From NCBI GenBank assembly GCA_040791665.1, contig JBFNNX010000026.1, positions 49,435-113,434 of the forward strand: a stretch of 64,000 bases of DNA. The letters run 5' to 3'. This DNA comes from Candidatus Thiodiazotropha sp. GTDB taxonomy: Bacteria; Pseudomonadota; Gammaproteobacteria; Chromatiales; Chromatiaceae. Below are positions 1 to 64,000 of this stretch, piece after piece. The position numbers and the translations under genes are program-made. Within the stretch, counting starts at the first letter, position 1. Each line of letters opens with the position of its first letter. The notes beneath the pieces are model-generated. The model had not been told where the DNA came from. It made no database searches and saw only the letters and a list, made by a program, of their open reading frames with translations.

Positions 1-2
1 CG

Positions 3-248
3 GAACAACTGATGAAATATGCGAAAAAGTTCAAGGCGGGAGATCAGTGGCAGTTCTATACTGGCACGTATAATGACGTCGTGACTGTAGAAAAGGCGTT
101 CGACATTTTTCGTGGCTCAAAGATGAACCATGAACCTATCACTCTTATACGCAAAAAAGACAGACAATCCTGGGTCAGGATAAACGGGCTTGCAAGTGCT
201 GAAGATATCGTAAAGGAGTACCGCAAAGCAATTGCAGAAGGGAAGTGA
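3..248 (+). CDS. SCO1/SenC-family copper chaperone, C-terminal part (5' end lies outside the window)
   Basis: Frame is open from base 3 (EQLMKYAKKF...WQFYTG...KAFDIFRGSKMNHEPITL...WVRINGLASAEDIVKEY). This matches the C-terminal half of SCO proteins, including the conserved His. The CxxxC motif would be upstream. Confidence 0.7.
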   Translation, partial: EQLMKYAKKFKAGDQWQFYTGTYNDVVTVEKAFDIFRGSKMNHEPITLIRKKDRQSWVRINGLASAEDIVKEYRKAIAEGK

Positions 249-1882
249 TGAAAATAAAGTTGAAACGGATTGCTTCCCTTTGTGTCTTTTTAACTGCTTG
301 CCTCTATTCTGCCGTGTCTTTGAATGACGCGGAGATCGACTCTCGTGCCTATATAGTTGGCAAGCAACTCTACACCGAAGGTCTGCTACCCAACGGCGAC
401 TTGGTGAAAGCCACAATCCAGGGTGACATTACGGTTGAAGGCGACCAGTTGATTTGTGAAACCTGTCACAGGAAAAGCGGCATGGGGTCGACTGAAGGTC
501 AACAGGTAGTCCCGGCTGTCGCCGGAAATCTGCTTTTCAAGCCGTTAAAGCTCCCGATCACTAAACCCCCTGAACCTCCAATATACCGTGAAGCTTACAA
601 CAGAGAAACGCTAATGGCGGCAATCAGGGATGGAATAGATGCCAATGGTGAGCCATTGGATCCCTTTATGCCTAGGTATGAGATTAGTGACGAGATGCTG
701 GATGGCTTGATGGTATATCTCGACACACTCTCCAAAACGGTGTCACCGGGTGTGACCGAAGATACAATACACTTCGCCACAATCGTATTATCCTCAAACA
801 GTGACGGGGATAATAAGGCGCTGCTCGATGTTATGGAGCAGTATGTCTTACAAAAGAATATCGAAACAAGATATGAGAGCAAAAGGGCGATGAATGCCCC
901 GTGGCACAAGGAATGGCTGTTCAAGCCATATCGAAAATGGCAAATTCATACTTGGGAGTTAAAGGGCGATAAAGAGAGCTGGCCGGATCAGTTGAGCGAA
1001 TACTATCGAAAACAACCGGTATTCGCCTTGATCAATGGACATGTTCCGCATGGATGGGAGTTTGTCCATGAATTTTGCGAGCGCGAGACTATGCCATGTT
1101 TGTTTCCCACCACTTCTTTGCCGGTAGTCGATGAAACTGATTTCTATACCATCTATCTAACCAAAGGCGCAGTACATGAGGCTGAGGCGGTTGCATCACA
1201 TATAACAAAAAGCCTGTCTGTCAGAAGCGTCACCCAGTTTATCGACAAATCATCTCAATTAAGTAGGGTCAGTGCAGCTTCACTGCGAATGGAACTGAAT
1301 AAGAGCGGTATTGCGATTGACGATGTTATGCTGGAAGAGACGACAGAACCTTCCAAATCACTATCCGAGGTCGATAGCGATTCCGCCATTGTGTTGTGGC
1401 TGGACAGGGAAAAAGCGAACAAGTTGCTGAGTGGAGCAGGCACGCTGAAGACTTCACAGCGAATAATACTGTCGACTTTGCACTACGGAGCGGATAGTAA
1501 CAGCATACCTCCTGAAATTGCCGACACTCTTGTCTTCGTCCACACTTCAGAGATGCCTAAAAGTACGAATAAACTGCTTATGCGCTCCACAGGCTGGTTC
1601 AGGACAAAGAGAATTTACAATCCAGAGAAAAAGGAGATCCAGGCGAACGCCTATTTCGCATTAAAGGTGGTCGGAGATGCCATAAAACACATTCGTGGCT
1701 ATTTTTATCGCGACTATTTTATTGAAAAAATCGAGCACATGATCGATGATCTGCCCTATACATCCATCTATCCAAGGATAAGTATGGCGCCAGATCAGCG
1801 TTTTGTGTCCAGGGGATACTACATCGCAAAAGTTGACGGCAAAGGAGGAATAAGGAATATTACCGAGTGGATAGCGCCGTAA
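248..1882 (+). CDS. Exported c-type cytochrome fused to a periplasmic-binding-protein-like domain
   Basis: Signal peptide, one CxxCH (CETCH) followed by a ...PFMPRY... cytochrome c domain, then a long alpha/beta domain. The ATG overlaps the SCO stop (TGATG); an alternative GTG is at 245. Confidence 0.7.
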   Translation: MKIKLKRIASLCVFLTACLYSAVSLNDAEIDSRAYIVGKQLYTEGLLPNGDLVKATIQGDITVEGDQLICETCHRKSGMGSTEGQQVVPAVAGNLLFKPLKLPITKPPEPPIYREAYNRETLMAAIRDGIDANGEPLDPFMPRYEISDEMLDGLMVYLDTLSKTVSPGVTEDTIHFATIVLSSNSDGDNKALLDVMEQYVLQKNIETRYESKRAMNAPWHKEWLFKPYRKWQIHTWELKGDKESWPDQLSEYYRKQPVFALINGHVPHGWEFVHEFCERETMPCLFPTTSLPVVDETDFYTIYLTKGAVHEAEAVASHITKSLSVRSVTQFIDKSSQLSRVSAASLRMELNKSGIAIDDVMLEETTEPSKSLSEVDSDSAIVLWLDREKANKLLSGAGTLKTSQRIILSTLHYGADSNSIPPEIADTLVFVHTSEMPKSTNKLLMRSTGWFRTKRIYNPEKKEIQANAYFALKVVGDAIKHIRGYFYRDYFIEKIEHMIDDLPYTSIYPRISMAPDQRFVSRGYYIAKVDGKGGIRNITEWIAP

Positions 1883-1918
1883 TGAATGATCAAGGATGAT
1901 ATATAATCTTGGTGGAGA

Positions 1919-3322
1919 ATGATTGTGTCGGTATTAGACAACAATAGTGAAGGAAACACCAATGCCTATAGCCCAGATTTTCAACTGGCAAAACGTTACG
2001 GTATTACGAGTTTTATCGCCATCGTCCTGATAGCTGTCATTATCCTTCTTCTCTTTCGCTACGAAACATCGCGTATCATTCAAGAGTCAGCGAAACAGAG
2101 CAACGAATCGCTGACCATTGCGACTGAGTATGCGCTTAATGATCACTTTGTGATGTATCTGAATCTTATCAAGCTGAATGAAAAGAAACCGGGTGAGATG
2201 CCATTCGACCCATTGCTTGCGCGTGCCATACATAAAATGATAAAGGATACCAATGTCGACAGGATAAAACTGTACGATGTAAAGGGGCAGGTAGCTTACT
2301 CATCCAAGTCTTCAGCCTATACCGAAGAAGATGAGGATAACGATGGTTTTAAAACAGCTATAGCGGGTTATCCGATAACTGTTTTAAACTATCGTGACAG
2401 CTTCACAATCTTCAATACTAATGACAGGGATGTAAACTTGGTGCAGACTTATGTACCAATAAGGGTTGATGACAATTCACCTGTATTGGGTGTTATGGAG
2501 ATTTATTACGACATCAGCGGCTATATCAGTCATGCGATGAGAACAATAATTATCCTGATGCTGACGACGCTGCTGCTAATGCTATTTCTTTATACCTTTT
2601 TGCTGATGCACATCAAGCGGTCCGAGCGCATAATCGAAGACCAAAATCGGATCACAAGAGAGAAGAAGGTCCTGCTTGAATTTCTCACAGCCAAGATGAT
2701 CAATGCCCAGGAAGATGAGAAAAAGCGCATAGCTTTTGATCTTCATGAAGACGTTGTGCAAACCCTGTCCGGCGTCAAGATGCAGCTGGAAAAATATGTC
2801 TTGAGTCTTAACCAGCAGGAAAAGGTGGGAGAGGTTAATCAGCTTTCCAAGGAAATCGTACCAATGCTGCAGAACGCGGCACACAAAATCAGGGCGGTTG
2901 CAATGGATCTTCGCCCGCCGAGTCTCGATGATTTCGGTCTCAAGGCCGCATTGAACTCGGTTGTTTCTGAGTGTCATACTGAGACAACGGGTCTTGAGAT
3001 CGAGATCGAATTTACACTCGAGGAAGATGATATCTCTTCAGAACGCAAGTCGATCCTCTACCGTCTTGTAAAAGATATATTGCATGCCATCTGTTTCGAT
3101 CAAAAACTGACTGCCAAGGTGTATTTCCGATTCGATCGGGTTTTAGGCGGAATTAGTATGGTTGCGGTGCTAACCTGTGAAGAGATTGATAATCTCTATG
3201 GCGAAGAATTACCAGATTATTTTACCCTCATGGAGGAGAGGACGATCCTGTCTGGCGGGGAATTTACAAGAAAACCGAGGGTCGACAATGCAATTGAGGT
3301 AAAGTCTATTTGGGTGTTTTGA
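1919..3322 (+). CDS. Membrane sensor histidine kinase, HisKA_3 (NarX/UhpB-like), with degenerate ATPase domain
   Basis: Two TM segments flank a periplasmic domain. H-box EDEKKRIAFDLHEDVVQTL and LRPPSLDDFGL are present. The N-box and DxGxG/G2 boxes are not recognisable. Confidence 0.75.
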   Translation: MIVSVLDNNSEGNTNAYSPDFQLAKRYGITSFIAIVLIAVIILLLFRYETSRIIQESAKQSNESLTIATEYALNDHFVMYLNLIKLNEKKPGEMPFDPLLARAIHKMIKDTNVDRIKLYDVKGQVAYSSKSSAYTEEDEDNDGFKTAIAGYPITVLNYRDSFTIFNTNDRDVNLVQTYVPIRVDDNSPVLGVMEIYYDISGYISHAMRTIIILMLTTLLLMLFLYTFLLMHIKRSERIIEDQNRITREKKVLLEFLTAKMINAQEDEKKRIAFDLHEDVVQTLSGVKMQLEKYVLSLNQQEKVGEVNQLSKEIVPMLQNAAHKIRAVAMDLRPPSLDDFGLKAALNSVVSECHTETTGLEIEIEFTLEEDDISSERKSILYRLVKDILHAICFDQKLTAKVYFRFDRVLGGISMVAVLTCEEIDNLYGEELPDYFTLMEERTILSGGEFTRKPRVDNAIEVKSIWVF

Positions 3323-3358
3323 TTGCCGGTGAAATAACGACACTGCCTTGAAGAAGAT

Positions 3359-6268
3359 TCATGGCTTTTCCGGGAGAGGAGCTGCGGTTGTTGATTGGGG
3401 TGTGGTTTCGATGTTTGCACCATCTGCTTCCGACATTGCAGGTATTGCTTGTTTTTCCTGTGAATCAGCAGGCGAAGCAGTTTCCGTTTCATCGTTTGTA
3501 CCGCAGGCAGCCGTATCGACAGCGGCAGAAGCGGTGCCACATTCAGATTTCTCGGTGTTTTCCGGATTCTCTCCCTCGATTTCGTCCATTGATTGATTCT
3601 TTGAATCTTCTTTAGGAGCTTGCAGGCCGAGTCTATTCAGCAAAGTGTCGCTGTCATAATTGCGTAGTGTCAAATCGAATATTTTGAGCGATGAGCCGGT
3701 ACCTTGTCCATCATCGGATCGACTATTCTTCGAGTCCCGTTTCAGAGATCCTTGTGTGCCCGATAAACCGGAAGACAGGCCGCTTTCGCCGCTGCTTGGC
3801 GCAGAGTGGATTGAGACGAAGGGCAGGGCGTCATCATCTATTATTCTGACAATGGCAGCAGAAGGAGCTGTAATGGCGGCATTGGCGCTTGCGTCGGAAA
3901 GCAGCAGAGTAAAACTGCTCTCTTCCTCGTACAGACCGTCATTAATGATTTCAATCGATAGCGTTCGACGTGTCACGCCGGCTGAAAAAGTCAGTGAGCC
4001 GCTGGTGTCACGGTAGTCCTCACCCTTTATGGCAGATCCGTCGATCGTTCTGTATTTGACAGATGCGCTAGCCTCGGAATCACCCGATCGAACCACTGTC
4101 AATGAGATTTTATTGACCGATTCATTGACGTCATAGCTGACCGCATCGAGAAAGATCGATACCGTCTCTTTATCCGGGTCATCATCGAGTATGGTGACAG
4201 TGGTGGAAGCAGGTTCTGTTATTGATGCTTCTTCGCTGACGGATGTGAGGAGTATCTGAAATGTCTCGTTGCCTTCATGCAGGTTGTCATCAATCAATTC
4301 TATGTGTATTTCCTTTTGCGTCTCTCCCGTATGGAAGTGAATCGTCTCGGTATCTGCAATATAATCAATATCGGCTTCGGCGCTTTTCGCCAGCAGCTGA
4401 TACTCCACGTCAATACTACCGGTACTCCCTTCCGTGCGTATCACATCGATGATCGCTTGCTGCTTCGATTCGTTGACGGCATAGGCGACGGCACTAAATG
4501 AAATTGCACCAGCGCCGTCATTGTCCAGAATAATGACCTCGGCCTCCGCCTCTTCTCCAAGGGTGGCATTGCCGTCCACGTTTGATAATGCAAGGTAGAA
4601 GGATTCATTCTCTTCATCCAATTCATCGTCATGGATGGATACTTCGAAACTGCGTAGAGTCTCCCCGTCGTTGAATTGCAGCGTACCCTTGCTGATCGAG
4701 TAGTCACGGCCCTGCTTCGCCTCATCTTCAATGGTGGTGTAATCGACGCTGACCACTCCTTTGATCCCGCCCGACCGCCTGACGGTGACTATCAGTTTCT
4801 GCGTATCCTCATCTACGGAATAGAGCGATTCATTGAACTCGATCAGGCTGTTTTCATCGGATGCGAAATTACTCTGAAGGAGCGCATGAGCCGCAGCCAC
4901 GTCCAGCAGGCCATAGCCGAAGTTGTCATCTGTACCTGCCTCGCCCAGATCGACAGCGGAGTCATAGAGTACTGTTTCGATCTGGGAAAGTGTCGCATCG
5001 GGAAAAGCACTTTTAAGCAGTGTCATGGCCCCGGTTACATGGGGTGCGGAGAAAGAGGTACCGGAAACGATGTTATATGCGTTGGGTAGCAGGTCTGTGG
5101 TAAAGATCAGACTGCCGGGCGCCACCAGCTTGGGAAAAACACCGCCGTCGCAGGCCCCTGGTCCGCGGCTGCTGAGCAGTTCTATCTCGTTAATCTGATC
5201 AACCGAACCGACGGAGAGCGCGCCTGGATCGTTGGCGGGACTGATGCTGGACTCAGCGGATGGACCGAAGTTGCCGGCGGAAAATATAACCCCGATACCC
5301 GCCTCCCGCAGGAGCTGGATATCTTCACTGAATTCCTGGAAACACTCATTGATGGTGGTGGAAAAGCCCCATGAGTTATTGACCAGATCGGGTGCGTCAT
5401 CGGTCAATGGGTCACCGTCCGGATCGAGTAACCACTGGAATGACTCGTGGATCGCACTCAGTGTTGATTCATTGGCGTTATCGAAGATCTTTGCCGCAAT
5501 CCACTTCGCCTCAGGGGCCATGCCGATTTGATAACCGCTTTCATCGCCGCCCAGTATGATGCCCAACGCCTGAGTGCCATGGCCCACCACGTCGGTGGGT
5601 AGCTCATTCTGCTGATAGGGATCGAACCAGCTGTTTGTCCCGCCACGCCATTTGTCGATCAGATCCGGGTGGTTGAGCTCGACGCCGGAATCCATGATGG
5701 CGACAGTGACGCCCTCGCCATTGATGCCCTGTTGCCAGAGCTGTTCGGTGTTTATGTTGATGAGATTCCACAGCGGATCTGTGGTCAAGCCATCGATCCT
5801 GTCTTCACTCATGGTCAATTGCATATCGACCGTGATGCGCTCCACCTCGGGCATGGCCGCTATCTCATCCACTAGATCCGCCGGCAGATCGAGAGCGACC
5901 GCGTTGACGGCCCAAAGTGACTTCAGACGTGTTTTCACGCCGTGGTCACGCAAGGTTTTGACAAGCTTTGCCTTAGGTTTGGCAAGTTGCTGTTTGAGAC
6001 CGGTCAACAGCCTTCGGCGAAATTGCTTTTTTTGCCTCGAGTGTGACTTGGACAATACCGGTTCGTATTGATGTTGTTTGCTAATTAAACCGCGAATATC
6101 ATTGATATTAAATTCTTTTTTGAACTTTATAATGATCGGTATTTTTGATGTGTGGTCAACCTGTGCGACCAGTTTATCCACATCAGCGGTTAATCCCGCC
6201 GCACCATTCAGCACGGGCAGATAGAACAGCCCCGCCCAGATTACGGCAGTGATAAATCGCTTTAGCAT
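3359..6268 (-). CDS. Secreted S8 subtilisin-like protease (bacillopeptidase F-like) with three Calx-beta domains and an acidic low-complexity tail
   Basis: Signal peptide and prodomain. Catalytic motifs IMDSG, GHGTQ, NNSWG, SAGN, GTSFSAPH. Three repeats of the type F...Y.V.E...TV.R.G...V.Y.T.DG.A..G.DY. Confidence 0.9.
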   Translation of the reverse strand: MLKRFITAVIWAGLFYLPVLNGAAGLTADVDKLVAQVDHTSKIPIIIKFKKEFNINDIRGLISKQHQYEPVLSKSHSRQKKQFRRRLLTGLKQQLAKPKAKLVKTLRDHGVKTRLKSLWAVNAVALDLPADLVDEIAAMPEVERITVDMQLTMSEDRIDGLTTDPLWNLININTEQLWQQGINGEGVTVAIMDSGVELNHPDLIDKWRGGTNSWFDPYQQNELPTDVVGHGTQALGIILGGDESGYQIGMAPEAKWIAAKIFDNANESTLSAIHESFQWLLDPDGDPLTDDAPDLVNNSWGFSTTINECFQEFSEDIQLLREAGIGVIFSAGNFGPSAESSISPANDPGALSVGSVDQINEIELLSSRGPGACDGGVFPKLVAPGSLIFTTDLLPNAYNIVSGTSFSAPHVTGAMTLLKSAFPDATLSQIETVLYDSAVDLGEAGTDDNFGYGLLDVAAAHALLQSNFASDENSLIEFNESLYSVDEDTQKLIVTVRRSGGIKGVVSVDYTTIEDEAKQGRDYSISKGTLQFNDGETLRSFEVSIHDDELDEENESFYLALSNVDGNATLGEEAEAEVIILDNDGAGAISFSAVAYAVNESKQQAIIDVIRTEGSTGSIDVEYQLLAKSAEADIDYIADTETIHFHTGETQKEIHIELIDDNLHEGNETFQILLTSVSEEASITEPASTTVTILDDDPDKETVSIFLDAVSYDVNESVNKISLTVVRSGDSEASASVKYRTIDGSAIKGEDYRDTSGSLTFSAGVTRRTLSIEIINDGLYEEESSFTLLLSDASANAAITAPSAAIVRIIDDDALPFVSIHSAPSSGESGLSSGLSGTQGSLKRDSKNSRSDDGQGTGSSLKIFDLTLRNYDSDTLLNRLGLQAPKEDSKNQSMDEIEGENPENTEKSECGTASAAVDTAACGTNDETETASPADSQEKQAIPAMSEADGANIETTPQSTTAAPLPEKP

Positions 6269-6775
6269 CGTTGTCTGGCGCCTGATGATGCGTTTAATTC
6301 CCCAGTATGGGAAATGATGGGTAAAAAGTGAATAAAATCATCTGATTATCAACTATATTCTTTAAAACCTCATACTTTAATGCGTGTTACTACTACCTGT
6401 TGATGAGGTATGTTACTACCATGATTGAACGGTTGAGGCAGTTAAGTCCTAATTGGCATTCTTGATAAAAACGAAGATCCGGCGCAATTCAGCATATTGA
6501 AAGAAGTCTGATGTAGCCGCTATAGGATTGATTATCCTATTTATTTATCAGGTAGTTCGCACCATTATGGTGTGATCCCCGGGGATGGTGATAGAGACAG
6601 TAGATCCCATGGTAGGGTTATTGTGCATAAAAGGTATGGAATCACCCCATCGATAAATACATCGTCCCATCAATCTCATTATTCGGGCAAATCTGCTGTG
6701 ATTGTATGAAACCATATTCAGCCTTACGTGCGTCGGATTGGGATATGGAAGTTTTGTGGAATTACTGGAAATCAC

Positions 6776-9004
6776 ATGAGCAAGAGTGAACACAATTTGC
6801 TGATTCGGCTATTGCCAATGGTATTCTCAATACTGTTGGTATCATGCGCACAGCAACCTGAAATCAATCAAACTTCCGATAGTGGCGGTGTCATAGCTCC
6901 CTATCCGCCGGAGAGACCGCCAGTCACTGTTTCTGGGGGTGACGATGAACAGGAGTTGGTGCTCTCACAGCAGACTGTAAAGGAACCCGAATTTTTTGTT
7001 CGCGAGGGAAGCGGCAAGTTCATTAACCCTGGACAGACAGGGAAAAAAACAACCCAACCTGCCCGTGGCGATATTACCCTCAACTTCGAGGGAGTGGATC
7101 TGCGTGAAGTGGTTAAGGTGATTTTCGAGGAGATACTGCGGGAAAACTACCTGATCGATGACAAGGTACAGGGCCAGGTAACCATTCATACGACCTACCC
7201 GGTCAGTACCGATGCGGTATTGCCGATTCTTGAGACCATTCTGCAGATGAACGGTGCCGTGATGGTGCGTAACGGTGCCCTCTATAAGATTCTGCCTGCG
7301 GCTGATCTGAAGAGCATGGCCCTGAAACCCTCGGTTGGTCAGGGTAAGGCGAAGATGAAAGCGGGTCAGGGTGTACAGATCGTACCACTGAGGTACATCA
7401 CAGCCGTTGAAATGAAGAAGGTTTTGGAAAGCTTTGCCTCCCAGGCAGAGCAGATTCGGGTGGACAAAGGCAGGAATCTGTTAATCCTTACGGGCTCCTA
7501 TCAACAGATCAACAATCTGTTGCAGACCATCGAAATGTTTGATGTGGATTGGCTCAGTGGTATGTCATTTGCGCTGATACCGCTGAAGGCCACTGACGCC
7601 AAAACCATTACCGAAGAACTCAAGCATCTGGTTGGGGATGGCGATGGATCGCCATTGGCGGGGATGATCAAGCTGATTCCCATCGATCGCCTGAATGCGG
7701 TCATGGTGATCAGCCAGCAGCCCAGATATATCAAGGATGTGCGCAGGTTGATCAGCCAGTTCGACCAGGGCAGCGATAAATCTCCCGACCGCCGGCTTTA
7801 CGTCTATCACTTGAAAAACGGAAAAGCGGAGAATATCGCCGCTATCCTGCAGAATATATTCGGTAATGAGGTATCTGCACCTTCCACTAGCGGCGGTTTG
7901 AGCAGCAGTGACCCTCTATTGCGCTCAAATGTCCGTTCCCCGACGGCAACCGGGATAGATTTGAAAAACAGCAATGCTGACAGCGAAGCCGTGCTCACCA
8001 AGGATCAGCCTGCAGCAGCCGCGGCAGTGGTCGCGAGCGCCGGTATGCCAAGGCAGGCGCCGGAAGGTCGATCTGATGCCACCGCGACCATCATCGCAGA
8101 TCCTGATAACAATGCCATCCTGGTGATGGCGAGCCCGAAGGATTATCAGAAAATCAAGGCGACTATCAGCCGCTTGGATGTTTCGCCCAAGCAGGTGCTT
8201 ATCGAAGCGACCATCGCCGAGGTGCAGTTGAGCGACAACCTGAGTTATGGCGTGCGTTGGTTCTTTAACGGTTCCACCGGAAGCGGTCGCCCTTATAAGG
8301 GTGCGTTGGGGAATCTTCCCGGGGATGTTTCGGGTGGTGACGGCTTTTCGCTGGGGCTGTTCAACAGCGCCAACGACCTGAAGGTTTTCTTCGATATTCT
8401 GGAAAACGAATCTTCTGTTAAATTTCTTTCCGCACCCCAGATCATGGTTATCGACAATCAGACGGCAAGCTTCCGAGTGGGCGACCAGATACCCATCGTG
8501 ACCCGTTCGTCGCAGAGTACCACCGATCCCGATGCACCGATCGTGTCAGAGGTGCAGTTCCGTGATACGGGTACACTGTTGCAGGTCACGCCACGCATCA
8601 ATGAAGGGGGCATGGTGACCCTGGAGATAAGCCAGGAGGTCAGTACCCCAGGTACCGCCCCGGCTATCGGCGGCGGTGGCAATGTCTCCATTTCACAGCG
8701 CACCATAGAGAGCACCGTCATCGTACACGATGGCCAGACAGTGGTACTGGGCGGTTTGATTCGCGAAAGCAGCTCAGGTGGCAAAACGGGGATACCCGGT
8801 TTGATGCATCTTCCCATCGTCGGCAACCTCTTCGGCAGCACCACCAAGGATGTGAGCCGTACCGAGTTGATCGTGACATTGACGCCAAAGGTGGTACGGA
8901 ACCCGCAAGAGGCCTACGATATATCTCAGGAACTGCGAGAAAAGATACGCGACGCCACACTGTTTCATGATGACTTTCAGCGGCGTCGGGCATCCAGCAA
9001 ATAA
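6776..9004 (+). CDS. gspD: Type II secretion secretin, lipoprotein type
   Basis: LLVSC lipobox after the ATG at 6776, N0 domain ITLNFEGVDLREVV, N domains, secretin domain QVLIEATIAEV ... PIVGNLFGST ... RTELIVTLTPKVV. Confidence 0.93.
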   Translation: MSKSEHNLLIRLLPMVFSILLVSCAQQPEINQTSDSGGVIAPYPPERPPVTVSGGDDEQELVLSQQTVKEPEFFVREGSGKFINPGQTGKKTTQPARGDITLNFEGVDLREVVKVIFEEILRENYLIDDKVQGQVTIHTTYPVSTDAVLPILETILQMNGAVMVRNGALYKILPAADLKSMALKPSVGQGKAKMKAGQGVQIVPLRYITAVEMKKVLESFASQAEQIRVDKGRNLLILTGSYQQINNLLQTIEMFDVDWLSGMSFALIPLKATDAKTITEELKHLVGDGDGSPLAGMIKLIPIDRLNAVMVISQQPRYIKDVRRLISQFDQGSDKSPDRRLYVYHLKNGKAENIAAILQNIFGNEVSAPSTSGGLSSSDPLLRSNVRSPTATGIDLKNSNADSEAVLTKDQPAAAAAVVASAGMPRQAPEGRSDATATIIADPDNNAILVMASPKDYQKIKATISRLDVSPKQVLIEATIAEVQLSDNLSYGVRWFFNGSTGSGRPYKGALGNLPGDVSGGDGFSLGLFNSANDLKVFFDILENESSVKFLSAPQIMVIDNQTASFRVGDQIPIVTRSSQSTTDPDAPIVSEVQFRDTGTLLQVTPRINEGGMVTLEISQEVSTPGTAPAIGGGGNVSISQRTIESTVIVHDGQTVVLGGLIRESSSGGKTGIPGLMHLPIVGNLFGSTTKDVSRTELIVTLTPKVVRNPQEAYDISQELREKIRDATLFHDDFQRRRASSK

Positions 9005-9009
9005 TCGAC

Positions 9010-9044
9010 TTAGGGCCGATTGGATTAGTGTTAACAGGCCCTAG
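9010..9044. repeat. 35-bp dispersed imperfect palindromic element, copy 1
   Basis: TTAGGGCCGATTGGATTAGTGTTAACAGGCCCTAG; 30/35 identical to 39342..39376 by manual alignment. Confidence 0.75.
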
Positions 9045-9130
9045 AACTGGTGACTCGTGCTTTGTCGAGTGATATTGCATTTCGGCATTATCCGTAGGCG
9101 CATAGAGTCCGCCCAGCTACCTGAGAGGTC

Positions 9131-10882
9131 ATGCGTGTGAGACAGGAGATTAGCCAGCTAGCCAAGGAGAGTCTCTCTTCTGAGGATGATACAGGTGCAC
9201 TCAGCTATATGGAGTACCCGCTGTGCGTCTCCCTGGTGGAGGGTGGGCGACTCAGCACAGCCGATGCCGAACGCGCGGTTCGCCTTAGAGAGAACCGGCA
9301 AAGTGACCGATCGATCGGCACCATTCTGTTACAGCTGGGTCTGATTTCGGACCGGGATCTTGCCATAACCCTCGCGACACTCTGCGGTGTGCCGGTTATC
9401 GAGAAAAAAGCCTATCCCGATCTTTCCCATATCAGCGAGAATATCTCTTCCAATTTCCTCAAGCAGCACCGCCTGGTTGTGTATGAGGAGCAGCCGGATC
9501 ATCTGGTGGCGATCATGGTCGATCCCACCGACCGTTATGTCATCGATGCGCTGGAACTGATCAGCGGCAAACAGATCAGGTTGGCAATTGGCATCGCCTC
9601 GGAGATCGATGAGGTGATCCAGACCCTGTTCAGTGAAATGCTCAAGGAGGAGAGTGGGGATAATGAGGCAGGCATGGCGCATCAGCTGCTGCTGGATGAT
9701 GTCGAGCAGCTCAAGGAACTGGCCAGCGAAGCGCCTGTCATCAAGATGGTCAACCAGATCATCCAACGGGCGGTCTCCACAAAGGCATCGGATATCCATA
9801 TCGAGCCGTTTGAAAACAGCCTGAAGATACGCTACCGCGTCGATGGACTGTTGCGGGAAACCGAAACGCCCACTGTCGATCTGGCGCCGGCATTGATTTC
9901 GCGCATTAAAATCATGGCCAATCTCAATATCGCGGAACGCCGTCTGCCGCAGGATGGGCGCTTCAAGGTCAGGATGCACGGTTCCACTCTCGATATGCGT
10001 GTCTCGACAGTACCGACGCTGCATGGCGAGAGCATGGTGCTCAGATTGCTGCAACGGGACCATGTCAATCTCGACTTTGCCAGTCTCGGTTTTGACAGCA
10101 CGATAGAGAAACGGCTCTTGGAGATACTGGATCGACCCCATGGCATTGTAGTGGTGACCGGGCCAACCGGTAGCGGTAAGACGACTTCACTCTACGCCGC
10201 GCTCAATTATCTCAATCGGCCGGAGCGAAAGATCCTGACCGTCGAGGATCCCGTGGAATACAACATCGAAGGTGTCAATCAGATTCAGGTCAAGCCGAAC
10301 ATAGGTCTGGATTTCAGTTCGGCGCTCCGCTCCATTGTGCGGCAGGACCCGGACATCATCATGATTGGCGAGATTCGTGATCAGGAGACCGCTCAGATCG
10401 CGGTTCAGTCGGCCCTCACCGGTCATCTGGTACTCTCCTCGCTACATACCAACGATGCTGCCGGCAGTATCACAAGGTTCCTCGACATGGGTATTGAGGC
10501 GTTCCTACTGACCTCAACGGTAAATGCCGTGGTAGCCCAACGTCTGGTTAGAAACCTCTGTCCCGATTGCAAGGCACCCTACGATCCACCGCCTGAGGTG
10601 GCGACACGTTTCGAACCTTTTCCCGGCAACGCCACGCTGTATCAGGCAGTAGGCTGTGAACACTGCAGCGGTAGCGGCTATCGTGGACGTAGCGCGATAA
10701 TTGAAATGATCGAGCTGACGGAGGGATTGCGCTCACTGATACTGCAGGGCGGGGATAAGAATGTACTGGCCGAATGCGCAAGACGCGAGGGTGCCCGTAC
10801 CATGTATGATGACGGCGTGCAAAAAGTGATGCGGGGTATCACCACCCTTGAAGAGGTGCTACGAGTCACTCAGGAGAGCTGA
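9131..10882 (+). CDS. gspE: Type II secretion ATPase
   Basis: Walker A GPTGSGKTT, TVEDPVEY, RQDPDIIMIGEIRD, GHLVLSSLHTND, and Zn-binding CPDC...CEHC. Confidence 0.95.
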   Translation: MRVRQEISQLAKESLSSEDDTGALSYMEYPLCVSLVEGGRLSTADAERAVRLRENRQSDRSIGTILLQLGLISDRDLAITLATLCGVPVIEKKAYPDLSHISENISSNFLKQHRLVVYEEQPDHLVAIMVDPTDRYVIDALELISGKQIRLAIGIASEIDEVIQTLFSEMLKEESGDNEAGMAHQLLLDDVEQLKELASEAPVIKMVNQIIQRAVSTKASDIHIEPFENSLKIRYRVDGLLRETETPTVDLAPALISRIKIMANLNIAERRLPQDGRFKVRMHGSTLDMRVSTVPTLHGESMVLRLLQRDHVNLDFASLGFDSTIEKRLLEILDRPHGIVVVTGPTGSGKTTSLYAALNYLNRPERKILTVEDPVEYNIEGVNQIQVKPNIGLDFSSALRSIVRQDPDIIMIGEIRDQETAQIAVQSALTGHLVLSSLHTNDAAGSITRFLDMGIEAFLLTSTVNAVVAQRLVRNLCPDCKAPYDPPPEVATRFEPFPGNATLYQAVGCEHCSGSGYRGRSAIIEMIELTEGLRSLILQGGDKNVLAECARREGARTMYDDGVQKVMRGITTLEEVLRVTQES

Positions 10883-10884
10883 GC

Positions 10885-12105
10885 ATGGCCTCGTTCCTAT
10901 ATAAGGCTGTCGATACGGACGGTAAGGTGGTGGAGGGAGAACTGCAGGCAGTCAGCCGCGATCACGCAGTCAACCAGATCCACCTCCAAGGACAGGTGCC
11001 GATCCGTGTCGAAGCGAATCAGCAGAAGGGCGGACGTTCGGCGCACAGAAGTTTTCAGCGCAAATCCGTCTCTGCTGAGCAGATTGCATCATTTACCCGG
11101 GAATTGGCGACATTGCTGAAGTCGGGACAACCCCTTGATGGCGCACTTTCGATCCTTGTTTCCATCGCAGGCGAGGATTCCCTCTTTAGCCAGCATCTGA
11201 CCAGTATCCGGGATAGCCTGAAGAGCGGCAACTCGTTTGCCGACGCTCTGGCAAAAGAGGAAGGGCTGTTCAATAATTTCTATGTGCAGATGGTAAGGGC
11301 TGGGGAGTCCGGCGGTGCATTGGAGAGTGTCCTCGCCAGGTTGGCGCTCCATCTGGAACGTGCCAAGGAGGTACGCAGTTCACTGATATCGGCGTTGATC
11401 TATCCGGCGATCCTGCTGTTTGTCGCGATTACCTCGATTCTGATCCTGCTGACCTATGTGATTCCCCAGTTCAGCGAACTGTTCAGTGACATGGGACAGG
11501 CACTACCCATGTCGACACGCATCACCATGGGCATTGCCGGATTTCTGCAGGATTACGGTTGGGTGCTGGCCCTGGCGGTGATATTGCTGATCTTCTATTT
11601 CAAGTGGCAGATGAGCCGCAAGGCGAGCGCCAAGCGATGGCATGCCAGACTGCTTGTGTTTCCCGTTATAGGACCCATCATCAGGCAAGTTGAAGCGGCG
11701 CGCTTCTGCCGGACCCTCGGAACCTTGCTTGAGAATGGCGTGCCATTGCTCAGATCCGTGGCCATTGTGAAAGATACCATCGGCAATCATGTTATTGCCG
11801 ATGGCATGGATCAGGTCGTAACCCATCTGAAATCTGGGCGAAGGTTGGCCGATCCGCTGACAGAGTATGCCCAGTTCCCGCCATTCGCCTTGCAGATGAT
11901 CCGGGTGGGTGAGGAGTCGGGACAGTTGGAACCGATGTTGATGCAGACAGCCGAGATCCTTGACCAGGAGACACAAACCCTGATCAAGCGTGCATTGAGT
12001 CTGGTGGAGCCGGTGATGATTCTGGTGCTAGGCCTGATCATCGCGGGTGTGGTGATGTCGATCCTGGTCGCAATCCTGGGTGTGAATTCGCTGGTTGCGC
12101 TATGA
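10885..12105 (+). CDS. gspF: Type II secretion inner-membrane platform protein
   Basis: FTRELATLLKSG, MVRAGESGG, YPAILL, GEESGQL motifs; follows gspE. Confidence 0.93.
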   Translation: MASFLYKAVDTDGKVVEGELQAVSRDHAVNQIHLQGQVPIRVEANQQKGGRSAHRSFQRKSVSAEQIASFTRELATLLKSGQPLDGALSILVSIAGEDSLFSQHLTSIRDSLKSGNSFADALAKEEGLFNNFYVQMVRAGESGGALESVLARLALHLERAKEVRSSLISALIYPAILLFVAITSILILLTYVIPQFSELFSDMGQALPMSTRITMGIAGFLQDYGWVLALAVILLIFYFKWQMSRKASAKRWHARLLVFPVIGPIIRQVEAARFCRTLGTLLENGVPLLRSVAIVKDTIGNHVIADGMDQVVTHLKSGRRLADPLTEYAQFPPFALQMIRVGEESGQLEPMLMQTAEILDQETQTLIKRALSLVEPVMILVLGLIIAGVVMSILVAILGVNSLVAL

Positions 12106-12112
12106 GGGACCG

Positions 12113-12616
12113 ATGAACGTAAAACTCAGTGACAAGCGGACATCTAAAGGTTTTACCCTGATCGAAGTGATGTTGACACTTGTGGTATTGGCTCTGCTGG
12201 TCAGCCTCACTCCACCGCTGTTCGAGAAGGCATTCCCCTCATTGAAACTCAAGGCGGCGACAAGGGATCTGGCCCAGGAGATCCGCTATATTCAACAGAC
12301 CGCAATTCTCACCGGCGTGCCTTCGAAGGTGCGGTTCGATATAGATAACAACGCCTACCAAAGCGATCACGTCAACAGTGGCGAAGTAAGGCACCTGCCT
12401 GAAGGATTGCAATTTACCCTATACAAATCCGCCACAACGACATTGGGTGAACCTGTTCTGGTATTTGAGTTCTTTCCGGATGGCAGCTCGACTGGAGGTA
12501 TTTTGATTCTCGATAACGGCGGACAGCGCTTTGCCATTGCTGTGGACTGGCTGACAAGCCGTGTCCGGGTCTTAGATCCCGAAGAGCTTAAAGCGAATGC
12601 CCCATACCAAGTCTGA
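12113..12616 (+). CDS. gspH: Minor pseudopilin GspH/FimT-like
   Basis: G-FTLIEVM prepilin motif. The body is XpsH-like (..ATRDLAQEIRY.., FFPDGSSTGG) and lacks GspG hallmarks. Confidence 0.8.
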   Translation: MNVKLSDKRTSKGFTLIEVMLTLVVLALLVSLTPPLFEKAFPSLKLKAATRDLAQEIRYIQQTAILTGVPSKVRFDIDNNAYQSDHVNSGEVRHLPEGLQFTLYKSATTTLGEPVLVFEFFPDGSSTGGILILDNGGQRFAIAVDWLTSRVRVLDPEELKANAPYQV

Positions 12617-12995
12617 AGGCATGTCGCTGATCGAGGTGCTGGTGGCGTTTGTCATTCTCAGCATGACCATGAGTGTGATTCTCAGGATCAATGCCACAAC
12701 CCTGCGTAACCACCAGGTTACGACCGACTATCTCAAGGCTGTCCGGATCGCCGAATCAAGGCTTGATCAAATGGCTGTCGATCGAATCAACAGCAACCTG
12801 AATGAACGGGGGAGTGAACAGGGAGGTTTCAGATGGCACTATCAGCGGCAGCCCTACAGCGGCTGGTCAGTTGAGAAAAAACTGGCGGTGCCTCTGCTGC
12901 CAGTTGAAGAGATGCTGACAATCCAATGGGAGGCGCCCGGTGGTGAAAGAAGGCTCACATTTTCACGTATAGGTCTTGTCCATGGCAAACCCTAA
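12597..12995 (+). CDS. gspI: Minor pseudopilin
   Basis: G-MSLIEVLVAF prepilin motif, 132 aa, operon position. Confidence 0.8.
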   Translation: MPHTKSEGMSLIEVLVAFVILSMTMSVILRINATTLRNHQVTTDYLKAVRIAESRLDQMAVDRINSNLNERGSEQGGFRWHYQRQPYSGWSVEKKLAVPLLPVEEMLTIQWEAPGGERRLTFSRIGLVHGKP

Positions 12996-13701
12996 ACGAA
13001 TTGTTGTTGCTCGACCGGTATGCATGTTCTCGACGACAATGGTTGGGATGGTGAAATTGCCGGGATGCCGAAGTGATGGTTTCACCCTGTTGGAGGTTAT
13101 GGTTGCAATGTTGTTGTTAGCGGTCATCATGACAACTTCGGTGACGATGCTGTTCGTCAACCTCAAAGGTTGGGAAGGTTTGACGGAGCACAGTGATGCC
13201 AGCCTGCAGGAACACCTGGTACAGAAAAGAGTGACTTCCATGATTCGGCATCTAGTACCCCTGGTCTGGCGAGATCAGGAGCAGCGTGTGTTGGCCTTGA
13301 GCGGGGACACACAACAACTACAATTCCTATCGAAGGCCCCGCGGCAGCATAGAGCCGGAGGCCTGTTCGAGTATCTATTGGTAGCGGAGAACACCCACGA
13401 TCAGGGGATCAGCCTGGTTCTCTATTTTACTCCCCTGGATCCGAACGTCTCGGAACTGACACTTCCTGATGGCGGGACTCGCCGGGTGCTGATTAGAGGA
13501 TTGGAAGCTGTAGATTTTTCATATTTCGGCAGCAAACAGGATCGGGAAACCGCCGGATGGCACAAGAGTTGGGAAGCGGAATCGGCACGCTATCCCGACC
13601 TGGTCCGCTTGAGCTTGCGTTATGCCGGTGATGAGGATGGCATTCAGGAGCGTTATTTCTGCATTCGCCAAAACTACCCCACGATTGTGCAGCGACAGTG
13701 A
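12982..13701 (+). CDS. gspJ: Minor pseudopilin (start uncertain)
   Basis: G-FTLLEVMVAM prepilin motif, operon position. Confidence 0.8.
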   Translation: MANPKRIVVARPVCMFSTTMVGMVKLPGCRSDGFTLLEVMVAMLLLAVIMTTSVTMLFVNLKGWEGLTEHSDASLQEHLVQKRVTSMIRHLVPLVWRDQEQRVLALSGDTQQLQFLSKAPRQHRAGGLFEYLLVAENTHDQGISLVLYFTPLDPNVSELTLPDGGTRRVLIRGLEAVDFSYFGSKQDRETAGWHKSWEAESARYPDLVRLSLRYAGDEDGIQERYFCIRQNYPTIVQRQ

Positions 13702-14576
13702 TGATGGCAAAGGTTCCACATCTCCGTCAGGATGGCTTCGCACTCGTACTGGTGCTTTGGCTTGTCGCCTTGTTGACCATCGTTGCCGCCAGCTTTACCA
13801 CCCATTCGAAAGTCGAGACCAGGCTCACAGGCAATGCGGTCGATGCGCTTCATTCGCGGTTGTTGGCGGAGAGTGGCGTCAACCGGGCAATTCTTGAGTT
13901 GGTGGTCAGCGATCCGGCGCAACGCTGGAACACTAACGGCCAGATCTACCAGCTTGGAACCGACCAGAACAGGGTCAATATATCCATCCGTAACTCATCC
14001 GGCCTGCTCGACTTGAACAAGGCGGCAAGGGATCAATTGGTCAATCTGTTTGCATTGATAACTAAAGATATTCAAGATCGTGAGGTACTTGCCGATCGAC
14101 TTACAGACTGGCGTGACAGCGACGATTTACGTCACCTCAACGGGGCAGAGGATGCGGATTATCGTAGTGCCGGCAATCCGTATACTACAGCGGGGCGTGA
14201 TCTGGTGAGTATCGACGAACTTGCTTATGTATTGGGATTTGATGCAGCCAAGGTTGAGCGATTGCGCCCCTACGTCACACTCTATTCCAATACACAAAAT
14301 GTGGATTACCGCTATGCCCCGGAAAGGTTGGTATCCCTGCTGAAAGGCGAGCAGGTGACCGGTGAAGTTCTCGCTGACGTGCTTGATTACGTTGACAGTG
14401 ACCTGGTGGATCTTGGGATGGAGGACACGGGTGGTCAAGCGGCCGCATCTGTCTATCGCCTATGGGTTGAAGCGACTTCGGCACAGGGCGCGAGAACACG
14501 ATTGTCGCTTGATGTCGACCTGAGAAGTCAGGACGACACACCATATTCCATTCGTTCCTGGCATGATTCGTTATGA
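13698..14576 (+). CDS. gspK: Minor pseudopilin
   Basis: G-FALVLVLW, LLDLNKA, DRLTDWRDSDD, SIDELAYVLG motifs. Confidence 0.88.
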   Translation: MMMAKVPHLRQDGFALVLVLWLVALLTIVAASFTTHSKVETRLTGNAVDALHSRLLAESGVNRAILELVVSDPAQRWNTNGQIYQLGTDQNRVNISIRNSSGLLDLNKAARDQLVNLFALITKDIQDREVLADRLTDWRDSDDLRHLNGAEDADYRSAGNPYTTAGRDLVSIDELAYVLGFDAAKVERLRPYVTLYSNTQNVDYRYAPERLVSLLKGEQVTGEVLADVLDYVDSDLVDLGMEDTGGQAAASVYRLWVEATSAQGARTRLSLDVDLRSQDDTPYSIRSWHDSL

Positions 14577-14602
14577 GCACCAAAACCCGTTAAAATCCTC
14601 TG

Positions 14603-15679
14603 ATGGCAACGCAATCCCTGAAATATCAACTAAGACATTTCTGGTTCTGGTGGAGTGGCGAAATCAGCATGCTGCTTCCGGAGAGGGTTCGTACGCTTCT
14701 TCGCGGCGGAAAACCTGCTCAACTGCTCTATAAGGATGAAACCCTGCGTATCGTCAACCAGGGTTTGAGCGGTGAAGAGGTTGTAGAGAACTATCTCCGG
14801 GTCATTGACTTCAACGACCCTGAACATAGAAGGGCACTCAATACCGCCAGTGAGATCAGGCTCTGTTTGGAGCCTAAAAAATATCTCTTCAAGAAGGTTA
14901 CTCTTCCTATCGAGACAGAAGAGAATCTGCGCGAAGTACTCGCATTCGAGATGGATCGACAGACACCGTTCAGTGTTGACCAAGTCTACTACGACTACGT
15001 TGTGAATAGTCGCGACAAGCAGAATCGTATGCTCGATATCACCTTGATTCTTGCACCGATCGATAAGATTTCACTGGCGTTGAAGCAGTTGGAGGAGAAC
15101 TATGTAAGAATCAACGCCATTTCTCCCTGTGAGGAGCTTGATCCGAATTTGAACGAAGTCAATCTCCTCCCCCCGGAGAAACGGGAGAAGCCCTACAAAC
15201 GCTATCGGTTGATCAACCTGACGCTGTTTTTGATCTTGCTGCTGTTGTTTATCGGGAACCTGCTACTCCCGTTATGGCAAAAATCCGCGTTGTTGAAACA
15301 ACTCGAAAGTGAACTGAATGAGTATAAGTCTAAAGCTACGCAGGTTGCTGCCCTGCGAGATCAGGTGACGTCGGCCAGAAATGAAAACCGCTTTTTGGAA
15401 GAGAAAAAACGAACGACCAAGTCGGTTCTCGACATACTTTTGGAATTAACCCTTTTGCTTCCTGATGATACCTGGGTGAGTAATTTCGAAATCAGGGATA
15501 ACATTGTTCACTTGCACGGTCAATCGACGGCGTCGGCTTCACTGATTCCGATTCTCGAAACCTCGAAGCTGTTCCAAAACGTAACTTTCAGATCACCGGT
15601 TACACGGAGCAAAAAGAACAACACGGAACGATTCCACATATCAGCGGAACTCGCTACTGACGGGGAGGGCAAGGGTTAA
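14603..15679 (+). CDS. gspL: Type II secretion protein L (PilN-like C-terminal domain)
   Basis: FWFWWSGE start, FEMDRQTPF, NLLP, TM segment, LLPDDTWV, FRSPV. Confidence 0.82.
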   Translation: MATQSLKYQLRHFWFWWSGEISMLLPERVRTLLRGGKPAQLLYKDETLRIVNQGLSGEEVVENYLRVIDFNDPEHRRALNTASEIRLCLEPKKYLFKKVTLPIETEENLREVLAFEMDRQTPFSVDQVYYDYVVNSRDKQNRMLDITLILAPIDKISLALKQLEENYVRINAISPCEELDPNLNEVNLLPPEKREKPYKRYRLINLTLFLILLLLFIGNLLLPLWQKSALLKQLESELNEYKSKATQVAALRDQVTSARNENRFLEEKKRTTKSVLDILLELTLLLPDDTWVSNFEIRDNIVHLHGQSTASASLIPILETSKLFQNVTFRSPVTRSKKNNTERFHISAELATDGEGKG

Positions 15680-16276
15680 ATGCACACCTCTCTGACTCAA
15701 AGGCAATCGCGCATTTTGGCACTCACCATTTTGATCTTGTTGCTGCTGGTGGTGCTGGCCTTGGCGATCTATCCTGCCTGGACAATGAACACGGCATACA
15801 ATGCACGCATCGAAGATACACAATTCCAGATACAACGCTATCAGCGAATTGCCAAACAGGATGATCGTTACCAACTGGAATTCAACAATCTCAAGCGGAA
15901 TCAGCAGTCTGACTTGCGCTATCTGCAAAGCAAGACCGACTCGTTGGCCAACGCAGAGCTTCAGCGAAGGATCAAACAGGTGGTTGCTGCAGGGCAGGGT
16001 GAAATCATAAGCACTCAAACTGCACAGATTTCCCATGAAGAGATGCTTAACAAAGTCGCCATTCGTGTCAGGATGAAGAGCAACCTGGAGAATCTCAAGA
16101 AGATAATGCATCAACTCGAGACGCAGAATCCCTATCTGTTTGTCGAAAACATCAGCCTTCGCAGCAGGCATCTTCCACGAAGAAGGCTGCCGAAAACAAA
16201 AGAGATCGCAAGAGAACTAAGAATGCTGGACATGGAATTCCTGGTGGCCGGTTATATCAAGAGCGGTGGTTTATGA
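15680..16276 (+). CDS. gspM: Type II secretion protein M
   Basis: One N-terminal TM, coiled coil, LETQNPYLFVENISL ferredoxin-like domain; follows gspL. Confidence 0.78.
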   Translation: MHTSLTQRQSRILALTILILLLLVVLALAIYPAWTMNTAYNARIEDTQFQIQRYQRIAKQDDRYQLEFNNLKRNQQSDLRYLQSKTDSLANAELQRRIKQVVAAGQGEIISTQTAQISHEEMLNKVAIRVRMKSNLENLKKIMHQLETQNPYLFVENISLRSRHLPRRRLPKTKEIARELRMLDMEFLVAGYIKSGGL

Positions 16277-16839
16277 GCAACTGGAAGCACAGTTTCAATG
16301 CCATGACTCTCTTGCTGTTGCTGACAATAGGTGTGATGGGCGGATATCTCTACTACCAATGGATATCCCCCTTAAATAATATGAACCCAATGGCCAGGCA
16401 AGCAGCCGACCAGGACAATTCTCAGGCAAGCGACGGTAAGGCAGCAGCAGTCGAATTCGTACCTATTTCGTTAAAGGCATATGAAGAGATAACAGAAAGA
16501 CCGCTGTTTGTCGAAGGCAGGTTGCCCCCGGCCGAGCCCGAGCAGAAAACCAGCGTGACCAGGGTGCCCCGCAAGCCGCTACGGCTTAAGCTGGAAGGTG
16601 TCGCAATGATGCCGGAAAACAAGGTGGCTATCATTCGCGACCTGGATACCAATGAACTGTTTCGCGTTTCCCAGGGCATGAACAAGAACGATTGGAAGGT
16701 CGAGGCTGTCAACAGTGAAAGCGCAACCATCACAAGAAAGGGTCAACGGCTGGTCTTGAGACTGGAAATCGATGACACTTCAACCAATAAGCGAAAATTA
16801 CCGATGAGAAAGCTGCCCTTCAGGCCGTCGAAACGCTGA
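16273..16839 (+). CDS. XpsN/GspC-like type II secretion protein (no PDZ)
   Basis: N-terminal TM, ITERPLFVEGRLP, LKLEGVAM, WKVEAV motifs typical of XpsN/XcpP-like proteins. Confidence 0.6.
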   Translation: MSNWKHSFNAMTLLLLLTIGVMGGYLYYQWISPLNNMNPMARQAADQDNSQASDGKAAAVEFVPISLKAYEEITERPLFVEGRLPPAEPEQKTSVTRVPRKPLRLKLEGVAMMPENKVAIIRDLDTNELFRVSQGMNKNDWKVEAVNSESATITRKGQRLVLRLEIDDTSTNKRKLPMRKLPFRPSKR

Positions 16840-16916
16840 TCCGTAAGAATGATATGACAGCATTTCCGATCTTGCACTGATGGATAACGCCTATCTCCTG
16901 AAATGAACAAAACTCT

Positions 16917-17408
16917 ATGAATGACAATAAAACGATTAATATTCTCTTCGTCTGCATGGGCAACATCTGCCGCTCACCCACTGCCCAGGGTGTGTTTCGG
17001 GACATGGTCGATAAGCAGGGGCTAAGTGAATACATCGCCACAGACTCAGCGGGTACCATCGATTATCACACAGGTTCCAAACCGGATCGCCGGGCGCGGG
17101 AAACGGCGCTCAGGCGGGGGCTCGATCTGAGCGACCTGCGTGCCAGGATAGTCACTTCGGATGATTTTGAACGCTTTGACTATGTCATAGCCATGGACCG
17201 ATCCAATTTCGCAGATCTTGAGGCACTCTGTCCGCCAGGAAGGGAAGATCGGCTACATCTGTTTCTGGATTTTGCACCACACCAACCCGTACGCGAAGTG
17301 CCTGATCCCTACTATGGCGGTGCTGCAGGTTTTGACCGGGTATTCGATCTGGTGGAAGAGGCATCCCGAGGTCTGTTGGAGAAGATCATGAGTCACCACT
17401 TCGTCTAA
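16917..17408 (+). CDS. Low-molecular-weight protein-tyrosine phosphatase
   Basis: CMGNICRS P-loop and DPYYG motif. Confidence 0.93.
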   Translation: MNDNKTINILFVCMGNICRSPTAQGVFRDMVDKQGLSEYIATDSAGTIDYHTGSKPDRRARETALRRGLDLSDLRARIVTSDDFERFDYVIAMDRSNFADLEALCPPGREDRLHLFLDFAPHQPVREVPDPYYGGAAGFDRVFDLVEEASRGLLEKIMSHHFV

Positions 17409-17478
17409 GGAGCTTTTTCGCCTGGAGTGATATATCGCTCACTGACATGCGGAGTGTCGACAAGTCCTGGACAGATAG

Positions 17479-17508
17479 CCTTGCTCCATCGTTATGGAGC
17501 AAGGTTTT
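17479..17508 (+). terminator. Intrinsic terminator hairpin between convergent ptp and rne
   Basis: CCTTGCTCCAT-CGTT-ATGGAGCAAGG, perfect 11-bp stem followed by TTTT. Confidence 0.7.
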
Positions 17509-17513
17509 GCAGA

Positions 17514-20279
17514 TCAATCTCCATTACCGGAGTCTATACTCTTCTCATTCGACTTTGGCTCCGGGGTGGCGGCATTGGCTGCTGCCTTGTCAGGCTGTCC
17601 CGTGACGGCAGCCTGACTGCTCTGTGGCACCCTCTCAGTCGTAGCCGGTTTGCCGGTTTCAGTGTCAGGTTTTGACGCCATCGGCTTTGTCGTCGGTTTT
17701 TCAATCCTATTAGCGGTCTCTATCTGCTGTAATTTCGGTGCTTCCGGTTTTTTTTCGGCTATTGTCTCTGGTGCCGGTTTTTTCTCTGCGGTTTTTCGTC
17801 GTTCCGGTTTTATTTCAGCAGTTGCCGGCGGGTTTTCGGAAGATACCTTCGGTTTCATATTCGCGGGCACTTTTTCACTCTGTTGTGGCTTGGTTTCAAT
17901 CTGAACCAATTTTGGGCCTGCCTCAGGTGTTTGTTTTTCCTGTTTGACTTTTTCCGGGGTGGCGGGTGTGGCGGCAGATCGCGGTGCCTGATCCTTTTCG
18001 GGTTTGGGTTTCGCTACCGGTTTCTGTTTTTCGGTGGTAGTCGGTTTGCTCGCATCAGAGCTGCTCTTGGTATCTTGCCTGGATTCACTCTTTCGTGGCG
18101 CTCGCTTCGGCTGACTCTTAGGTTCATCGATGTTTGCGTCTTTTGCCTTTGAATCCTTGTCATCGGATACGCCATCGGCAGTGGATTGTTCATTGGTTTT
18201 TTCCGCAGTCGTGCGGCGTCTGCGACCGCCTCGACGACCTCGACGCGATCCCTTGGGCTTTGGTGCCTCACCGTTCGCTTTATCAGCCTGAGTACTACTC
18301 TTGTCCTGAGGCTTTTTGTCCTTGGTCTGTTTTTCTGTTGTCTTGGCCGAAGATTTTTGGGGTTTGCGTTTACCGGTCGTGGATGCTTCCTGTGTGCGCC
18401 GTTCTGATCGTTCACCGCGCCTATTGTCACCGGTGCTACCTTTGCCGCGACTGGCTGCTTGTTTTTTGCGTCCTTTTCCTGCCGCTGTTGATTGGCCTCG
18501 GTCAGAACTCTGGCGCGGTTTGGCGCTCTTTTTGACTGGCTCCTCTCTGGTTGGCTCCACTTTGGCGGATTCATCCGACTTTGAGGTGAAAATACTGAAA
18601 ATTTTCTTCAAAAAGCCGCCTTCATTCGTCTCTGTCGCCTCGCGGGCAGGCTCACTTCTCTGTGGGGCGGGGCTTGCGGGTGCGATGGATTTTACTGCGG
18701 GTTTTTCAGCTTGCGGCTGTTTGGCCTTGCCGAAATCCAGTACCTCCTGCTCGCTTTCGTCTGTGACCATCTTATAACTCGATACCGCATCGTCATCCGT
18801 AGGCAGGTCATTCACCCGTACCCGCTCAATGGTGTAATTGGGGGTGTCAAGATGAATGTTGGGCACCAGTACGACATCGATGGATTGGCGTCTTTCGATG
18901 TCATGAATTGACTGTCGTTTCTCATTTAACAGAAAAGTGGCGATTTCGACAGGGAGCTGTGCAACGATACGGCCGGTATTCTCCTTCATCGCCTCTTCTT
19001 CGATGATGCGCAACACAGAGAGGGAGAGTGATTCCACTCCACGGATCGTGCCATGGCCCTTACAACGTGGGCATACCTGCTCGCTGGCTTCACCCAGTGA
19101 GGGGCGCAGACGCTGGCGCGACATCTCCAGTAGGCCGAAACGGGAGATCCTGCCGATCTGCACCCTTGCCCGATCCTGTTTAAGAGCCTCTTTAAGTCGA
19201 TTCTCGACCTCACGCTGGTTCCGCGAAGGGGTCATATCGATAAAGTCGATAACGAAAAGTCCACCCAGATCCCGTAAACGCAACTGCCGGGCAATCTCAT
19301 CTGCTGCTTCAAGGTTGGTATTCAGGGCGGTCTCCTCGATATCAGCACCCTTTGTGGCTCGCGCGGAGTTGATATCGATAGAGGTCAAGGCCTCGGTGTG
19401 ATCGATGACAATGGCACCGCCGGACGGAAGGCTGACTTCCCGCTGGAATGCCGATTCGATCTGACTTTCGATCTGATAGCGGCTGAAGAGCGGTACCTCG
19501 TCATCATAGTGGCGAAGCTTTTTGCTGTATTGAGGCATCACCTGATTGATGAAACGCTCGGCCTGACTGAAGACATCCTTGTCATCGATGACGATCTCGC
19601 CGATATCGGCACGCAGATAGTCTCGGATGGAGCGAATGATGACATTGCTCTCCTGGTAGATCAGGAATGGGGCTGGCTTCTCTGCGGAGTGTTCAATCGC
19701 TTGCCAAAGCTGGATCAGATAGTCCAGGTCCCACTGCAGTTCTTCGCTGTTCTTGCCGACACCTGCGGTGCGCACGATCAATCCCATGTCATCGGGGATC
19801 TGCAACTCGCTCATGGCTTCGCGCAGTTCGGTCCGGTCCTGACCTTCTATTCTGCGGGACACGCCTCCGGCACGGGGGTTGTTCGGCATCAGTACGAGAT
19901 AGCGTCCGGCCAGAGAGATGAATGTGGTCAGGGCAGCACCTTTGTTGCCGCGCTCCTCTTTCTCGACCTGGATAATAACCTCTTGGCCCTCTTTGATCGC
20001 CTCTTGAATATTGACCCTGCCTGAGGCGGACCTGGCTTTTTCGGTGAAGTAGGTCCTGGCAATCTCTTTGAGCGGGAGGAATCCGTGACGTTCAGAACCG
20101 TAATCGACGAATGCGGCTTCCAGACTGGGTTCGACGCGGGTAATGCGTCCCTTGTAGATATTGGCCTTTTTTTGCTCCCGGCCGGGGACTTCTATATCAA
20201 GATTGAATAGTTTCTGGCCATCAACGATGGCAACACGCAACTCTTCAGGTTGAGTTGCGTTGATCAACATACGCTTCAT
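17514..20279 (-). CDS. rne: Ribonuclease E
   Basis: [22 protein letters not shown]1 domain, [24 protein letters not shown], and a long disordered C-terminal region. Confidence 0.97.
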
Positions 20280-20719
20280 TGTTATGTATCCATACAGCCA
20301 CCGAGGGTTGTCGCCTGGCATTTAGCGGTGAAGTCGTCAACGACGGAACCAGGCAATAGCCTTTCCTGCTCGTCATCAGTGGAGCATCACCACGCAAACC
20401 CGCGGAATCGGGTTCGATTCCAGGCTAGAAAACTAGCTCAGATGGCTGAAAAACTGTTAAAGTTCGCCGCTTGGGATCGGCTGCTGATCGAACTGAAAAT
20501 ATGGCGCCCAATGCAAAGGGAGAGCAACATGGCCAAAATGCATCGGCCCGGCATCTATTCCCGGAGTATGGTCCTGCTACGGACTCAAACTCGAAAGCTG
20601 CAATGGCGCGGAGGGTTCAGATTAAGAGCCAGATATCCAATGGGCACCTGTGCGCTTGGCTGGATAACCGCTTGCGCCTAAAGCAATTTATTCGGCAGCA
20701 GGCGGTTACATACCGCGCG

Positions 20720-20755
20720 GGTACTGGCTTATATGGCTATCCAAGAGCCAGTACC
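20720..20755 (-). promoter_or_regulatory. Stem-loop in the long rne leader region
   Basis: GGTACTGGCT-N16-AGCCAGTACC perfect inverted repeat in the ~550-bp rne-rluC intergenic region. Structured rne 5' UTRs are established in gammaproteobacteria. Confidence 0.4.
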
Positions 20756-20827
20756 TGAAAAACTGATGCTGAATATAGCAACCTTCAACCCGAACATCAA
20801 TCGATACGCATAATTAAACGACGCTAA

Positions 20828-21793
20828 ATGTCAGAATCAAAAAAGAATTCTCCATCGGTTCGGATTGTCGAGGTGGCCCCGGAATATGCCGGACAGCGAA
20901 TCGATAATTTTCTGATGCGTCGACTCAAGGGTGTACCGAAGAGCTATATCTATCGCATTCTGCGAAAAGGCGAGGTGAGGGTTAACAAGGGAAGAGTCAA
21001 GGCGCCATATAAGATTCGGGCGGGAGATCTGGTCAGGATACCTCCGGTACGTACTGACAAAACGGAGGCACCGCATCGCCTATCGGAAAGGCTGCGCATC
21101 ACCCTTGAACATGCGGTGGTGTACGAAGACGAGCGTCTGCTGGTACTGAATAAACCCTCCGGTTTGGCGGTGCATGGTGGCAGCGGCGTGAGTAGCGGTA
21201 TCATAGAGGCGCTACGGTTAATGCGGCCGGATGAGCGCCAATTGGAGCTTGTGCACCGATTGGATCGAGAGACTTCAGGGTGTTTGCTGATCAGCAAGCG
21301 TCGCAGCAGCTTACGGATTCTGCATGAACTCATGCGTGAAAACCGGGTCGATAAGCGGTATCTGGCACTCCTTGCCGGTAGCTGGCGCAAGGGGGTGCAG
21401 GTTGTGGATATGCCCTTGAAAAAAAACACCTTACAAGGTGGAGAGAGGGTAGTCAGGGTAGACGCCGAGGGTAAACAGGCTGAAACCCGGTACAAACGCC
21501 TGCGGCGTTTTAAGGAATCGACATTGGTTGAAGTGGAGCTGGTCACCGGACGTACGCACCAGATCCGCGTACATAGCGCCTGGTTGGGTTCACCGGTTCT
21601 GGGTGATACAAAGTATGGCGAGGATGATGCCAACAAGCGTATGCGGGAGATAGGATTGAGACGACTCTTCCTGCATGCCCATCAAGTCAGTTTCCGCTGG
21701 CCCGGTGTGACAGAAGACTTGAATGTTCAGGCGCCCCTGCCGCACGATCTGACTGAACTCCTGGAAAGGCTTAAGATTAAAGATGAAGTTTGA
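20828..21793 (+). CDS. rluC: 23S rRNA pseudouridine synthase RluC
   Basis: S4 domain GQRIDNFL, LNKPSG, HRLDRETSG, TGRTHQIRVH; divergent from rne as is conserved. Confidence 0.94.
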   Translation: MSESKKNSPSVRIVEVAPEYAGQRIDNFLMRRLKGVPKSYIYRILRKGEVRVNKGRVKAPYKIRAGDLVRIPPVRTDKTEAPHRLSERLRITLEHAVVYEDERLLVLNKPSGLAVHGGSGVSSGIIEALRLMRPDERQLELVHRLDRETSGCLLISKRRSSLRILHELMRENRVDKRYLALLAGSWRKGVQVVDMPLKKNTLQGGERVVRVDAEGKQAETRYKRLRRFKESTLVEVELVTGRTHQIRVHSAWLGSPVLGDTKYGEDDANKRMREIGLRRLFLHAHQVSFRWPGVTEDLNVQAPLPHDLTELLERLKIKDEV

Positions 21794-22433
21794 GTTATTA
21801 GTTTTTGATTGGGATGGAACTTTAATGGATTCTGAGGCACACATAATCGAGTGTGTCGAAGCTGCGGTGAGTGACTTGAATCTGCCGCTGCCGAGCCAGG
21901 ATGCGATTCGGGACATCATCGGTCTTGGATTACTCGAGGCAGTCAATACCCTCTTTCCCGGCAGTAGAGAGGGCCTGCATCTCGAAATCGCCGCCCGCTA
22001 TCGGGTCCATTTTTTCAAAAACAGCGGATCTCCATCACAACTTTTTGAGGGTGTTCGGGAGGTTCTCAGTGAGCTGTTGCAACAGGGTTACCTTCTGGCA
22101 GTCGCCACCGGAAAGGGACGCAAAGGGCTGGACTATGCCCTTGAGTCGACCGGTCTGGACGATTTTTTTCATCTGACCCGATGTGCCGACGAAACCTTTT
22201 CCAAACCACATCCGGAGATGTTGAATCAGATTCTCGAGCAGACAGGGATCGAACCTCGGCAGGCGCTGATGATCGGGGATACGGAGTATGATCTTGAGAT
22301 GGCGCTCAATGCAGGCATGCCCTCTTTAGGCGTAACCTATGGCACCCACAGTCTGGAGCGATTGTTAAAACACAAACCGCTCGCCTGCGTGGATCGTGTT
22401 ACGGAGATTCCTGCCTGGTTGAGCAGTGGCTAA
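21783..22433 (+). CDS. HAD-superfamily hydrolase (phosphoglycolate phosphatase-like)
   Basis: FDWDGTL, ATGK, SKPHP, IGDTEYD. Confidence 0.9.
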   Translation: MKFELLVFDWDGTLMDSEAHIIECVEAAVSDLNLPLPSQDAIRDIIGLGLLEAVNTLFPGSREGLHLEIAARYRVHFFKNSGSPSQLFEGVREVLSELLQQGYLLAVATGKGRKGLDYALESTGLDDFFHLTRCADETFSKPHPEMLNQILEQTGIEPRQALMIGDTEYDLEMALNAGMPSLGVTYGTHSLERLLKHKPLACVDRVTEIPAWLSSG

Positions 22434-22527
22434 CCTCAGTTGTCAGGCGTTGTGTTAAGAAGATCGATTCTTAGAATGAAATTTAGATAAAAAATTATAT
22501 TTTACAATTCACTAAAGGGTATTTCTC

Positions 22528-23517
22528 ATGTCGGAAAGTAAAAATGGAGAGCAAAGGAATCAATCCGAACCCAGTCGCTGGGAGCGGGATTTGCTAAACC
22601 AGATGGTGATGGCGACTGTTAATGAAAATCGTCGCAGTCGCCGATGGGGAATCTTCTTCAAGTTGCTCACTTTCGGCTATCTTTTCCTGATATTAGGGGT
22701 CTTTCTCTGGGGCGATAAGCTACAGGTGGCGAAAACCGGTGCAGAGGAGCATACCGCGCTGGTCGAAGTGAAGGGATTGATCACATCGGAGACCAAGGCG
22801 AGTGCAGACAATATTGTCACCGGTCTGCGCAATGCATTTGAGGACAAGAAGACCAAAGGGGTCATTTTAAGGATGAATACCCCGGGTGGCAGTCCGGTAC
22901 AGTCCCGTTACATCAATCGGGAGATACGTCGTTTGAGAGAGAAATATCCAAAGATCCCAGTGTATGCCGTTGTTGCGGATATTTGTGCCTCCGGGGGCTA
23001 CTATATCGCTGTCGCCGCGGATAAAATCTATGCCGACGAGGGTAGTCTCATCGGTTCGATCGGGGTATTGATCAACGGCTTTGGCTTTGTCGACGGCATG
23101 CGGGAGCTGGGTATAGAACGAAGGCTGCTCACCGCCGGCGAGAATAAAGGTATTCTCGATCCTTTCTCTCCATTGGGCGAGACCGATAAAATTCATATCC
23201 AGCAGATGTTGGATCAACTCCATGGGCAATTTATCGCGACCGTAAAGGAGGGCAGGGGGGATCGTCTCAAGGTTGCGGAATATCCGGAACTCTTCAGTGG
23301 ACTTTTCTGGAACGGAGAGGATGCCAGGGAGATGGGGCTTATCGATGAGTTCGGCAGCAGCAGCTACGTGGCCCGAGAGGTCATCGGTGCGGAAGAGATA
23401 GTCGATTTCACACCGAAAGAGGATGTTTGGGAGCGTTTTGCGCGTAACATCGGCGCCGGCGCCGCGGAGGTGCTGGCTAGTATCGGTGGGTTGGGACCCG
23501 GGCCAAGCCTTCGTTGA
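22528..23517 (+). CDS. S49 family peptidase (SppA-like)
   Basis: TM segment, RMNTPGGSP, CASGGYY, GSIGV, AGENK. Confidence 0.9.
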   Translation: MSESKNGEQRNQSEPSRWERDLLNQMVMATVNENRRSRRWGIFFKLLTFGYLFLILGVFLWGDKLQVAKTGAEEHTALVEVKGLITSETKASADNIVTGLRNAFEDKKTKGVILRMNTPGGSPVQSRYINREIRRLREKYPKIPVYAVVADICASGGYYIAVAADKIYADEGSLIGSIGVLINGFGFVDGMRELGIERRLLTAGENKGILDPFSPLGETDKIHIQQMLDQLHGQFIATVKEGRGDRLKVAEYPELFSGLFWNGEDAREMGLIDEFGSSSYVAREVIGAEEIVDFTPKEDVWERFARNIGAGAAEVLASIGGLGPGPSLR

Positions 23518-23564
23518 TTTGAGACGACATCCAGGTACGCTATCCGCATGCCTTATCCAATAAA

Positions 23565-23589
23565 GGGTTCCCGCGATGAGTGGGAACCC
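23565..23589. terminator. Hairpin between convergent genes
   Basis: GGGTTCCC-N9-GGGAACCC. Confidence 0.5.
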
Positions 23590-23596
23590 GCTCTAT

Positions 23597-25431
23597 TTAA
23601 AACTCGATTCTCAATCCCGCATTGATCATATGCAGTGTGACATCGTCCTGGTCAAGCCGTGTCTCGTAGAAGAGATAACCGGATCTGCCCTGGGCGAAAA
23701 CGGCAGACAACCCGATTCCCAAATTGAAGTAGTCTCTATCCGCCTCATCGGTTTCGATGACAAATATGGACCGGGTCGGATCGTTCACGAATCTGGCACT
23801 GATGAAGCGTGAATCGTCCTTGAATTCATGCTCCCATTCAAAGCGGAGTTGCGGTATGAGCACCGCATCGGTGGTACTGAGTGTATAGGAGACGTTTCCA
23901 CCGACCACCAACACCAAAGAGTCAAGCTCCTGATCCTCAATATGCAGCATCGATCCCAGGCCGGCTACGGTGGGATTGGATGCCGTTTCCGTGTAGGCGT
24001 CGATCTCTGCGCGGGTATAGGACAACCGTCCATAAGGCGTGAAGGACAATGCTTCTCGGCTATAGTCATAGCCGGCGCTAAGATTTAACGCAAATTCCTA
24101 CCGTCTGTATCTCCTTGACCAAATTGATCGGAGCCGCCAGGGGCATTCACCCGGCGTCGCGTGTCATAGCTGTTCGAGCCGAATTGGATCAGTCCATCGA
24201 CGTAGACGTTGTTGTCATGAAAGTACGTGCCGTATGCTGAAAGGCTCCAGGCATCCATCTCGAGATTGCCGGCGGCATCGTTGTAGTCGGAATCGTATCG
24301 GGAAATACCCAGAGCACCTCCGGCGACCATATTCTTGTTGAAGCGGTAATCGAGGTCCAGGGTAATGCCACGGGAATCGAAGTCGAATCCTGTCTCCTGG
24401 GAGGTATCATCCTTATCCCCGAAATTGGCTGTGCCGTTGATGAAGGCGCCCCAACGGCCCTGCAACGCCTCATCGCCTGCGCCACTGCCTCGCGTAGACT
24501 TGTCCGTTGGGATCAGGCCGGTAAACAATCCTTTGTTGAATGAGATACCCGCATAGTTGACCGTCAGACCGCTTAAGTTGAAACCGGTATCGCCTGCGCG
24601 CAGCGCCACGAGTCGAGAATTTATATTGGTGAGCTGGGTGGTGGCGGCCTCGATGGAGGCGGTACCCTGCGCGGCAACCTCCTCGGGAGCCAGCTGCGTC
24701 AGGGTACTGGCGATGCCGCTATCGGTATCGGAGACAAGAATTTCGCAGGTCATCAACAGATCTTGTTCAGCCGGACTTAAACTACCGCTCGTTTGCTTTT
24801 CAACAAGGGATGGACACAGGTTGTCAATGGAGGAACCTACGGCTTGCTGATTCTCTGTCAAACCGGGTATCGCGGTGATGCTGTTGATCACGAATGAGAC
24901 CGTGGAAGTGGTCATTGAGGCAATGAGCTTGATCACGCCTGTTTGCTGAATGGTCAGGGTCGTGGACGCCTGGCCATCCTGGTCAGTGGAGGATTCGCTT
25001 TCACTCAAGGTGCCTGCGGTCGCCGGTAGAAGCTGCCAGTCAATGGCTCTGCCAACTATCGGGGTGCCGCTAGGATCGACCAGTTGCACGGTGAAGGGTC
25101 CAGCCGTCTCACCTGTGCTTCCGGATAGGTTGCTGCCGGAGACGATCTGCAGTTGACTCTCATCCCTTTGAATGGTGATCGTCACTTGATCTTCATGGCT
25201 CAGCCCAGCATCGTCCGTAACTCTCGGGGTAAGGCTATGCACCCCCAGACCAAGTACGACGGAAGGCATGGCGCCTGTGGCGATTTCACTGCTGCCGTCG
25301 TACCACTGATAGGTGACGATTGAGCCATCGGGATCCACAGAGTTTGTGCCATCGAGAGTGACCGAGGCCGAGCCATCGCCATCGAGATCAGTCAGTGGTT
25401 GCTCTGAACTGGCAGTTGTCTGTACTTTGAG
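23597..25431 (-). pseudogene. Autotransporter remnant (PKD + Ig-like + beta-barrel), 5'-truncated and frameshifted
   Basis: The frame starts directly after the hypE stop with no start codon or signal peptide. A 1-bp shift near 24098-24100 links ...GDTDG to EFALNLSAGYDYSREALSFTPYG..., and the ORF ends in barrel-type AGLRIEF. Confidence 0.85.
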
Positions 25432-26445
25432 TCAGCAGATTCGAGGTAGCGGATCATCCTCCAACTCTTCCAAGATGCGCGTCCCTCCCAGATCAGTCTG
25501 CAAGATGACATAGGGATCTTCCAGTCGTGTCTTGCCGATCAATGCCGCAAGGTCGCCGCCAGGCAGATTTTTCCAGCGCGCCAGGGCCTCGTCTGCCTGA
25601 TCGGCGTCGACCACGGCGACGACGCGCCCTTCACAGGCCAGGAAGAGCGGATCATAGCCGAGCATCTCGCAGACGGAATTGACCGGATCGCGAACCGGAA
25701 TGGCCGCCTGATCAAGCCTGACCTGCAATCCGCTGGCCCGGCAGATTTCGTGGGCCACGGTAGCGACACCTCCCCGCGTGGGATCGCGCATGAAGCGTAG
25801 ACCCGACAAATCGAGCAAGGCTTGAGTAAAGGGCAGAACTGAGCCGGCGTCGGATTTTACGTCGCCCCTCAGTCCGAACTGTTCGCGGGCGAGCATTACG
25901 GCAATACCGTGGTCACCGACGGGGCCGCTGACCAGCAGGTTGTCGCCCGGCCTGATCATACCCATACCGAGATTTATTCGACCATCGCGTAGGCCGATGC
26001 CGGTTGTCGCCAGATAGATACCACCGCCCTCACCGCGTCGGACCACTTTGGTATCTCCAGTTACCACATGAACATCGACAGCGCCCGCCGCGTCGGCGAT
26101 GCTTCTGATAATGCGTTCCAACTGCGCTACCTCGAATCCCTCCTCGATAAAGGCGTTGAGACTGAGATACTTTGGTACCGCACCGCTTACCGCCAGGTCG
26201 TTGGTTGTACCATGGACGGCCAGTGAACCGATGTCGCCTCCCGGGAACTCCAAGGGTTGGACGGTAAATCCATCGGTAGTGAAGAGCAGATCACCGCTAT
26301 TCAGTCCCGGCAGCACTGCGGCATCTGCCTGGATATCAAGATTGGCGTTCTTCAGATAGCGCGCAAACAGGGACTCGATCAACTCCCGCATGTAGCGCCC
26401 ACCATTGCCGTGGGCAAGTGAGATGTGTGTGTCCTGAAGAGTCAT
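25432..26445 (-). CDS. hypE: Hydrogenase maturation carbamoyl dehydratase HypE
   Basis: ISLAHGNGG, FTTDGFTV, GTTNDLAV, TGDTKVV, RDPTRGG, ACEG, and C-terminal PRIC. Confidence 0.95.
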   Translation of the reverse strand: MTLQDTHISLAHGNGGRYMRELIESLFARYLKNANLDIQADAAVLPGLNSGDLLFTTDGFTVQPLEFPGGDIGSLAVHGTTNDLAVSGAVPKYLSLNAFIEEGFEVAQLERIIRSIADAAGAVDVHVVTGDTKVVRRGEGGGIYLATTGIGLRDGRINLGMGMIRPGDNLLVSGPVGDHGIAVMLAREQFGLRGDVKSDAGSVLPFTQALLDLSGLRFMRDPTRGGVATVAHEICRASGLQVRLDQAAIPVRDPVNSVCEMLGYDPLFLACEGRVVAVVDADQADEALARWKNLPGGDLAALIGKTRLEDPYVILQTDLGGTRILEELEDDPLPRIC

Positions 26446-26471
26446 AAAAAGCCCCGCCACAGGGGCGGGGC
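26446..26471 (-). terminator. Intrinsic terminator of the sulfur globule gene
   Basis: Minus strand GCCCCGCC-CCTGT-GGCGGGGC-TTTTT, immediately followed by the hypE ATG. Confidence 0.75.
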
Positions 26472-26496
26472 AAGTTTTTTATCAGTTGGATTGTAA

Positions 26497-26826
26497 TTAT
26501 TGGCTTTCTGCCGGAGCCGCCGGCGCAGCCGGAGCTGCCGGTGTGGCATAGGGATAGCCATAACCATAGGCAGGATAGCCATACCCATAACCGGGATAGC
26601 CATAACCATAACCGGGATAGCCATAGCCATAACCGGGATAGCCATAACCATAACCGGGATAGCCATAGCCATAGCCAGGATAGCCCCAAGGTCCATATCC
26701 AGGTCCATACCAGTCGTCATCATCAAACCAATCGAAAGGACCCCAGAATGCCTGAGCGGGTAGAGTAGTCAACAGAGCGGATCCGGCGATTGCAGCTACA
26801 GCAACAGTTTTTAAGGTTTTTTTCAT
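26497..26826 (-). CDS. Sulfur globule envelope protein (SgpA/B-like)
   Basis: Sec signal ending AQA-FWGPF, G/Y/P-rich body (GPWG, tandem GYGYGYP), and AP-rich tail, as in Chromatiaceae Sgp proteins. Confidence 0.8.
   Translation of the reverse strand: MKKTLKTVAVAAIAGSALLTTLPAQAFWGPFDWFDDDDWYGPGYGPWGYPGYGYGYPGYGYGYPGYGYGYPGYGYGYPGYGYGYPAYGYGYPYATPAAPAAPAAPAESQ
26552..26685 (-). repeat. Coding tandem repeat, 21-bp unit (GYGYGYP), about 6 copies
   Basis: Units such as CCATAACCGGGATAGCCATAA recur with synonymous variation. Confidence 0.85.
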
Positions 26827-26984
26827 GGCACAATGTCTCCTTCGTATCACTTTCTGATATTTCGTCAGGTGGTGAGTTACCACCCAGCCTCAACACCCAA
26901 TTTCTTATTGTGTCGGTTCATGGCCTGTTGTGGTGCTGTTCCTTGAACCTCTTAAATACTATATGCCAGTGAGAGTTTTTTTGC

Positions 26985-26998
26985 TTGATTTGAATCAT
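26985..26998. promoter_or_regulatory. FNR/CRP-family-like box upstream of the sgp gene
   Basis: TTGAT-TTGA-ATCAT, one mismatch to TTGAT-N4-ATCAA. Confidence 0.35.
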
Positions 26999-27026
26999 TA
27001 AATAATCAATCTTTAATATTCTAGCT

Positions 27027-28142
27027 TTAAAGCAGTTCCGACAGGCGTTTGAATGCGTTTTCAATCTCCTCTTCATGGTTGTAAAAGTGGGGTGAGAAGC
27101 GAATCCCGCCGGCGCGGAATGCACACATGACCTGCTCTCCCATAAGGGCTTGACAAAGGGCATGGTTATCTCTGTCCGGTACGCGAAAGGTCACGATTCC
27201 CGCCCGCTTCTGAGGCTCTCTCGGGGTCAACAGTTCAAATCCTGACGTGTCCACTTGTTCGATGAGGAAGTCGGCATTTCTCATGATGTCTGTGGAGATT
27301 CTACTCAGCCCGATCTCGTGGATGAAATTGAGACTTGCGCGCAGCGCGTGGATACCCAGCATGTTCGAACTGCCGCACTCAAATCGTCTCGCGTTCCGTG
27401 CCGGTTGCCAATCGGTACGATCGAAATCTCCCATGGATTCCACCATGTGCCAGCCAAACTGATGCAGTTTGAGTTGCGGCCGTAGTGCTGCGTTGCAATA
27501 GAAGAGGGCGACACCCTCCGCACCCAGCATCCATTTGTGACCGTCAGCCACGACGATATCGGCATGACACTCCGAGAGATCGAGGGGGAATGCACCCAGA
27601 CTCTGAATGGCATCGACCACGAAGATCACATCATGGCTCCTGCAATACTCGCCCAGGTCTCGCAGTTGCAGTCGCTCTCCCGCTGCATATTGAACTGAGC
27701 TGACCGACAGCAGTCTTGTTTTATCGTCACACAGAGCGATCAAATCATTCTCAGGATCGCGACTGAGATTCAGATCCAGTAATCGTAGCTCGACACCATG
27801 GGGCTTGAGCGACTCCCAGACGATACGATTGGATGGGAACTCCTGGGCGATCGACACGATATTGTCACCCGGCTGCCAATCGAGACCGTATGCAATCACC
27901 GACAGGCCTTCGGAGGTACTCTTCAGCAGCGCTATGTCTTGATCCGAAGGTGCATTGATCAACTGCGCCATTAGGCTGCGCAGCTCACTTTCAACGCCCA
28001 GCCAGCGCGCATAGTGGGAGGAGCCATTGAAACCGTTTTCCTGAGCAAAACGAACCACTTCACTGACGGTACGTTCCGGCCAGGGTGCGACCGCAGCATG
28101 GTTCAGGTAGATCATGGCCGGATCGAGTGAAAATAGTGACAC
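27027..28142 (-). CDS. Class V PLP-dependent aminotransferase / desulfurase-like enzyme
   Basis: YLNHAAVAP, DAIQSLG, ADGHKW (PLP lysine), IRFSPHFYN. Confidence 0.85.
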   Translation of the reverse strand: MSLFSLDPAMIYLNHAAVAPWPERTVSEVVRFAQENGFNGSSHYARWLGVESELRSLMAQLINAPSDQDIALLKSTSEGLSVIAYGLDWQPGDNIVSIAQEFPSNRIVWESLKPHGVELRLLDLNLSRDPENDLIALCDDKTRLLSVSSVQYAAGERLQLRDLGEYCRSHDVIFVVDAIQSLGAFPLDLSECHADIVVADGHKWMLGAEGVALFYCNAALRPQLKLHQFGWHMVESMGDFDRTDWQPARNARRFECGSSNMLGIHALRASLNFIHEIGLSRISTDIMRNADFLIEQVDTSGFELLTPREPQKRAGIVTFRVPDRDNHALCQALMGEQVMCAFRAGGIRFSPHFYNHEEEIENAFKRLSELL

Positions 28143-28193
28143 AAATGACCTCTATGTTATGTTGCCGAAGATACGGCTTATCCAGGAGATACT

Positions 28194-28574
28194 ATGCAGG
28201 CAAAAATCTTACGGCATGATGCGTCAAAGGAGCACTTTTTCCAAGAGGGTTGTTATATCAATGAACTTTCGAACCATGACGGAGATAGCGGTCTTTCGAT
28301 CGCCCGGGCCAGGGTTGAACCCGGTGTAACCACACGGCTGCATCGTTTGAATCGTAGCGCTGAGCGTTACTGCATAATCAGTGGCAAGGGACTGGTTGAG
28401 GTAGAGGGATTGTCTCCGCAGATCGTCACCGCCGGAGATGTGGTGCTTATTCCTCCAGGTTGTGCCCAACGGGTTAGTAACACAAGTGATGAGGAATTGA
28501 TATTTCTGGCGCTTTGTACCCCGCGTTTCCATCCGCATGACTATCTTGAGCTTGATGAAACCGATGGTGTATAA
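28194..28574 (+). CDS. Cupin domain protein
   Basis: LHRL...ERYCIISGKG...GDVVLIPPG..QRVSN. Confidence 0.85.
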   Translation: MQAKILRHDASKEHFFQEGCYINELSNHDGDSGLSIARARVEPGVTTRLHRLNRSAERYCIISGKGLVEVEGLSPQIVTAGDVVLIPPGCAQRVSNTSDEELIFLALCTPRFHPHDYLELDETDGV

Positions 28575-29013
28575 AGCGCGACACAAGCAACTATGCCTCT
28601 ATTCAATACTTAAGAAAAACAGTATGTTATGGACTTCAAGCAGTCAAACGAGCGATAAGAAGGGAATTATCCGCTTTGGGTAAAGGCGATAATCCGGATA
28701 GTCTTGATGAAACGCTGCCAGGTATATGAACTCTACAGCCGATTTGATTGTAATTTATTGAAATAAAAAGATAAAAACAGACAGGCATGCAGTTTTTTTC
28801 GCGGTGATTTATGATTTTTGTCACAAAACCAACCAAGAAAGGGAAAAAAGGTATATAATTATATCAGGAAATAATAATATATGACGCTAACATAGATAGA
28901 GAGGTTGTGGTCCAGAACTGATAATCATCGATTATTGAGAATTATCAGTGATTAATCAGGGATCGTTTGTCATTATATTATTAATGACTAATACGCGAGT
29001 AGTGAGGTGTATC

Positions 29014-29244
29014 ATGTCATTTCTGAACTGTAAACGTCTGCGTAGTGTAGTCACACTGGCCGGTGTGCTTCTCATCGGCGGTATGCTGCTTGAAGTGATT
29101 GCTCATTGGACGGCTTCGAACATGGTGCTCCTGATTCTCCAGCCGATCGCATTGGGAATGGTGCTGATCAGCCCGTTGGTGATGCTGATCGCAATGGCAC
29201 TCAGTCTGATTCCCGGTAAGAGTTTCAAGGATTGTATCCATTAA
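29014..29244 (+). CDS. Small two-TM membrane protein, unknown function
   Basis: RBS GAGGTG before ATG 29014; two hydrophobic segments. Confidence 0.55.
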   Translation: MSFLNCKRLRSVVTLAGVLLIGGMLLEVIAHWTASNMVLLILQPIALGMVLISPLVMLIAMALSLIPGKSFKDCIH

Positions 29245-29275
29245 CAGCTGTATGATGGCTGAATAGGTTAAAAAC

Positions 29276-29914
29276 CTATTCAGCCAACAGCTGTTGTGCG
29301 CTTCCGGTTTCCAAGCCGAACTCCTCCTCGACCATCTTCAGCCAGCGCTCCCTCTTGAAGGTCTTTTCATCCGGTACTTTTCTGTGTACCAGGTTGATAT
29401 GACAGTCGATGCAGCTTTTTCCTTTAGTCTCTTCGCGGTGTATGGAATTGGTGTCGGCACGTCTGCCTTGAATCGCTTCCAACACATGACATCGCTTGCA
29501 GGTGGCTGAGTCCCTCGCCTTGAACCATTTCCTGGCTTCAAAGGCGGCGTCTGGAAGATGCAGTGTGTTGATCACGGGATCGTCGTAATCCGGTCCAAAG
29601 AGCTTTCCCGAGATTTGGGTCAGGAGATCCTTCCCCCCCAGGAAGTGATCCCAGGTGGCGGCGAAAACGCCTTCGGAGACGTGACAGTCCCCGCAGGATG
29701 CGCGCACACCGGATATGGGTTTATAGTGTGTCGAGAGCCGGTAGGTTTCCGCCGCGATCTCCATGGAGTGACAAGTGGTGCAAAACGCTTCTGAACTGGT
29801 GAGCTCGTCAAATTCAATCAGAAACAGTAGAAATCCGATTCCGGCTATACCACCGATGACAAGTGCAACGAGTACCTGCCGATTTACGAAGTAGGGCAGT
29901 TTCCATTTACTCAT
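29276..29914 (-). CDS. NapC/NirT/cM552-family membrane tetraheme cytochrome c
   Basis: N-terminal TM; CTTCH, CGDCH, CKRCH, CIDCH. Confidence 0.9.
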   Translation of the reverse strand: MSKWKLPYFVNRQVLVALVIGGIAGIGFLLFLIEFDELTSSEAFCTTCHSMEIAAETYRLSTHYKPISGVRASCGDCHVSEGVFAATWDHFLGGKDLLTQISGKLFGPDYDDPVINTLHLPDAAFEARKWFKARDSATCKRCHVLEAIQGRRADTNSIHREETKGKSCIDCHINLVHRKVPDEKTFKRERWLKMVEEEFGLETGSAQQLLAE

Positions 29915-31361
29915 CGGCTTGCCTTTTTATATCGTAACCGAGGATCGGATTGGATTTCTGCGGCTGCTTCAGCCACTGATGAAGGTCGTTTGACGTTACA
30001 TATGCCTGGATCAGTTCACTGGCCTTCTCTGCACCGGCAATCTCTTCCAATTGTGGGAGGAATCGGGTGTAGAAGTTTCTTCCGACCAGGTACATACCCT
30101 CCCACCAGGTATGGTTGGCGCTGGCCATCGAAGCGCCATGGCGGGCACGTGCCCCCTCATCGTGCCATAACTCCCAATAGGTGAATTCGATCGGTTCGTC
30201 AAACGGGGTAGGTGTCAAAATGCCTTCGGAGTAGAGGGTTTGCATAATCTGTTTTGCCGGTATACCGAATTTCTCATTGAACAGTTTCACCACGTCGTCA
30301 AACTGCTCCATGAAGCTCTCTGTCAATGCCTTGCTGTGGCATTCCAGGCAAACCAGTTTCATCGCCTGGCGTCTACGCTTCGGTGATGCGACAGCCTTGA
30401 CCTTGCCCATGCTCCCGTCGGCCTTGCTGAGTTCACTGCCACGTCTCGGGGAAGTGTGAGATTCGGGAAGCTCGATTTTCTCACCGTCATCGAAAACCAC
30501 CAGCTGTTGTCTTATTGAAACCGGTGTGTTCAAGCTCCATGCATTGCGCATACCGACGTCGTGGTTTGCCTTCAATTTTCCGGCGGCGCCCATGTGGCAG
30601 GTTACACATGTGGGCGCGGCCACGTAGTCCTTGCCTGCGATCCAGCTGTCACTGTCCAGCGCCATTTCATCCCGGTGCGCTTCAAACTGCATACCATGCT
30701 TAGACGCTTCATATATCGCCTTGTCGGGTGAGTCGGGACCGGAGTGGCATCGGATGCAGGCGCTTGGCTCTCTGGCCTGGGCCTTGGAAAAACGGTGCTT
30801 GCCATGACAGGATGAGCAGGACCCCTTGGAACCATCGGGATTGATCCGCCCGATACCGGAATTGGGCCAGCTTCGCGGATCTAACGAGCCGTCGCCACGC
30901 ACCTCTACCTTGGAGCCATGACACTGGTTGCAGCCGGCAGCCACGATGGCATCGCCACCCACATGTCCCGCCAAGGCGGGTAGCCTGTTTTCAATGATGC
31001 TCACCGCTTCGGAGTGGACCGATCCTTTCTGCTGCTCATACTCGACAGTGTGGCAGCGGGAACAATCCAGGGGGGAGACGATGGTGGCGATAACCTGTCC
31101 TTCATGGGTAATCGCATCATTGTCGTCGACTGAGGCCTTGTGACAGTCAAGGCAGTTGACGCCCGCCTCGGCATGAGCGCTCTTGCGCCACTGCTTTGTT
31201 AAGCCGGATGAGCTCTTCTCATGGCAGCTGATGCACTCCTTGCCCAGGGGATCGCCCCATTCGCTCGGGTCTACGCTGACCTTGGCGGCAAACAGCTCCG
31301 GATTGCAGCAGAGAAGAGCACAGATCAGAAAGCGCCTCAGTAGGGATGGGTTCATTAACAA
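29907..31361 (-). CDS. Hydroxylamine oxidoreductase-like octaheme cytochrome c
   Basis: Eight CxxCH (CISCH, CLDCH, CSRCH, CNQCH, CSSCH, CIRCH, CVTCH, CLECH) with HAO-family motifs GIGRINPDGSKGSC, YEASKHG, APTCVTCH and WHDEGARARHG. Confidence 0.88.
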   Translation of the reverse strand: MLMNPSLLRRFLICALLCCNPELFAAKVSVDPSEWGDPLGKECISCHEKSSSGLTKQWRKSAHAEAGVNCLDCHKASVDDNDAITHEGQVIATIVSPLDCSRCHTVEYEQQKGSVHSEAVSIIENRLPALAGHVGGDAIVAAGCNQCHGSKVEVRGDGSLDPRSWPNSGIGRINPDGSKGSCSSCHGKHRFSKAQAREPSACIRCHSGPDSPDKAIYEASKHGMQFEAHRDEMALDSDSWIAGKDYVAAPTCVTCHMGAAGKLKANHDVGMRNAWSLNTPVSIRQQLVVFDDGEKIELPESHTSPRRGSELSKADGSMGKVKAVASPKRRRQAMKLVCLECHSKALTESFMEQFDDVVKLFNEKFGIPAKQIMQTLYSEGILTPTPFDEPIEFTYWELWHDEGARARHGASMASANHTWWEGMYLVGRNFYTRFLPQLEEIAGAEKASELIQAYVTSNDLHQWLKQPQKSNPILGYDIKRQADE

Positions 31362-31767
31362 TCTCCTTGAGCTGGAGTGTCAATTCTTACATCCGAGCCA
31401 GATACTGCCTGAGGCTTTTTCGTGATTATGAATTATGGATGACAGTCCAGCTGTTTTGTTATTTTTGGCACATGCCAAAGCTTGGCTTGTTTCGTAATCC
31501 TATCACGATGACTCGTCTTGCCAATGATATTTGTCATTCATAAATGGAAAACCACCAATTTCAAAAATAAAAAACAGCGGAAGACAGGATAAAACTACCA
31601 ATAAAATACAGGGTATTTACTAATCAACAATTTTAATCATCTGCGCTTAGTCAAAAACATTTCGGTTTTTTGTTTGGTATGTCCAGCATTGTGTGTATTA
31701 TTCCTAGTCGAGAAGAATAAGAAGTAATAATTCTCTCACCCACTAACAACAAATAAGGAGGGAAACC

Positions 31768-33063
31768 ATGGAAGCAGTCTCCGCTTCAAGGGCGTTTCAT
31801 GCAATAAGCTTTCTGTTTTCAGCATTGGTTCTGCTCATACTTCCCACAACTGCATTGGCCGGTGCAGACGAACCTATTCACCATGTCTCCTCGGAAGTCT
31901 GTAAAAATTGTCATAAAGAGATCTATAACCAGTGGAAAGGCTCGATGCATGCCCAGAGTACGGCATTGAAGGATCCAATTCATGCCACCTTCTACAAGAA
32001 GGTTGTAGGCAGTCCCGTGGAAGAGGGGGTCAAGCATAAAGCATCTGGCAAATATCCGGTCTGCTTGCAGTGTCATGCACCGAATGCGGCCGTTGACAAG
32101 ACAACCAAGCTCGATGCCAAACCTGCCTATGCGGAAGGGGTCAACTGCGTTGCCTGTCATACCCTGGCAAAATTCAAGGGAACAAGCGGCAAGAATGGCA
32201 AACTGCTGTTGGGACTCAAAGCCTATGAGCGTAAGAATGAACTGCAGGGACCTCAAGGTTTCAACCAGGGACTGACGAAACTGGTCGCGGCTGACGATAT
32301 GTTCGGCGGTGCAGCCAGTGATGAAGACTCGAAACCCAATCCCCATACTCAGGGAGAAGTTGAGCTGGACGGTAAGAAGATCCAGGCCCTGCCGATGGCT
32401 GGGAATCCAGTTTTAATGAAGACAAATGCTGCCTGCATGGGTTGTCATGACAAACGCAACAATCCACATGGCGTTCCACTTTGCCAGACAGGCAATGAGT
32501 ATGCGGGAAGCAATGTTAACTGCCAATCCTGTCATATGCCCGTCGCCGGGGGTATGGTGGATCACGGCATGGGCGGCGGTCATAATCATGCCATGCTAAA
32601 ACGCAGTGTCGTGTTCACCGTGGATGCAGTAAAGACGGGGGATAGCCTGAATGCCACTGTCAAGCTGAAGAACATGCAGCCGCACAGTCTTCCCACGGGC
32701 GCGCCTTTCAGAAACATCTATTTGAAACTCGCGGCCTACGACGCATCGGGCAATGTAGTTTGGCAAAACGCTGAAGGCCATCCCGCCAAAAGCGATTCCA
32801 AAGCCTATTTTGCCTACCTTTTGGCCGATGACAAGGGAGATCCGGCGATGCCTCCGACTGCAACCCAGCTCGGCGTCGATTCGCGTCTCAAACCCTATGA
32901 AGAGCGTATTCTGTCGTACAAAATTCCCGCCAAGGATGCGGTATTGGTAAGAGGAGAGCTCTTCTACAATCTGCTTTGGCCCGTTCTGGTAGAAAAATTC
33001 AAGCACCTACCGGAAGATTTGGTGGCGCCGGAGTCAATCGCTATAGCAGAGGTTAATCTCTAG
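31768..33063 (+). CDS. Exported pentaheme cytochrome c (c554-type domain plus C-terminal beta domain)
   Basis: Signal peptide; CKNCH, CLQCH, CVACH, CMGCH, CQSCH; W..S.HA and HSLPTG motifs. Confidence 0.8.
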   Translation: MEAVSASRAFHAISFLFSALVLLILPTTALAGADEPIHHVSSEVCKNCHKEIYNQWKGSMHAQSTALKDPIHATFYKKVVGSPVEEGVKHKASGKYPVCLQCHAPNAAVDKTTKLDAKPAYAEGVNCVACHTLAKFKGTSGKNGKLLLGLKAYERKNELQGPQGFNQGLTKLVAADDMFGGAASDEDSKPNPHTQGEVELDGKKIQALPMAGNPVLMKTNAACMGCHDKRNNPHGVPLCQTGNEYAGSNVNCQSCHMPVAGGMVDHGMGGGHNHAMLKRSVVFTVDAVKTGDSLNATVKLKNMQPHSLPTGAPFRNIYLKLAAYDASGNVVWQNAEGHPAKSDSKAYFAYLLADDKGDPAMPPTATQLGVDSRLKPYEERILSYKIPAKDAVLVRGELFYNLLWPVLVEKFKHLPEDLVAPESIAIAEVNL

Positions 33064-33074
33064 TCAAGCAAAGT

Positions 33075-33102
33075 CCTCACACCGGTGAGACCCGGTGTGA
33101 GG
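33075..33102. other. Intercistronic 11-bp stem-loop without U-tract
   Basis: CCTCACACCGG-TGAGAC-CCGGTGTGAGG. Confidence 0.6.
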
Positions 33103-33129
33103 CATCTAAAATCTGGTTCGGGGGGCGTT

Positions 33130-34734
33130 ATGTGCTCATTTAAGAGTTGTACACTACGTCTGGCCTCACTGTTGCAGTTCATCTTGTTTCTGATGTTTGC
33201 CATCAACCTGACGGCATCAGATGAGATAATCAGTTCAACGGCCGATCACACTAAGTTCGAATCGCTTCAACAGGCCTTCAGCACAGGTCCGGAAGTGACA
33301 AAAGCCTGTCTCGAGTGCCATACTGAAGCCGCTAGACAGATCCATAAAACCAAACATTGGAATTGGCAATTCACCCACCCCGATACCGGCGAGGAGCTGG
33401 GAAAACAGACAATTGTCAACAATTTCTGCGGTGCCATTGAGACCAATTATGCCCGCTGTACGAGTTGTCATGTCGGTTATGGATGGAAAGACAACAGCTT
33501 CGATTTCAGTTCTGAAACGAATGTCGATTGCCTTGTCTGTCACGACACAACAGGTACCTACAAAAAGTTTCCGACCGGGGCAGGACATCCCCCCTATGTG
33601 GATAAACCCTTCCCGCCCAAGAGCAAAAAGATCTGGAAAGCGCCGGATCTTGCTCATGTGGCCCAGCATGTCGGCAAGACTAGTCGAAAAACCTGTGGCG
33701 CCTGCCATTTTTATGGTGGTGGCGGTGATGGTGTCAAGCATGGTGATCTCGATTCGAGTATGACCGATCCAAGCAAATCGCTCGATGTCCATATGGGCAC
33801 GGATGGGCTGGATTTCGTCTGCAGTACCTGCCACCAGAAAGATGGGCACGATGTATCGGGCAGTCGATATACCACTCAGGCCAAGGATACACAGGGTATC
33901 GATGTGCCGGGTCGTGGCGATAATATCCGCTCGACCTGCGAGTCCTGCCACGGCCTCAAGCCTCATCCCGTCACGGTAAACAACAAACTGAACGATCACA
34001 TCAACAAGGTTGCCTGCACAACATGCCATATTCCAACCTATGCCAGGGGCGGCAAGCCGACCAAGACCTGGTGGGACTGGTCAACGGCAGGGCGTATGAG
34101 CAATGACGGTAAACACATCAAGACAAAAGATGACCAGGGCTATGTAAACTACGTCACCAAAAAAGGCTCTTTCGAATGGGGTGAAAACCTGAAACCGGAA
34201 TATGCTTGGTTTTCGGGCAATATTCGTTATAAGCAACTCGATGAAAAGATCGATCCCAACAAGGTCGTTGCAATCAATACCTTCGAAGGGAGTTATGATG
34301 ACCCTGATGCCAGGATCTGGCCATTTAAGGTGATGCGGGGCAAACAGCCCTATGACAAAGGCAACAACACCCTGGTAACGACCCATCTCTTCGGCAAGGA
34401 CAGTAATGCATATTGGAAGTCCTTTGATTGGAACAGGGCAATTAAAGCAGCCATGGATGCAGGTAATGCCGCATACAGCGGCGAATACGGTTTCATCGAA
34501 ACCACCTACCACTGGCCGTTGGCACATATGGTTGCCCCTGTAGACCAGGCGCTCGGCTGTGAAGCCTGTCATGCAAAGGATGGTCGGCTAAGTAAGCTCA
34601 CTGGTTTTTACATGCCCGCTCGGGACAGTTACTACTGGGTCGATCTGATCGGCTGGCTGGCGGTCTTGGGTACCGTGGGGGGTATTTCCATCCATGGCTT
34701 GGGTCGGCTCTTCTCGAAAGCCAAGCGGAGATAA
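33130..34734 (+). CDS. otr: Octaheme tetrathionate reductase (Otr) family cytochrome c
   Basis: TADH..F, eight CxxCH, NNFC...RCTSCH, GGGGDGVKHGDL, WDWSTAG, C-terminal TM. Confidence 0.88.
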   Translation: MCSFKSCTLRLASLLQFILFLMFAINLTASDEIISSTADHTKFESLQQAFSTGPEVTKACLECHTEAARQIHKTKHWNWQFTHPDTGEELGKQTIVNNFCGAIETNYARCTSCHVGYGWKDNSFDFSSETNVDCLVCHDTTGTYKKFPTGAGHPPYVDKPFPPKSKKIWKAPDLAHVAQHVGKTSRKTCGACHFYGGGGDGVKHGDLDSSMTDPSKSLDVHMGTDGLDFVCSTCHQKDGHDVSGSRYTTQAKDTQGIDVPGRGDNIRSTCESCHGLKPHPVTVNNKLNDHINKVACTTCHIPTYARGGKPTKTWWDWSTAGRMSNDGKHIKTKDDQGYVNYVTKKGSFEWGENLKPEYAWFSGNIRYKQLDEKIDPNKVVAINTFEGSYDDPDARIWPFKVMRGKQPYDKGNNTLVTTHLFGKDSNAYWKSFDWNRAIKAAMDAGNAAYSGEYGFIETTYHWPLAHMVAPVDQALGCEACHAKDGRLSKLTGFYMPARDSYYWVDLIGWLAVLGTVGGISIHGLGRLFSKAKRR

Positions 34735-34738
34735 ATCA

Positions 34739-35341
34739 ATGAGCCAAATCTATTATTTCTCACTCTTTGAACGCCTGTGGCATTGGTCTCAAGCGATACT
34801 GATATTCGGTATGCTGATAACCGGATTTGAAATCCACGGAACCTATCATTTGTTCGGCTTTGAACAGGCTATCGACCTGCATACGATCATGGCATGGGTA
34901 CTGATCGGCTTGTGGCTGCTCGCACTGTTTTGGCATACAACCACTGGGGAGTGGCGCCAGTATGTGCCGAGCGATCCTGACAGCATGCTGGCAATGGTCA
35001 AGTATTATGCAGTCGGTATCTTTCTCGGTGCGCCACATCCCTTCCACCGGAAACGCGCGGAAAAGCACAATCCGCTGCAGAGAATGGCTTATTTGATGCT
35101 AACAATGGTCATTTCACCGATTATCTGGATCAGTGGATTACTCTATCTTTTTTATCAATACTGGCCATCCATCGGACTGCAGGACGTGCAGCTTGGGTTG
35201 ATTGCTGTCGTGCACACAATCGGCGCATTCGCAATACTTTGCTTTATACCCATTCATCTCTATTTGGCTTTGACAACGGGAGAAAAGCCTTTTGGAAACC
35301 TGGTGGAGATGATAGTCGGGCATGAGGCCAAGGATGGTTGA
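34739..35341 (+). CDS. Cytochrome b subunit (PhsC / Ni-hydrogenase cytochrome b type)
   Basis: FERLWHWSQA, LHTIMAW, KHNPLQRMAY, VHTIGAF...IHLY; four TM with heme His residues. Confidence 0.85.
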   Translation: MSQIYYFSLFERLWHWSQAILIFGMLITGFEIHGTYHLFGFEQAIDLHTIMAWVLIGLWLLALFWHTTTGEWRQYVPSDPDSMLAMVKYYAVGIFLGAPHPFHRKRAEKHNPLQRMAYLMLTMVISPIIWISGLLYLFYQYWPSIGLQDVQLGLIAVVHTIGAFAILCFIPIHLYLALTTGEKPFGNLVEMIVGHEAKDG

Positions 35342-35537
35342 TACTTGATCATTGCAGATATCGATGTTGAATCCGCGAATATCCCGGTAGAAATCCATAA
35401 GATATCAGCTGAATGGTATAAAGGCGGGAGAAGTATATATATAAAAAAGTGGAATCAACTCTGAAGCACATACCGGTTTAGCGGACGGTACAGCCTGTGG
35501 TTTTGTATAAAACTTCAGGTGTTTCAAAACCCAGTGT

Positions 35538-35551
35538 CTTAGGGCCTGTTA
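35538..35551. repeat. Half copy of the dispersed element; inverted relative to 39364..39377
   Basis: CTTAGGGCCTGTTA is the exact reverse complement of TAACAGGCCCTAAG at 39364..39377. Confidence 0.7.
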
Positions 35552-35552
35552 G

Positions 35553-36941
35553 CTACTTATCTATTCCGTAGCGTTTCATCTTCTGCCATAAGTTTTTACG
35601 GGAAATGCCCAAGGAATCTGCTGTCTGGTTGATTTTGCCGCTATTTTCCGCCAATGCCCTGACAATTGACTTTCTTTCAGCTTCTTCAATAGTCTCTTTA
35701 AGTGTGGTTGTGTCGTGATCGTGGGCGCTGTTGTCCGTGATAGACAGGTCGTTTTTGCTGATCCAAGGTCCATCGCACAGGGCGACAGCTCTTTCGATGA
35801 TATTTTTAAGTTCACGAACATTTCCAGGGAATGACATGGATTGAAGATAGAGTTCAGCCTCCTTCGACAAACCTTTGACGCCCCCTTTTTTACATTGTCC
35901 AAGCTGGCTGACGAACTGCCTTGCAAGATAGACGATATCCTCCCTGCGTTGACGCAGTGGTGGGATATCGATATGGATTACATTGAGACGCCAGTAGAGA
36001 TCCGATCTGAATTCGTTTTTTTCAATAGCTACATCGAGGTTGGCCTGGGTTGCGGCGATTACCCTTACATCAAGCGGGATTGAAACAGATCCGCCAACAC
36101 GTTCAAACTCCCTCTCCTGCAGCACTCTCAGCAGTTTTACCTGTATGTCAGACGATACTTCCGCAATTTCATCAAGAAAGATGGTGCCCCCTTGAGCCTG
36201 CTCAAAACGCCCTTTTCGTTGATGTGTCGCTCCTGTAAAGGAGCCCTTTTCATGACCGAAGAGCTCACTTTCGATCAGTGTGGAAGGTAGGGCGGCACAG
36301 TTTACACTTACCATGGGGCCTTGTGACCTGAGACTGTTGTTGTGGATCAGGTTTGCAACGACTTCCTTGCCAACCCCGGACTCTCCTGTAAGCAATACTG
36401 AACTGTCACTCTCTCTGAGACGTGCCACCAGTCTCTCGATCTTTCGCATAGCGTTGCTTTTTCCCAAACAACCGCTACCCGGTTTGAGATGATCAATTGC
36501 CGCGCTCGAGCCTTTGGTCGTCAATTGGTTGTCAGAGATACAAGAGAGCTGATGAATTACTTTCTTTATAAAATCATTGATGTCAAATGGTTTTGTAAGA
36601 TAATCAAAAGCGCCGGCTTTAACTGTGGCGACTGCGTCCGATATATCGCCATAGGCCGTCATGAGGATGACTGGTATGCCTGGAAAATTGCTTGAGATAT
36701 CTGTAAAGAGTTCGATCCCTGTGCCATCCGGTAGACGGATATCGGTTACCACTAGGTCAATATCACCTTTTTCCAGCTCTTTTCTTGCGCTCGCGGTATC
36801 GCTTACCGCACGCACGGGAATCGATTCCATGCGTAACCTGTCAACAAGAGAGATTTGCATGATTTCATCATCTTCAACCAGCAATAGACATAAGTCTTTG
36901 AATCTACCCCTATCCATTGTGTAATCGATACTATTCTGCAT
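35553..36941 (-). CDS. Sigma-54-dependent response regulator (NtrC family, AioR-like)
   Basis: Receiver (VEDD, DIRLPD, KPF), AAA+ (GESGVGKE, ELFGHEKGSFTGA, FLDEI), Fis-type HTH. Confidence 0.95.
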   Translation of the reverse strand: MQNSIDYTMDRGRFKDLCLLLVEDDEIMQISLVDRLRMESIPVRAVSDTASARKELEKGDIDLVVTDIRLPDGTGIELFTDISSNFPGIPVILMTAYGDISDAVATVKAGAFDYLTKPFDINDFIKKVIHQLSCISDNQLTTKGSSAAIDHLKPGSGCLGKSNAMRKIERLVARLRESDSSVLLTGESGVGKEVVANLIHNNSLRSQGPMVSVNCAALPSTLIESELFGHEKGSFTGATHQRKGRFEQAQGGTIFLDEIAEVSSDIQVKLLRVLQEREFERVGGSVSIPLDVRVIAATQANLDVAIEKNEFRSDLYWRLNVIHIDIPPLRQRREDIVYLARQFVSQLGQCKKGGVKGLSKEAELYLQSMSFPGNVRELKNIIERAVALCDGPWISKNDLSITDNSAHDHDTTTLKETIEEAERKSIVRALAENSGKINQTADSLGISRKNLWQKMKRYGIDK

Positions 36942-38425
36942 TAGGCCGCCTGTCTGTTGATTACAGGCAGTTCGATGAGGAAAGTCGTGCCTTTTCCTAC
37001 CTCGCTCTCAACCTCGATAATACCTTGCATATTCTGAACCAGACGATAGACGACCCAAAGCCCCAATCCCGTGCCATTGGGTTTGGTCGTAAAGAAAGGA
37101 TCGAACATTTGGTTTCTTATATTTGAGGCAACACCGGGGCCATTGTCACTGACTTTGATTACGAGAAGACTTCCTTCCTGATGCATGTTGAAAGCAATGG
37201 TTCCATTCTCGGGAATGATTTCAACGGCGTTCTTCAGCAAATTGCAGATAATCTGTTCGGTCTTTCCCGGAATACAGGTATCTCTATCGGTCTTATTGTT
37301 CCAGAATATTTTGATATCTCTTTCACCTATTTCAGCCAGGATCAAATCATGAAGCTTGTCGACCTGTTCAATATTTATCATTTCATCACTCTCCTCGTTC
37401 TTGAGCCCAACGAGCAGGTTGTGGACAATATCCTTGATCCGATGCAGACCCTGGTCAATCACCGGTAGATAACGATCGATCAACTCCTTGTCGTTTGGAT
37501 GCTGACGTAGCGTATCTATGCAGTTTAATAGCCCTGCCAGAGGATTGTTTACCTCATGTGCCACACCTGCGGTTATTCTTCCTAGGGCAACCAACTTCTC
37601 GCTCATTGCGATCTCCTCCTCGAGCATCTTTTTTTCCGCAAGTTCAGACATGATTTGATTGAAGGTCACACTGAGCCTCCCTATTTCATCCCCCTCTTTC
37701 ACCGGTATTGGAGAAAAATCTGTCATCTCTCCACGCCCAACCGCCTCAAGTCCATGAGTTATTGCAGTCAAAGGTCCGACCACCCGCCTGGATACTATGG
37801 TGCCCAGCAGGCTTCCGATGATGACAAAGAGCAATATTGAAAGGAGAACGATTACAGTTGTCGACTTTGCCTTTTCAAACAGACTGGCGACAGAGAGGCG
37901 AACCCGAACTACTCCAAGGTATTTTTGATCTGAAAACAGAGGTACGACACCTTCCTGGAATCCATCCCTGGAAAAGAAATCCCCACTACTCAATACAGTC
38001 GGGGTTCTTGCGGCCATCGCCTGATTGGCTATCGTTTTATCAGCTTCATTTTCTGGAGAGAATACGAGGCCTATCGGGTGCTTCGCAGGATGAAGGTGCG
38101 CCTGAACTACACCTTCTGCATCCAATATCATCGCATCTATAATTTCATGTTCGCTTCTGGCCCCAGGTCCCTTAGACGCCATATTCTTGAGACTGAGGTA
38201 AAGAGACCAGTAGTCCTTACGCAGCATTGCCTTTGGTGCAGTGATTGAAATGGATTCTGATAGCAGCAGCGCTTTCTCACCCAGGTCATTTTGAAATCGA
38301 TTCCAGTCCTGGAGAACCATGAGGCCTCCGATGAGGAATCCGACACTGGTGACAACGGCCGTTATGGTAAGGGATAACTTTATCGCCAATGGCCAGGATT
38401 TTGGATTAATCATGGGCATTTGCAT
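36941..38425 (-). CDS. HAMP sensor histidine kinase (AioS-like)
   Basis: Two TM, HAMP (GDEIGRL), AHEVNNPL, NLLKNA, DNGPG, FFTTKPNGTGLGL. Confidence 0.93.
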   Translation of the reverse strand: MQMPMINPKSWPLAIKLSLTITAVVTSVGFLIGGLMVLQDWNRFQNDLGEKALLLSESISITAPKAMLRKDYWSLYLSLKNMASKGPGARSEHEIIDAMILDAEGVVQAHLHPAKHPIGLVFSPENEADKTIANQAMAARTPTVLSSGDFFSRDGFQEGVVPLFSDQKYLGVVRVRLSVASLFEKAKSTTVIVLLSILLFVIIGSLLGTIVSRRVVGPLTAITHGLEAVGRGEMTDFSPIPVKEGDEIGRLSVTFNQIMSELAEKKMLEEEIAMSEKLVALGRITAGVAHEVNNPLAGLLNCIDTLRQHPNDKELIDRYLPVIDQGLHRIKDIVHNLLVGLKNEESDEMINIEQVDKLHDLILAEIGERDIKIFWNNKTDRDTCIPGKTEQIICNLLKNAVEIIPENGTIAFNMHQEGSLLVIKVSDNGPGVASNIRNQMFDPFFTTKPNGTGLGLWVVYRLVQNMQGIIEVESEVGKGTTFLIELPVINRQAA

Positions 38426-38434
38426 TCTAAAATA

Positions 38435-39304
38435 TTAATCGCTTTGTACTACGGAGTACCTGGGGTCAGCTCTTTGAACTGTATTTTCCAAAGTGCGGAT
38501 TTCGTTGAACAGCGAATCAGAATAGTGACCAAACCCATCCAGTTTGAGCCGGTCGAGCAGTTCCTTGCCGGTTAAATCCTTATCCATGTTCTCAAGTGTC
38601 TGCTTCATCTTTTTTACTATGTTGTCATCTATGCCTAAACGGTAAACAATAGGCGGAAAACCAAAGCTTGGAGACTTCTTTATTATCCGGGTTTTTTCAG
38701 TAATGTCTGGTTTGAAGACGGCAATGTACTCCCAGATATACGAGTCTACGGCTCCGCCATCTGCAACCTGCTCGGAAACGGCTTGCACCGTCTCAGCGTG
38801 ATTGAAGGTAAAAAAGGTTTCTCGGAAAAAGCTCTCGGGTTTCTCTCCTTTTTTTACCACCAAGGCAAGAGGATAGAGGAAGCCTGAATTCGAGTCAGGG
38901 TCAGAGAAGGCAAAACTTTTTCCTTTCAAGTCGCTAAAGCGTTTATAGGGACTGCTGTGATGGACAATAATATAAGAGTAATAATGCGGTGATCCCCGGT
39001 AGACAGGTACTGTCAGGAGCTGAAGTGATTCCGGTTCTCTTGCCTGGATGTAAGGATAACCGCATATCCATGCGAATTCGATACCACCTGATTCCAATAG
39101 GTCCATCACCTCTCGATAGGACTTTCTCTGCACAAACTCGACCTTCCGGCCTATTTTGTGTTCCAGGTATTGACTCCACTGGTCCAGAAATCTGAGGTTT
39201 TCAGTAAGTACCACAGCCGTCAAGCCAAAGCGGATAGGTGTATCCATATTGGCGGCATAAAGCGGGGTAATCCAGAAGAGCAATAATAAAAGGGTCAATC
39301 GCAC
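38435..39304 (-). CDS. PhnD-fold periplasmic oxyanion-binding protein, AioX/ArxX-like
   Basis: Signal peptide; FAWICGYPY, FAFSDPDSNSG, FTFNH, VDSYIW motifs as in AioX-type sensors; co-transcribed with the kinase and regulator, with no ABC permease or ATPase nearby. Confidence 0.8.
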   Translation of the reverse strand: MRLTLLLLLFWITPLYAANMDTPIRFGLTAVVLTENLRFLDQWSQYLEHKIGRKVEFVQRKSYREVMDLLESGGIEFAWICGYPYIQAREPESLQLLTVPVYRGSPHYYSYIIVHHSSPYKRFSDLKGKSFAFSDPDSNSGFLYPLALVVKKGEKPESFFRETFFTFNHAETVQAVSEQVADGGAVDSYIWEYIAVFKPDITEKTRIIKKSPSFGFPPIVYRLGIDDNIVKKMKQTLENMDKDLTGKELLDRLKLDGFGHYSDSLFNEIRTLENTVQRADPRYSVVQSD

Positions 39305-39341
39305 TTGGGTTCCTCGTTAATATAACTTCTCAGGGATACAG

Positions 39342-39377
39342 TTAAGGCCTATCGGATTATTGTTAACAGGCCCTAAG
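39342..39377. repeat. 35-bp dispersed imperfect palindromic element, copy 2
   Basis: TTAAGGCCTATCGGATTATTGTTAACAGGCCCTAA(G). Confidence 0.75.
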
Positions 39378-39793
39378 TTTATGCCACGGTACCAGTGCGA
39401 TAAATGTCATGTGCACCCTGTGGAGAACAAGGGCCGTCTCTGGCTTCGCCTTCCTGTAGTTTCATAATTGCTATCTTCCAATGATAGCAGAATCCATTGT
39501 TTAATCTGGAAGTCCTTGTTTTTTTTAATTGCGCAAGTTTATTGCCCTGATTACCTATTTGTACTCTCAATTTAAGAGACGAGTGAAGAGGCTATCATTT
39601 TAATGCTTCTCCCTTTTGCTGTTTGTTACCGTCCGGTAACAGACTGTACGGCACTATTTCACTAACGATATGTAATTAAAGAACAAACCAGAACGGTTAC
39701 GGTTTCAACTGAAACGTTACCAAGAGGTAACAAAATTTGGATTGCTAATTCTATCGTTATATGTTTTTTCCAATATTTCAGGCAGATATGAAT

Positions 39794-39810
39794 TTGGAAC
39801 GACTCTTGCT
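39794..39810 (+). promoter_or_regulatory. Sigma-54 (-24/-12) promoter of the cytochrome/Mo-enzyme operon
   Basis: TTGGAACGACTCTTGCT has GG-N10-GC with a close consensus match, 67 bp before the ATG at 39878. Confidence 0.8.
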
Positions 39811-39877
39811 GATATTCTGAGAACCTTTTCATTTCAAGAAAAAAAGCGAATCTGCCTGACTGGAGGATACAAGGGCA

Positions 39878-41398
39878 ATGAACAGTGGCGCTGGAGTTCA
39901 ATTTAGAGTTACCTGGCGACAGATGGCACTGATTTGCGCGGGAACGGTTCTTTTCCTGTTAACGGCCTGGGGCGGTGTCGAGTATTATACATCGCAGTCA
40001 TCGTTTTGCGGTGGCAGCTGCCACACCATGACAGAGCAGTATGAAGCCTGGAAGTCAAACTATCACTACAAGAGCAACAATCCGGATGGTATGCAAGCAG
40101 AGTGCGTCGATTGCCATTTTCTTCCCGGCAAGAAGCATTCTCTGAAGGCCAAGTACGAAGGATTACGCCACCTTGCAGCCTACCTTTATGATCCGGATGC
40201 GCCACTGCCCATACGTCCGGTCATCAAGGATGGCGCTTGCCTACAGTCTGGCTGTCATGAGCGTGAGAAACTGGCGGTAGTAGAGATACAGTATACTGAG
40301 AGAGTCCGCTTCAAACACGAGGTTCACTTTAGTGACAAGGCTCTTGATGGTCACCAAATCACCTGCGATACCTGCCACTTCAAGACAACGAAGAACAAGC
40401 ATTTCGAGGTGCCTGAGGATATCTGTTTCCTATGTCACCTTAAACTGGATAAACCCACTCTTGATAAAGCGGAGATGGCCAATGGAGAGATTAAGAAAAT
40501 CACCTTCGTCAACAAGCCAGCCATCGATTTCAACCAAGGGGTATCCCGCTGTGATATCTGCCACACGATCCCAACAAGATCACTTCAAAGCCAGTTGCAG
40601 GTAGGAGACCCTGCCAGCACCAAGAAACCGATCACCCATCAGACAATACAGGAATCAGGAGTTGCTTGTGAGAGTTGCCACTTCGAGGTGGTGAGCGGCG
40701 AGGGCGAGATTGATACCGGAAACGTCGTCTCGAATGGCTGTCTTACTTGCCATAACAGAAGTCAGACGTTACTGGCAACTGCAGATGACCGTGAACTCAT
40801 GCATGGCAAGCATGTGCCGAACAAGGCTGACTGTTTCGATTGTCACAGTGTGATCGAACACAAGAACAGAACTGATCATCTTGATTTTGTACGCAATGAC
40901 TGTCAGCTCTGTCATGTCGACCAGCACAAGTACCAAAGGCTATTACTTTCAGGCTCTCCTGTTGATGAGGACATCTCGGGTGACCCGCATCTTATGTACG
41001 AAGTCAACACAAACTGCATGGGCTGTCATCTCAAGAAGACGCTGAGTAATGGGCATGATGTTCGGACAGCATCAGGTGATACCTGTGCTGCCTGCCATAC
41101 GGAGCAGCACAGGAAAATGCTCAGTGACTGGAAGAGTTTACTGACCAATGAGGTAGCAGATGTGGAAGAGGTCGAGAAGGAAGCCACGCAACTCTTCGCC
41201 GAACTGAAGGGTAGGTTGGACAATGAGAAATTGACTCAAGCGGAGGAAATGCTCGCCAAGGGAGGCGAACTTCTCAATATTGTACGTGTTGGTAACGGAG
41301 TACATAACAAAAAGTACGCAGTAAACATTCTCGACGGTGCATTCGCAAATTTCGAAGACACCATTGAGCTATTGGAAAACGCAACTAACAGTGAATGA
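39878..41398 (+). CDS. Membrane-anchored dodecaheme cytochrome c with NapC-like N-terminus
   Basis: One N-terminal TM; ten CxxCH plus CGGSCH (CX3CH) and CLQSGCH (CX4CH); helical C-terminus with GVHN. Confidence 0.85.
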   Translation: MNSGAGVQFRVTWRQMALICAGTVLFLLTAWGGVEYYTSQSSFCGGSCHTMTEQYEAWKSNYHYKSNNPDGMQAECVDCHFLPGKKHSLKAKYEGLRHLAAYLYDPDAPLPIRPVIKDGACLQSGCHEREKLAVVEIQYTERVRFKHEVHFSDKALDGHQITCDTCHFKTTKNKHFEVPEDICFLCHLKLDKPTLDKAEMANGEIKKITFVNKPAIDFNQGVSRCDICHTIPTRSLQSQLQVGDPASTKKPITHQTIQESGVACESCHFEVVSGEGEIDTGNVVSNGCLTCHNRSQTLLATADDRELMHGKHVPNKADCFDCHSVIEHKNRTDHLDFVRNDCQLCHVDQHKYQRLLLSGSPVDEDISGDPHLMYEVNTNCMGCHLKKTLSNGHDVRTASGDTCAACHTEQHRKMLSDWKSLLTNEVADVEEVEKEATQLFAELKGRLDNEKLTQAEEMLAKGGELLNIVRVGNGVHNKKYAVNILDGAFANFEDTIELLENATNSE

Positions 41399-41460
41399 TC
41401 TTTCAACAAACACACAATCAACAGTAGCGGAGGATGAGAAGATGCGTAGGAGAATACGAT

Positions 41461-42312
41461 ATGAGTGACAACAAAACACCAGACATCAACCGTCGCAAAT
41501 TCCTGAGTGGTGTAGGCACAGCCGCGGTAGGCGCTGCGGCCTTGGCGACACCGAGGGTAAGTCTTGAAGCAGCCCAATCAAAAGCACCTCGATGGGCGAT
41601 GGTCATGGACCTGAGGCGCTGCATAGGCTGCAGGGCCTGTACAGTCGCCTGCAAATCGGAAAACAACGTTTCGTTGGGCCGCTTCCGGGCAGTCATCCAA
41701 GAGAAAACCATGGGCACCTTTCCAAAGACCAAAAAGGAATTCTTACCCCTGATGTGCAATCACTGCGAGGGCAATGAGAAAGATGGCGTTCCTCCTTGTG
41801 TGAAAATATGTCCGGAGTATCCAGGCAAACGGGCCAAGTTCAAAACATCTGATGGCAAAACAATACGCTATCGCACAGGTGCGACCTATAAGCGTCCCGA
41901 TGGCATGATCCTGATAGACAAAGAAAAATGTATCGGCTGCGGTAAGTGTATCGATGCCTGCCCGTACGGGGTGCGTTCATTTGATCCCTTTGTAAAAGCG
42001 GGTGGTGACCAGACAAAGCAGGCAGCGGACAAATGCGATCTGTGTGCGCATCGTGTCGATAACGGGATCGAACCCTCCTGCGTCAACACTTGCCAGGGTC
42101 GCGCACGTATTTTCGGAGACCTGAACGATCCGAGCAGCGAAGTCTCCAAGCTTGTAAAAGAGCACAACCTGGCCAAGGCAGACAATGTACTGCTTCCGGA
42201 AGAGGGAACCAATCCACATGTGTTCTACATCGATCCCGACAACATGTTGAAAACCCTCTATACACAGCGAAAGAAGGGCAAGCTGGACCACTTTGTGGAC
42301 CAGATTCCATAG
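41461..42312 (+). CDS. Tat-exported 4x[4Fe-4S] electron-transfer subunit (TtrB/PsrB/DmsB family)
   Basis: NRRKFL Tat motif; DLRRCIGCRACTVAC, CNHC...CVKIC, CIGCGKCIDAC, CDLC...CVNTC. Confidence 0.92.
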   Translation: MSDNKTPDINRRKFLSGVGTAAVGAAALATPRVSLEAAQSKAPRWAMVMDLRRCIGCRACTVACKSENNVSLGRFRAVIQEKTMGTFPKTKKEFLPLMCNHCEGNEKDGVPPCVKICPEYPGKRAKFKTSDGKTIRYRTGATYKRPDGMILIDKEKCIGCGKCIDACPYGVRSFDPFVKAGGDQTKQAADKCDLCAHRVDNGIEPSCVNTCQGRARIFGDLNDPSSEVSKLVKEHNLAKADNVLLPEEGTNPHVFYIDPDNMLKTLYTQRKKGKLDHFVDQIP

Positions 42313-42345
42313 ACCCTGAGAGCCTGTATTAAGAGAGGAAATGAT

Positions 42346-44871
42346 ATGAAAAAGTTAAATCGTCGTGATTTCATGAAATTGACTGCCGGCAGCGGCTGTG
42401 CATTGGCGACTGGATTGGGCTGCAGTCAGAGCGCATTTGCCGGATCGCTTAAACTGCAGGCAGGCGGCAAGGATTTTTCACCTACAACAGGTAAGGAGAG
42501 AAAGGCAATCCCCACAGCCTGCTGGCAGTGTGTAACCCGAGACTCCATGATCGGTTATGTGGAGGATGGGCGCCTGGTAAAGCTCGAGGGACATCCCGAT
42601 TCCATACGCACACTCGGCAAACTCTGTGCCAAGGGACAGGCGGGTATCAACCAGGTCTATTTCCCGGACCGGATCCTGCACCCAATGAAACGCGTAGGCA
42701 AACGTGGCGAGCACAAGTGGAAACGAATTTCCTGGGACGAGGCCCTTGATCTGGTTGTATCCAAGCTGAAACCTCTGCGTGATGCGGGTACCCCAGAACT
42801 GTTTATGTATCAGTACGGAAGACACAAGGCGTCTCAGGCCGCGACCATGTACGACTTCATGCAGGCCTATGGCACTGGCACCATCGGTAATCACACCTCT
42901 GTCTGCGAGGCGGCAAAATGGGTGGGACAAGAGAGTCTTTGGGGCGGCATGTATGACAACTGGGATTATGACAAAACCGATTACGTGGTGATTTTCGGCA
43001 GCAATCAGTTCGAGACCCATACCAATCACATTCCGACCGCCCAGCGTCTGATTCGGGCCAAGGTTGATCGTGGTGTACCCCTATACGTATTCGATGTGCG
43101 CCTGACAAATACCGCAGCCAAGGCCGATCAGTGGGTGCCGATCAATGTGGGACATGACGGACTGGTGATGCTGGCCATGTGCAATGTCATCATGAACGAG
43201 AAACTCTACAGGAAGGACCACTTCAAATTCATGCGTGTCACCGAAGACTACAAGGCGACTGTCGATGAGAAGATTGCAGCCGTGAAGAAAAATGTCGCCA
43301 AGTACACCCCTGAGTTTGCAGAGAAACACAGTGGCGTGCCTGCCGATACCATACGCAAGATCGCTCGCGGATTCGCAAAAGCCAAATCGGCCTGCCTGGT
43401 TACCTACCGTGGAACGGTAATGCACTATCACGGCGCAGATCAGGAACGGGCGGCAATGCTGTTGTCGGCCATTACCAACAATCTCGATCGTCCGGGTGGT
43501 CGTGTCATGGGTGTTGGAGCAGGCTGGAAACATCCTTCCTCCCCCAAGGCAAAGGTTCACAAAACCCTCCACGTCAAGGACGGATTTCCGGGTGAAGCGG
43601 CCTACCCGACTCACCATGTAAGTCACCAGGTACTTCCGATGATCAAAGATGGCAACGCGGGTCGACCGAAGGTCTACTGGTGGAGTTGCTACAACCCAGG
43701 GTTCATCAATGGCGACAACAAGGAACTCCAGTCGATCCTGAAAGATGAGAGCATCATCCCATTCCTCATTACAACAACCATCGTCTACGACGAGTCCTCT
43801 CAGTATGCAGACCTGATCCTGCCCGACGTCACCTACCTGGAACGCTGGGACTGGGAGGACATGGTGTCGGCAAATCAGATCGCAGAATTCTATATCCGGC
43901 AGCCATTGGTGAAACCGTTGGGAGAATCACGTTGCCAGGGCGATGTCTGGCCCGAGCTGGCCAAGCGCATGGGCTTTGAACTGGCATACTCCAGCAAGGA
44001 GGACTTCGTACGCCAGTCCTGCGAGATGACGCCCGGCGTGCGTGAGGCCGGGGGCTTCGAGTATATGAAGAAGCACGGTGTTTGGCACGATCCGAACGCC
44101 AAGCCCAACTACGGCTTCTATGAGAACAAGGTGGACGTATCCGGCGATGGCGTGATTCTCGACGAGAAGACCGGAGTCTACTGGAACTGGAAAAAGGCGG
44201 GTGTCAACAGCGAAGCCGAGGCCAAGCGTCAGGGGTATCTGGGTACAAAAGGCGCGAAAAAGGCGTATGTCGCGCAAAACATCGATGGCGCGGCATACAA
44301 GGCCTACCCGCCCAATACCAAGTTCGTCAAGGCGGGATATCTGGACTTCTATTCAGATAATTTCGTCAAAAAGGGCTTTCCGGCATTCCCATCCTATACA
44401 CCGATTCCTGAACACCAGAAGATGGCGGATGATGAGCTGAATCTCACCACCTACAAGGTGGCGGTACATACCCATTCAAGGACCGCACACTGCAAGTGGC
44501 TCACCGAGATCAAGCACGATAATCCCGGCTGGATCAATACCAAGACGGCTGAAGCGCGCGGTATTAAGAACGGTGACAAGATCAGGGTCTATAACAGCCT
44601 GGGTGAGATCACCACCACAGCCTATGTCACCGAGGGTATTATTCCGGGCGTGATCGCCATATCCCATCACCTGGGTCGCAAGCACTCGGGGGTCTATGGA
44701 TCGGGCAAGCGTTCTCCCACGCCAGGTGGTGCCACAGCTGATCCGGATGTGAAGAATATATGGTGGAAAAAACATGGCACTCATCCCAATACCATCATCC
44801 CCAACTCTTCAGATCCTATCAGCGGCACACAGAGGTGGATGGATACCGTCGTCAGGGTAGCCAAGGCATAA
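42346..44871 (+). CDS. Tat-exported Mo/W-bisMGD oxidoreductase catalytic subunit (Psr/Phs/Ttr/Arr branch of the DMSO reductase family), substrate unknown
   Basis: NRRDFM Tat motif; FS0 region CWQCVTRD...KLCAKG; putative Mo-ligand Cys in GNHTSVCEAAK; LILPDVTYLERW; C-terminal MGD-binding domain. Confidence 0.9.
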   Translation: MKKLNRRDFMKLTAGSGCALATGLGCSQSAFAGSLKLQAGGKDFSPTTGKERKAIPTACWQCVTRDSMIGYVEDGRLVKLEGHPDSIRTLGKLCAKGQAGINQVYFPDRILHPMKRVGKRGEHKWKRISWDEALDLVVSKLKPLRDAGTPELFMYQYGRHKASQAATMYDFMQAYGTGTIGNHTSVCEAAKWVGQESLWGGMYDNWDYDKTDYVVIFGSNQFETHTNHIPTAQRLIRAKVDRGVPLYVFDVRLTNTAAKADQWVPINVGHDGLVMLAMCNVIMNEKLYRKDHFKFMRVTEDYKATVDEKIAAVKKNVAKYTPEFAEKHSGVPADTIRKIARGFAKAKSACLVTYRGTVMHYHGADQERAAMLLSAITNNLDRPGGRVMGVGAGWKHPSSPKAKVHKTLHVKDGFPGEAAYPTHHVSHQVLPMIKDGNAGRPKVYWWSCYNPGFINGDNKELQSILKDESIIPFLITTTIVYDESSQYADLILPDVTYLERWDWEDMVSANQIAEFYIRQPLVKPLGESRCQGDVWPELAKRMGFELAYSSKEDFVRQSCEMTPGVREAGGFEYMKKHGVWHDPNAKPNYGFYENKVDVSGDGVILDEKTGVYWNWKKAGVNSEAEAKRQGYLGTKGAKKAYVAQNIDGAAYKAYPPNTKFVKAGYLDFYSDNFVKKGFPAFPSYTPIPEHQKMADDELNLTTYKVAVHTHSRTAHCKWLTEIKHDNPGWINTKTAEARGIKNGDKIRVYNSLGEITTTAYVTEGIIPGVIAISHHLGRKHSGVYGSGKRSPTPGGATADPDVKNIWWKKHGTHPNTIIPNSSDPISGTQRWMDTVVRVAKA

Positions 44872-44900
44872 ATTAAGTCTACTGAAAGAGGAGAGCTGAA

Positions 44901-45554
44901 ATGGGAACCGACTGGAATAAAATGGCCGATAACGCCAAAACAAGAAGTGACACGTATGGGTTATTGACCCTGGTCTTTCGGCAGGAGCCCAGCGAAGCCT
45001 TCATCAACGAACTGAGGGGGCCCCGCTTGGCGGGGGCCTTCTCGGACATGGAGCTGGACATGGGTGGCTCTTTTTACAGCGAACCCGTATCAACCATAGC
45101 CGATCAACTTGCGCTTGAATTTTCGCGCCTGTTCATAGGTCCTGGTCGGCATATTTCTGCCCATGAATCGATTTTCACTGAAGTGGATGGTGACTCAGGC
45201 GGTTTGTGGGGCGCCAGAACAGTTGAAGTGAAGAAGTTCATCGAGACAACCGGACTTGATTACGCTTCCCAGTTCACGGGCCTGCCTGATCATATCAGCG
45301 TTGAACTTGAGTTCATGCAGAAACTGACCCAGTGGGAATCCGCCAAGTGGATGGAGATGGATCGCAAAAGCGCGGAGTACTGCCTGTCAATTCAGCGTAT
45401 GTTCTTGCAACAGCACATACTGGGTTGGATACCCAAGTTCTGTGATGCGGTGATATTTCAGGCCGACATGCCTTTTTACCGTGAACTGGCTGGATTGATG
45501 AAAAACTTCCTTGAGTTCGAACAGCAGAGCCTGGCAATCGAATCAGCCGCTTAG
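44901..45554 (+). CDS. TorD/DmsD-family redox enzyme maturation chaperone
   Basis: EFSRLFIGPG, AHESIF, LPDHISVELEFM, FLQQHILGWIP. Confidence 0.92.
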   Translation: MGTDWNKMADNAKTRSDTYGLLTLVFRQEPSEAFINELRGPRLAGAFSDMELDMGGSFYSEPVSTIADQLALEFSRLFIGPGRHISAHESIFTEVDGDSGGLWGARTVEVKKFIETTGLDYASQFTGLPDHISVELEFMQKLTQWESAKWMEMDRKSAEYCLSIQRMFLQQHILGWIPKFCDAVIFQADMPFYRELAGLMKNFLEFEQQSLAIESAA

Positions 45555-45632
45555 ATCACAATACAGTCCACCCCATGGTGGCAGTATTTTCAAGCCCTTT
45601 ATGACCCGAAACGCCTGTTCCTCAATGGCGTT

Positions 45633-46304
45633 TCAGGGTCTTCTTTTTGAGCCGTACCGATTATGAAGAGTGATCTCTTGATCGGGCATCATACCTAGTT
45701 CCCTGCCTTCCTTGATGGCGAAGCCGATAGGTGCCCCAAGATTCATCCGGTAGGCCGCCCACATGGTCCCAAGCAGTTCCGCTCTCGGAGCATAGACCAA
45801 CAGCATTCCATGGCTGGCATCTACAACGTGTTGAGTGAAATTCTCCACCTGCTCCAGACTCGGTAGGTTGCCGTCAACCGGGATGCTTATATAGCGCATA
45901 CCCAGCGCTTCGGTCTCCAGTTGATGCAGGCGAGCAGTTTTTTTCGGTGTGCCAAGATCGATTACCGTTTTAAATCCAAACGCCTCCAGCTCAGCAATAC
46001 GATTGAGCGGCCGCCCCATGGTGGCCTGCAGATAAGGTATGGCGCGGCCTGGGTCAGGTATTGCAATGCCGTAACCCATCCGTCCCGGAAGCTTTGACGA
46101 GTGATGGTTAAGCATTTGGGGTAACACCCTTCCGTCCGGGGTAGTTGCTACTTCGCTATCATCCCTATTTACTTCACCATCACCCCACCAACCACATGCA
46201 CCGACCTGTCCCGGAGACATTAAAATGATGCATAACAGAAATAGGGTGGACGAAGCTATAGTGTTACATGGTTTTACTGCACTGAACATGGGATTGAGTC
46301 TCAA
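45633..46304 (-). CDS. Exported protein with a DUF442/PTP-like domain lacking the catalytic Cys
   Basis: Hydrophobic leader, CGWWGDGE, GFKTVIDL, GMRYISIPV; LLVYAPRAE stands where HCxxGxR is expected. Confidence 0.55.
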   Translation of the reverse strand: MRLNPMFSAVKPCNTIASSTLFLLCIILMSPGQVGACGWWGDGEVNRDDSEVATTPDGRVLPQMLNHHSSKLPGRMGYGIAIPDPGRAIPYLQATMGRPLNRIAELEAFGFKTVIDLGTPKKTARLHQLETEALGMRYISIPVDGNLPSLEQVENFTQHVVDASHGMLLVYAPRAELLGTMWAAYRMNLGAPIGFAIKEGRELGMMPDQEITLHNRYGSKRRP

Positions 46305-46616
46305 TATAATTACTTCCGTTTATGGGGCCAATAAATCAGAGCACCTGCCTGCAGCCTATTGTAATTTAAAATTAACGGTCTGCTTTGGCGTGTCTGGAAA
46401 TTTACGCACCATGCGTTTCGGATCTCAATCTTTGGTCACGTAGAGATCTTTTAATCCATTACGATCAATCTCCACTTTTTAAGATCCGTGTGAGGATCTC
46501 CTTGATCTCATCAGTCATGTGAAATATAAACATAATATTTGTGTATCAGAATGTTTCCATAAATCTACAATTAATTGTTTGTTAGACCTCAGCGGTGTCT
46601 GCAACTGCCTGGAGTA

Positions 46617-49532
46617 TCACTCTCTGGACGTGGGTACAACACGAAGTGTTACAGATTTCCCACTTCTTACGACAGTCATCTCTGTCTCTTCACCAGCCCT
46701 CAATCCAGCCAGTGCGTTCATGAAGTCATGGATCGTCTCGATCTGAACACCGGCAAGCCCTACCAGGATATCGCCGTTTTGAATGCCTGCCGTCTCGGCT
46801 GGCGCACCTTTTACGGCGCCCTGCAGCTTGACGCCTTTGATCGCTTCGTCCTGACCATATGCGGGAATCGTACCCAGATAGGCGCGAAGGTGCTTTCGAG
46901 AAAGGCTGCTCTTCCTACGCACAACTTCCAGATAGTCGGGTTCTGTTTCGGATCGCGCCAGGGAGTGGGTGATACCGGACATCAATTGCGTGATCTTTTG
47001 TATTCCCTGGTAGTTGAGCTGATCGGCAGTGTCCCTCGGAGAGGAGTAGTCCTCATGCGCACCTGTGAATGCGTTCAGGACCGGTACGCCCTTCATATAG
47101 AATGGGGTCGAATCCGTTGGTAGATAGGGATCGGCCTTGGTGGCAATGGCTAGACCCACGGGCACATTCCGACGCTCTATCTCGCGGGACCATGTGTTGC
47201 TCGACCCCGTCCCTTGCAGATACAGCTTCTCCCGCAGATGTCCGATCATATCCATGTTGAGGTAGGCGCTAACCTTGCCGTTCAATATGCCGCCATCAGA
47301 AAACCGGTCGACGAAATGGGCTGAACCGAGGGTGCCAAGCTCTTCTCCCGACCATGCAGTGAAGAGAATGTCGCGTTTGCTTCCCAGTTTGCCTGACTTC
47401 TTCAAACCTGCGAGGTATTGGGCGCTCTCCAGCAAGGCAGCGACCCCGGATGCGTTGTCATCCGCACCATAATGGATTTTACCGCGCTCATCCTCCCTCG
47501 CGAGGGAACCTGAAACCTCACCACGCCCAAGGTGGTCGAGATGGGCACCGAGTATGACAGGCGCCTTCCGCGAAGGTGTGTCGGCAGTCAGTCTGGCAAC
47601 AACATTACGGCCCTGACGTTTTTCTCGGGTGATCGCCAGATTGGCTGAAAGCGCTATACCGGGTATGGGGAATCCTTCAAACGGCTCCCCTTTGTCGAGA
47701 TTATGTTGAAGTTGTGTCAGACTCCGATCGACGGCAGCCAGGATACGTGATGCCAGCTGATCGCTGATAGAGATGGCTGCAAGGGAACTGCTTGCGCTTT
47801 TTGCATCCATCTCGAAGTCCACCAATTGTTGCTTTGCTTCGGCTCCGGGACCGGTAACGACAATCAGTCCTGACGCGCCTCGGCGTTTGGCAACAGAGGC
47901 CTTGTAGGCCAGATCGGAATAGTGAAGCAGATGGCGCCTCCAGTCCGGTGGCACCGATTCCGGTTGAAATCGAAATACCATGACCCATTTACCTTCCACA
48001 TCCAGGTCACCATAGGAGTCGTAATCGGGTACTTTATCCAGCCCTGGCGCGTCAATGCCATAACCCGCAAAGACGATTTCCGAATGTGCGATGTGTCCAC
48101 TGCGGCTGATCGCCAAGGGGAGCCAGTCTTGATGGAGCCGGATCGATTGCGCATTGTTCAATCCGGAGAATTCGAGCCTGTTTCCGTCGCCCAATGTAGC
48201 GCCGGCGGTAAATGAGAAGGTTTGAAAAAAATCTTCATCTCCAGCCGGTTCAAGTCCCAATTGGCGAAAAACAGAGGCGATATAGTTTGTTGCCAGCAAT
48301 TCGCCTTCGCTTCCAGCGAGCCTGCCTTCCATTTCGTCGTTGCTGAGAAGCATGACATGTTGGCGCAGGTCATGACTGCTAATGGCGGCGGAAGTGTTCG
48401 TCAGATTGGCGGAGGGTAGGACACGCTTATTGCCTGTTTCATCCAGACCCAGCAGGCGGCGGGCTTCAGCATCGTTCCAATCGGCAAGAAAAATCTGACT
48501 GGTTTTGTCGGCACCGCGTTTCGATGTCCAAGAGAGTCGATCGCCATCCGGTGAGAACACGGGGAGTCCGTCAAAACCCATGCTATGAGTGACACGAACA
48601 GGTTCTCGTCGTCCTTGTGCATCCACCAAATCGAGTTCGAAATTGGCAAAACCCTCCTGGTTGGAGGCAAAGATCAAATAGTCGCCGCTGGGATGAAAGA
48701 AGGGTGCCCAGGACATTACGCCCGTATGGGTGAGTTGTCGCTCTTCACCGCTGGCAAGATCCATGATGAATATTTCGGCTTGGCTGCCATCCTCGGAGAA
48801 ACGGCGCCAGGTGATTTTACGGCCGTCGAAGCTGAAAAACGGACCGCCGTCATAACCCGGCGAATCGGTCAGTTGACGCACGTTAGAACCGTCGGCGTCC
48901 ATTAGATAGAGATCCATCATGAACGATTTATCGTGTTCGAAGATCTTTCGTTCCGCCTCGCTCATCTCTTCCGAGTAAGCGCGTCTGTTGGAGGCAAAGA
49001 CTATCTGCCGGCCATCGGGTGAATAGGCTGCTTCCGCATCATAGCCGATCGTGCGAGTCAGATTCTTACGCGTGCCTGTTGAGACTTCCTGTTCGTAGAT
49101 GTCGAAATTCTGATCATAGTCCCAACTGTAGCGACGTTGTTTGCCGGATGCCCTGAAATCCAACTCCTGTTGCATCTTGCTGTGAGCATCGGGATCATCA
49201 TGGGTGGAGGCATATAGAACCTTATCGTTGGAGGGGTGTATCCAGGCACAGGTGGTTTTTCCGTAACCGGGGGATATCCGTTTCACATCGCCGTTTTCCA
49301 TGTCCATCAGGTAGATCTGGTAAAACGGATTGGCGCCGTCACGCTCCGATTGAAAAATCATATGACTGCCATCGGCACTGAAATAGCCTTCACCGGCCCG
49401 CCGACCCTCAAAGGTCAGCTGACGTATATTGGATAGCAGCCGCATTTCGGATTCCACTGGCGTTGCGGCATAGAGGGGAAACACGGTATAGACTGATAAC
49501 AGATAGACTGCTGTGATCAGACCCTTCGACAT
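46617..49532 (-). CDS. M28 aminopeptidase with N-terminal TolB/PD40 propeller, PA domain and C-terminal PDZ
   Basis: PD40 repeats (FSPDG), GAHLDHLG, GADDNASG, GEELG, NMDMIG, DSTPF, PDZ YLGTIP...PAETAG. Confidence 0.9.
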   Translation of the reverse strand: MSKGLITAVYLLSVYTVFPLYAATPVESEMRLLSNIRQLTFEGRRAGEGYFSADGSHMIFQSERDGANPFYQIYLMDMENGDVKRISPGYGKTTCAWIHPSNDKVLYASTHDDPDAHSKMQQELDFRASGKQRRYSWDYDQNFDIYEQEVSTGTRKNLTRTIGYDAEAAYSPDGRQIVFASNRRAYSEEMSEAERKIFEHDKSFMMDLYLMDADGSNVRQLTDSPGYDGGPFFSFDGRKITWRRFSEDGSQAEIFIMDLASGEERQLTHTGVMSWAPFFHPSGDYLIFASNQEGFANFELDLVDAQGRREPVRVTHSMGFDGLPVFSPDGDRLSWTSKRGADKTSQIFLADWNDAEARRLLGLDETGNKRVLPSANLTNTSAAISSHDLRQHVMLLSNDEMEGRLAGSEGELLATNYIASVFRQLGLEPAGDEDFFQTFSFTAGATLGDGNRLEFSGLNNAQSIRLHQDWLPLAISRSGHIAHSEIVFAGYGIDAPGLDKVPDYDSYGDLDVEGKWVMVFRFQPESVPPDWRRHLLHYSDLAYKASVAKRRGASGLIVVTGPGAEAKQQLVDFEMDAKSASSSLAAISISDQLASRILAAVDRSLTQLQHNLDKGEPFEGFPIPGIALSANLAITREKRQGRNVVARLTADTPSRKAPVILGAHLDHLGRGEVSGSLAREDERGKIHYGADDNASGVAALLESAQYLAGLKKSGKLGSKRDILFTAWSGEELGTLGSAHFVDRFSDGGILNGKVSAYLNMDMIGHLREKLYLQGTGSSNTWSREIERRNVPVGLAIATKADPYLPTDSTPFYMKGVPVLNAFTGAHEDYSSPRDTADQLNYQGIQKITQLMSGITHSLARSETEPDYLEVVRRKSSLSRKHLRAYLGTIPAYGQDEAIKGVKLQGAVKGAPAETAGIQNGDILVGLAGVQIETIHDFMNALAGLRAGEETEMTVVRSGKSVTLRVVPTSRE

Positions 49533-49713
49533 CACTGGACTCCTTACTCTTTTCCAAAATGCTGAACAAAACCAATTTAACAGAAGCCGGCACATCAAGG
49601 AGCATACTCGGAGTGAGGTATTTTTTCACATACTAAGTATGCAACGCTTATCTATCGCTGTTCTGCAACGACACCCAAAATTACTCCATATAACACTATC
49701 AGGAGGCGAAGAA

Positions 49714-50394
49714 ATGGGTGATTACGCTCTGGGTGCAAAAGGATCGCGATTCAATCTGGGTAATTATCAATTGCGACTCGATCCCGAAATCGAGGCGCAG
49801 ATGAGGGCAGGTAGCCTTCCGCCACGCATCCAGCGCCTGATTCTTCAACCCAATTGGCGCAGCTTCGACCGGAATCTGCTTAACTTCATGCTATTGCAGG
49901 CACCTGCGACAACACCGTCTCCGAGTCAACCGGCACTGGGACCGGTGGCTCCCAGGCCAGGGCAGGTGGGTGATGTCATGCGTGCCGTGTGGCTACTCCC
50001 CGCAGTGCAGCAGGCGGCCAATCGACTCTTGCAAGATAGCCGGAGAAGATTGAGAAGAGAGTGGAATCAAGGCGGTGTCGGCGACCAAGTCATGATGGTG
50101 ACCGCTGCCGTCACCGTTGCAGGTACATCCCTTACCGCGCTCCTTGTCAATCCGCAAACGAGGGATCTTGTGCTCGATTTTGTCAACGGTAGGGATCTAC
50201 CTGTGCCTGGTATCCGGGGTTTGACAATACAGATGAGGGGGCGCGGTCGAGGTGCAGGACTAAGGATGCGCAATATTGGAGGAACCGGACTGAGTATCCG
50301 TGGAGGCGCATCACATTCTGCGGCAACAGGGAACGTGGACTGGGACGTTGGAATGACTCTCGATCTCACTCAGTTGGTCCCGGCCTTGCGTTGA
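49714..50394 (+). CDS. Hypothetical protein
   Basis: RBS AGGAGG before ATG 49714; 226-aa ORF ends at a hairpin; no family recognised. Confidence 0.6.
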   Translation: MGDYALGAKGSRFNLGNYQLRLDPEIEAQMRAGSLPPRIQRLILQPNWRSFDRNLLNFMLLQAPATTPSPSQPALGPVAPRPGQVGDVMRAVWLLPAVQQAANRLLQDSRRRLRREWNQGGVGDQVMMVTAAVTVAGTSLTALLVNPQTRDLVLDFVNGRDLPVPGIRGLTIQMRGRGRGAGLRMRNIGGTGLSIRGGASHSAATGNVDWDVGMTLDLTQLVPALR

Positions 50395-50414
50395 TGCCCC
50401 CCGATGGGGGGCAT
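50394..50414. terminator. Hairpin between convergent genes
   Basis: ATGCCCCCC-GAT-GGGGGGCAT. Confidence 0.6.
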
Positions 50415-50422
50415 TCCATGTT

Positions 50423-51028
50423 TCATATGAAAAGATTGACGTCGGCTTTCATCGCTCGTGGCAGAAAGCTGGCGGCTCCTACCCACTCTTCGATCTCGGG
50501 GATGAAATCCTCTTTACCGTAATCGAAGAGATCCACGGTCATTTGACAGGCGACCAATTTAACATCGGCCTCGACACACAATTCACGCAACTGTTCAATG
50601 CTGGCGATGCCTTTATTGTCCATGGTCTTTTTCATAAGACCGGTCGCCATCGATTCGAAACCCGGTATAAGCGTCATAACCGAGGTCGGCATGGGCAGTG
50701 GTTTGCCCTTGATCCAGTTGGGTCCCTCGGGCAGTTTCATGGGCATGGCCGGGTTGCCAAGGGGTGTTACCTTGAGATCGAGATTCTGCTTCAGCAGATT
50801 CAAACCGTAAAAGGTAAAAAAGATCGAGACATCCCAACCCAGCGCAGCCGCTGTCGAGGCGAGGATGAAGGGTGGATAGGCCATATCGAGGGTTCCCTTG
50901 GTGGCGATGATCGTCATCGAGGGGATATGCGCCGCCTCCCGTTCCGCCATCTTCTCGGCAAAGCGCCGATCAAACCAGCTGTCCAGATCTTTGGTCGGGA
51001 TATCGATCAGTGATGCAGTATTGCTCAT
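50423..51028 (-). CDS. dsrE2: DsrE2-like sulfur carrier (DsrE/DsrF/DrsH-like family)
   Basis: IIATKGTLDMAYPPFILAS, FFTFYGL, ACQMTVDL, VGAASFL; follows tusA. Confidence 0.85.
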   Translation of the reverse strand: MSNTASLIDIPTKDLDSWFDRRFAEKMAEREAAHIPSMTIIATKGTLDMAYPPFILASTAAALGWDVSIFFTFYGLNLLKQNLDLKVTPLGNPAMPMKLPEGPNWIKGKPLPMPTSVMTLIPGFESMATGLMKKTMDNKGIASIEQLRELCVEADVKLVACQMTVDLFDYGKEDFIPEIEEWVGAASFLPRAMKADVNLFI

Positions 51029-51048
51029 GATAGCCTCCTGTAGAGATG

Positions 51049-51279
51049 TCAAGCCTTGCGGATTCTGAAAAAGAAAGCATCCTCGAGCTGTTCGCTGGAG
51101 ACCATCACATGACCGGTCTGACTGCAAAATGAATCCAGATCCTTTACTGAACCCGGGTCGGTAGCAGTGACTTCAAGGATATCTCCCGATGAGAGTGTGG
51201 CGATCGCTTTTTTGGTCTTTAGGATCGGCAGAGGACAGTTGAGGCCTCTTGCATCGAGGGTGTGTGTGTTTTCACTCAT
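51049..51279 (-). CDS. tusA: Sulfur carrier TusA
   Basis: LDARGLNCPLP, TDPGS, 76 aa. Confidence 0.92.
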   Translation of the reverse strand: MSENTHTLDARGLNCPLPILKTKKAIATLSSGDILEVTATDPGSVKDLDSFCSQTGHVMVSSEQLEDAFFFRIRKA

Positions 51280-51321
51280 GGCATTGCTCCTTTACAACAA
51301 GTGGTCGACTAAAAAACAAGA

Positions 51322-51335
51322 TGACCGGTCGGTCA
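51322..51335. promoter_or_regulatory. TetR-type operator upstream of tusA
   Basis: Perfect palindrome TGACCG-GT-CGGTCA. Confidence 0.75.
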
Positions 51336-51354
51336 AATTCAACGTAAAAAAATA

Positions 51355-51963
51355 TCAGTTGGTTTGCTTGTGCTCTATCCGTATGCTTTTGATGGCCGGG
51401 CCCAGCGATCTCACCACTTCCGGATCGTTACGTGTCTTGGCGAGAAGAATGACACCCTCCAGGTAAGCCAACATGGCGGTTGCGGTGGCTTCCGTGTCGA
51501 GAGGGGGGGTCTCGCCGTTCTCAACCGCCTCTTCCAGGGCCTCGTGAAAACGGGCGCTGGCCTTGGCGAAGATCGCATTCAACCTGGCCCGGATCACCTC
51601 GTCGCGGGTGCTGACCTCAAGTGCCAGATTGCCAAACAGGCAGCCGGGCATGCGACCTTCAATGTTCTTTGCCGCCTTCTGCCAGAAATAGACCGCATCC
51701 ACCATATAATCGAGTCGTTCGAGGGGTGGAAGGGCCTCGTCAAAAGCCTCGGCGACGAAGCCGTGCGCCCACTCGTTCGCCATGCTGTCGATGACCGCCA
51801 TGGCCAGGTCACGCTTGGAGGGGAAGAAGTGGTAGAAGCTCCCTTTCTGTACCTTGGCCAGAGTGCAGATCTCTTTGATACCCACATCCGCATAGCTGCG
51901 GCCATGAAACAGGTCACGGGCGGTGGCCAGGATACGTTCTTTGGTGTCAGGGGCGATGCTCAT
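51355..51963 (-). CDS. TetR/AcrR family regulator (NemR/LmrA-like)
   Basis: HTH ILATARDLF...GSFYHFFPSK; GCLFGNLALE. Confidence 0.92.
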   Translation of the reverse strand: MSIAPDTKERILATARDLFHGRSYADVGIKEICTLAKVQKGSFYHFFPSKRDLAMAVIDSMANEWAHGFVAEAFDEALPPLERLDYMVDAVYFWQKAAKNIEGRMPGCLFGNLALEVSTRDEVIRARLNAIFAKASARFHEALEEAVENGETPPLDTEATATAMLAYLEGVILLAKTRNDPEVVRSLGPAIKSIRIEHKQTN

Positions 51964-51979
51964 GTCCGCTAAGTATATT

Positions 51980-51993
51980 AGACCGGTCGGTCA
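51980..51993. promoter_or_regulatory. TetR-type operator upstream of tetR
   Basis: AGACCG-GT-CGGTCA; shares the 14-mer GACCGGTCGGTCAA with the tusA site. Confidence 0.75.
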
Positions 51994-52197
51994 AGTCAAG
52001 CCTTTTGTTGATCTATACGCCATCGAACATCTGATTCGCCCCCATCGCATTTGCATCACAAGCCGCGAAAAGCCTGGCTCAATTTATGGTTATCCATAAC
52101 TATTCTGCTTTAGGATCCGATTAATCGGAACTTTTCAGTCATCATCATTTCGAATTGGTAAATTCATCAGACAATAGAGATCAGCGGCCTGCTTGGT

Positions 52198-52578
52198 ATG
52201 CACGCATTCACTCAAAAAATTGTGTTGGCACTACTGGTTCTGTCGCTGAACCTGGTTCCATTCCGGGGTGCTTTCGCTGGATTTGTCCAACCAAGCGATA
52301 AAGGGCAGTCTCATGAAGGAGTGGCTCATCACGCACACGCTTCGGGAGCTATTGCCGGAAACATGACTGGTGACAGTTGCCACAGTGGGCAATTGAGCGA
52401 TGATGGGTGTTGTAGCAGTGATGCCTGTTCCGATAGCCACTGCGTATCTGCAACCTATCTTGTCCCGCCACATTTGATCGATCTCTCCGTTACCGTAAGT
52501 GTCGTTCAAGCTATCCTCGTTGACCAGTCGCTGCTACAGCAGACTGTTTCACCTCCCTTCAGACCGCCGCGTCTTTGA
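52198..52578 (+). CDS. CopL/DUF2946-like His/Cys-rich metal-binding protein
   Basis: Signal-like leader, HHAH, CCSSDACSDSHC, C-terminal PPFRPPR; precedes copA as copL does. Confidence 0.6.
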   Translation: MHAFTQKIVLALLVLSLNLVPFRGAFAGFVQPSDKGQSHEGVAHHAHASGAIAGNMTGDSCHSGQLSDDGCCSSDACSDSHCVSATYLVPPHLIDLSVTVSVVQAILVDQSLLQQTVSPPFRPPRL

Positions 52579-52687
52579 TTCCACTGCATTCTGACGCTGC
52601 ATTTAGCAGTGTCTTGTCGATAAAAATCGAAAACGGTTAATGCAAAACAACGTTTGATTGTCGTTGAACGCAGAGGAACGAATTCCG

Positions 52688-53292
52688 ATGAGAAAGTATT
52701 ACGATTCGTTGTTGAATGAGGGTGTCGATTTAGCCCGCTGTAGGTTTGTCACCGGCCTGTCGTTGGGTGGTGCGGCATTGGGTTTGCAGCCGTTCGGGCT
52801 ACTGGGAGGCCCAGGGGGCGAACGGGCGGTCACGACACTGCAGGGTAGGGTATTTAACCTGACCGTTTCTCAAACTGCGGTAAATTTTACCGGCAGTGCA
52901 CGCGTCGCCACGACAGTGAACGGTACATTGCCGGCACCGACCTTACGCTGGCGTGGCGGTAGCTATTGGTATCACAGCCACTCCGGTTTTCAGGAACAAA
53001 CCGGCCTCTACGGCACGATCGTTATCGATCCCAAAGAGTCCGAGTCTTCCAGCTATGACCGGGACTATGTGATGGTTCTTTCGGATTGGACAGATGAAGA
53101 TCCCAACGGTGTTTATGCGAAGTTGAAAAAGCTGAGCCACGACAACAACAATGAACGCACCCATGGGGGTCTGATGCGTGACTCGGAGCAGAAGGGATTG
53201 AGCGCCACCTGGAACGAGCGAAAGATGTGGAGCCGGATGCGCATGAGCCAGCGTGATCTCTCCGATGTCACAGGATCTACTATACCTAATCT
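52688..53292 (+). pseudogene. copA: CopA multicopper oxidase remnant (internal in-frame deletion plus 3' loss)
   Basis: NGTLPAPTLRW is joined directly to SYWYHSHSGFQEQ, so the first HWH copper motif is missing. LSDWTDEDP and MRMSQRDLSDVTG are present, then homology ends. Confidence 0.88.
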
Positions 53293-53421
53293 AGAGAATT
53301 CGCGCCCTACACAGACGTCAACTGGTCGAAGCGCTTCGGTGATACTGCTGATTTCGCCAGGGAGGAGGGTGAGGATATCAGCGATCTGCAGTGGCTGGCC
53401 GGTGTGCGCATCTGGTTCTGA
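53293..53421 (+). pseudogene. copB: CopB C-terminal remnant
   Basis: Frame reads [42 protein letters not shown], the characteristic CopB barrel terminus. Confidence 0.85.
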
Positions 53422-53427
53422 GAGGTA

Positions 53428-53937
53428 TTGAGAGTGAAAAGAGAACAGTTATTATCATTGCTTATACCCATTGGCCTTGTTATTTCTGCCTGTGACAAAC
53501 CGCAGAGCGTCCCACCCAACCGGACCGTTGCTGATTCTCAAATCAGATCGATGCCCGTCGGCCGCTGGTATGACAGACAACAGGTGGCAAGGGGAAGCGA
53601 GCTCTATCAACAGTTTTGCGCGGAATGCCATAAACCCGATGCATCCGGTACACTCAACTGGCAGCAGCTTGATGCCAATGGCAACTACCCGCCACCTCCG
53701 CTGAACGGTACGGCGCATACCTGGCACCATCCACTTTCAGTATTGAGAAGAACAGTGAAGTTCGGTGGTATACCGCTGGGCGGTACCATGCCGGGATTTG
53801 GTGAAAAGCTGAAACCGCAGCAGATCGATGACATATTGGCCTGGGTACAGTCAAACTGGTCCGATGAGATCTATGCAATCTGGTATGAGCGGGATCAGCA
53901 GGCCGGGACAATGTTACCGCCACGGAAAAAAGGGTGA
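53428..53937 (+). CDS. Monoheme cytochrome c (lipoprotein-like)
   Basis: ISAC lipobox, CAECH, PPPLNGTAHTWHH, GTMPGF. Confidence 0.85.
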   Translation: MRVKREQLLSLLIPIGLVISACDKPQSVPPNRTVADSQIRSMPVGRWYDRQQVARGSELYQQFCAECHKPDASGTLNWQQLDANGNYPPPPLNGTAHTWHHPLSVLRRTVKFGGIPLGGTMPGFGEKLKPQQIDDILAWVQSNWSDEIYAIWYERDQQAGTMLPPRKKG

Positions 53938-53968
53938 CACCACTGAGAATTGTTTAACGAGGACAATC

Positions 53969-54457
53969 ATGATCAGACTAGAGACCAGTAAATCGTATAG
54001 GAATGGATATCGTGCAAGTATAATTTGCCATCCCTTCAAATCACTCCTTTTTCTGTTGGCAGCTCTGACGCTATCACCTCACTCCTTCGCAGCCGATGTC
54101 ATCGTCTACAAAAGCCCGACCTGCGGCTGTTGCAATGATTGGGTGACACATCTGCAACAGAATGGTTTTTCCGTGCAAGTGCATGACAGAAGAAATATGC
54201 AGTTGGTGAAGCGTACACTGAATGTCCCGCAAGGACTTCAATCCTGTCACACAGCTGTTGTGGGCGACTATGTTGTCGAGGGTCATGTGCCGGCCAAGGA
54301 GATCGTGCGTCTATTGAGAGAGAAGCCAGCGGTCGAGGGGATCAGTGTCCCCGGTATGCCGATGGGCTCACCCGGCATGGAAGGCCCGAGGAAGGATAAT
54401 TATGATGTGCTTATCTATGACGGAAAGGGTAAGACTGAAGTCTATTCCCGCTACTGA
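53969..54457 (+). CDS. DUF411 / CopG-like metal-binding protein
   Basis: YKSPTCGCC, SCHTA, VEGHVP, PGMPMGSPGME. Confidence 0.88.
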   Translation: MIRLETSKSYRNGYRASIICHPFKSLLFLLAALTLSPHSFAADVIVYKSPTCGCCNDWVTHLQQNGFSVQVHDRRNMQLVKRTLNVPQGLQSCHTAVVGDYVVEGHVPAKEIVRLLREKPAVEGISVPGMPMGSPGMEGPRKDNYDVLIYDGKGKTEVYSRY

Positions 54458-54468
54458 GTAGAGGGTTA

Positions 54469-54912
54469 ATGGAGCAGACTATGCACACAACGCCTGTAAG
54501 GATAATCTTCATACTTTGTTTAAGTGCCTTTGCTGTTTCAATCACTGCCCATACGCCACCCGAAGACGCGCGGGTGTTTTTTATCGGTTTAACCGATGGG
54601 GCTGTGGTGAGCACTCCCTTGAAGGTGAAGTTCGGTATTGAAGGGTTCGGTATCGTTCCCGCCGGTACAAAGGATAAACGCCGTCATACGGCAGGTCATC
54701 ACCATCTGTTGCTTGATCTGAAACAACTGCCTGATCTGGACCAGCCGATCCCAAGGGATGACCATCATATCCACTTTGACCGGGGAGAGACGGAGGCCGT
54801 ATTGGGCTTGTCACCCGGCCGGCACACCTTGCAACTCCTGTTGGGTGATGAAACACATGAACCCCATGACCCCCCCCTGATATCGGAGAAAATAACGATT
54901 ACCGTCGAGTGA
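54469..54912 (+). CDS. DUF4399 domain protein
   Basis: VFFIGLTDGA, GHHHLL, HIHF..G.TE, PGRHTLQLLLGD. Confidence 0.8.
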   Translation: MEQTMHTTPVRIIFILCLSAFAVSITAHTPPEDARVFFIGLTDGAVVSTPLKVKFGIEGFGIVPAGTKDKRRHTAGHHHLLLDLKQLPDLDQPIPRDDHHIHFDRGETEAVLGLSPGRHTLQLLLGDETHEPHDPPLISEKITITVE

Positions 54913-54943
54913 TCCGGTTCAATATACAGCCGGTCAGCGGCAG

Positions 54944-54973
54944 GGTTGAAAAAAGAATCGGCCATCCCTATCT
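54944..54973 (+). promoter_or_regulatory. Sigma-32-like heat-shock promoter
   Basis: GGTTGAAA-N14-CCCTATCT resembles CTTGAA-N13-17-CCCCATNT, directly upstream of the hsp20 pair. Confidence 0.5.
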
Positions 54974-55014
54974 AATAGGCAACGTAACGATTTATTGCAT
55001 ATCAGTGCAAGGAG

Positions 55015-55467
55015 ATGAGTCTAATGTTGCCAAGAATACACGGCTTCGATTCAGGCCTGTTCAATGAATTCAGGCGTCTGGAACAGGAGATGGATCAGCT
55101 TTTCGGTGCGGGGTTCTGGCCGAATACGATGCAATCTGTTGTCAACGATAACTATCCGCCAATCAACGTCGGCGTCACGCCTGAACAGGTTGATATCTAT
55201 CTGTTTGCGGCTGGCGTGAACTCTGAGAATCTGGACATCTCTATCAATGATAATCGCCTGTCTATCAAAGGCGAGCGACACGTTGAGCGGGATGACGAAC
55301 GGAACTGTTTCCGAAAAGAGCGTTATGACGGCGCCTTTCATAAGGTAGTTGCACTGCCCGATGATGTGGACGCTGACAAGGTTGAAGCACGCTACGACAA
55401 CGGTGTTCTGCATATTGTCATCCAACGTCGAGAGTCTTCCAAACCACGACAGATCACTGTTCAGTAA
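55015..55467 (+). CDS. Hsp20 small heat-shock protein
   Basis: YPPINV, LSIKGER, ERYDGAF...LPDDVD...YDNGVL. Confidence 0.92.
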   Translation: MSLMLPRIHGFDSGLFNEFRRLEQEMDQLFGAGFWPNTMQSVVNDNYPPINVGVTPEQVDIYLFAAGVNSENLDISINDNRLSIKGERHVERDDERNCFRKERYDGAFHKVVALPDDVDADKVEARYDNGVLHIVIQRRESSKPRQITVQ

Positions 55468-55486
55468 TTGGCAGGAGGTAGAGGTA

Positions 55487-55882
55487 ATGAGTACCAGTAA
55501 AGAGATAACCAAACACGATCTCCAACCAAAACAGCGTCGTGATTTACCACAACGCAGTATTCGGCCCAATGTGGATATCCTTGAAGACGAGACAGGCATC
55601 ACCCTCATGGCGGATCTGCCCGGCGTGACAAAAGAGGGTCTGGATATTCAGGTAGACACCGAGACCCTCTCCATAGACGGGAAGGCGGATATTGAGATGC
55701 CTGAAGGGATGCAGGCCCTGTATGCCGACGTGCGAGCAACTCGTTACCAGCGCAGCTTCTCCTTGAGTAGTGAGTTGGACGGTGACAAGGCTGAAGCAAG
55801 TCTCAAGGATGGTGTATTGTCGCTGAGGATACCGAAACGAGAACAGTATCTGCCCCGTAAAATCGAGATTCGCAACGGATAA
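55487..55882 (+). CDS. Hsp20 small heat-shock protein
   Basis: PNVDILE, ADLPGV, RSFSLS...LKDGVLSLRIPK; RBS GGAGG/GAGG before ATG 55487. Confidence 0.92.
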   Translation: MSTSKEITKHDLQPKQRRDLPQRSIRPNVDILEDETGITLMADLPGVTKEGLDIQVDTETLSIDGKADIEMPEGMQALYADVRATRYQRSFSLSSELDGDKAEASLKDGVLSLRIPKREQYLPRKIEIRNG

Positions 55883-55913
55883 GTAACCCCTCTACTTTTC
55901 ATTGCGGAAGCCT

Positions 55914-55943
55914 GCCCCGGACTGGTTCAGCCCGGGGCTTTTT
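55914..55943 (+). terminator. Intrinsic terminator after the hsp20 pair
   Basis: GCCCCGG-N11-CCGGGGC-TTTTT. Confidence 0.7.
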
Positions 55944-56162
55944 AATTGGCTTCTCAAATGTCGCTTACAGCTGTGAACTTATCAAGACTCACAGGGTCAA
56001 TTGGATCGTTTTGATACTACAGCCCGGTGATCGGAAAAGGGTGTGTGATGTTACTAAGACTGACATAGGCTGGAAAGGCTGTTTCTCTAGTTATTATAAT
56101 ATTTGCGAGTCAGTCTAGTTGCATTGAATAAAGGGTAAACACTGAACAGGTAGGAGATCGTC

Positions 56163-57614
56163 ATGAAGCGGGATCTATCCACAATAATTCTTATTCTCTT
56201 CTGTTTGCTATCGATGAACCTGAGTGCACAGCAGGGAGGCATAGAAAGCCTGCGCCAAACCGGTAAGGCCTTTGCCTCCGTGGCGCAAAAAGTCTCTCCA
56301 TCCGTCGTTTTCATTCAGGTCGAGACGGTCAGGGAGGGTGCGCCAAGCAAAGAATATTCCCCTTTCGGTTCGCCGTTTGGCGATGATCTGTTCCGGCGTT
56401 TCTTCGGCCCGCAATTTCCCAGTGTGCCGGGGCAACAACAGAAACCGCGCAGGCATCGTTCGGTAGGGCAGGGATCGGGGTTTGTCTTTTCCCACGACAA
56501 AGGGCTGTTTTCGAACAAGACCTATGTCATGACCAACAATCATGTTGTTGAAGGAGCGGACAGGATAACCGTCAAATTCAAGGACGGTCATGAGTTTTCC
56601 GCAGAGATTAAGGGCAGTGATCCGAAATCTGATATCGCAGTCTTGGAGATAGAAGCCGAAAACATATCAGCACTCACCTTAGGCGATTCCAACGGGCTTG
56701 AGGTTGGAGAGTGGGTGTTGGCATTCGGCAATCCATTCGGTCTCAGCCATACCATGACTGCCGGGATTGTCAGTGCAAAAGGGCGTACAAGTCTCGGCAT
56801 CAGTGATTACGAAGATTTCATTCAGACCGATGCCGCCATCAATCCCGGAAACTCGGGCGGGCCACTTGTGAACCTGGATGGCGAGGTTGTCGGTATCAAC
56901 ACGGCGATATTCAGTCGCAGCGGTGGCTACATGGGCGTGGGTTTTGCCATACCCATCAACATGGCAAAAGGCATTGCCAATCAACTTCTCGATAAAGGGG
57001 AGGTAACCCGAGGTTTTCTCGGTATCATGATCCAACCCCTGACACCTGAATTGGCTGAATCCTTTGGTACAAAGTATCAAAAAGGCATTCTTGTGGCAGA
57101 GGTTTCAGAGGATTCACCTGCGGACTGGGCTGGACTCAAGCAGGGTGATTTGATCTACAAACTTGACGGAAAGGATGTTGGCAGCGTCGGCGATTTTAGA
57201 AACCGCATATCATTGACCTCACCCGGCAGCAAGGTGGATTTGGAGATCATACGAAATGGCAAGCCCAAAGCCATTGAGGTGGCAGTTGGTGAACTGAGCG
57301 ATCAATCAGTAGCCGGATCGAACACAAAGACCACAGAGGAACTGGGGCTCACTGTACAGACCCTGAACAAAGAATTGGCAGAATCCTTTGGCGCCAATGC
57401 CACACAGGGCGTTGTTGTTACCAATGTCTCGCCGGGTTCAATTGCGGCAATGGCCGGGATTGATGCAGGAACGGTAATTACGCAGGTCAATCGTAATCCC
57501 GTAAGAAGTGCCGGGGAGTTCGAGAAACGGGTCAACGAAGGGCGCAGTCAGCGTCAGGTCTTACTCCTGGTAACCAAAGGAGGCATGTCACGATTTGTTG
57601 TGCTTCGCTGGTGA
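56163..57614 (+). CDS. degQ: DegP/DegQ (HtrA) serine endoprotease with two PDZ domains
   Basis: GQGSGF, TNNHVV, SDIAVL, QTDAAINPGNSGGPL. Confidence 0.93.
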   Translation: MKRDLSTIILILFCLLSMNLSAQQGGIESLRQTGKAFASVAQKVSPSVVFIQVETVREGAPSKEYSPFGSPFGDDLFRRFFGPQFPSVPGQQQKPRRHRSVGQGSGFVFSHDKGLFSNKTYVMTNNHVVEGADRITVKFKDGHEFSAEIKGSDPKSDIAVLEIEAENISALTLGDSNGLEVGEWVLAFGNPFGLSHTMTAGIVSAKGRTSLGISDYEDFIQTDAAINPGNSGGPLVNLDGEVVGINTAIFSRSGGYMGVGFAIPINMAKGIANQLLDKGEVTRGFLGIMIQPLTPELAESFGTKYQKGILVAEVSEDSPADWAGLKQGDLIYKLDGKDVGSVGDFRNRISLTSPGSKVDLEIIRNGKPKAIEVAVGELSDQSVAGSNTKTTEELGLTVQTLNKELAESFGANATQGVVVTNVSPGSIAAMAGIDAGTVITQVNRNPVRSAGEFEKRVNEGRSQRQVLLLVTKGGMSRFVVLRW

Positions 57615-57790
57615 TCCAGCTCGATATCAGCCGGGCCTTTTTTAGGGCCTGGTTTTGATATCGTCACCGGGAATACTTTTCCTGCACTATTATCAATCGG
57701 GCATCTTGTTTCGGAATGAAATTCCGAAAGTGTCGAGATGGTTTACAAGTTATTTAATCAACGATAGCTAACCTTCTGATTTTTATGGCA

Positions 57791-57807
57791 TGGCATAATT
57801 TCTGCTT
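57791..57807 (+). promoter_or_regulatory. Sigma-54 (-24/-12) promoter
   Basis: TGGCATAATTTCTGCTT has GG-N10-GC, about 145 bp before ATG 57952. Confidence 0.6.
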
Positions 57808-57951
57808 AAATACTGGCAAGCGCGGTTCGATACTTATGAAGATACGCACAGCTGGGGATTGCTAGCTAATTGGGAATATACGTTTAATTCTTATTGTGGC
57901 TGGGTAAATGCAATCACTCCACAGACAATATAGAAAATCAGGCAGTGAATC

Positions 57952-58269
57952 ATGAACGGTTTAGAATCTTTTTCTCTTTCCAGAAAGAAAGATTGCGAAT
58001 ACTACATACAGAAGATTGCGGAACATACTCCGCCTGAATCTGAGAGTGATGAGCGTATGATTCGAATCTATCAACGTATACTCATCAGGGATCGTTCTCT
58101 GCTGTACAACCTGGATCTGCTCAAGATGATCGAAGCTATGCGTAAGGATTCCACGGTGGAACTGGATGTGGCCGGCACATCATCCAATCTGTCCGAATCT
58201 CCAACCTCGCTGAATCTAGACGAGTTCAGAGCATTACTTGATGAAACTCAGAACAGCTTGAACAGTTAA
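57952..58269 (+). CDS. Hypothetical small helical protein
   Basis: 105-aa ORF downstream of a sigma-54 motif; no family recognised. Confidence 0.55.
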   Translation: MNGLESFSLSRKKDCEYYIQKIAEHTPPESESDERMIRIYQRILIRDRSLLYNLDLLKMIEAMRKDSTVELDVAGTSSNLSESPTSLNLDEFRALLDETQNSLNS

Positions 58270-58311
58270 GGCATGTAGACAGCCTTGTCAAACGCAAAGG
58301 TTACCGGGATT

Positions 58312-59481
58312 TCATCGTGCGTCGTGCGATGCAATATCGCCGCACTCTCTTTCCAGACCTTCCTCCAGATATGTAATGAGTAGCTTCATCAGTGCCACGG
58401 TCTTTTGGTCTATCCTTGGATCCTCTGCAAAAAAGTGATCGCTTCCCAATGCCACGATCGTCAGGCTGTTCGGTGCAATTGCATCAGTTATTAGCGTTAA
58501 ACCATCATTTGGCCCTTCAGATCTCAGTATTGGATAATTATCGACAGAGTATCGACTGATTTGTCCGGAGAGGGGGATGCCTATGTAGTTAATGACTAAT
58601 ATATCAGGATCTACTTGCAGGCGGGCATACCGTTTTCTGCTTTGCCTGGTACCCATGCTCAATATTGCCTGTTTGTCCCAGCCTTTGTGCCAAGTGGCAA
58701 AAGTCAATAACCAGTGCCGGTACCACACTTGATAATGATCAACAATTGGGCTTCCCTGAAGAATGCCACCCAGATTGAGCCAGGCCGCGATACGGCCTTG
58801 CTGCTGATTTGCAAACAGATTACTGAGTGCCAGATGAATCGCCGGTCCGGCAGAACTTGCACCTACCAGAATTAATTTTTTGTTGGAGGGGATATGCCTC
58901 GAGATATCCGCCGCTAAAACCGCCGCATTCTCCTCCACACCGCCGGTGGGTGGTAATTTGACAAAGTAGTTCTCAAGACCGAACTCGTTGGCTAGTTCGC
59001 GAGGTCTTGCAAAATCCGCTCCGGTAAAGTGCCCGGTCTCCGCGTAGTCCCATCCGGGTACGAACAACACTCGATATGCAGAGATGTCCGTATTTATTGC
59101 GGTCTCGTTATTGAGGTGTTTAGCGAAGGCTTGATTGATCTCTCTATTGCATTTGTCATTCAAAAGACGATCCGCAAGGAACAGTGCCGCGAAGTCGACG
59201 GAATAGTGTTGTGATATTGTTTTCAGTTCATCGCGCGATGGAACGGATTGACTGGTCCGGCTGTAAAGAGATGATATCTTGTTATCCATCTCCCTGTTTT
59301 TATTATCAGCAAAGTGATAATTTTCCAGGTAGTGACGTGCTATCTCAGAATCCACAGTGGTATCAACAGGTTCCCCGAAAAACTCACCAGCTACGGGAAT
59401 CGCCGGAATGGAACCGCAGGCTCCAAGGTATAGGCACGCTATCAGGGCAAGTGATTTGATCATGGCTTCAGCGATATACAA
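58312..59481 (-). CDS. Probable lipoprotein with alpha/beta-hydrolase fold
   Basis: LGAC lipobox, LFVPG, nucleophile elbow LVGASSAG, NDG, SDH. Confidence 0.65.
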   Translation of the reverse strand: MYIAEAMIKSLALIACLYLGACGSIPAIPVAGEFFGEPVDTTVDSEIARHYLENYHFADNKNREMDNKISSLYSRTSQSVPSRDELKTISQHYSVDFAALFLADRLLNDKCNREINQAFAKHLNNETAINTDISAYRVLFVPGWDYAETGHFTGADFARPRELANEFGLENYFVKLPPTGGVEENAAVLAADISRHIPSNKKLILVGASSAGPAIHLALSNLFANQQQGRIAAWLNLGGILQGSPIVDHYQVWYRHWLLTFATWHKGWDKQAILSMGTRQSRKRYARLQVDPDILVINYIGIPLSGQISRYSVDNYPILRSEGPNDGLTLITDAIAPNSLTIVALGSDHFFAEDPRIDQKTVALMKLLITYLEEGLERECGDIASHDAR

Positions 59482-59727
59482 ATAAAGATCACCTGGAGGT
59501 GTAGAAGGAGTAACAATCTCTCTATCTCATAGATTATAAGGCAGAAAAAGTGATATAAAGAGGTTTTAAATTAATATGGCGACACAAGAGGTCTCGCCGT
59601 TATATCTGCTGTCTCATTGCTTAAAAGATTTGGATGGGAACACAGTCAGTTAATACCCTGGCTGACTATACCTGTATTGGTTCAACTGCTGGACGCGGTG
59701 ATCCGATAAAATTATCGGAGGCGGGGC

Positions 59728-60852
59728 ATGAACAACATGCTTTCATCGGGATTGCCTGAAAAGGCAACTCCATTTAATTCTAGGCTAGGCCCCGATCTGC
59801 ATGAAGAGTTGATAAATAAAATTTATGTGATTGGCGGTGTCTTGGCGTCGATCCTGCTCGTCTTTCCTCTCATGCGTGCATTCGAGACCGGTTGGCTCGA
59901 TATCTATGCCGTGCATATCGCCAGCTACGTATTGATCGTTGGAGTCGTTATGGGGCGTCGGCGTCTACCCACCGGCTTCAAGATCAATACGATTGTTCTG
60001 CTCAGCCTGGTGAATGCCATGGCTGGGTATCAAGCGTTTGGGTTGATGGCGGGTAGCGTGTTTTCCCTCCCGATCGCAGGCATACTTCTCGGGTTGTTCA
60101 GCGATCGCAGACTGTTTGTATTGTTCGGCGTGATATGTCTCACTGACCTGATGCTACTGGCCTGGGCTTTTACCACCGGAGTTTTCGAGCCTGCGGTCAA
60201 TCCTAAGTATCTCATGAACTCAGCATCCCACTGGTTGACTTATGGGGTGGGAATGACATTTTTTCTGTTGATTAGCATGGTGACACTACAAAGCTATCGA
60301 CAAACGATGCAGGATTTGGTCAGGCAGATTGAAATTCAACGTGATGAAATCACCCAGTTAGCGAACTATGACACACTGACCGGCCTGCCCACACTCCGAT
60401 TGGCGCAAGATCGGCTTGAAATGACCTTGCATCGTGCAAGACGTACACGCTCTCATGCCGCTGTTCTGTTCATTGACCTCGACAATTTCAAACAAGTCAA
60501 CGACAACTATGGTCATGATGCCGGTGACTACTGTCTTAAACAGACAGGTCAGCGCATGATTGGGGTGATTAGGTCCGAAGATACTGTGGCACGGATTGGT
60601 GGTGATGAATTCCTGGTGATTGTCGATGCCTTATCTGCCCCCCAACAGGCCGAATTGCTGGCAGAAAAACTGCTGAGTTCTATCGCTGAACCGATCGAAT
60701 GGAAAGATGCGAAATTCAGTATATCGGGTAGTGTGGGCATATCTCTGTTTCCGGAGCATGGCGATACACCAGCTGAGTTACGCTGCAAAGCCGATCAGGC
60801 CATGTACAAGGCCAAGAACAAGCGAAAAGGCTGTTTTGCCTGGGCTGTATAG
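59728..60852 (+). CDS. Membrane diguanylate cyclase
   Basis: About five TM segments, DTLTGLP, FIDLDNFKQVND, RIGGDEF. Confidence 0.92.
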   Translation: MNNMLSSGLPEKATPFNSRLGPDLHEELINKIYVIGGVLASILLVFPLMRAFETGWLDIYAVHIASYVLIVGVVMGRRRLPTGFKINTIVLLSLVNAMAGYQAFGLMAGSVFSLPIAGILLGLFSDRRLFVLFGVICLTDLMLLAWAFTTGVFEPAVNPKYLMNSASHWLTYGVGMTFFLLISMVTLQSYRQTMQDLVRQIEIQRDEITQLANYDTLTGLPTLRLAQDRLEMTLHRARRTRSHAAVLFIDLDNFKQVNDNYGHDAGDYCLKQTGQRMIGVIRSEDTVARIGGDEFLVIVDALSAPQQAELLAEKLLSSIAEPIEWKDAKFSISGSVGISLFPEHGDTPAELRCKADQAMYKAKNKRKGCFAWAV

Positions 60853-60911
60853 CAGACTATTCCTGCTTATCATATTTTATCAGAGCCTGTTGATTTCTAT
60901 TGGATAAGGCG

Positions 60912-61401
60912 TCACCACATTGTGAGCGCCAGTTTGCTTTGCGCATATGCTTCCATGTCTGACGTCGGGATATCTCCAGCCAGCGCTTTGAGGTCGACCG
61001 GAGATTGTGCGGCTGAGGAGAGATTGATTACACGTCCGGACGATCCAAGCAGCGGTAACAGTCTTTGCGCCAGCAGGAAGGGGGCAATCGTATTCACAGC
61101 GAAGCGTACATCCAACCCGTCCCGGGTGATTGTCTCAGACGTACGTAAGATACCGGCATTGTTGATCAGCACATCGAGTTGTGCATGGTGTTCAGCGACT
61201 GCCTTCGCAAGCGCCTCTACCTCGTCCATGCGCAACAGGTCAGCGACAATGCCCTGAATGTGCCCAACGTCCGAAAGGGCGGTGAGTTTGTTTACCGTTT
61301 CATCAAGCTTTGCAGGATTGTGTCCGTGCAACAATACATGGTGTCCCAGCGAGACCAGCATTCTGGCAGCTTCCAATCCTATGCCATCGGTCGAACCGGT
61401 A
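60912..61401 (-). pseudogene. SDR oxidoreductase remnant truncated at both ends
   Basis: VTGSTDGIG, INNAG, RFAVN, NLSS and YAQSK are present. The frame stops right after ALTMW and has no native start. Confidence 0.8.
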
Positions 61402-61455
61402 ACCGGACTCCAGCTCCCGGTGAGCTGTCTTCAGGTTGTCGGCATTGATCCTGCC
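61402..61455 (-). pseudogene. Short remnant of a zinc-binding alcohol dehydrogenase / quinone reductase-like C-terminus
   Basis: Minus strand reads GRINADNLKTAHRELESG, resembling the INAxNLxxAHxxLESG terminus of that family. Confidence 0.5.
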
Positions 61456-61687
61456 TCGACATGTCCGCTGATTTGCTCTCGGGAAATGTTACATTTAAAG
61501 AGAAGTGTACAGGTATTCTGAATCGTCTGGCTCAAGAAGGCATTATAGCTGACAGTGATCTCCCCTAGATTTTGGATCTCTTTTGGCTTTAGCTGGTACA
61601 GAACAAATTGATTTGTACTTGTGTCGCATATGAATGTAAAAATAGCGTGATTGGTACTTTATCAGCCATGAGCAGCCACAATTAATA

Positions 61688-63937
61688 ATGTCGATTGATA
61701 ACAATCAGTTACAGCATAAAATAACTGCTGAACATGAACTATTTCTCCGTGAAGAGCGTCTTTCACTAGCGTTGAAAGGGGCAAATGACGGGTTGTGGGA
61801 CTGGAATCTGGAGACAGACGAAGTCTACTACTCACCCCGGTGGAAAAGCATGCTCGGCTATGAAGAGGATGAGCTTGCACATCATCTGGATACTTGGGCA
61901 AGTCTGGTTCACCCGGACGATAAGGATAGGGTCTTAAAAACGGTTGAAGATCATCTGTCCGGTAACGCAGATTCATTTGAAGTTGAAATGCGTATGCGAC
62001 ACAAGGATGGCCATGAAGTCGTGGTGTTGTCCCGTGCGTTTCTCGTAAATCGTGCATCTGACGGTAAAGCGATGCGATTGGTGGGGACCCATGTCGATAT
62101 CACGGATCGTAAAAAGACCGAATCTTACTTAGCAAAGAATGCTGAAGTCCTGGAGATGATCGCAACAGGAAAACCAGCACCGGTGATTTATGACCAGATA
62201 GCGTTGATGTACGAGGGGCGTCATCCCGGCATGCGCTGTTCCATGCTTGAACTGGAGGATGGAAAACTCCTGCATGGCGGAGCACCGAGCCTGCCTAAGG
62301 AGTATTGCGATGCAGTGCATGGCCTGGCGTACGGACCCAGCGTTGGTTCATGCGGTACTTCCACCTATACCGGTCATCGGGTACTTGTGGAGAACATTGA
62401 AACGGATCCCAAGTGGGCGGAAATCAAACATTTTGCCCTGCCACACGGCATGCGCTGTTGCTGGTCCGAACCCATCAAAAACTCCTCGGGAAAAGTGCTG
62501 GGCGCTTTTGGTATGTATTACAACCATCCTGCACTGCCCAATGATGAGGAATTAGAGGATCTGAAATCCGCGGCCCGGCTCGCTGGCATCGTCATGGAGC
62601 GTGACCAAGCCCAAAAACGCATCCGTGAGTTAGCCTATAAGGATGAACTGACCGGGCTTGCCAGTCGTGTGAGCTTTTATCAGCAGCTTGAAGAATCGAT
62701 AAAAGCATCTGACCGCAGTGGGCGACGATTCGCACTTCTGTATGTCGACCTGGATGATTTCAAAGGCGTGAATGACAGTCTTGGGCATGACGCGGGTGAT
62801 CTGCTGCTTAAAGATATCGCCAAGTGTCTGAAGAGTGTCAGCCGGGAGATTGATTTTGTGGCACGTCTCAGCGGTGATGAATTCTGCATCATTGTGAAAG
62901 ACGTGGATGATGACTATGCAGCTGCACATGTGGCTCAACGTTGCCTGGATATGATTTCGGAGCCGATTGAACTGTCCGCCAGAAAATTTACCCCAAGCTG
63001 CAGTATCGGTATCGCCCATTACCCCGATGATGGAGAAGATCTCTCTTCCATGCTGAAGGCTGCCGATACCTCTCTTTACTCTGCCAAGGAGCATGGTAAA
63101 AACCAATATGCTTTCTATAGGCCTGAGCTCACCCATAGAGCCGAGCATCGGTTTCGGGTAGAGCAAGCCCTGAGGGAGGCGGTGGAAAAGCAGCAGTTGT
63201 CTCTTGTCTATCAGCCCCAGATACTGATGCATACCGGTGAAATTATCGGTGTCGAGGCATTGTCACGCTGGAATCACCCGCAGCTGGGGCAGGTTCCCCC
63301 AACGGAGTTCATCGCCACAGCCGAAAGAATCGGCATGATCAAACCGCTCACTGAGTGGGTGTTGCGGACAGCATGCAATCATGCTGTTGCGTGTAGAAAG
63401 GCTGGCATACCTGCAGTCCGGATGGCTGTGAATATATCACCAAGCCATTTTCTCGATAAGGATTTTGTCTTACTGATCAAGCGCGTCATCGAAGAAACAG
63501 GCATGAATCCAATCGAACTGGAATTGGAGGTTACCGAAAATATCGTGCAGACAGATCCAGAAAATCTCACAGTATTTCACGAACTGAAAGATCTTGGTGT
63601 ATTGATAGCGATCGATGATTTCGGCATAGGGTATTCATCTTTTGCATCGCTAAAACATCTCACGGCTGATTACCTGAAGATCGACAGGCACTTTGTTAAT
63701 GACATGCTTTTTGACAAGGAAACACGGCTTCTGATTTCATCCATGATTGATTTGGGCCACAAGTTGGAGCATGGAATCATTGCAGAGGGAGTCGAGACAC
63801 CCGAGCAGTTTGATGTACTCAATAGTCTGGGATGCGACACCGCGCAGGGTTACCTATTCAGCCAGCCAGTCGGCGCTGATGAGATCGTGCGAATTTTGAA
63901 TAGCAATGTTGAGAATGGAAGAAGCATGTGGTCGTAA
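61688..63937 (+). CDS. PAS/PAC-GAF-GGDEF-EAL c-di-GMP enzyme
   Basis: GANDGLWDW (PAS), GSCGT (GAF), RLSGDEF, VEALSRW, IDDFGIGYSS, AEGVET. Confidence 0.93.
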   Translation: MSIDNNQLQHKITAEHELFLREERLSLALKGANDGLWDWNLETDEVYYSPRWKSMLGYEEDELAHHLDTWASLVHPDDKDRVLKTVEDHLSGNADSFEVEMRMRHKDGHEVVVLSRAFLVNRASDGKAMRLVGTHVDITDRKKTESYLAKNAEVLEMIATGKPAPVIYDQIALMYEGRHPGMRCSMLELEDGKLLHGGAPSLPKEYCDAVHGLAYGPSVGSCGTSTYTGHRVLVENIETDPKWAEIKHFALPHGMRCCWSEPIKNSSGKVLGAFGMYYNHPALPNDEELEDLKSAARLAGIVMERDQAQKRIRELAYKDELTGLASRVSFYQQLEESIKASDRSGRRFALLYVDLDDFKGVNDSLGHDAGDLLLKDIAKCLKSVSREIDFVARLSGDEFCIIVKDVDDDYAAAHVAQRCLDMISEPIELSARKFTPSCSIGIAHYPDDGEDLSSMLKAADTSLYSAKEHGKNQYAFYRPELTHRAEHRFRVEQALREAVEKQQLSLVYQPQILMHTGEIIGVEALSRWNHPQLGQVPPTEFIATAERIGMIKPLTEWVLRTACNHAVACRKAGIPAVRMAVNISPSHFLDKDFVLLIKRVIEETGMNPIELELEVTENIVQTDPENLTVFHELKDLGVLIAIDDFGIGYSSFASLKHLTADYLKIDRHFVNDMLFDKETRLLISSMIDLGHKLEHGIIAEGVETPEQFDVLNSLGCDTAQGYLFSQPVGADEIVRILNSNVENGRSMWS

Positions 63938-64000
63938 CTCAACCGGACAAAACGCGTATTCAAAAATAGAAATATATGGATCCCTAACACTTAACATTTG

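Follow-up and report, generated by a model that had tools for sequence, protein, structure and literature searches.

A conserved aspartate at the third FS0 cysteine position of an uncharacterised Psr/Phs/Arr-like molybdoenzyme in Candidatus Thiodiazotropha

The stretch of Candidatus Thiodiazotropha DNA that was analysed (64,000 nucleotides, hereafter the window) carries an operon in which genes for a multihaem cytochrome, an FeS subunit, a catalytic molybdoenzyme subunit and a maturation chaperone follow one another in this order, with a regulatory set encoded divergently (Table 1). The cytochrome contains ten CxxCH motifs plus one CGGSCH and one CLQSGCH, which amounts to 12 haems, while the FeS subunit matched Fer4_11 and related Pfam families as well as TtrB/DsrO/ArrB-like NCBIfam models, the latter all under cut-off. 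An NrfD-type (PsrC/PhsC) anchor was absent from the window operon, where its place is taken by the 12-haem NapC-headed cytochrome. Among 79 loci compared for synteny with the catalytic gene, the FeS subunit and the chaperone were each found at 76 and the cytochrome at 68. An NrfD-like gene was seen only in basal relatives with an all-cysteine site (the Cys-type described below), such as L086.

Table 1 Positions of the operon genes, the FS0 and Mo/W ligand codons and the regulatory elements in the window.
Feature	Position	Strand	Basis
Sigma-54-dependent response regulator, AioR-like position	35553..36941	-	Pfam Response_reg + Sigma54_activat + HTH_8
HAMP sensor histidine kinase, AioS-like position	36941..38425	-	Pfam HAMP + HisKA + HATPase_c
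AioX-like periplasmic oxyanion-binding sensor protein (X), 289 aa	38435..39304	-	Pfam Phosphonate-bd, 196 bits
Palindrome GTTACCGTCCGGTAAC, candidate upstream activator site 1	39625..39640	.	sequence
Palindrome GTTACCAAGAGGTAAC, candidate upstream activator site 2	39716..39731	.	sequence
Candidate sigma-54-type -24/-12 element TGGAACGACTCTTGCT	39795..39810	+	68 bp before cytochrome start codon
Membrane-anchored multihaem cytochrome c, 506 aa, NapC/NirT-type N-terminus	39878..41398	+	Pfam Cytochrom_NNT, residues 18-101
Four-cluster FeS electron-transfer subunit, 292 aa, own Tat signal	41434..42312	+	Pfam, four Cys groups
Catalytic subunit, Tat-exported Mo/W-bisPGD enzyme, Psr/Phs/Arr-like branch	42346..44871	+	ORF, 841 aa, Pfam
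FS0 N-terminal part C59-W-Q-C62-V-T-R-D66, DNA TGCTGGCAGTGTGTAACCCGAGAC	42520..42543	+	exact match
Asp66 codon GAC at the third FS0 cysteine position	42541..42543	+	translation, phmmer alignment
Cys94, fourth FS0 ligand position (KLCAKGQ)	42625..42627	+	alignment with PsrA/ArrA, family invariance
Cys187 (NHTSVC), predicted Mo/W ligand	42904..42906	+	phmmer alignment, family invariance
TorD/NarJ-family maturation chaperone, 217 aa	44901..45554	+	Pfam Nitrate_red_del, 79 bits

The X protein, encoded by a single-copy gene in this genome, matched AioX (6esk) by phmmer with E = 4.7e-61, ArrX with 3e-41 and PhnD with 4e-17. All seven residues of the AioX pocket, taken from the list in PMC5908839, were present, and across 55 neighbouring X homologues five of them were invariant, the Cys was kept in 54/55 and Ser163 in 48/55, the rest having Thr. 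At the same 79 loci the X gene was found 55 times, the histidine kinase 48 times and the sigma-54 regulator 56 times, so that, judged by synteny, the divergent AioX/AioS/AioR-like set is linked to the operon. The window operon shares such an adjacent XSR-type control module with systems of the ArrA/ArxA type. X-S-R regulator sets control Aio, Arx and some Arr operons, and AioX, ArxX and ArrX have the same pocket for different ligands (PMC5908839), which means that the pocket does not fix whether arsenite, arsenate or another oxyanion is bound. Sites of the GTTACC-N4-GGTAAC type, to which the two palindromes belong, lay upstream of the cytochrome gene at 44 of 65 loci, mostly paired and about 91 bp apart. 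The candidate sigma-54 element has one mismatch to TGGCAY-N5-TTGCW and taken alone is not above chance in the window; it recurs at equal distance in L008 and L009, and similar elements were found at 19 of the 65 loci.

The catalytic subunit contains a twin-arginine signal (NRRDFMK), and its Pfam gathering scores place it in the Mo/W-bisPGD (DMSO reductase/MopB/CISM) superfamily, with a Molybdop_Fe4S4 domain at residues 53-105 (34.1 bits against a cut-off of 22.7), a Molybdopterin domain at residues 109-541 (120.2 against 24) and a Molydop_binding domain at residues 698-829 (69 against 26.8). Fold matches comprised PsrA, FdhH and ArrA at TM scores of 0.6-0.76. The best PDB matches by sequence and fold together were PsrA (2vpw) in first place, at about 22% identity (phmmer E = 1.4e-50; Foldseek E = 9.8e-35, TM 0.67/0.76), and ArrA (6cz7) in second. 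No NCBIfam cut-off was reached by the subunit, and no curated NCBIfam family claims the enzyme: the top match, PhsA, scored 333.8 bits, below the equivalog cut-off of 694, the ArrA equivalog 167.4 bits against 1600 and TIGR02693 (AioA) 29.8 bits against 359. Membership in PhsA, ArrA, TtrA, DmsA, QrcB and AioA was rejected, as the scores all lay far under the cut-offs. A separate Arr/Arx-like gene elsewhere in the same genome reached 1137 bits to ArrA and is far closer to it than the window's subunit; FS0 of this paralogue is all-Cys, and its operon is without an XSR set of its own, which the XSR sensor of the window might also serve. AioA was not found in the genome. In the phmmer alignment with PDB entries, C187 fell into the same column as the Cys in SVSLC (PsrA) and in SHSSVC (ArrA), which we take to be the Mo-ligand cysteines of these two enzymes. 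A Cys at this position is the mark of the Cys/SeCys-ligated branch (Psr/Phs/Srr, Arr/Arx, Ttr, Fdh, Nap). We regard the enzyme as an uncharacterised, widespread and periplasmic oxidoreductase whose known relatives are polysulfide/thiosulfate reductase and arsenate reductase/anaerobic arsenite oxidase.

Throughout this superfamily, electrons passing between the Mo/W centre and the other parts of the respiratory chain have to go through FS0. The first-pass annotation of this DNA had reported an Asp in place of the third FS0 Cys, and we confirmed CWQCVTRD at its position, encoded by a 24-mer (TGCTGGCAGTGTGTAACCCGAGAC) that occurs once in the window and in frame with the catalytic gene, with the Asp aligned to the third Cys of PsrA and ArrA. 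C59, C62, D66 and C94 aligned by phmmer with the four FS0 cysteines of PsrA (2vpw) and Shewanella ArrA (6cz7), giving a full motif of C59-x2-C62-x3-D66-x27-C94, which departs from the type I pattern C-x2-C-x3-C-xn-C by the Asp at the third position. Apart from the cysteines of CWQCVTRD, C94 is the only Cys in the FS0 domain, so that one Cys position of the cluster motif is occupied by Asp and the other three Cys are kept. Two further statements of the annotation also stood: GAC is two positions away from a Cys codon, be it TGC or TGT, and the rest of the gene is intact, retaining the three FS0 cysteines and the Mo-ligand Cys. The AlphaFold model had a mean pLDDT of 74.7, but of less than 50 at residues 60-65, which form the FS0 loop, and it contains no cofactors. 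To our knowledge, FS0 has been described with four Cys as ligands, with one His and three Cys as in the Nar type, and with three Cys around a [3Fe-4S] cluster as in Aio/Idr; a third-position carboxylate would add another natural ligand set to this list. The motif, as CX2CX3D or CxxCxxxD, was not found in the searchable literature, which covers few subscription journals, and the word 'aspartate' is absent from the MopB review PMC10100899. With no NCBIfam claim and no description in that literature, the motif does not appear to be that of an already described enzyme, a possibility that the annotation had raised.

CW.CVTRD was present in 118 of the 121 closest database homologues, which disposes of the suspicion that close homologues might all have Cys, and at 66 of 77 readable species-genome loci, an occurrence far above chance. 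The position of D66 was Asp in 173/173 non-redundant Asp-type family sequences, which span 57-97% identity, and Glu, Asn, Ser, Gly or Ala was never seen there. GAC was used at 34 and GAT at 32 of the 66 species loci; since both Asp codons are used, the constraint acts on the amino acid. Neither C94 nor C187 varied in alignment A1 or among the 187 sequences of the family alignment, and C59 and C62 were likewise invariant within the family. The 187-sequence alignment had no Cys column specific to the Asp-type sequences, and position 80 was the sole other column separating Asp-type from Cys-type; a compensating Cys as fourth ligand was accordingly ruled out for the clade of the window's enzyme. 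An additional Cys four residues past the Asp was observed in the P0128/P0138 lineage. Some other relatives (P0206, P0218, P0214) carry Ser or Thr at the third FS0 position, and many more distant relatives from a representative search were without the Mo-ligand Cys or without the entire FS0 motif. The Asp-type sequences number in the hundreds and come from at least four phyla; one of the cultured carriers is Magnetovibrio sp. PR-2, whose Asp-type gene (P0046) is 79% identical. This pattern shows that Asp66 is genuine and held by purifying selection in the proteobacterial and Desulfobacterota branches.

Cys is kept in orthologues at 57-63% identity from Nitrospirota, Mariprofundaceae and some Proteobacteria, and these Cys-type orthologues, of which L071 and L086 are examples, have the same operon architecture as the Asp-type ones. 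The trees require at least two to three Cys/Asp changes inside the family, and in a wider tree well-supported branches force at least five overall. A single Asp clade was rejected by the AU test (p = 0.024, for a group that was named after the tree had been inspected). Asp was also found in further, distant PhsA-like lineages (P0128/P0138/P0252; P0137; P0141/P0150/P0165/P0228; P0164), which have no NCBIfam assignment either. The earlier proposal that the Asp may define a distinct enzyme clade was hence not upheld, given the Cys orthologues within the same operon family and the Asp in distant PhsA-like lineages, and its use as a single-origin marker was discarded in view of the several changes and the AU result. 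The trees indicate instead that Asp was gained more than once. In a large proteobacterial crown clade (100% branch support) Asp was present in 27/27 sampled members, with no loss after its gain. The change from Cys to Asp takes two base changes, yet it is recurrent.

The operon resembles PsrABC (2vpw) and PhsA in that its Mo-bisPGD subunit is Tat-exported and Cys-ligated and carries the FS0 domain at its N-terminus, and in that the FeS partner has four clusters. It differs from both in having Asp instead of Cys at the third FS0 ligand position and an AioXSR-like regulator, and from PsrABC in having the NapC-headed cytochrome as membrane partner instead of the NrfD-type PsrC. In the type II enzymes NarG and EbdA, His is the first FS0 ligand, in H-x3-C-x3-C spacing, and an Asp ligates the Mo; they are a precedent for Mo-bisPGD enzymes in which not every FS0 ligand is a cysteine, whereas in the present enzyme the Asp stands third, the spacing is that of type I and the predicted Mo ligand is a Cys. 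AioA has Ser at the fourth FS0 position and no amino-acid ligand on Mo. It is alike in its FS0 site without four Cys and in its AioXSR control, but it belongs to a different MopB branch and has a Rieske partner, where we found an FeS subunit and a cytochrome. The N-terminal cluster of AioA and IdrA, which is one Cys ligand short, is a high-potential [3Fe-4S] (PMC10100899). ArrAB (Shewanella ANA-3, 6cz7) and ArxAB share the A-B pair, the TorD-like chaperone and the X-S-R regulators, and YGRH and NHTSVC lined up with RGRY and SHSSVC of ArrA in the phmmer alignment, although FS0 of ArrA is all-Cys and has no Asp at the third position. The NapC-type head of the 506-aa cytochrome resembles Shewanella CymA, a NapC/NirT-family tetrahaem cytochrome that Shewanella ArrAB needs for quinol electrons (PMC2762525). 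In the P. furiosus ferredoxin, too, an Asp (Asp14) stands in for a motif Cys beside three cysteines; it ligates a [4Fe-4S] cluster convertible to [3Fe-4S], and the Asp-bound iron is aerobically labile (PMC4070099). That protein is, however, small and soluble, with the Asp at the second Cys of CxxCxxC and no molybdoenzyme domain. The recently described Sb(III) oxidase NaoABC, a relative of NapA that comes with a Rieske subunit (PMC11521347), is a different enzyme.

We give a probability of roughly one half to a reading in which FS0 is a selected, 3Fe-convertible [4Fe-4S] cluster with three Cys and one Asp as ligands, in what is probably an arsenic-oxyanion oxidoreductase under AioXSR-like control. 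We infer that FS0 would be assembled on C59, C62 and C94, with a carboxylate oxygen of D66 as fourth ligand, that its unique iron would be labile and the nuclearity convertible to [3Fe-4S], and that its potential would differ from that of the all-Cys form. Electrons would run from the Mo (Cys187) through FS0, the four clusters of the FeS subunit and the 12 haems of the cytochrome to the quinone pool. The AioX-like protein would bind an arsenic oxyanion, probably arsenite, upon which the AioXSR-like system would activate the operon from the sigma-54 promoter. Because this sensor probably responds to arsenite, the substrate is probably an arsenic or related metalloid oxyanion, and As(III) oxidation is somewhat favoured as the direction. 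ArxA-type arsenite oxidases function with an all-Cys FS0, and Cys-type orthologues occur in the same operon type; the Asp is therefore dispensable for the basic function of the enzyme, and it is speculative to connect Asp66 with the direction of catalysis. Asp in place of Cys as an Fe-S ligand is documented, for instance in the P. furiosus ferredoxin, where the iron is labile, and in a [NiFe] hydrogenase Cys-to-Asp was the best-tolerated ligand substitution (both PMC4070099).

A realistic though less probable alternative is that FS0 is a [3Fe-4S] cluster on C59, C62 and C94 and that D66 is a non-ligand acting as proton relay, charge partner or setter of a high potential. A [3Fe-4S] cluster classically arises when one of the Cys ligands is lost, and strict conservation of the Asp would fit a proton relay as well as a ligand. 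High-potential [3Fe-4S] clusters occupy the FS0 site in AioA/IdrA and ActB (PMC10100899), engineered Cys-to-Asp exchanges in PsaC can yield 3Fe clusters (PMC4070099), and in A. vinelandii ferredoxin I the coupling of electron transfer to protons at a [3Fe-4S] cluster is mediated by a neighbouring Asp (studies cited in PMC13111528). The Ser or Thr of P0206, P0218 and P0214 likewise indicates that non-ligating residues are tolerated in the superfamily. A non-ligand should, however, drift to Ser, Ala, Asn or Gly, none of which occurred in the 173 sequences despite identities down to 57%, and the repeated two-base change from Cys to Asp, in place of a single-base change to Ser or Gly, argues for selection in favour of a carboxylate near the iron.

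It is decidedly unlikely, in our view, that the exchange is near-neutral, with Asp replacing the Cys ligand without a meaningful change in potential or function and the distribution reflecting history. The operon architecture common to both types would agree with this, as would the lack of any column other than position 80 that co-varies with the switch, and Asp substitutions are generally well tolerated in hydrogenase (PMC4070099). A neutral exchange by way of a Gly or Tyr intermediate should nevertheless be rare, yet it recurs, and the Asp was never lost among the sampled members of the proteobacterial crown clade. That FS0 is absent, or that the protein is a non-catalytic relic like the QrcB/ActB-type MopB proteins, is barely credible: distant relatives without the Mo-ligand Cys or without the whole FS0 motif provide a precedent, but the reading frame is intact and clearly subject to purifying selection, and conservation extends to the three FS0 cysteines, the Mo-ligand Cys and the Tat signal as well as to the dedicated chaperone and the electron-transfer partners. 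Errors of sequencing or assembly can be dismissed, and so can a mutation confined to one strain, as Asp stands at the same codon in 66 independent species assemblies and more than 100 metagenomic clusters, in both codons and at 57-97% identity; the annotation had already thought a single sequencing error unlikely.

A bolder and rather unlikely proposal is that the family represents a third, so far unrecognised lineage of respiratory arsenic or antimony oxyanion oxidoreductases beside Aio and Arr/Arx, in which the repeatedly evolved change from Cys to Asp would be a redox-tuning switch toward metalloid oxidation. If so, the Asp would raise the FS0 potential or make FS0 a 3Fe/4Fe-convertible, proton-coupled centre, and metalloid oxidation would supply the quinone pool through the 12-haem wire, with marine sulfur oxidisers, Rhodospirillales of oxygen-minimum zones and clam symbionts as the carriers. 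With its adjoining arsenite-type sensor, the enzyme could be one that is missing from the present picture of marine arsenic or metalloid cycling. The Cys-type and Asp-type orthologues in the same operon also constitute a natural experiment on how the choice of cluster ligand affects the potential, the tolerance of oxygen and the catalytic bias. The enzyme was found to be common in oxygen-deficient marine waters and in symbionts of lucinid clams.

The Asp that the first-pass annotation had placed at the third cysteine position of the N-terminal Fe-S cluster (FS0; canonical motif C-x2-C-x3-C-xn-C) of the Mo/W-bisPGD catalytic subunit was correct in every detail, since the 24 bases quoted there match in frame within the 841-aa ORF, at a single place in the window, and residues C59, C62, D66 and C94 occupy the columns of all four FS0 cysteines in both PsrA from Thermus (2vpw) and ArrA from Shewanella (6cz7) in a phmmer search against solved structures. 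Residues 59-66 read C-W-Q-C-V-T-R-D, C94 is the sole further Cys of the FS0 domain, and the GAC codon does lie two bases from a Cys codon, as had been stated. At its N-terminus the protein carries a twin-arginine signal (NRRDFMK), and its three Pfam domains form the set of a Mo/W-bisPGD catalytic subunit. In the same search, C187 (NHTSVC) aligned with a conserved Cys column of PsrA and ArrA, which we take to be their Mo-ligand Cys.

The closest 121 full-length homologues in the database (59-96% identity) were split between CW.CVTRD (118) and CVTRC (three), and the loci collected from one genome per species comprised 66 with Asp, 11 with Cys and two that were truncated. Candidatus Thiodiazotropha endolucinida was the nearest named relative (97%); the other loci came from Sedimenticola, many Rhodospirillales, Thalassospiraceae and Kiloniellaceae MAGs, Desulfobacteraceae, Syntrophobacterales, Nitrospirota and Mariprofundaceae. 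Both Asp codons are in use, GAC at 34 loci and GAT at 32, so what is conserved at Asp66 is the amino acid and not the DNA. In a non-redundant alignment of 187 family members, the 173 Asp-type sequences showed no other residue at the Asp66 column, C59, C62, C94 and C187 were invariant, no Cys column was specific to the Asp group, and position 80 was the only other column discriminating Asp-type from Cys-type members. The homologue and locus counts, the use of both codons and the 173 Asp-type sequences together rule out an accident of this one copy. Seven other Mo-bisPGD paralogues are encoded in the same genome, six with Cys at the third FS0 position and one DmsA-like copy with His (C-AHN-C-GSR-H), another non-canonical FS0.

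On record as FS0 variants are the His of the Nar/Ebd type and the [3Fe-4S] cluster of Aio/Idr; the present enzyme differs from both in having Asp at the third ligand position. No published description of Asp at FS0 was found in the open-access literature searched; what sets the finding apart is that a well-known cluster site has a non-canonical ligand set, in an enzyme that belongs to a known superfamily but is itself uncharacterised. Three Cys are retained at FS0, the remaining ligand position is strictly conserved as Asp, and the other parts of the electron path are intact and conserved. As judged from the sequence, the most likely role of the D66 carboxylate is to ligate the fourth iron in a [4Fe-4S] cluster, which, by analogy with P. 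furiosus ferredoxin, would have a labile iron and interconvert easily between 4Fe and 3Fe forms. When Cys ligands of a hydrogenase were replaced systematically, Asp was tolerated best (PMC4070099). The main alternative, which we consider less likely, is a [3Fe-4S] cluster, either with the Asp in the second sphere (e.g. for proton gating) or of the high-potential 3Fe kind that occurs in AioA, IdrA and ActB (PMC10100899). Asp ligation is favoured over a plain [3Fe-4S] cluster because the position has not drifted to Ser, Ala, Asn or Gly, because Asp was chosen repeatedly despite its two-base cost, and because co-varying changes are lacking. Under either cluster type, a potential and an oxygen/proton behaviour unlike those of Cys-type orthologues are expected for the first electron-transfer step.

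The proposal that Asp marks one clade held for the large proteobacterial crown, which includes the gene studied here and is uniformly Asp (100% branch support), but not for the family as a whole, where a minimum of three Cys/Asp changes is required. A tree that joined the family with outgroups had Cys in those outgroups, in the family's most basal group (L082, P0121, L072, L083, L085, L086), in two Nitrospirota groups and in P0115, and a Desulfobacterota group was Asp except for one Cys member (L079). Constraining Asp to a single clade was 87 log-likelihood units worse (AU test p = 0.024, for quick-search LG+G4 trees and an Asp group named after the tree was seen). An exhaustive search of 50%-identity representatives recovered more distant Asp lineages (P0128/P0138/P0252; P0137; P0141/P0150/P0165/P0228; P0164) and a few relatives with Ser or Thr at this position; none of the Asp lineages tested belonged to a curated family. 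Given the Cys in outgroups and basal group, the at least three changes and the distant Asp lineages, Cys appears to be ancestral, and Asp has been gained repeatedly via a two-base change and then kept. The column was tabulated for the 187 family sequences and roughly 95 representatives, and neither of the possible intermediates, Gly or Tyr, was present. A sister Asp lineage, P0128 and P0138, reads CWQCVARDGIVCH; four residues beyond its Asp lies an additional Cys, a possible alternative ligand, which the clade of the present gene lacks.

The enzyme reached none of the NCBIfam cut-offs (PhsA 334/694, ArrA 167/1600, TtrA 115/1750, AioA 30/359) and thus falls outside PhsA/PsrA, ArrA/ArxA and AioA as tested, while its regulator and part of its active-site region resemble Arr/Arx. 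By sequence and fold, the nearest solved structures were PsrA and ArrA (about 21-22% identity). The four-gene order of the operon was conserved in 68-76 of 79 loci across phyla. The 12-haem cytochrome was absent from the basal Cys-type loci L086, L072, L083 and L085, which carry an NrfD-like anchor instead, so the cytochrome seems to have taken over as anchor later in the family's history. Within the fetched flanks, 23 of the 79 loci encode a homologue of the 223-aa protein at 45633-46304, in most cases directly downstream of the operon; this protein may have an accessory role in the system.

Features of the locus and of related loci in the same genome and elsewhere
Feature	Position	Strand	Description
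Multihaem cytochrome set	29276-35341		Dense, upstream; NapC-type tetrahaem, HAO-like multihaem, c554-type, Otr-like (Cytochrome_cB) with cytochrome b
Palindrome 1	39625-39640		GTTACC-N4-GGTAAC, upstream of cytochrome gene
Palindrome 2	39716-39731		GTTACC-N4-GGTAAC, 91 bp from palindrome 1
-24/-12-type element	39795-39810		Upstream of cytochrome gene
Operon gene 1			Cytochrome, 506 aa, membrane-anchored; NapC/NirT-type head; ten CxxCH + CGGSCH + CLQSGCH
Operon gene 2			Four-cluster FeS subunit, Tat-exported
Operon gene 3	42346-44871	+	Catalytic subunit
FS0 bases	42520-42543	+	24 bases encoding residues 59-66
Molybdop_Fe4S4	Residues 53-105		Pfam domain, catalytic subunit
Molybdopterin	Residues 109-541		Pfam domain, catalytic subunit
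Molydop_binding	Residues 698-829		Pfam domain, catalytic subunit
Operon gene 4			TorD/NarJ-type chaperone
223-aa protein	45633-46304	-	N-terminal hydrophobic stretch; weak dual-specificity phosphatase-like Pfam match (PTP-NADK, 28 bits)
Arr/Arx-like operon L098	G000:C10:97800-104200		Same genome, outside window
DmsA-like paralogue	G000:C10:157262-158980	+	Same genome, outside window
Basal locus L086	L086 6243-11230		FeS subunit, NrfD-like anchor, catalytic subunit, chaperone; similar in L072, L083, L085

Three regulatory genes are transcribed divergently from the operon: those for a periplasmic protein with a phosphonate-binding fold (in 55 of the 79 loci), a HAMP histidine kinase (in 48) and a sigma-54-dependent response regulator (in 56). 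The binding protein, a single copy in the genome, is a close homologue of AioX, an arsenite sensor (6esk, E = 4.7e-61, versus 3e-41 for ArrX and 4e-17 for PhnD) and retains all seven AioX pocket residues (Y88, C106, Y131, S161, S163, H192, D210; PMC5908839); in 55 neighbouring homologues five of the seven were invariant, with Cys in 54, Asp in 54 and Ser163 in 48 (Thr in 7). The two palindromes are candidate sites for sigma-54 activator binding, and 44 of 65 loci have at least one such palindrome, usually the pair, at a similar distance ahead of the cytochrome gene. By itself the sigma-54 element was not above chance in the window, its support coming from conservation across loci. The architecture is that of Aio/Arx regulation, in which As(III) is bound by the sensor, the sigma-54 activator is phosphorylated by the kinase and operon expression is turned on (PMC6011840); here it is attached to a different enzyme. 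Judged from synteny, the AioX-like sensor suggests that the substrate is probably an arsenic or related metalloid oxyanion, and we lean toward As(III) oxidation as the direction because the sensor is nearer AioX than ArrX and aligns without a gap across the signalling-loop region of AioX.

No AioA was found in the genome. The separate Arr/Arx-like operon (L098), with FeS and chaperone genes, encodes an 852-aa catalytic subunit with a canonical FS0 (CQGCTSWC) and an ArrA HMM score of 1137 bits, below the 1600 cut-off; no such sensor, kinase or regulator genes lie near it. It adjoins arsC-like and acr3-like genes and an octahaem-cytochrome/cytochrome b pair 48-54% identical to that at 33085-35341 in the window, and the genome holds three copies of the Otr/cytochrome b pair.
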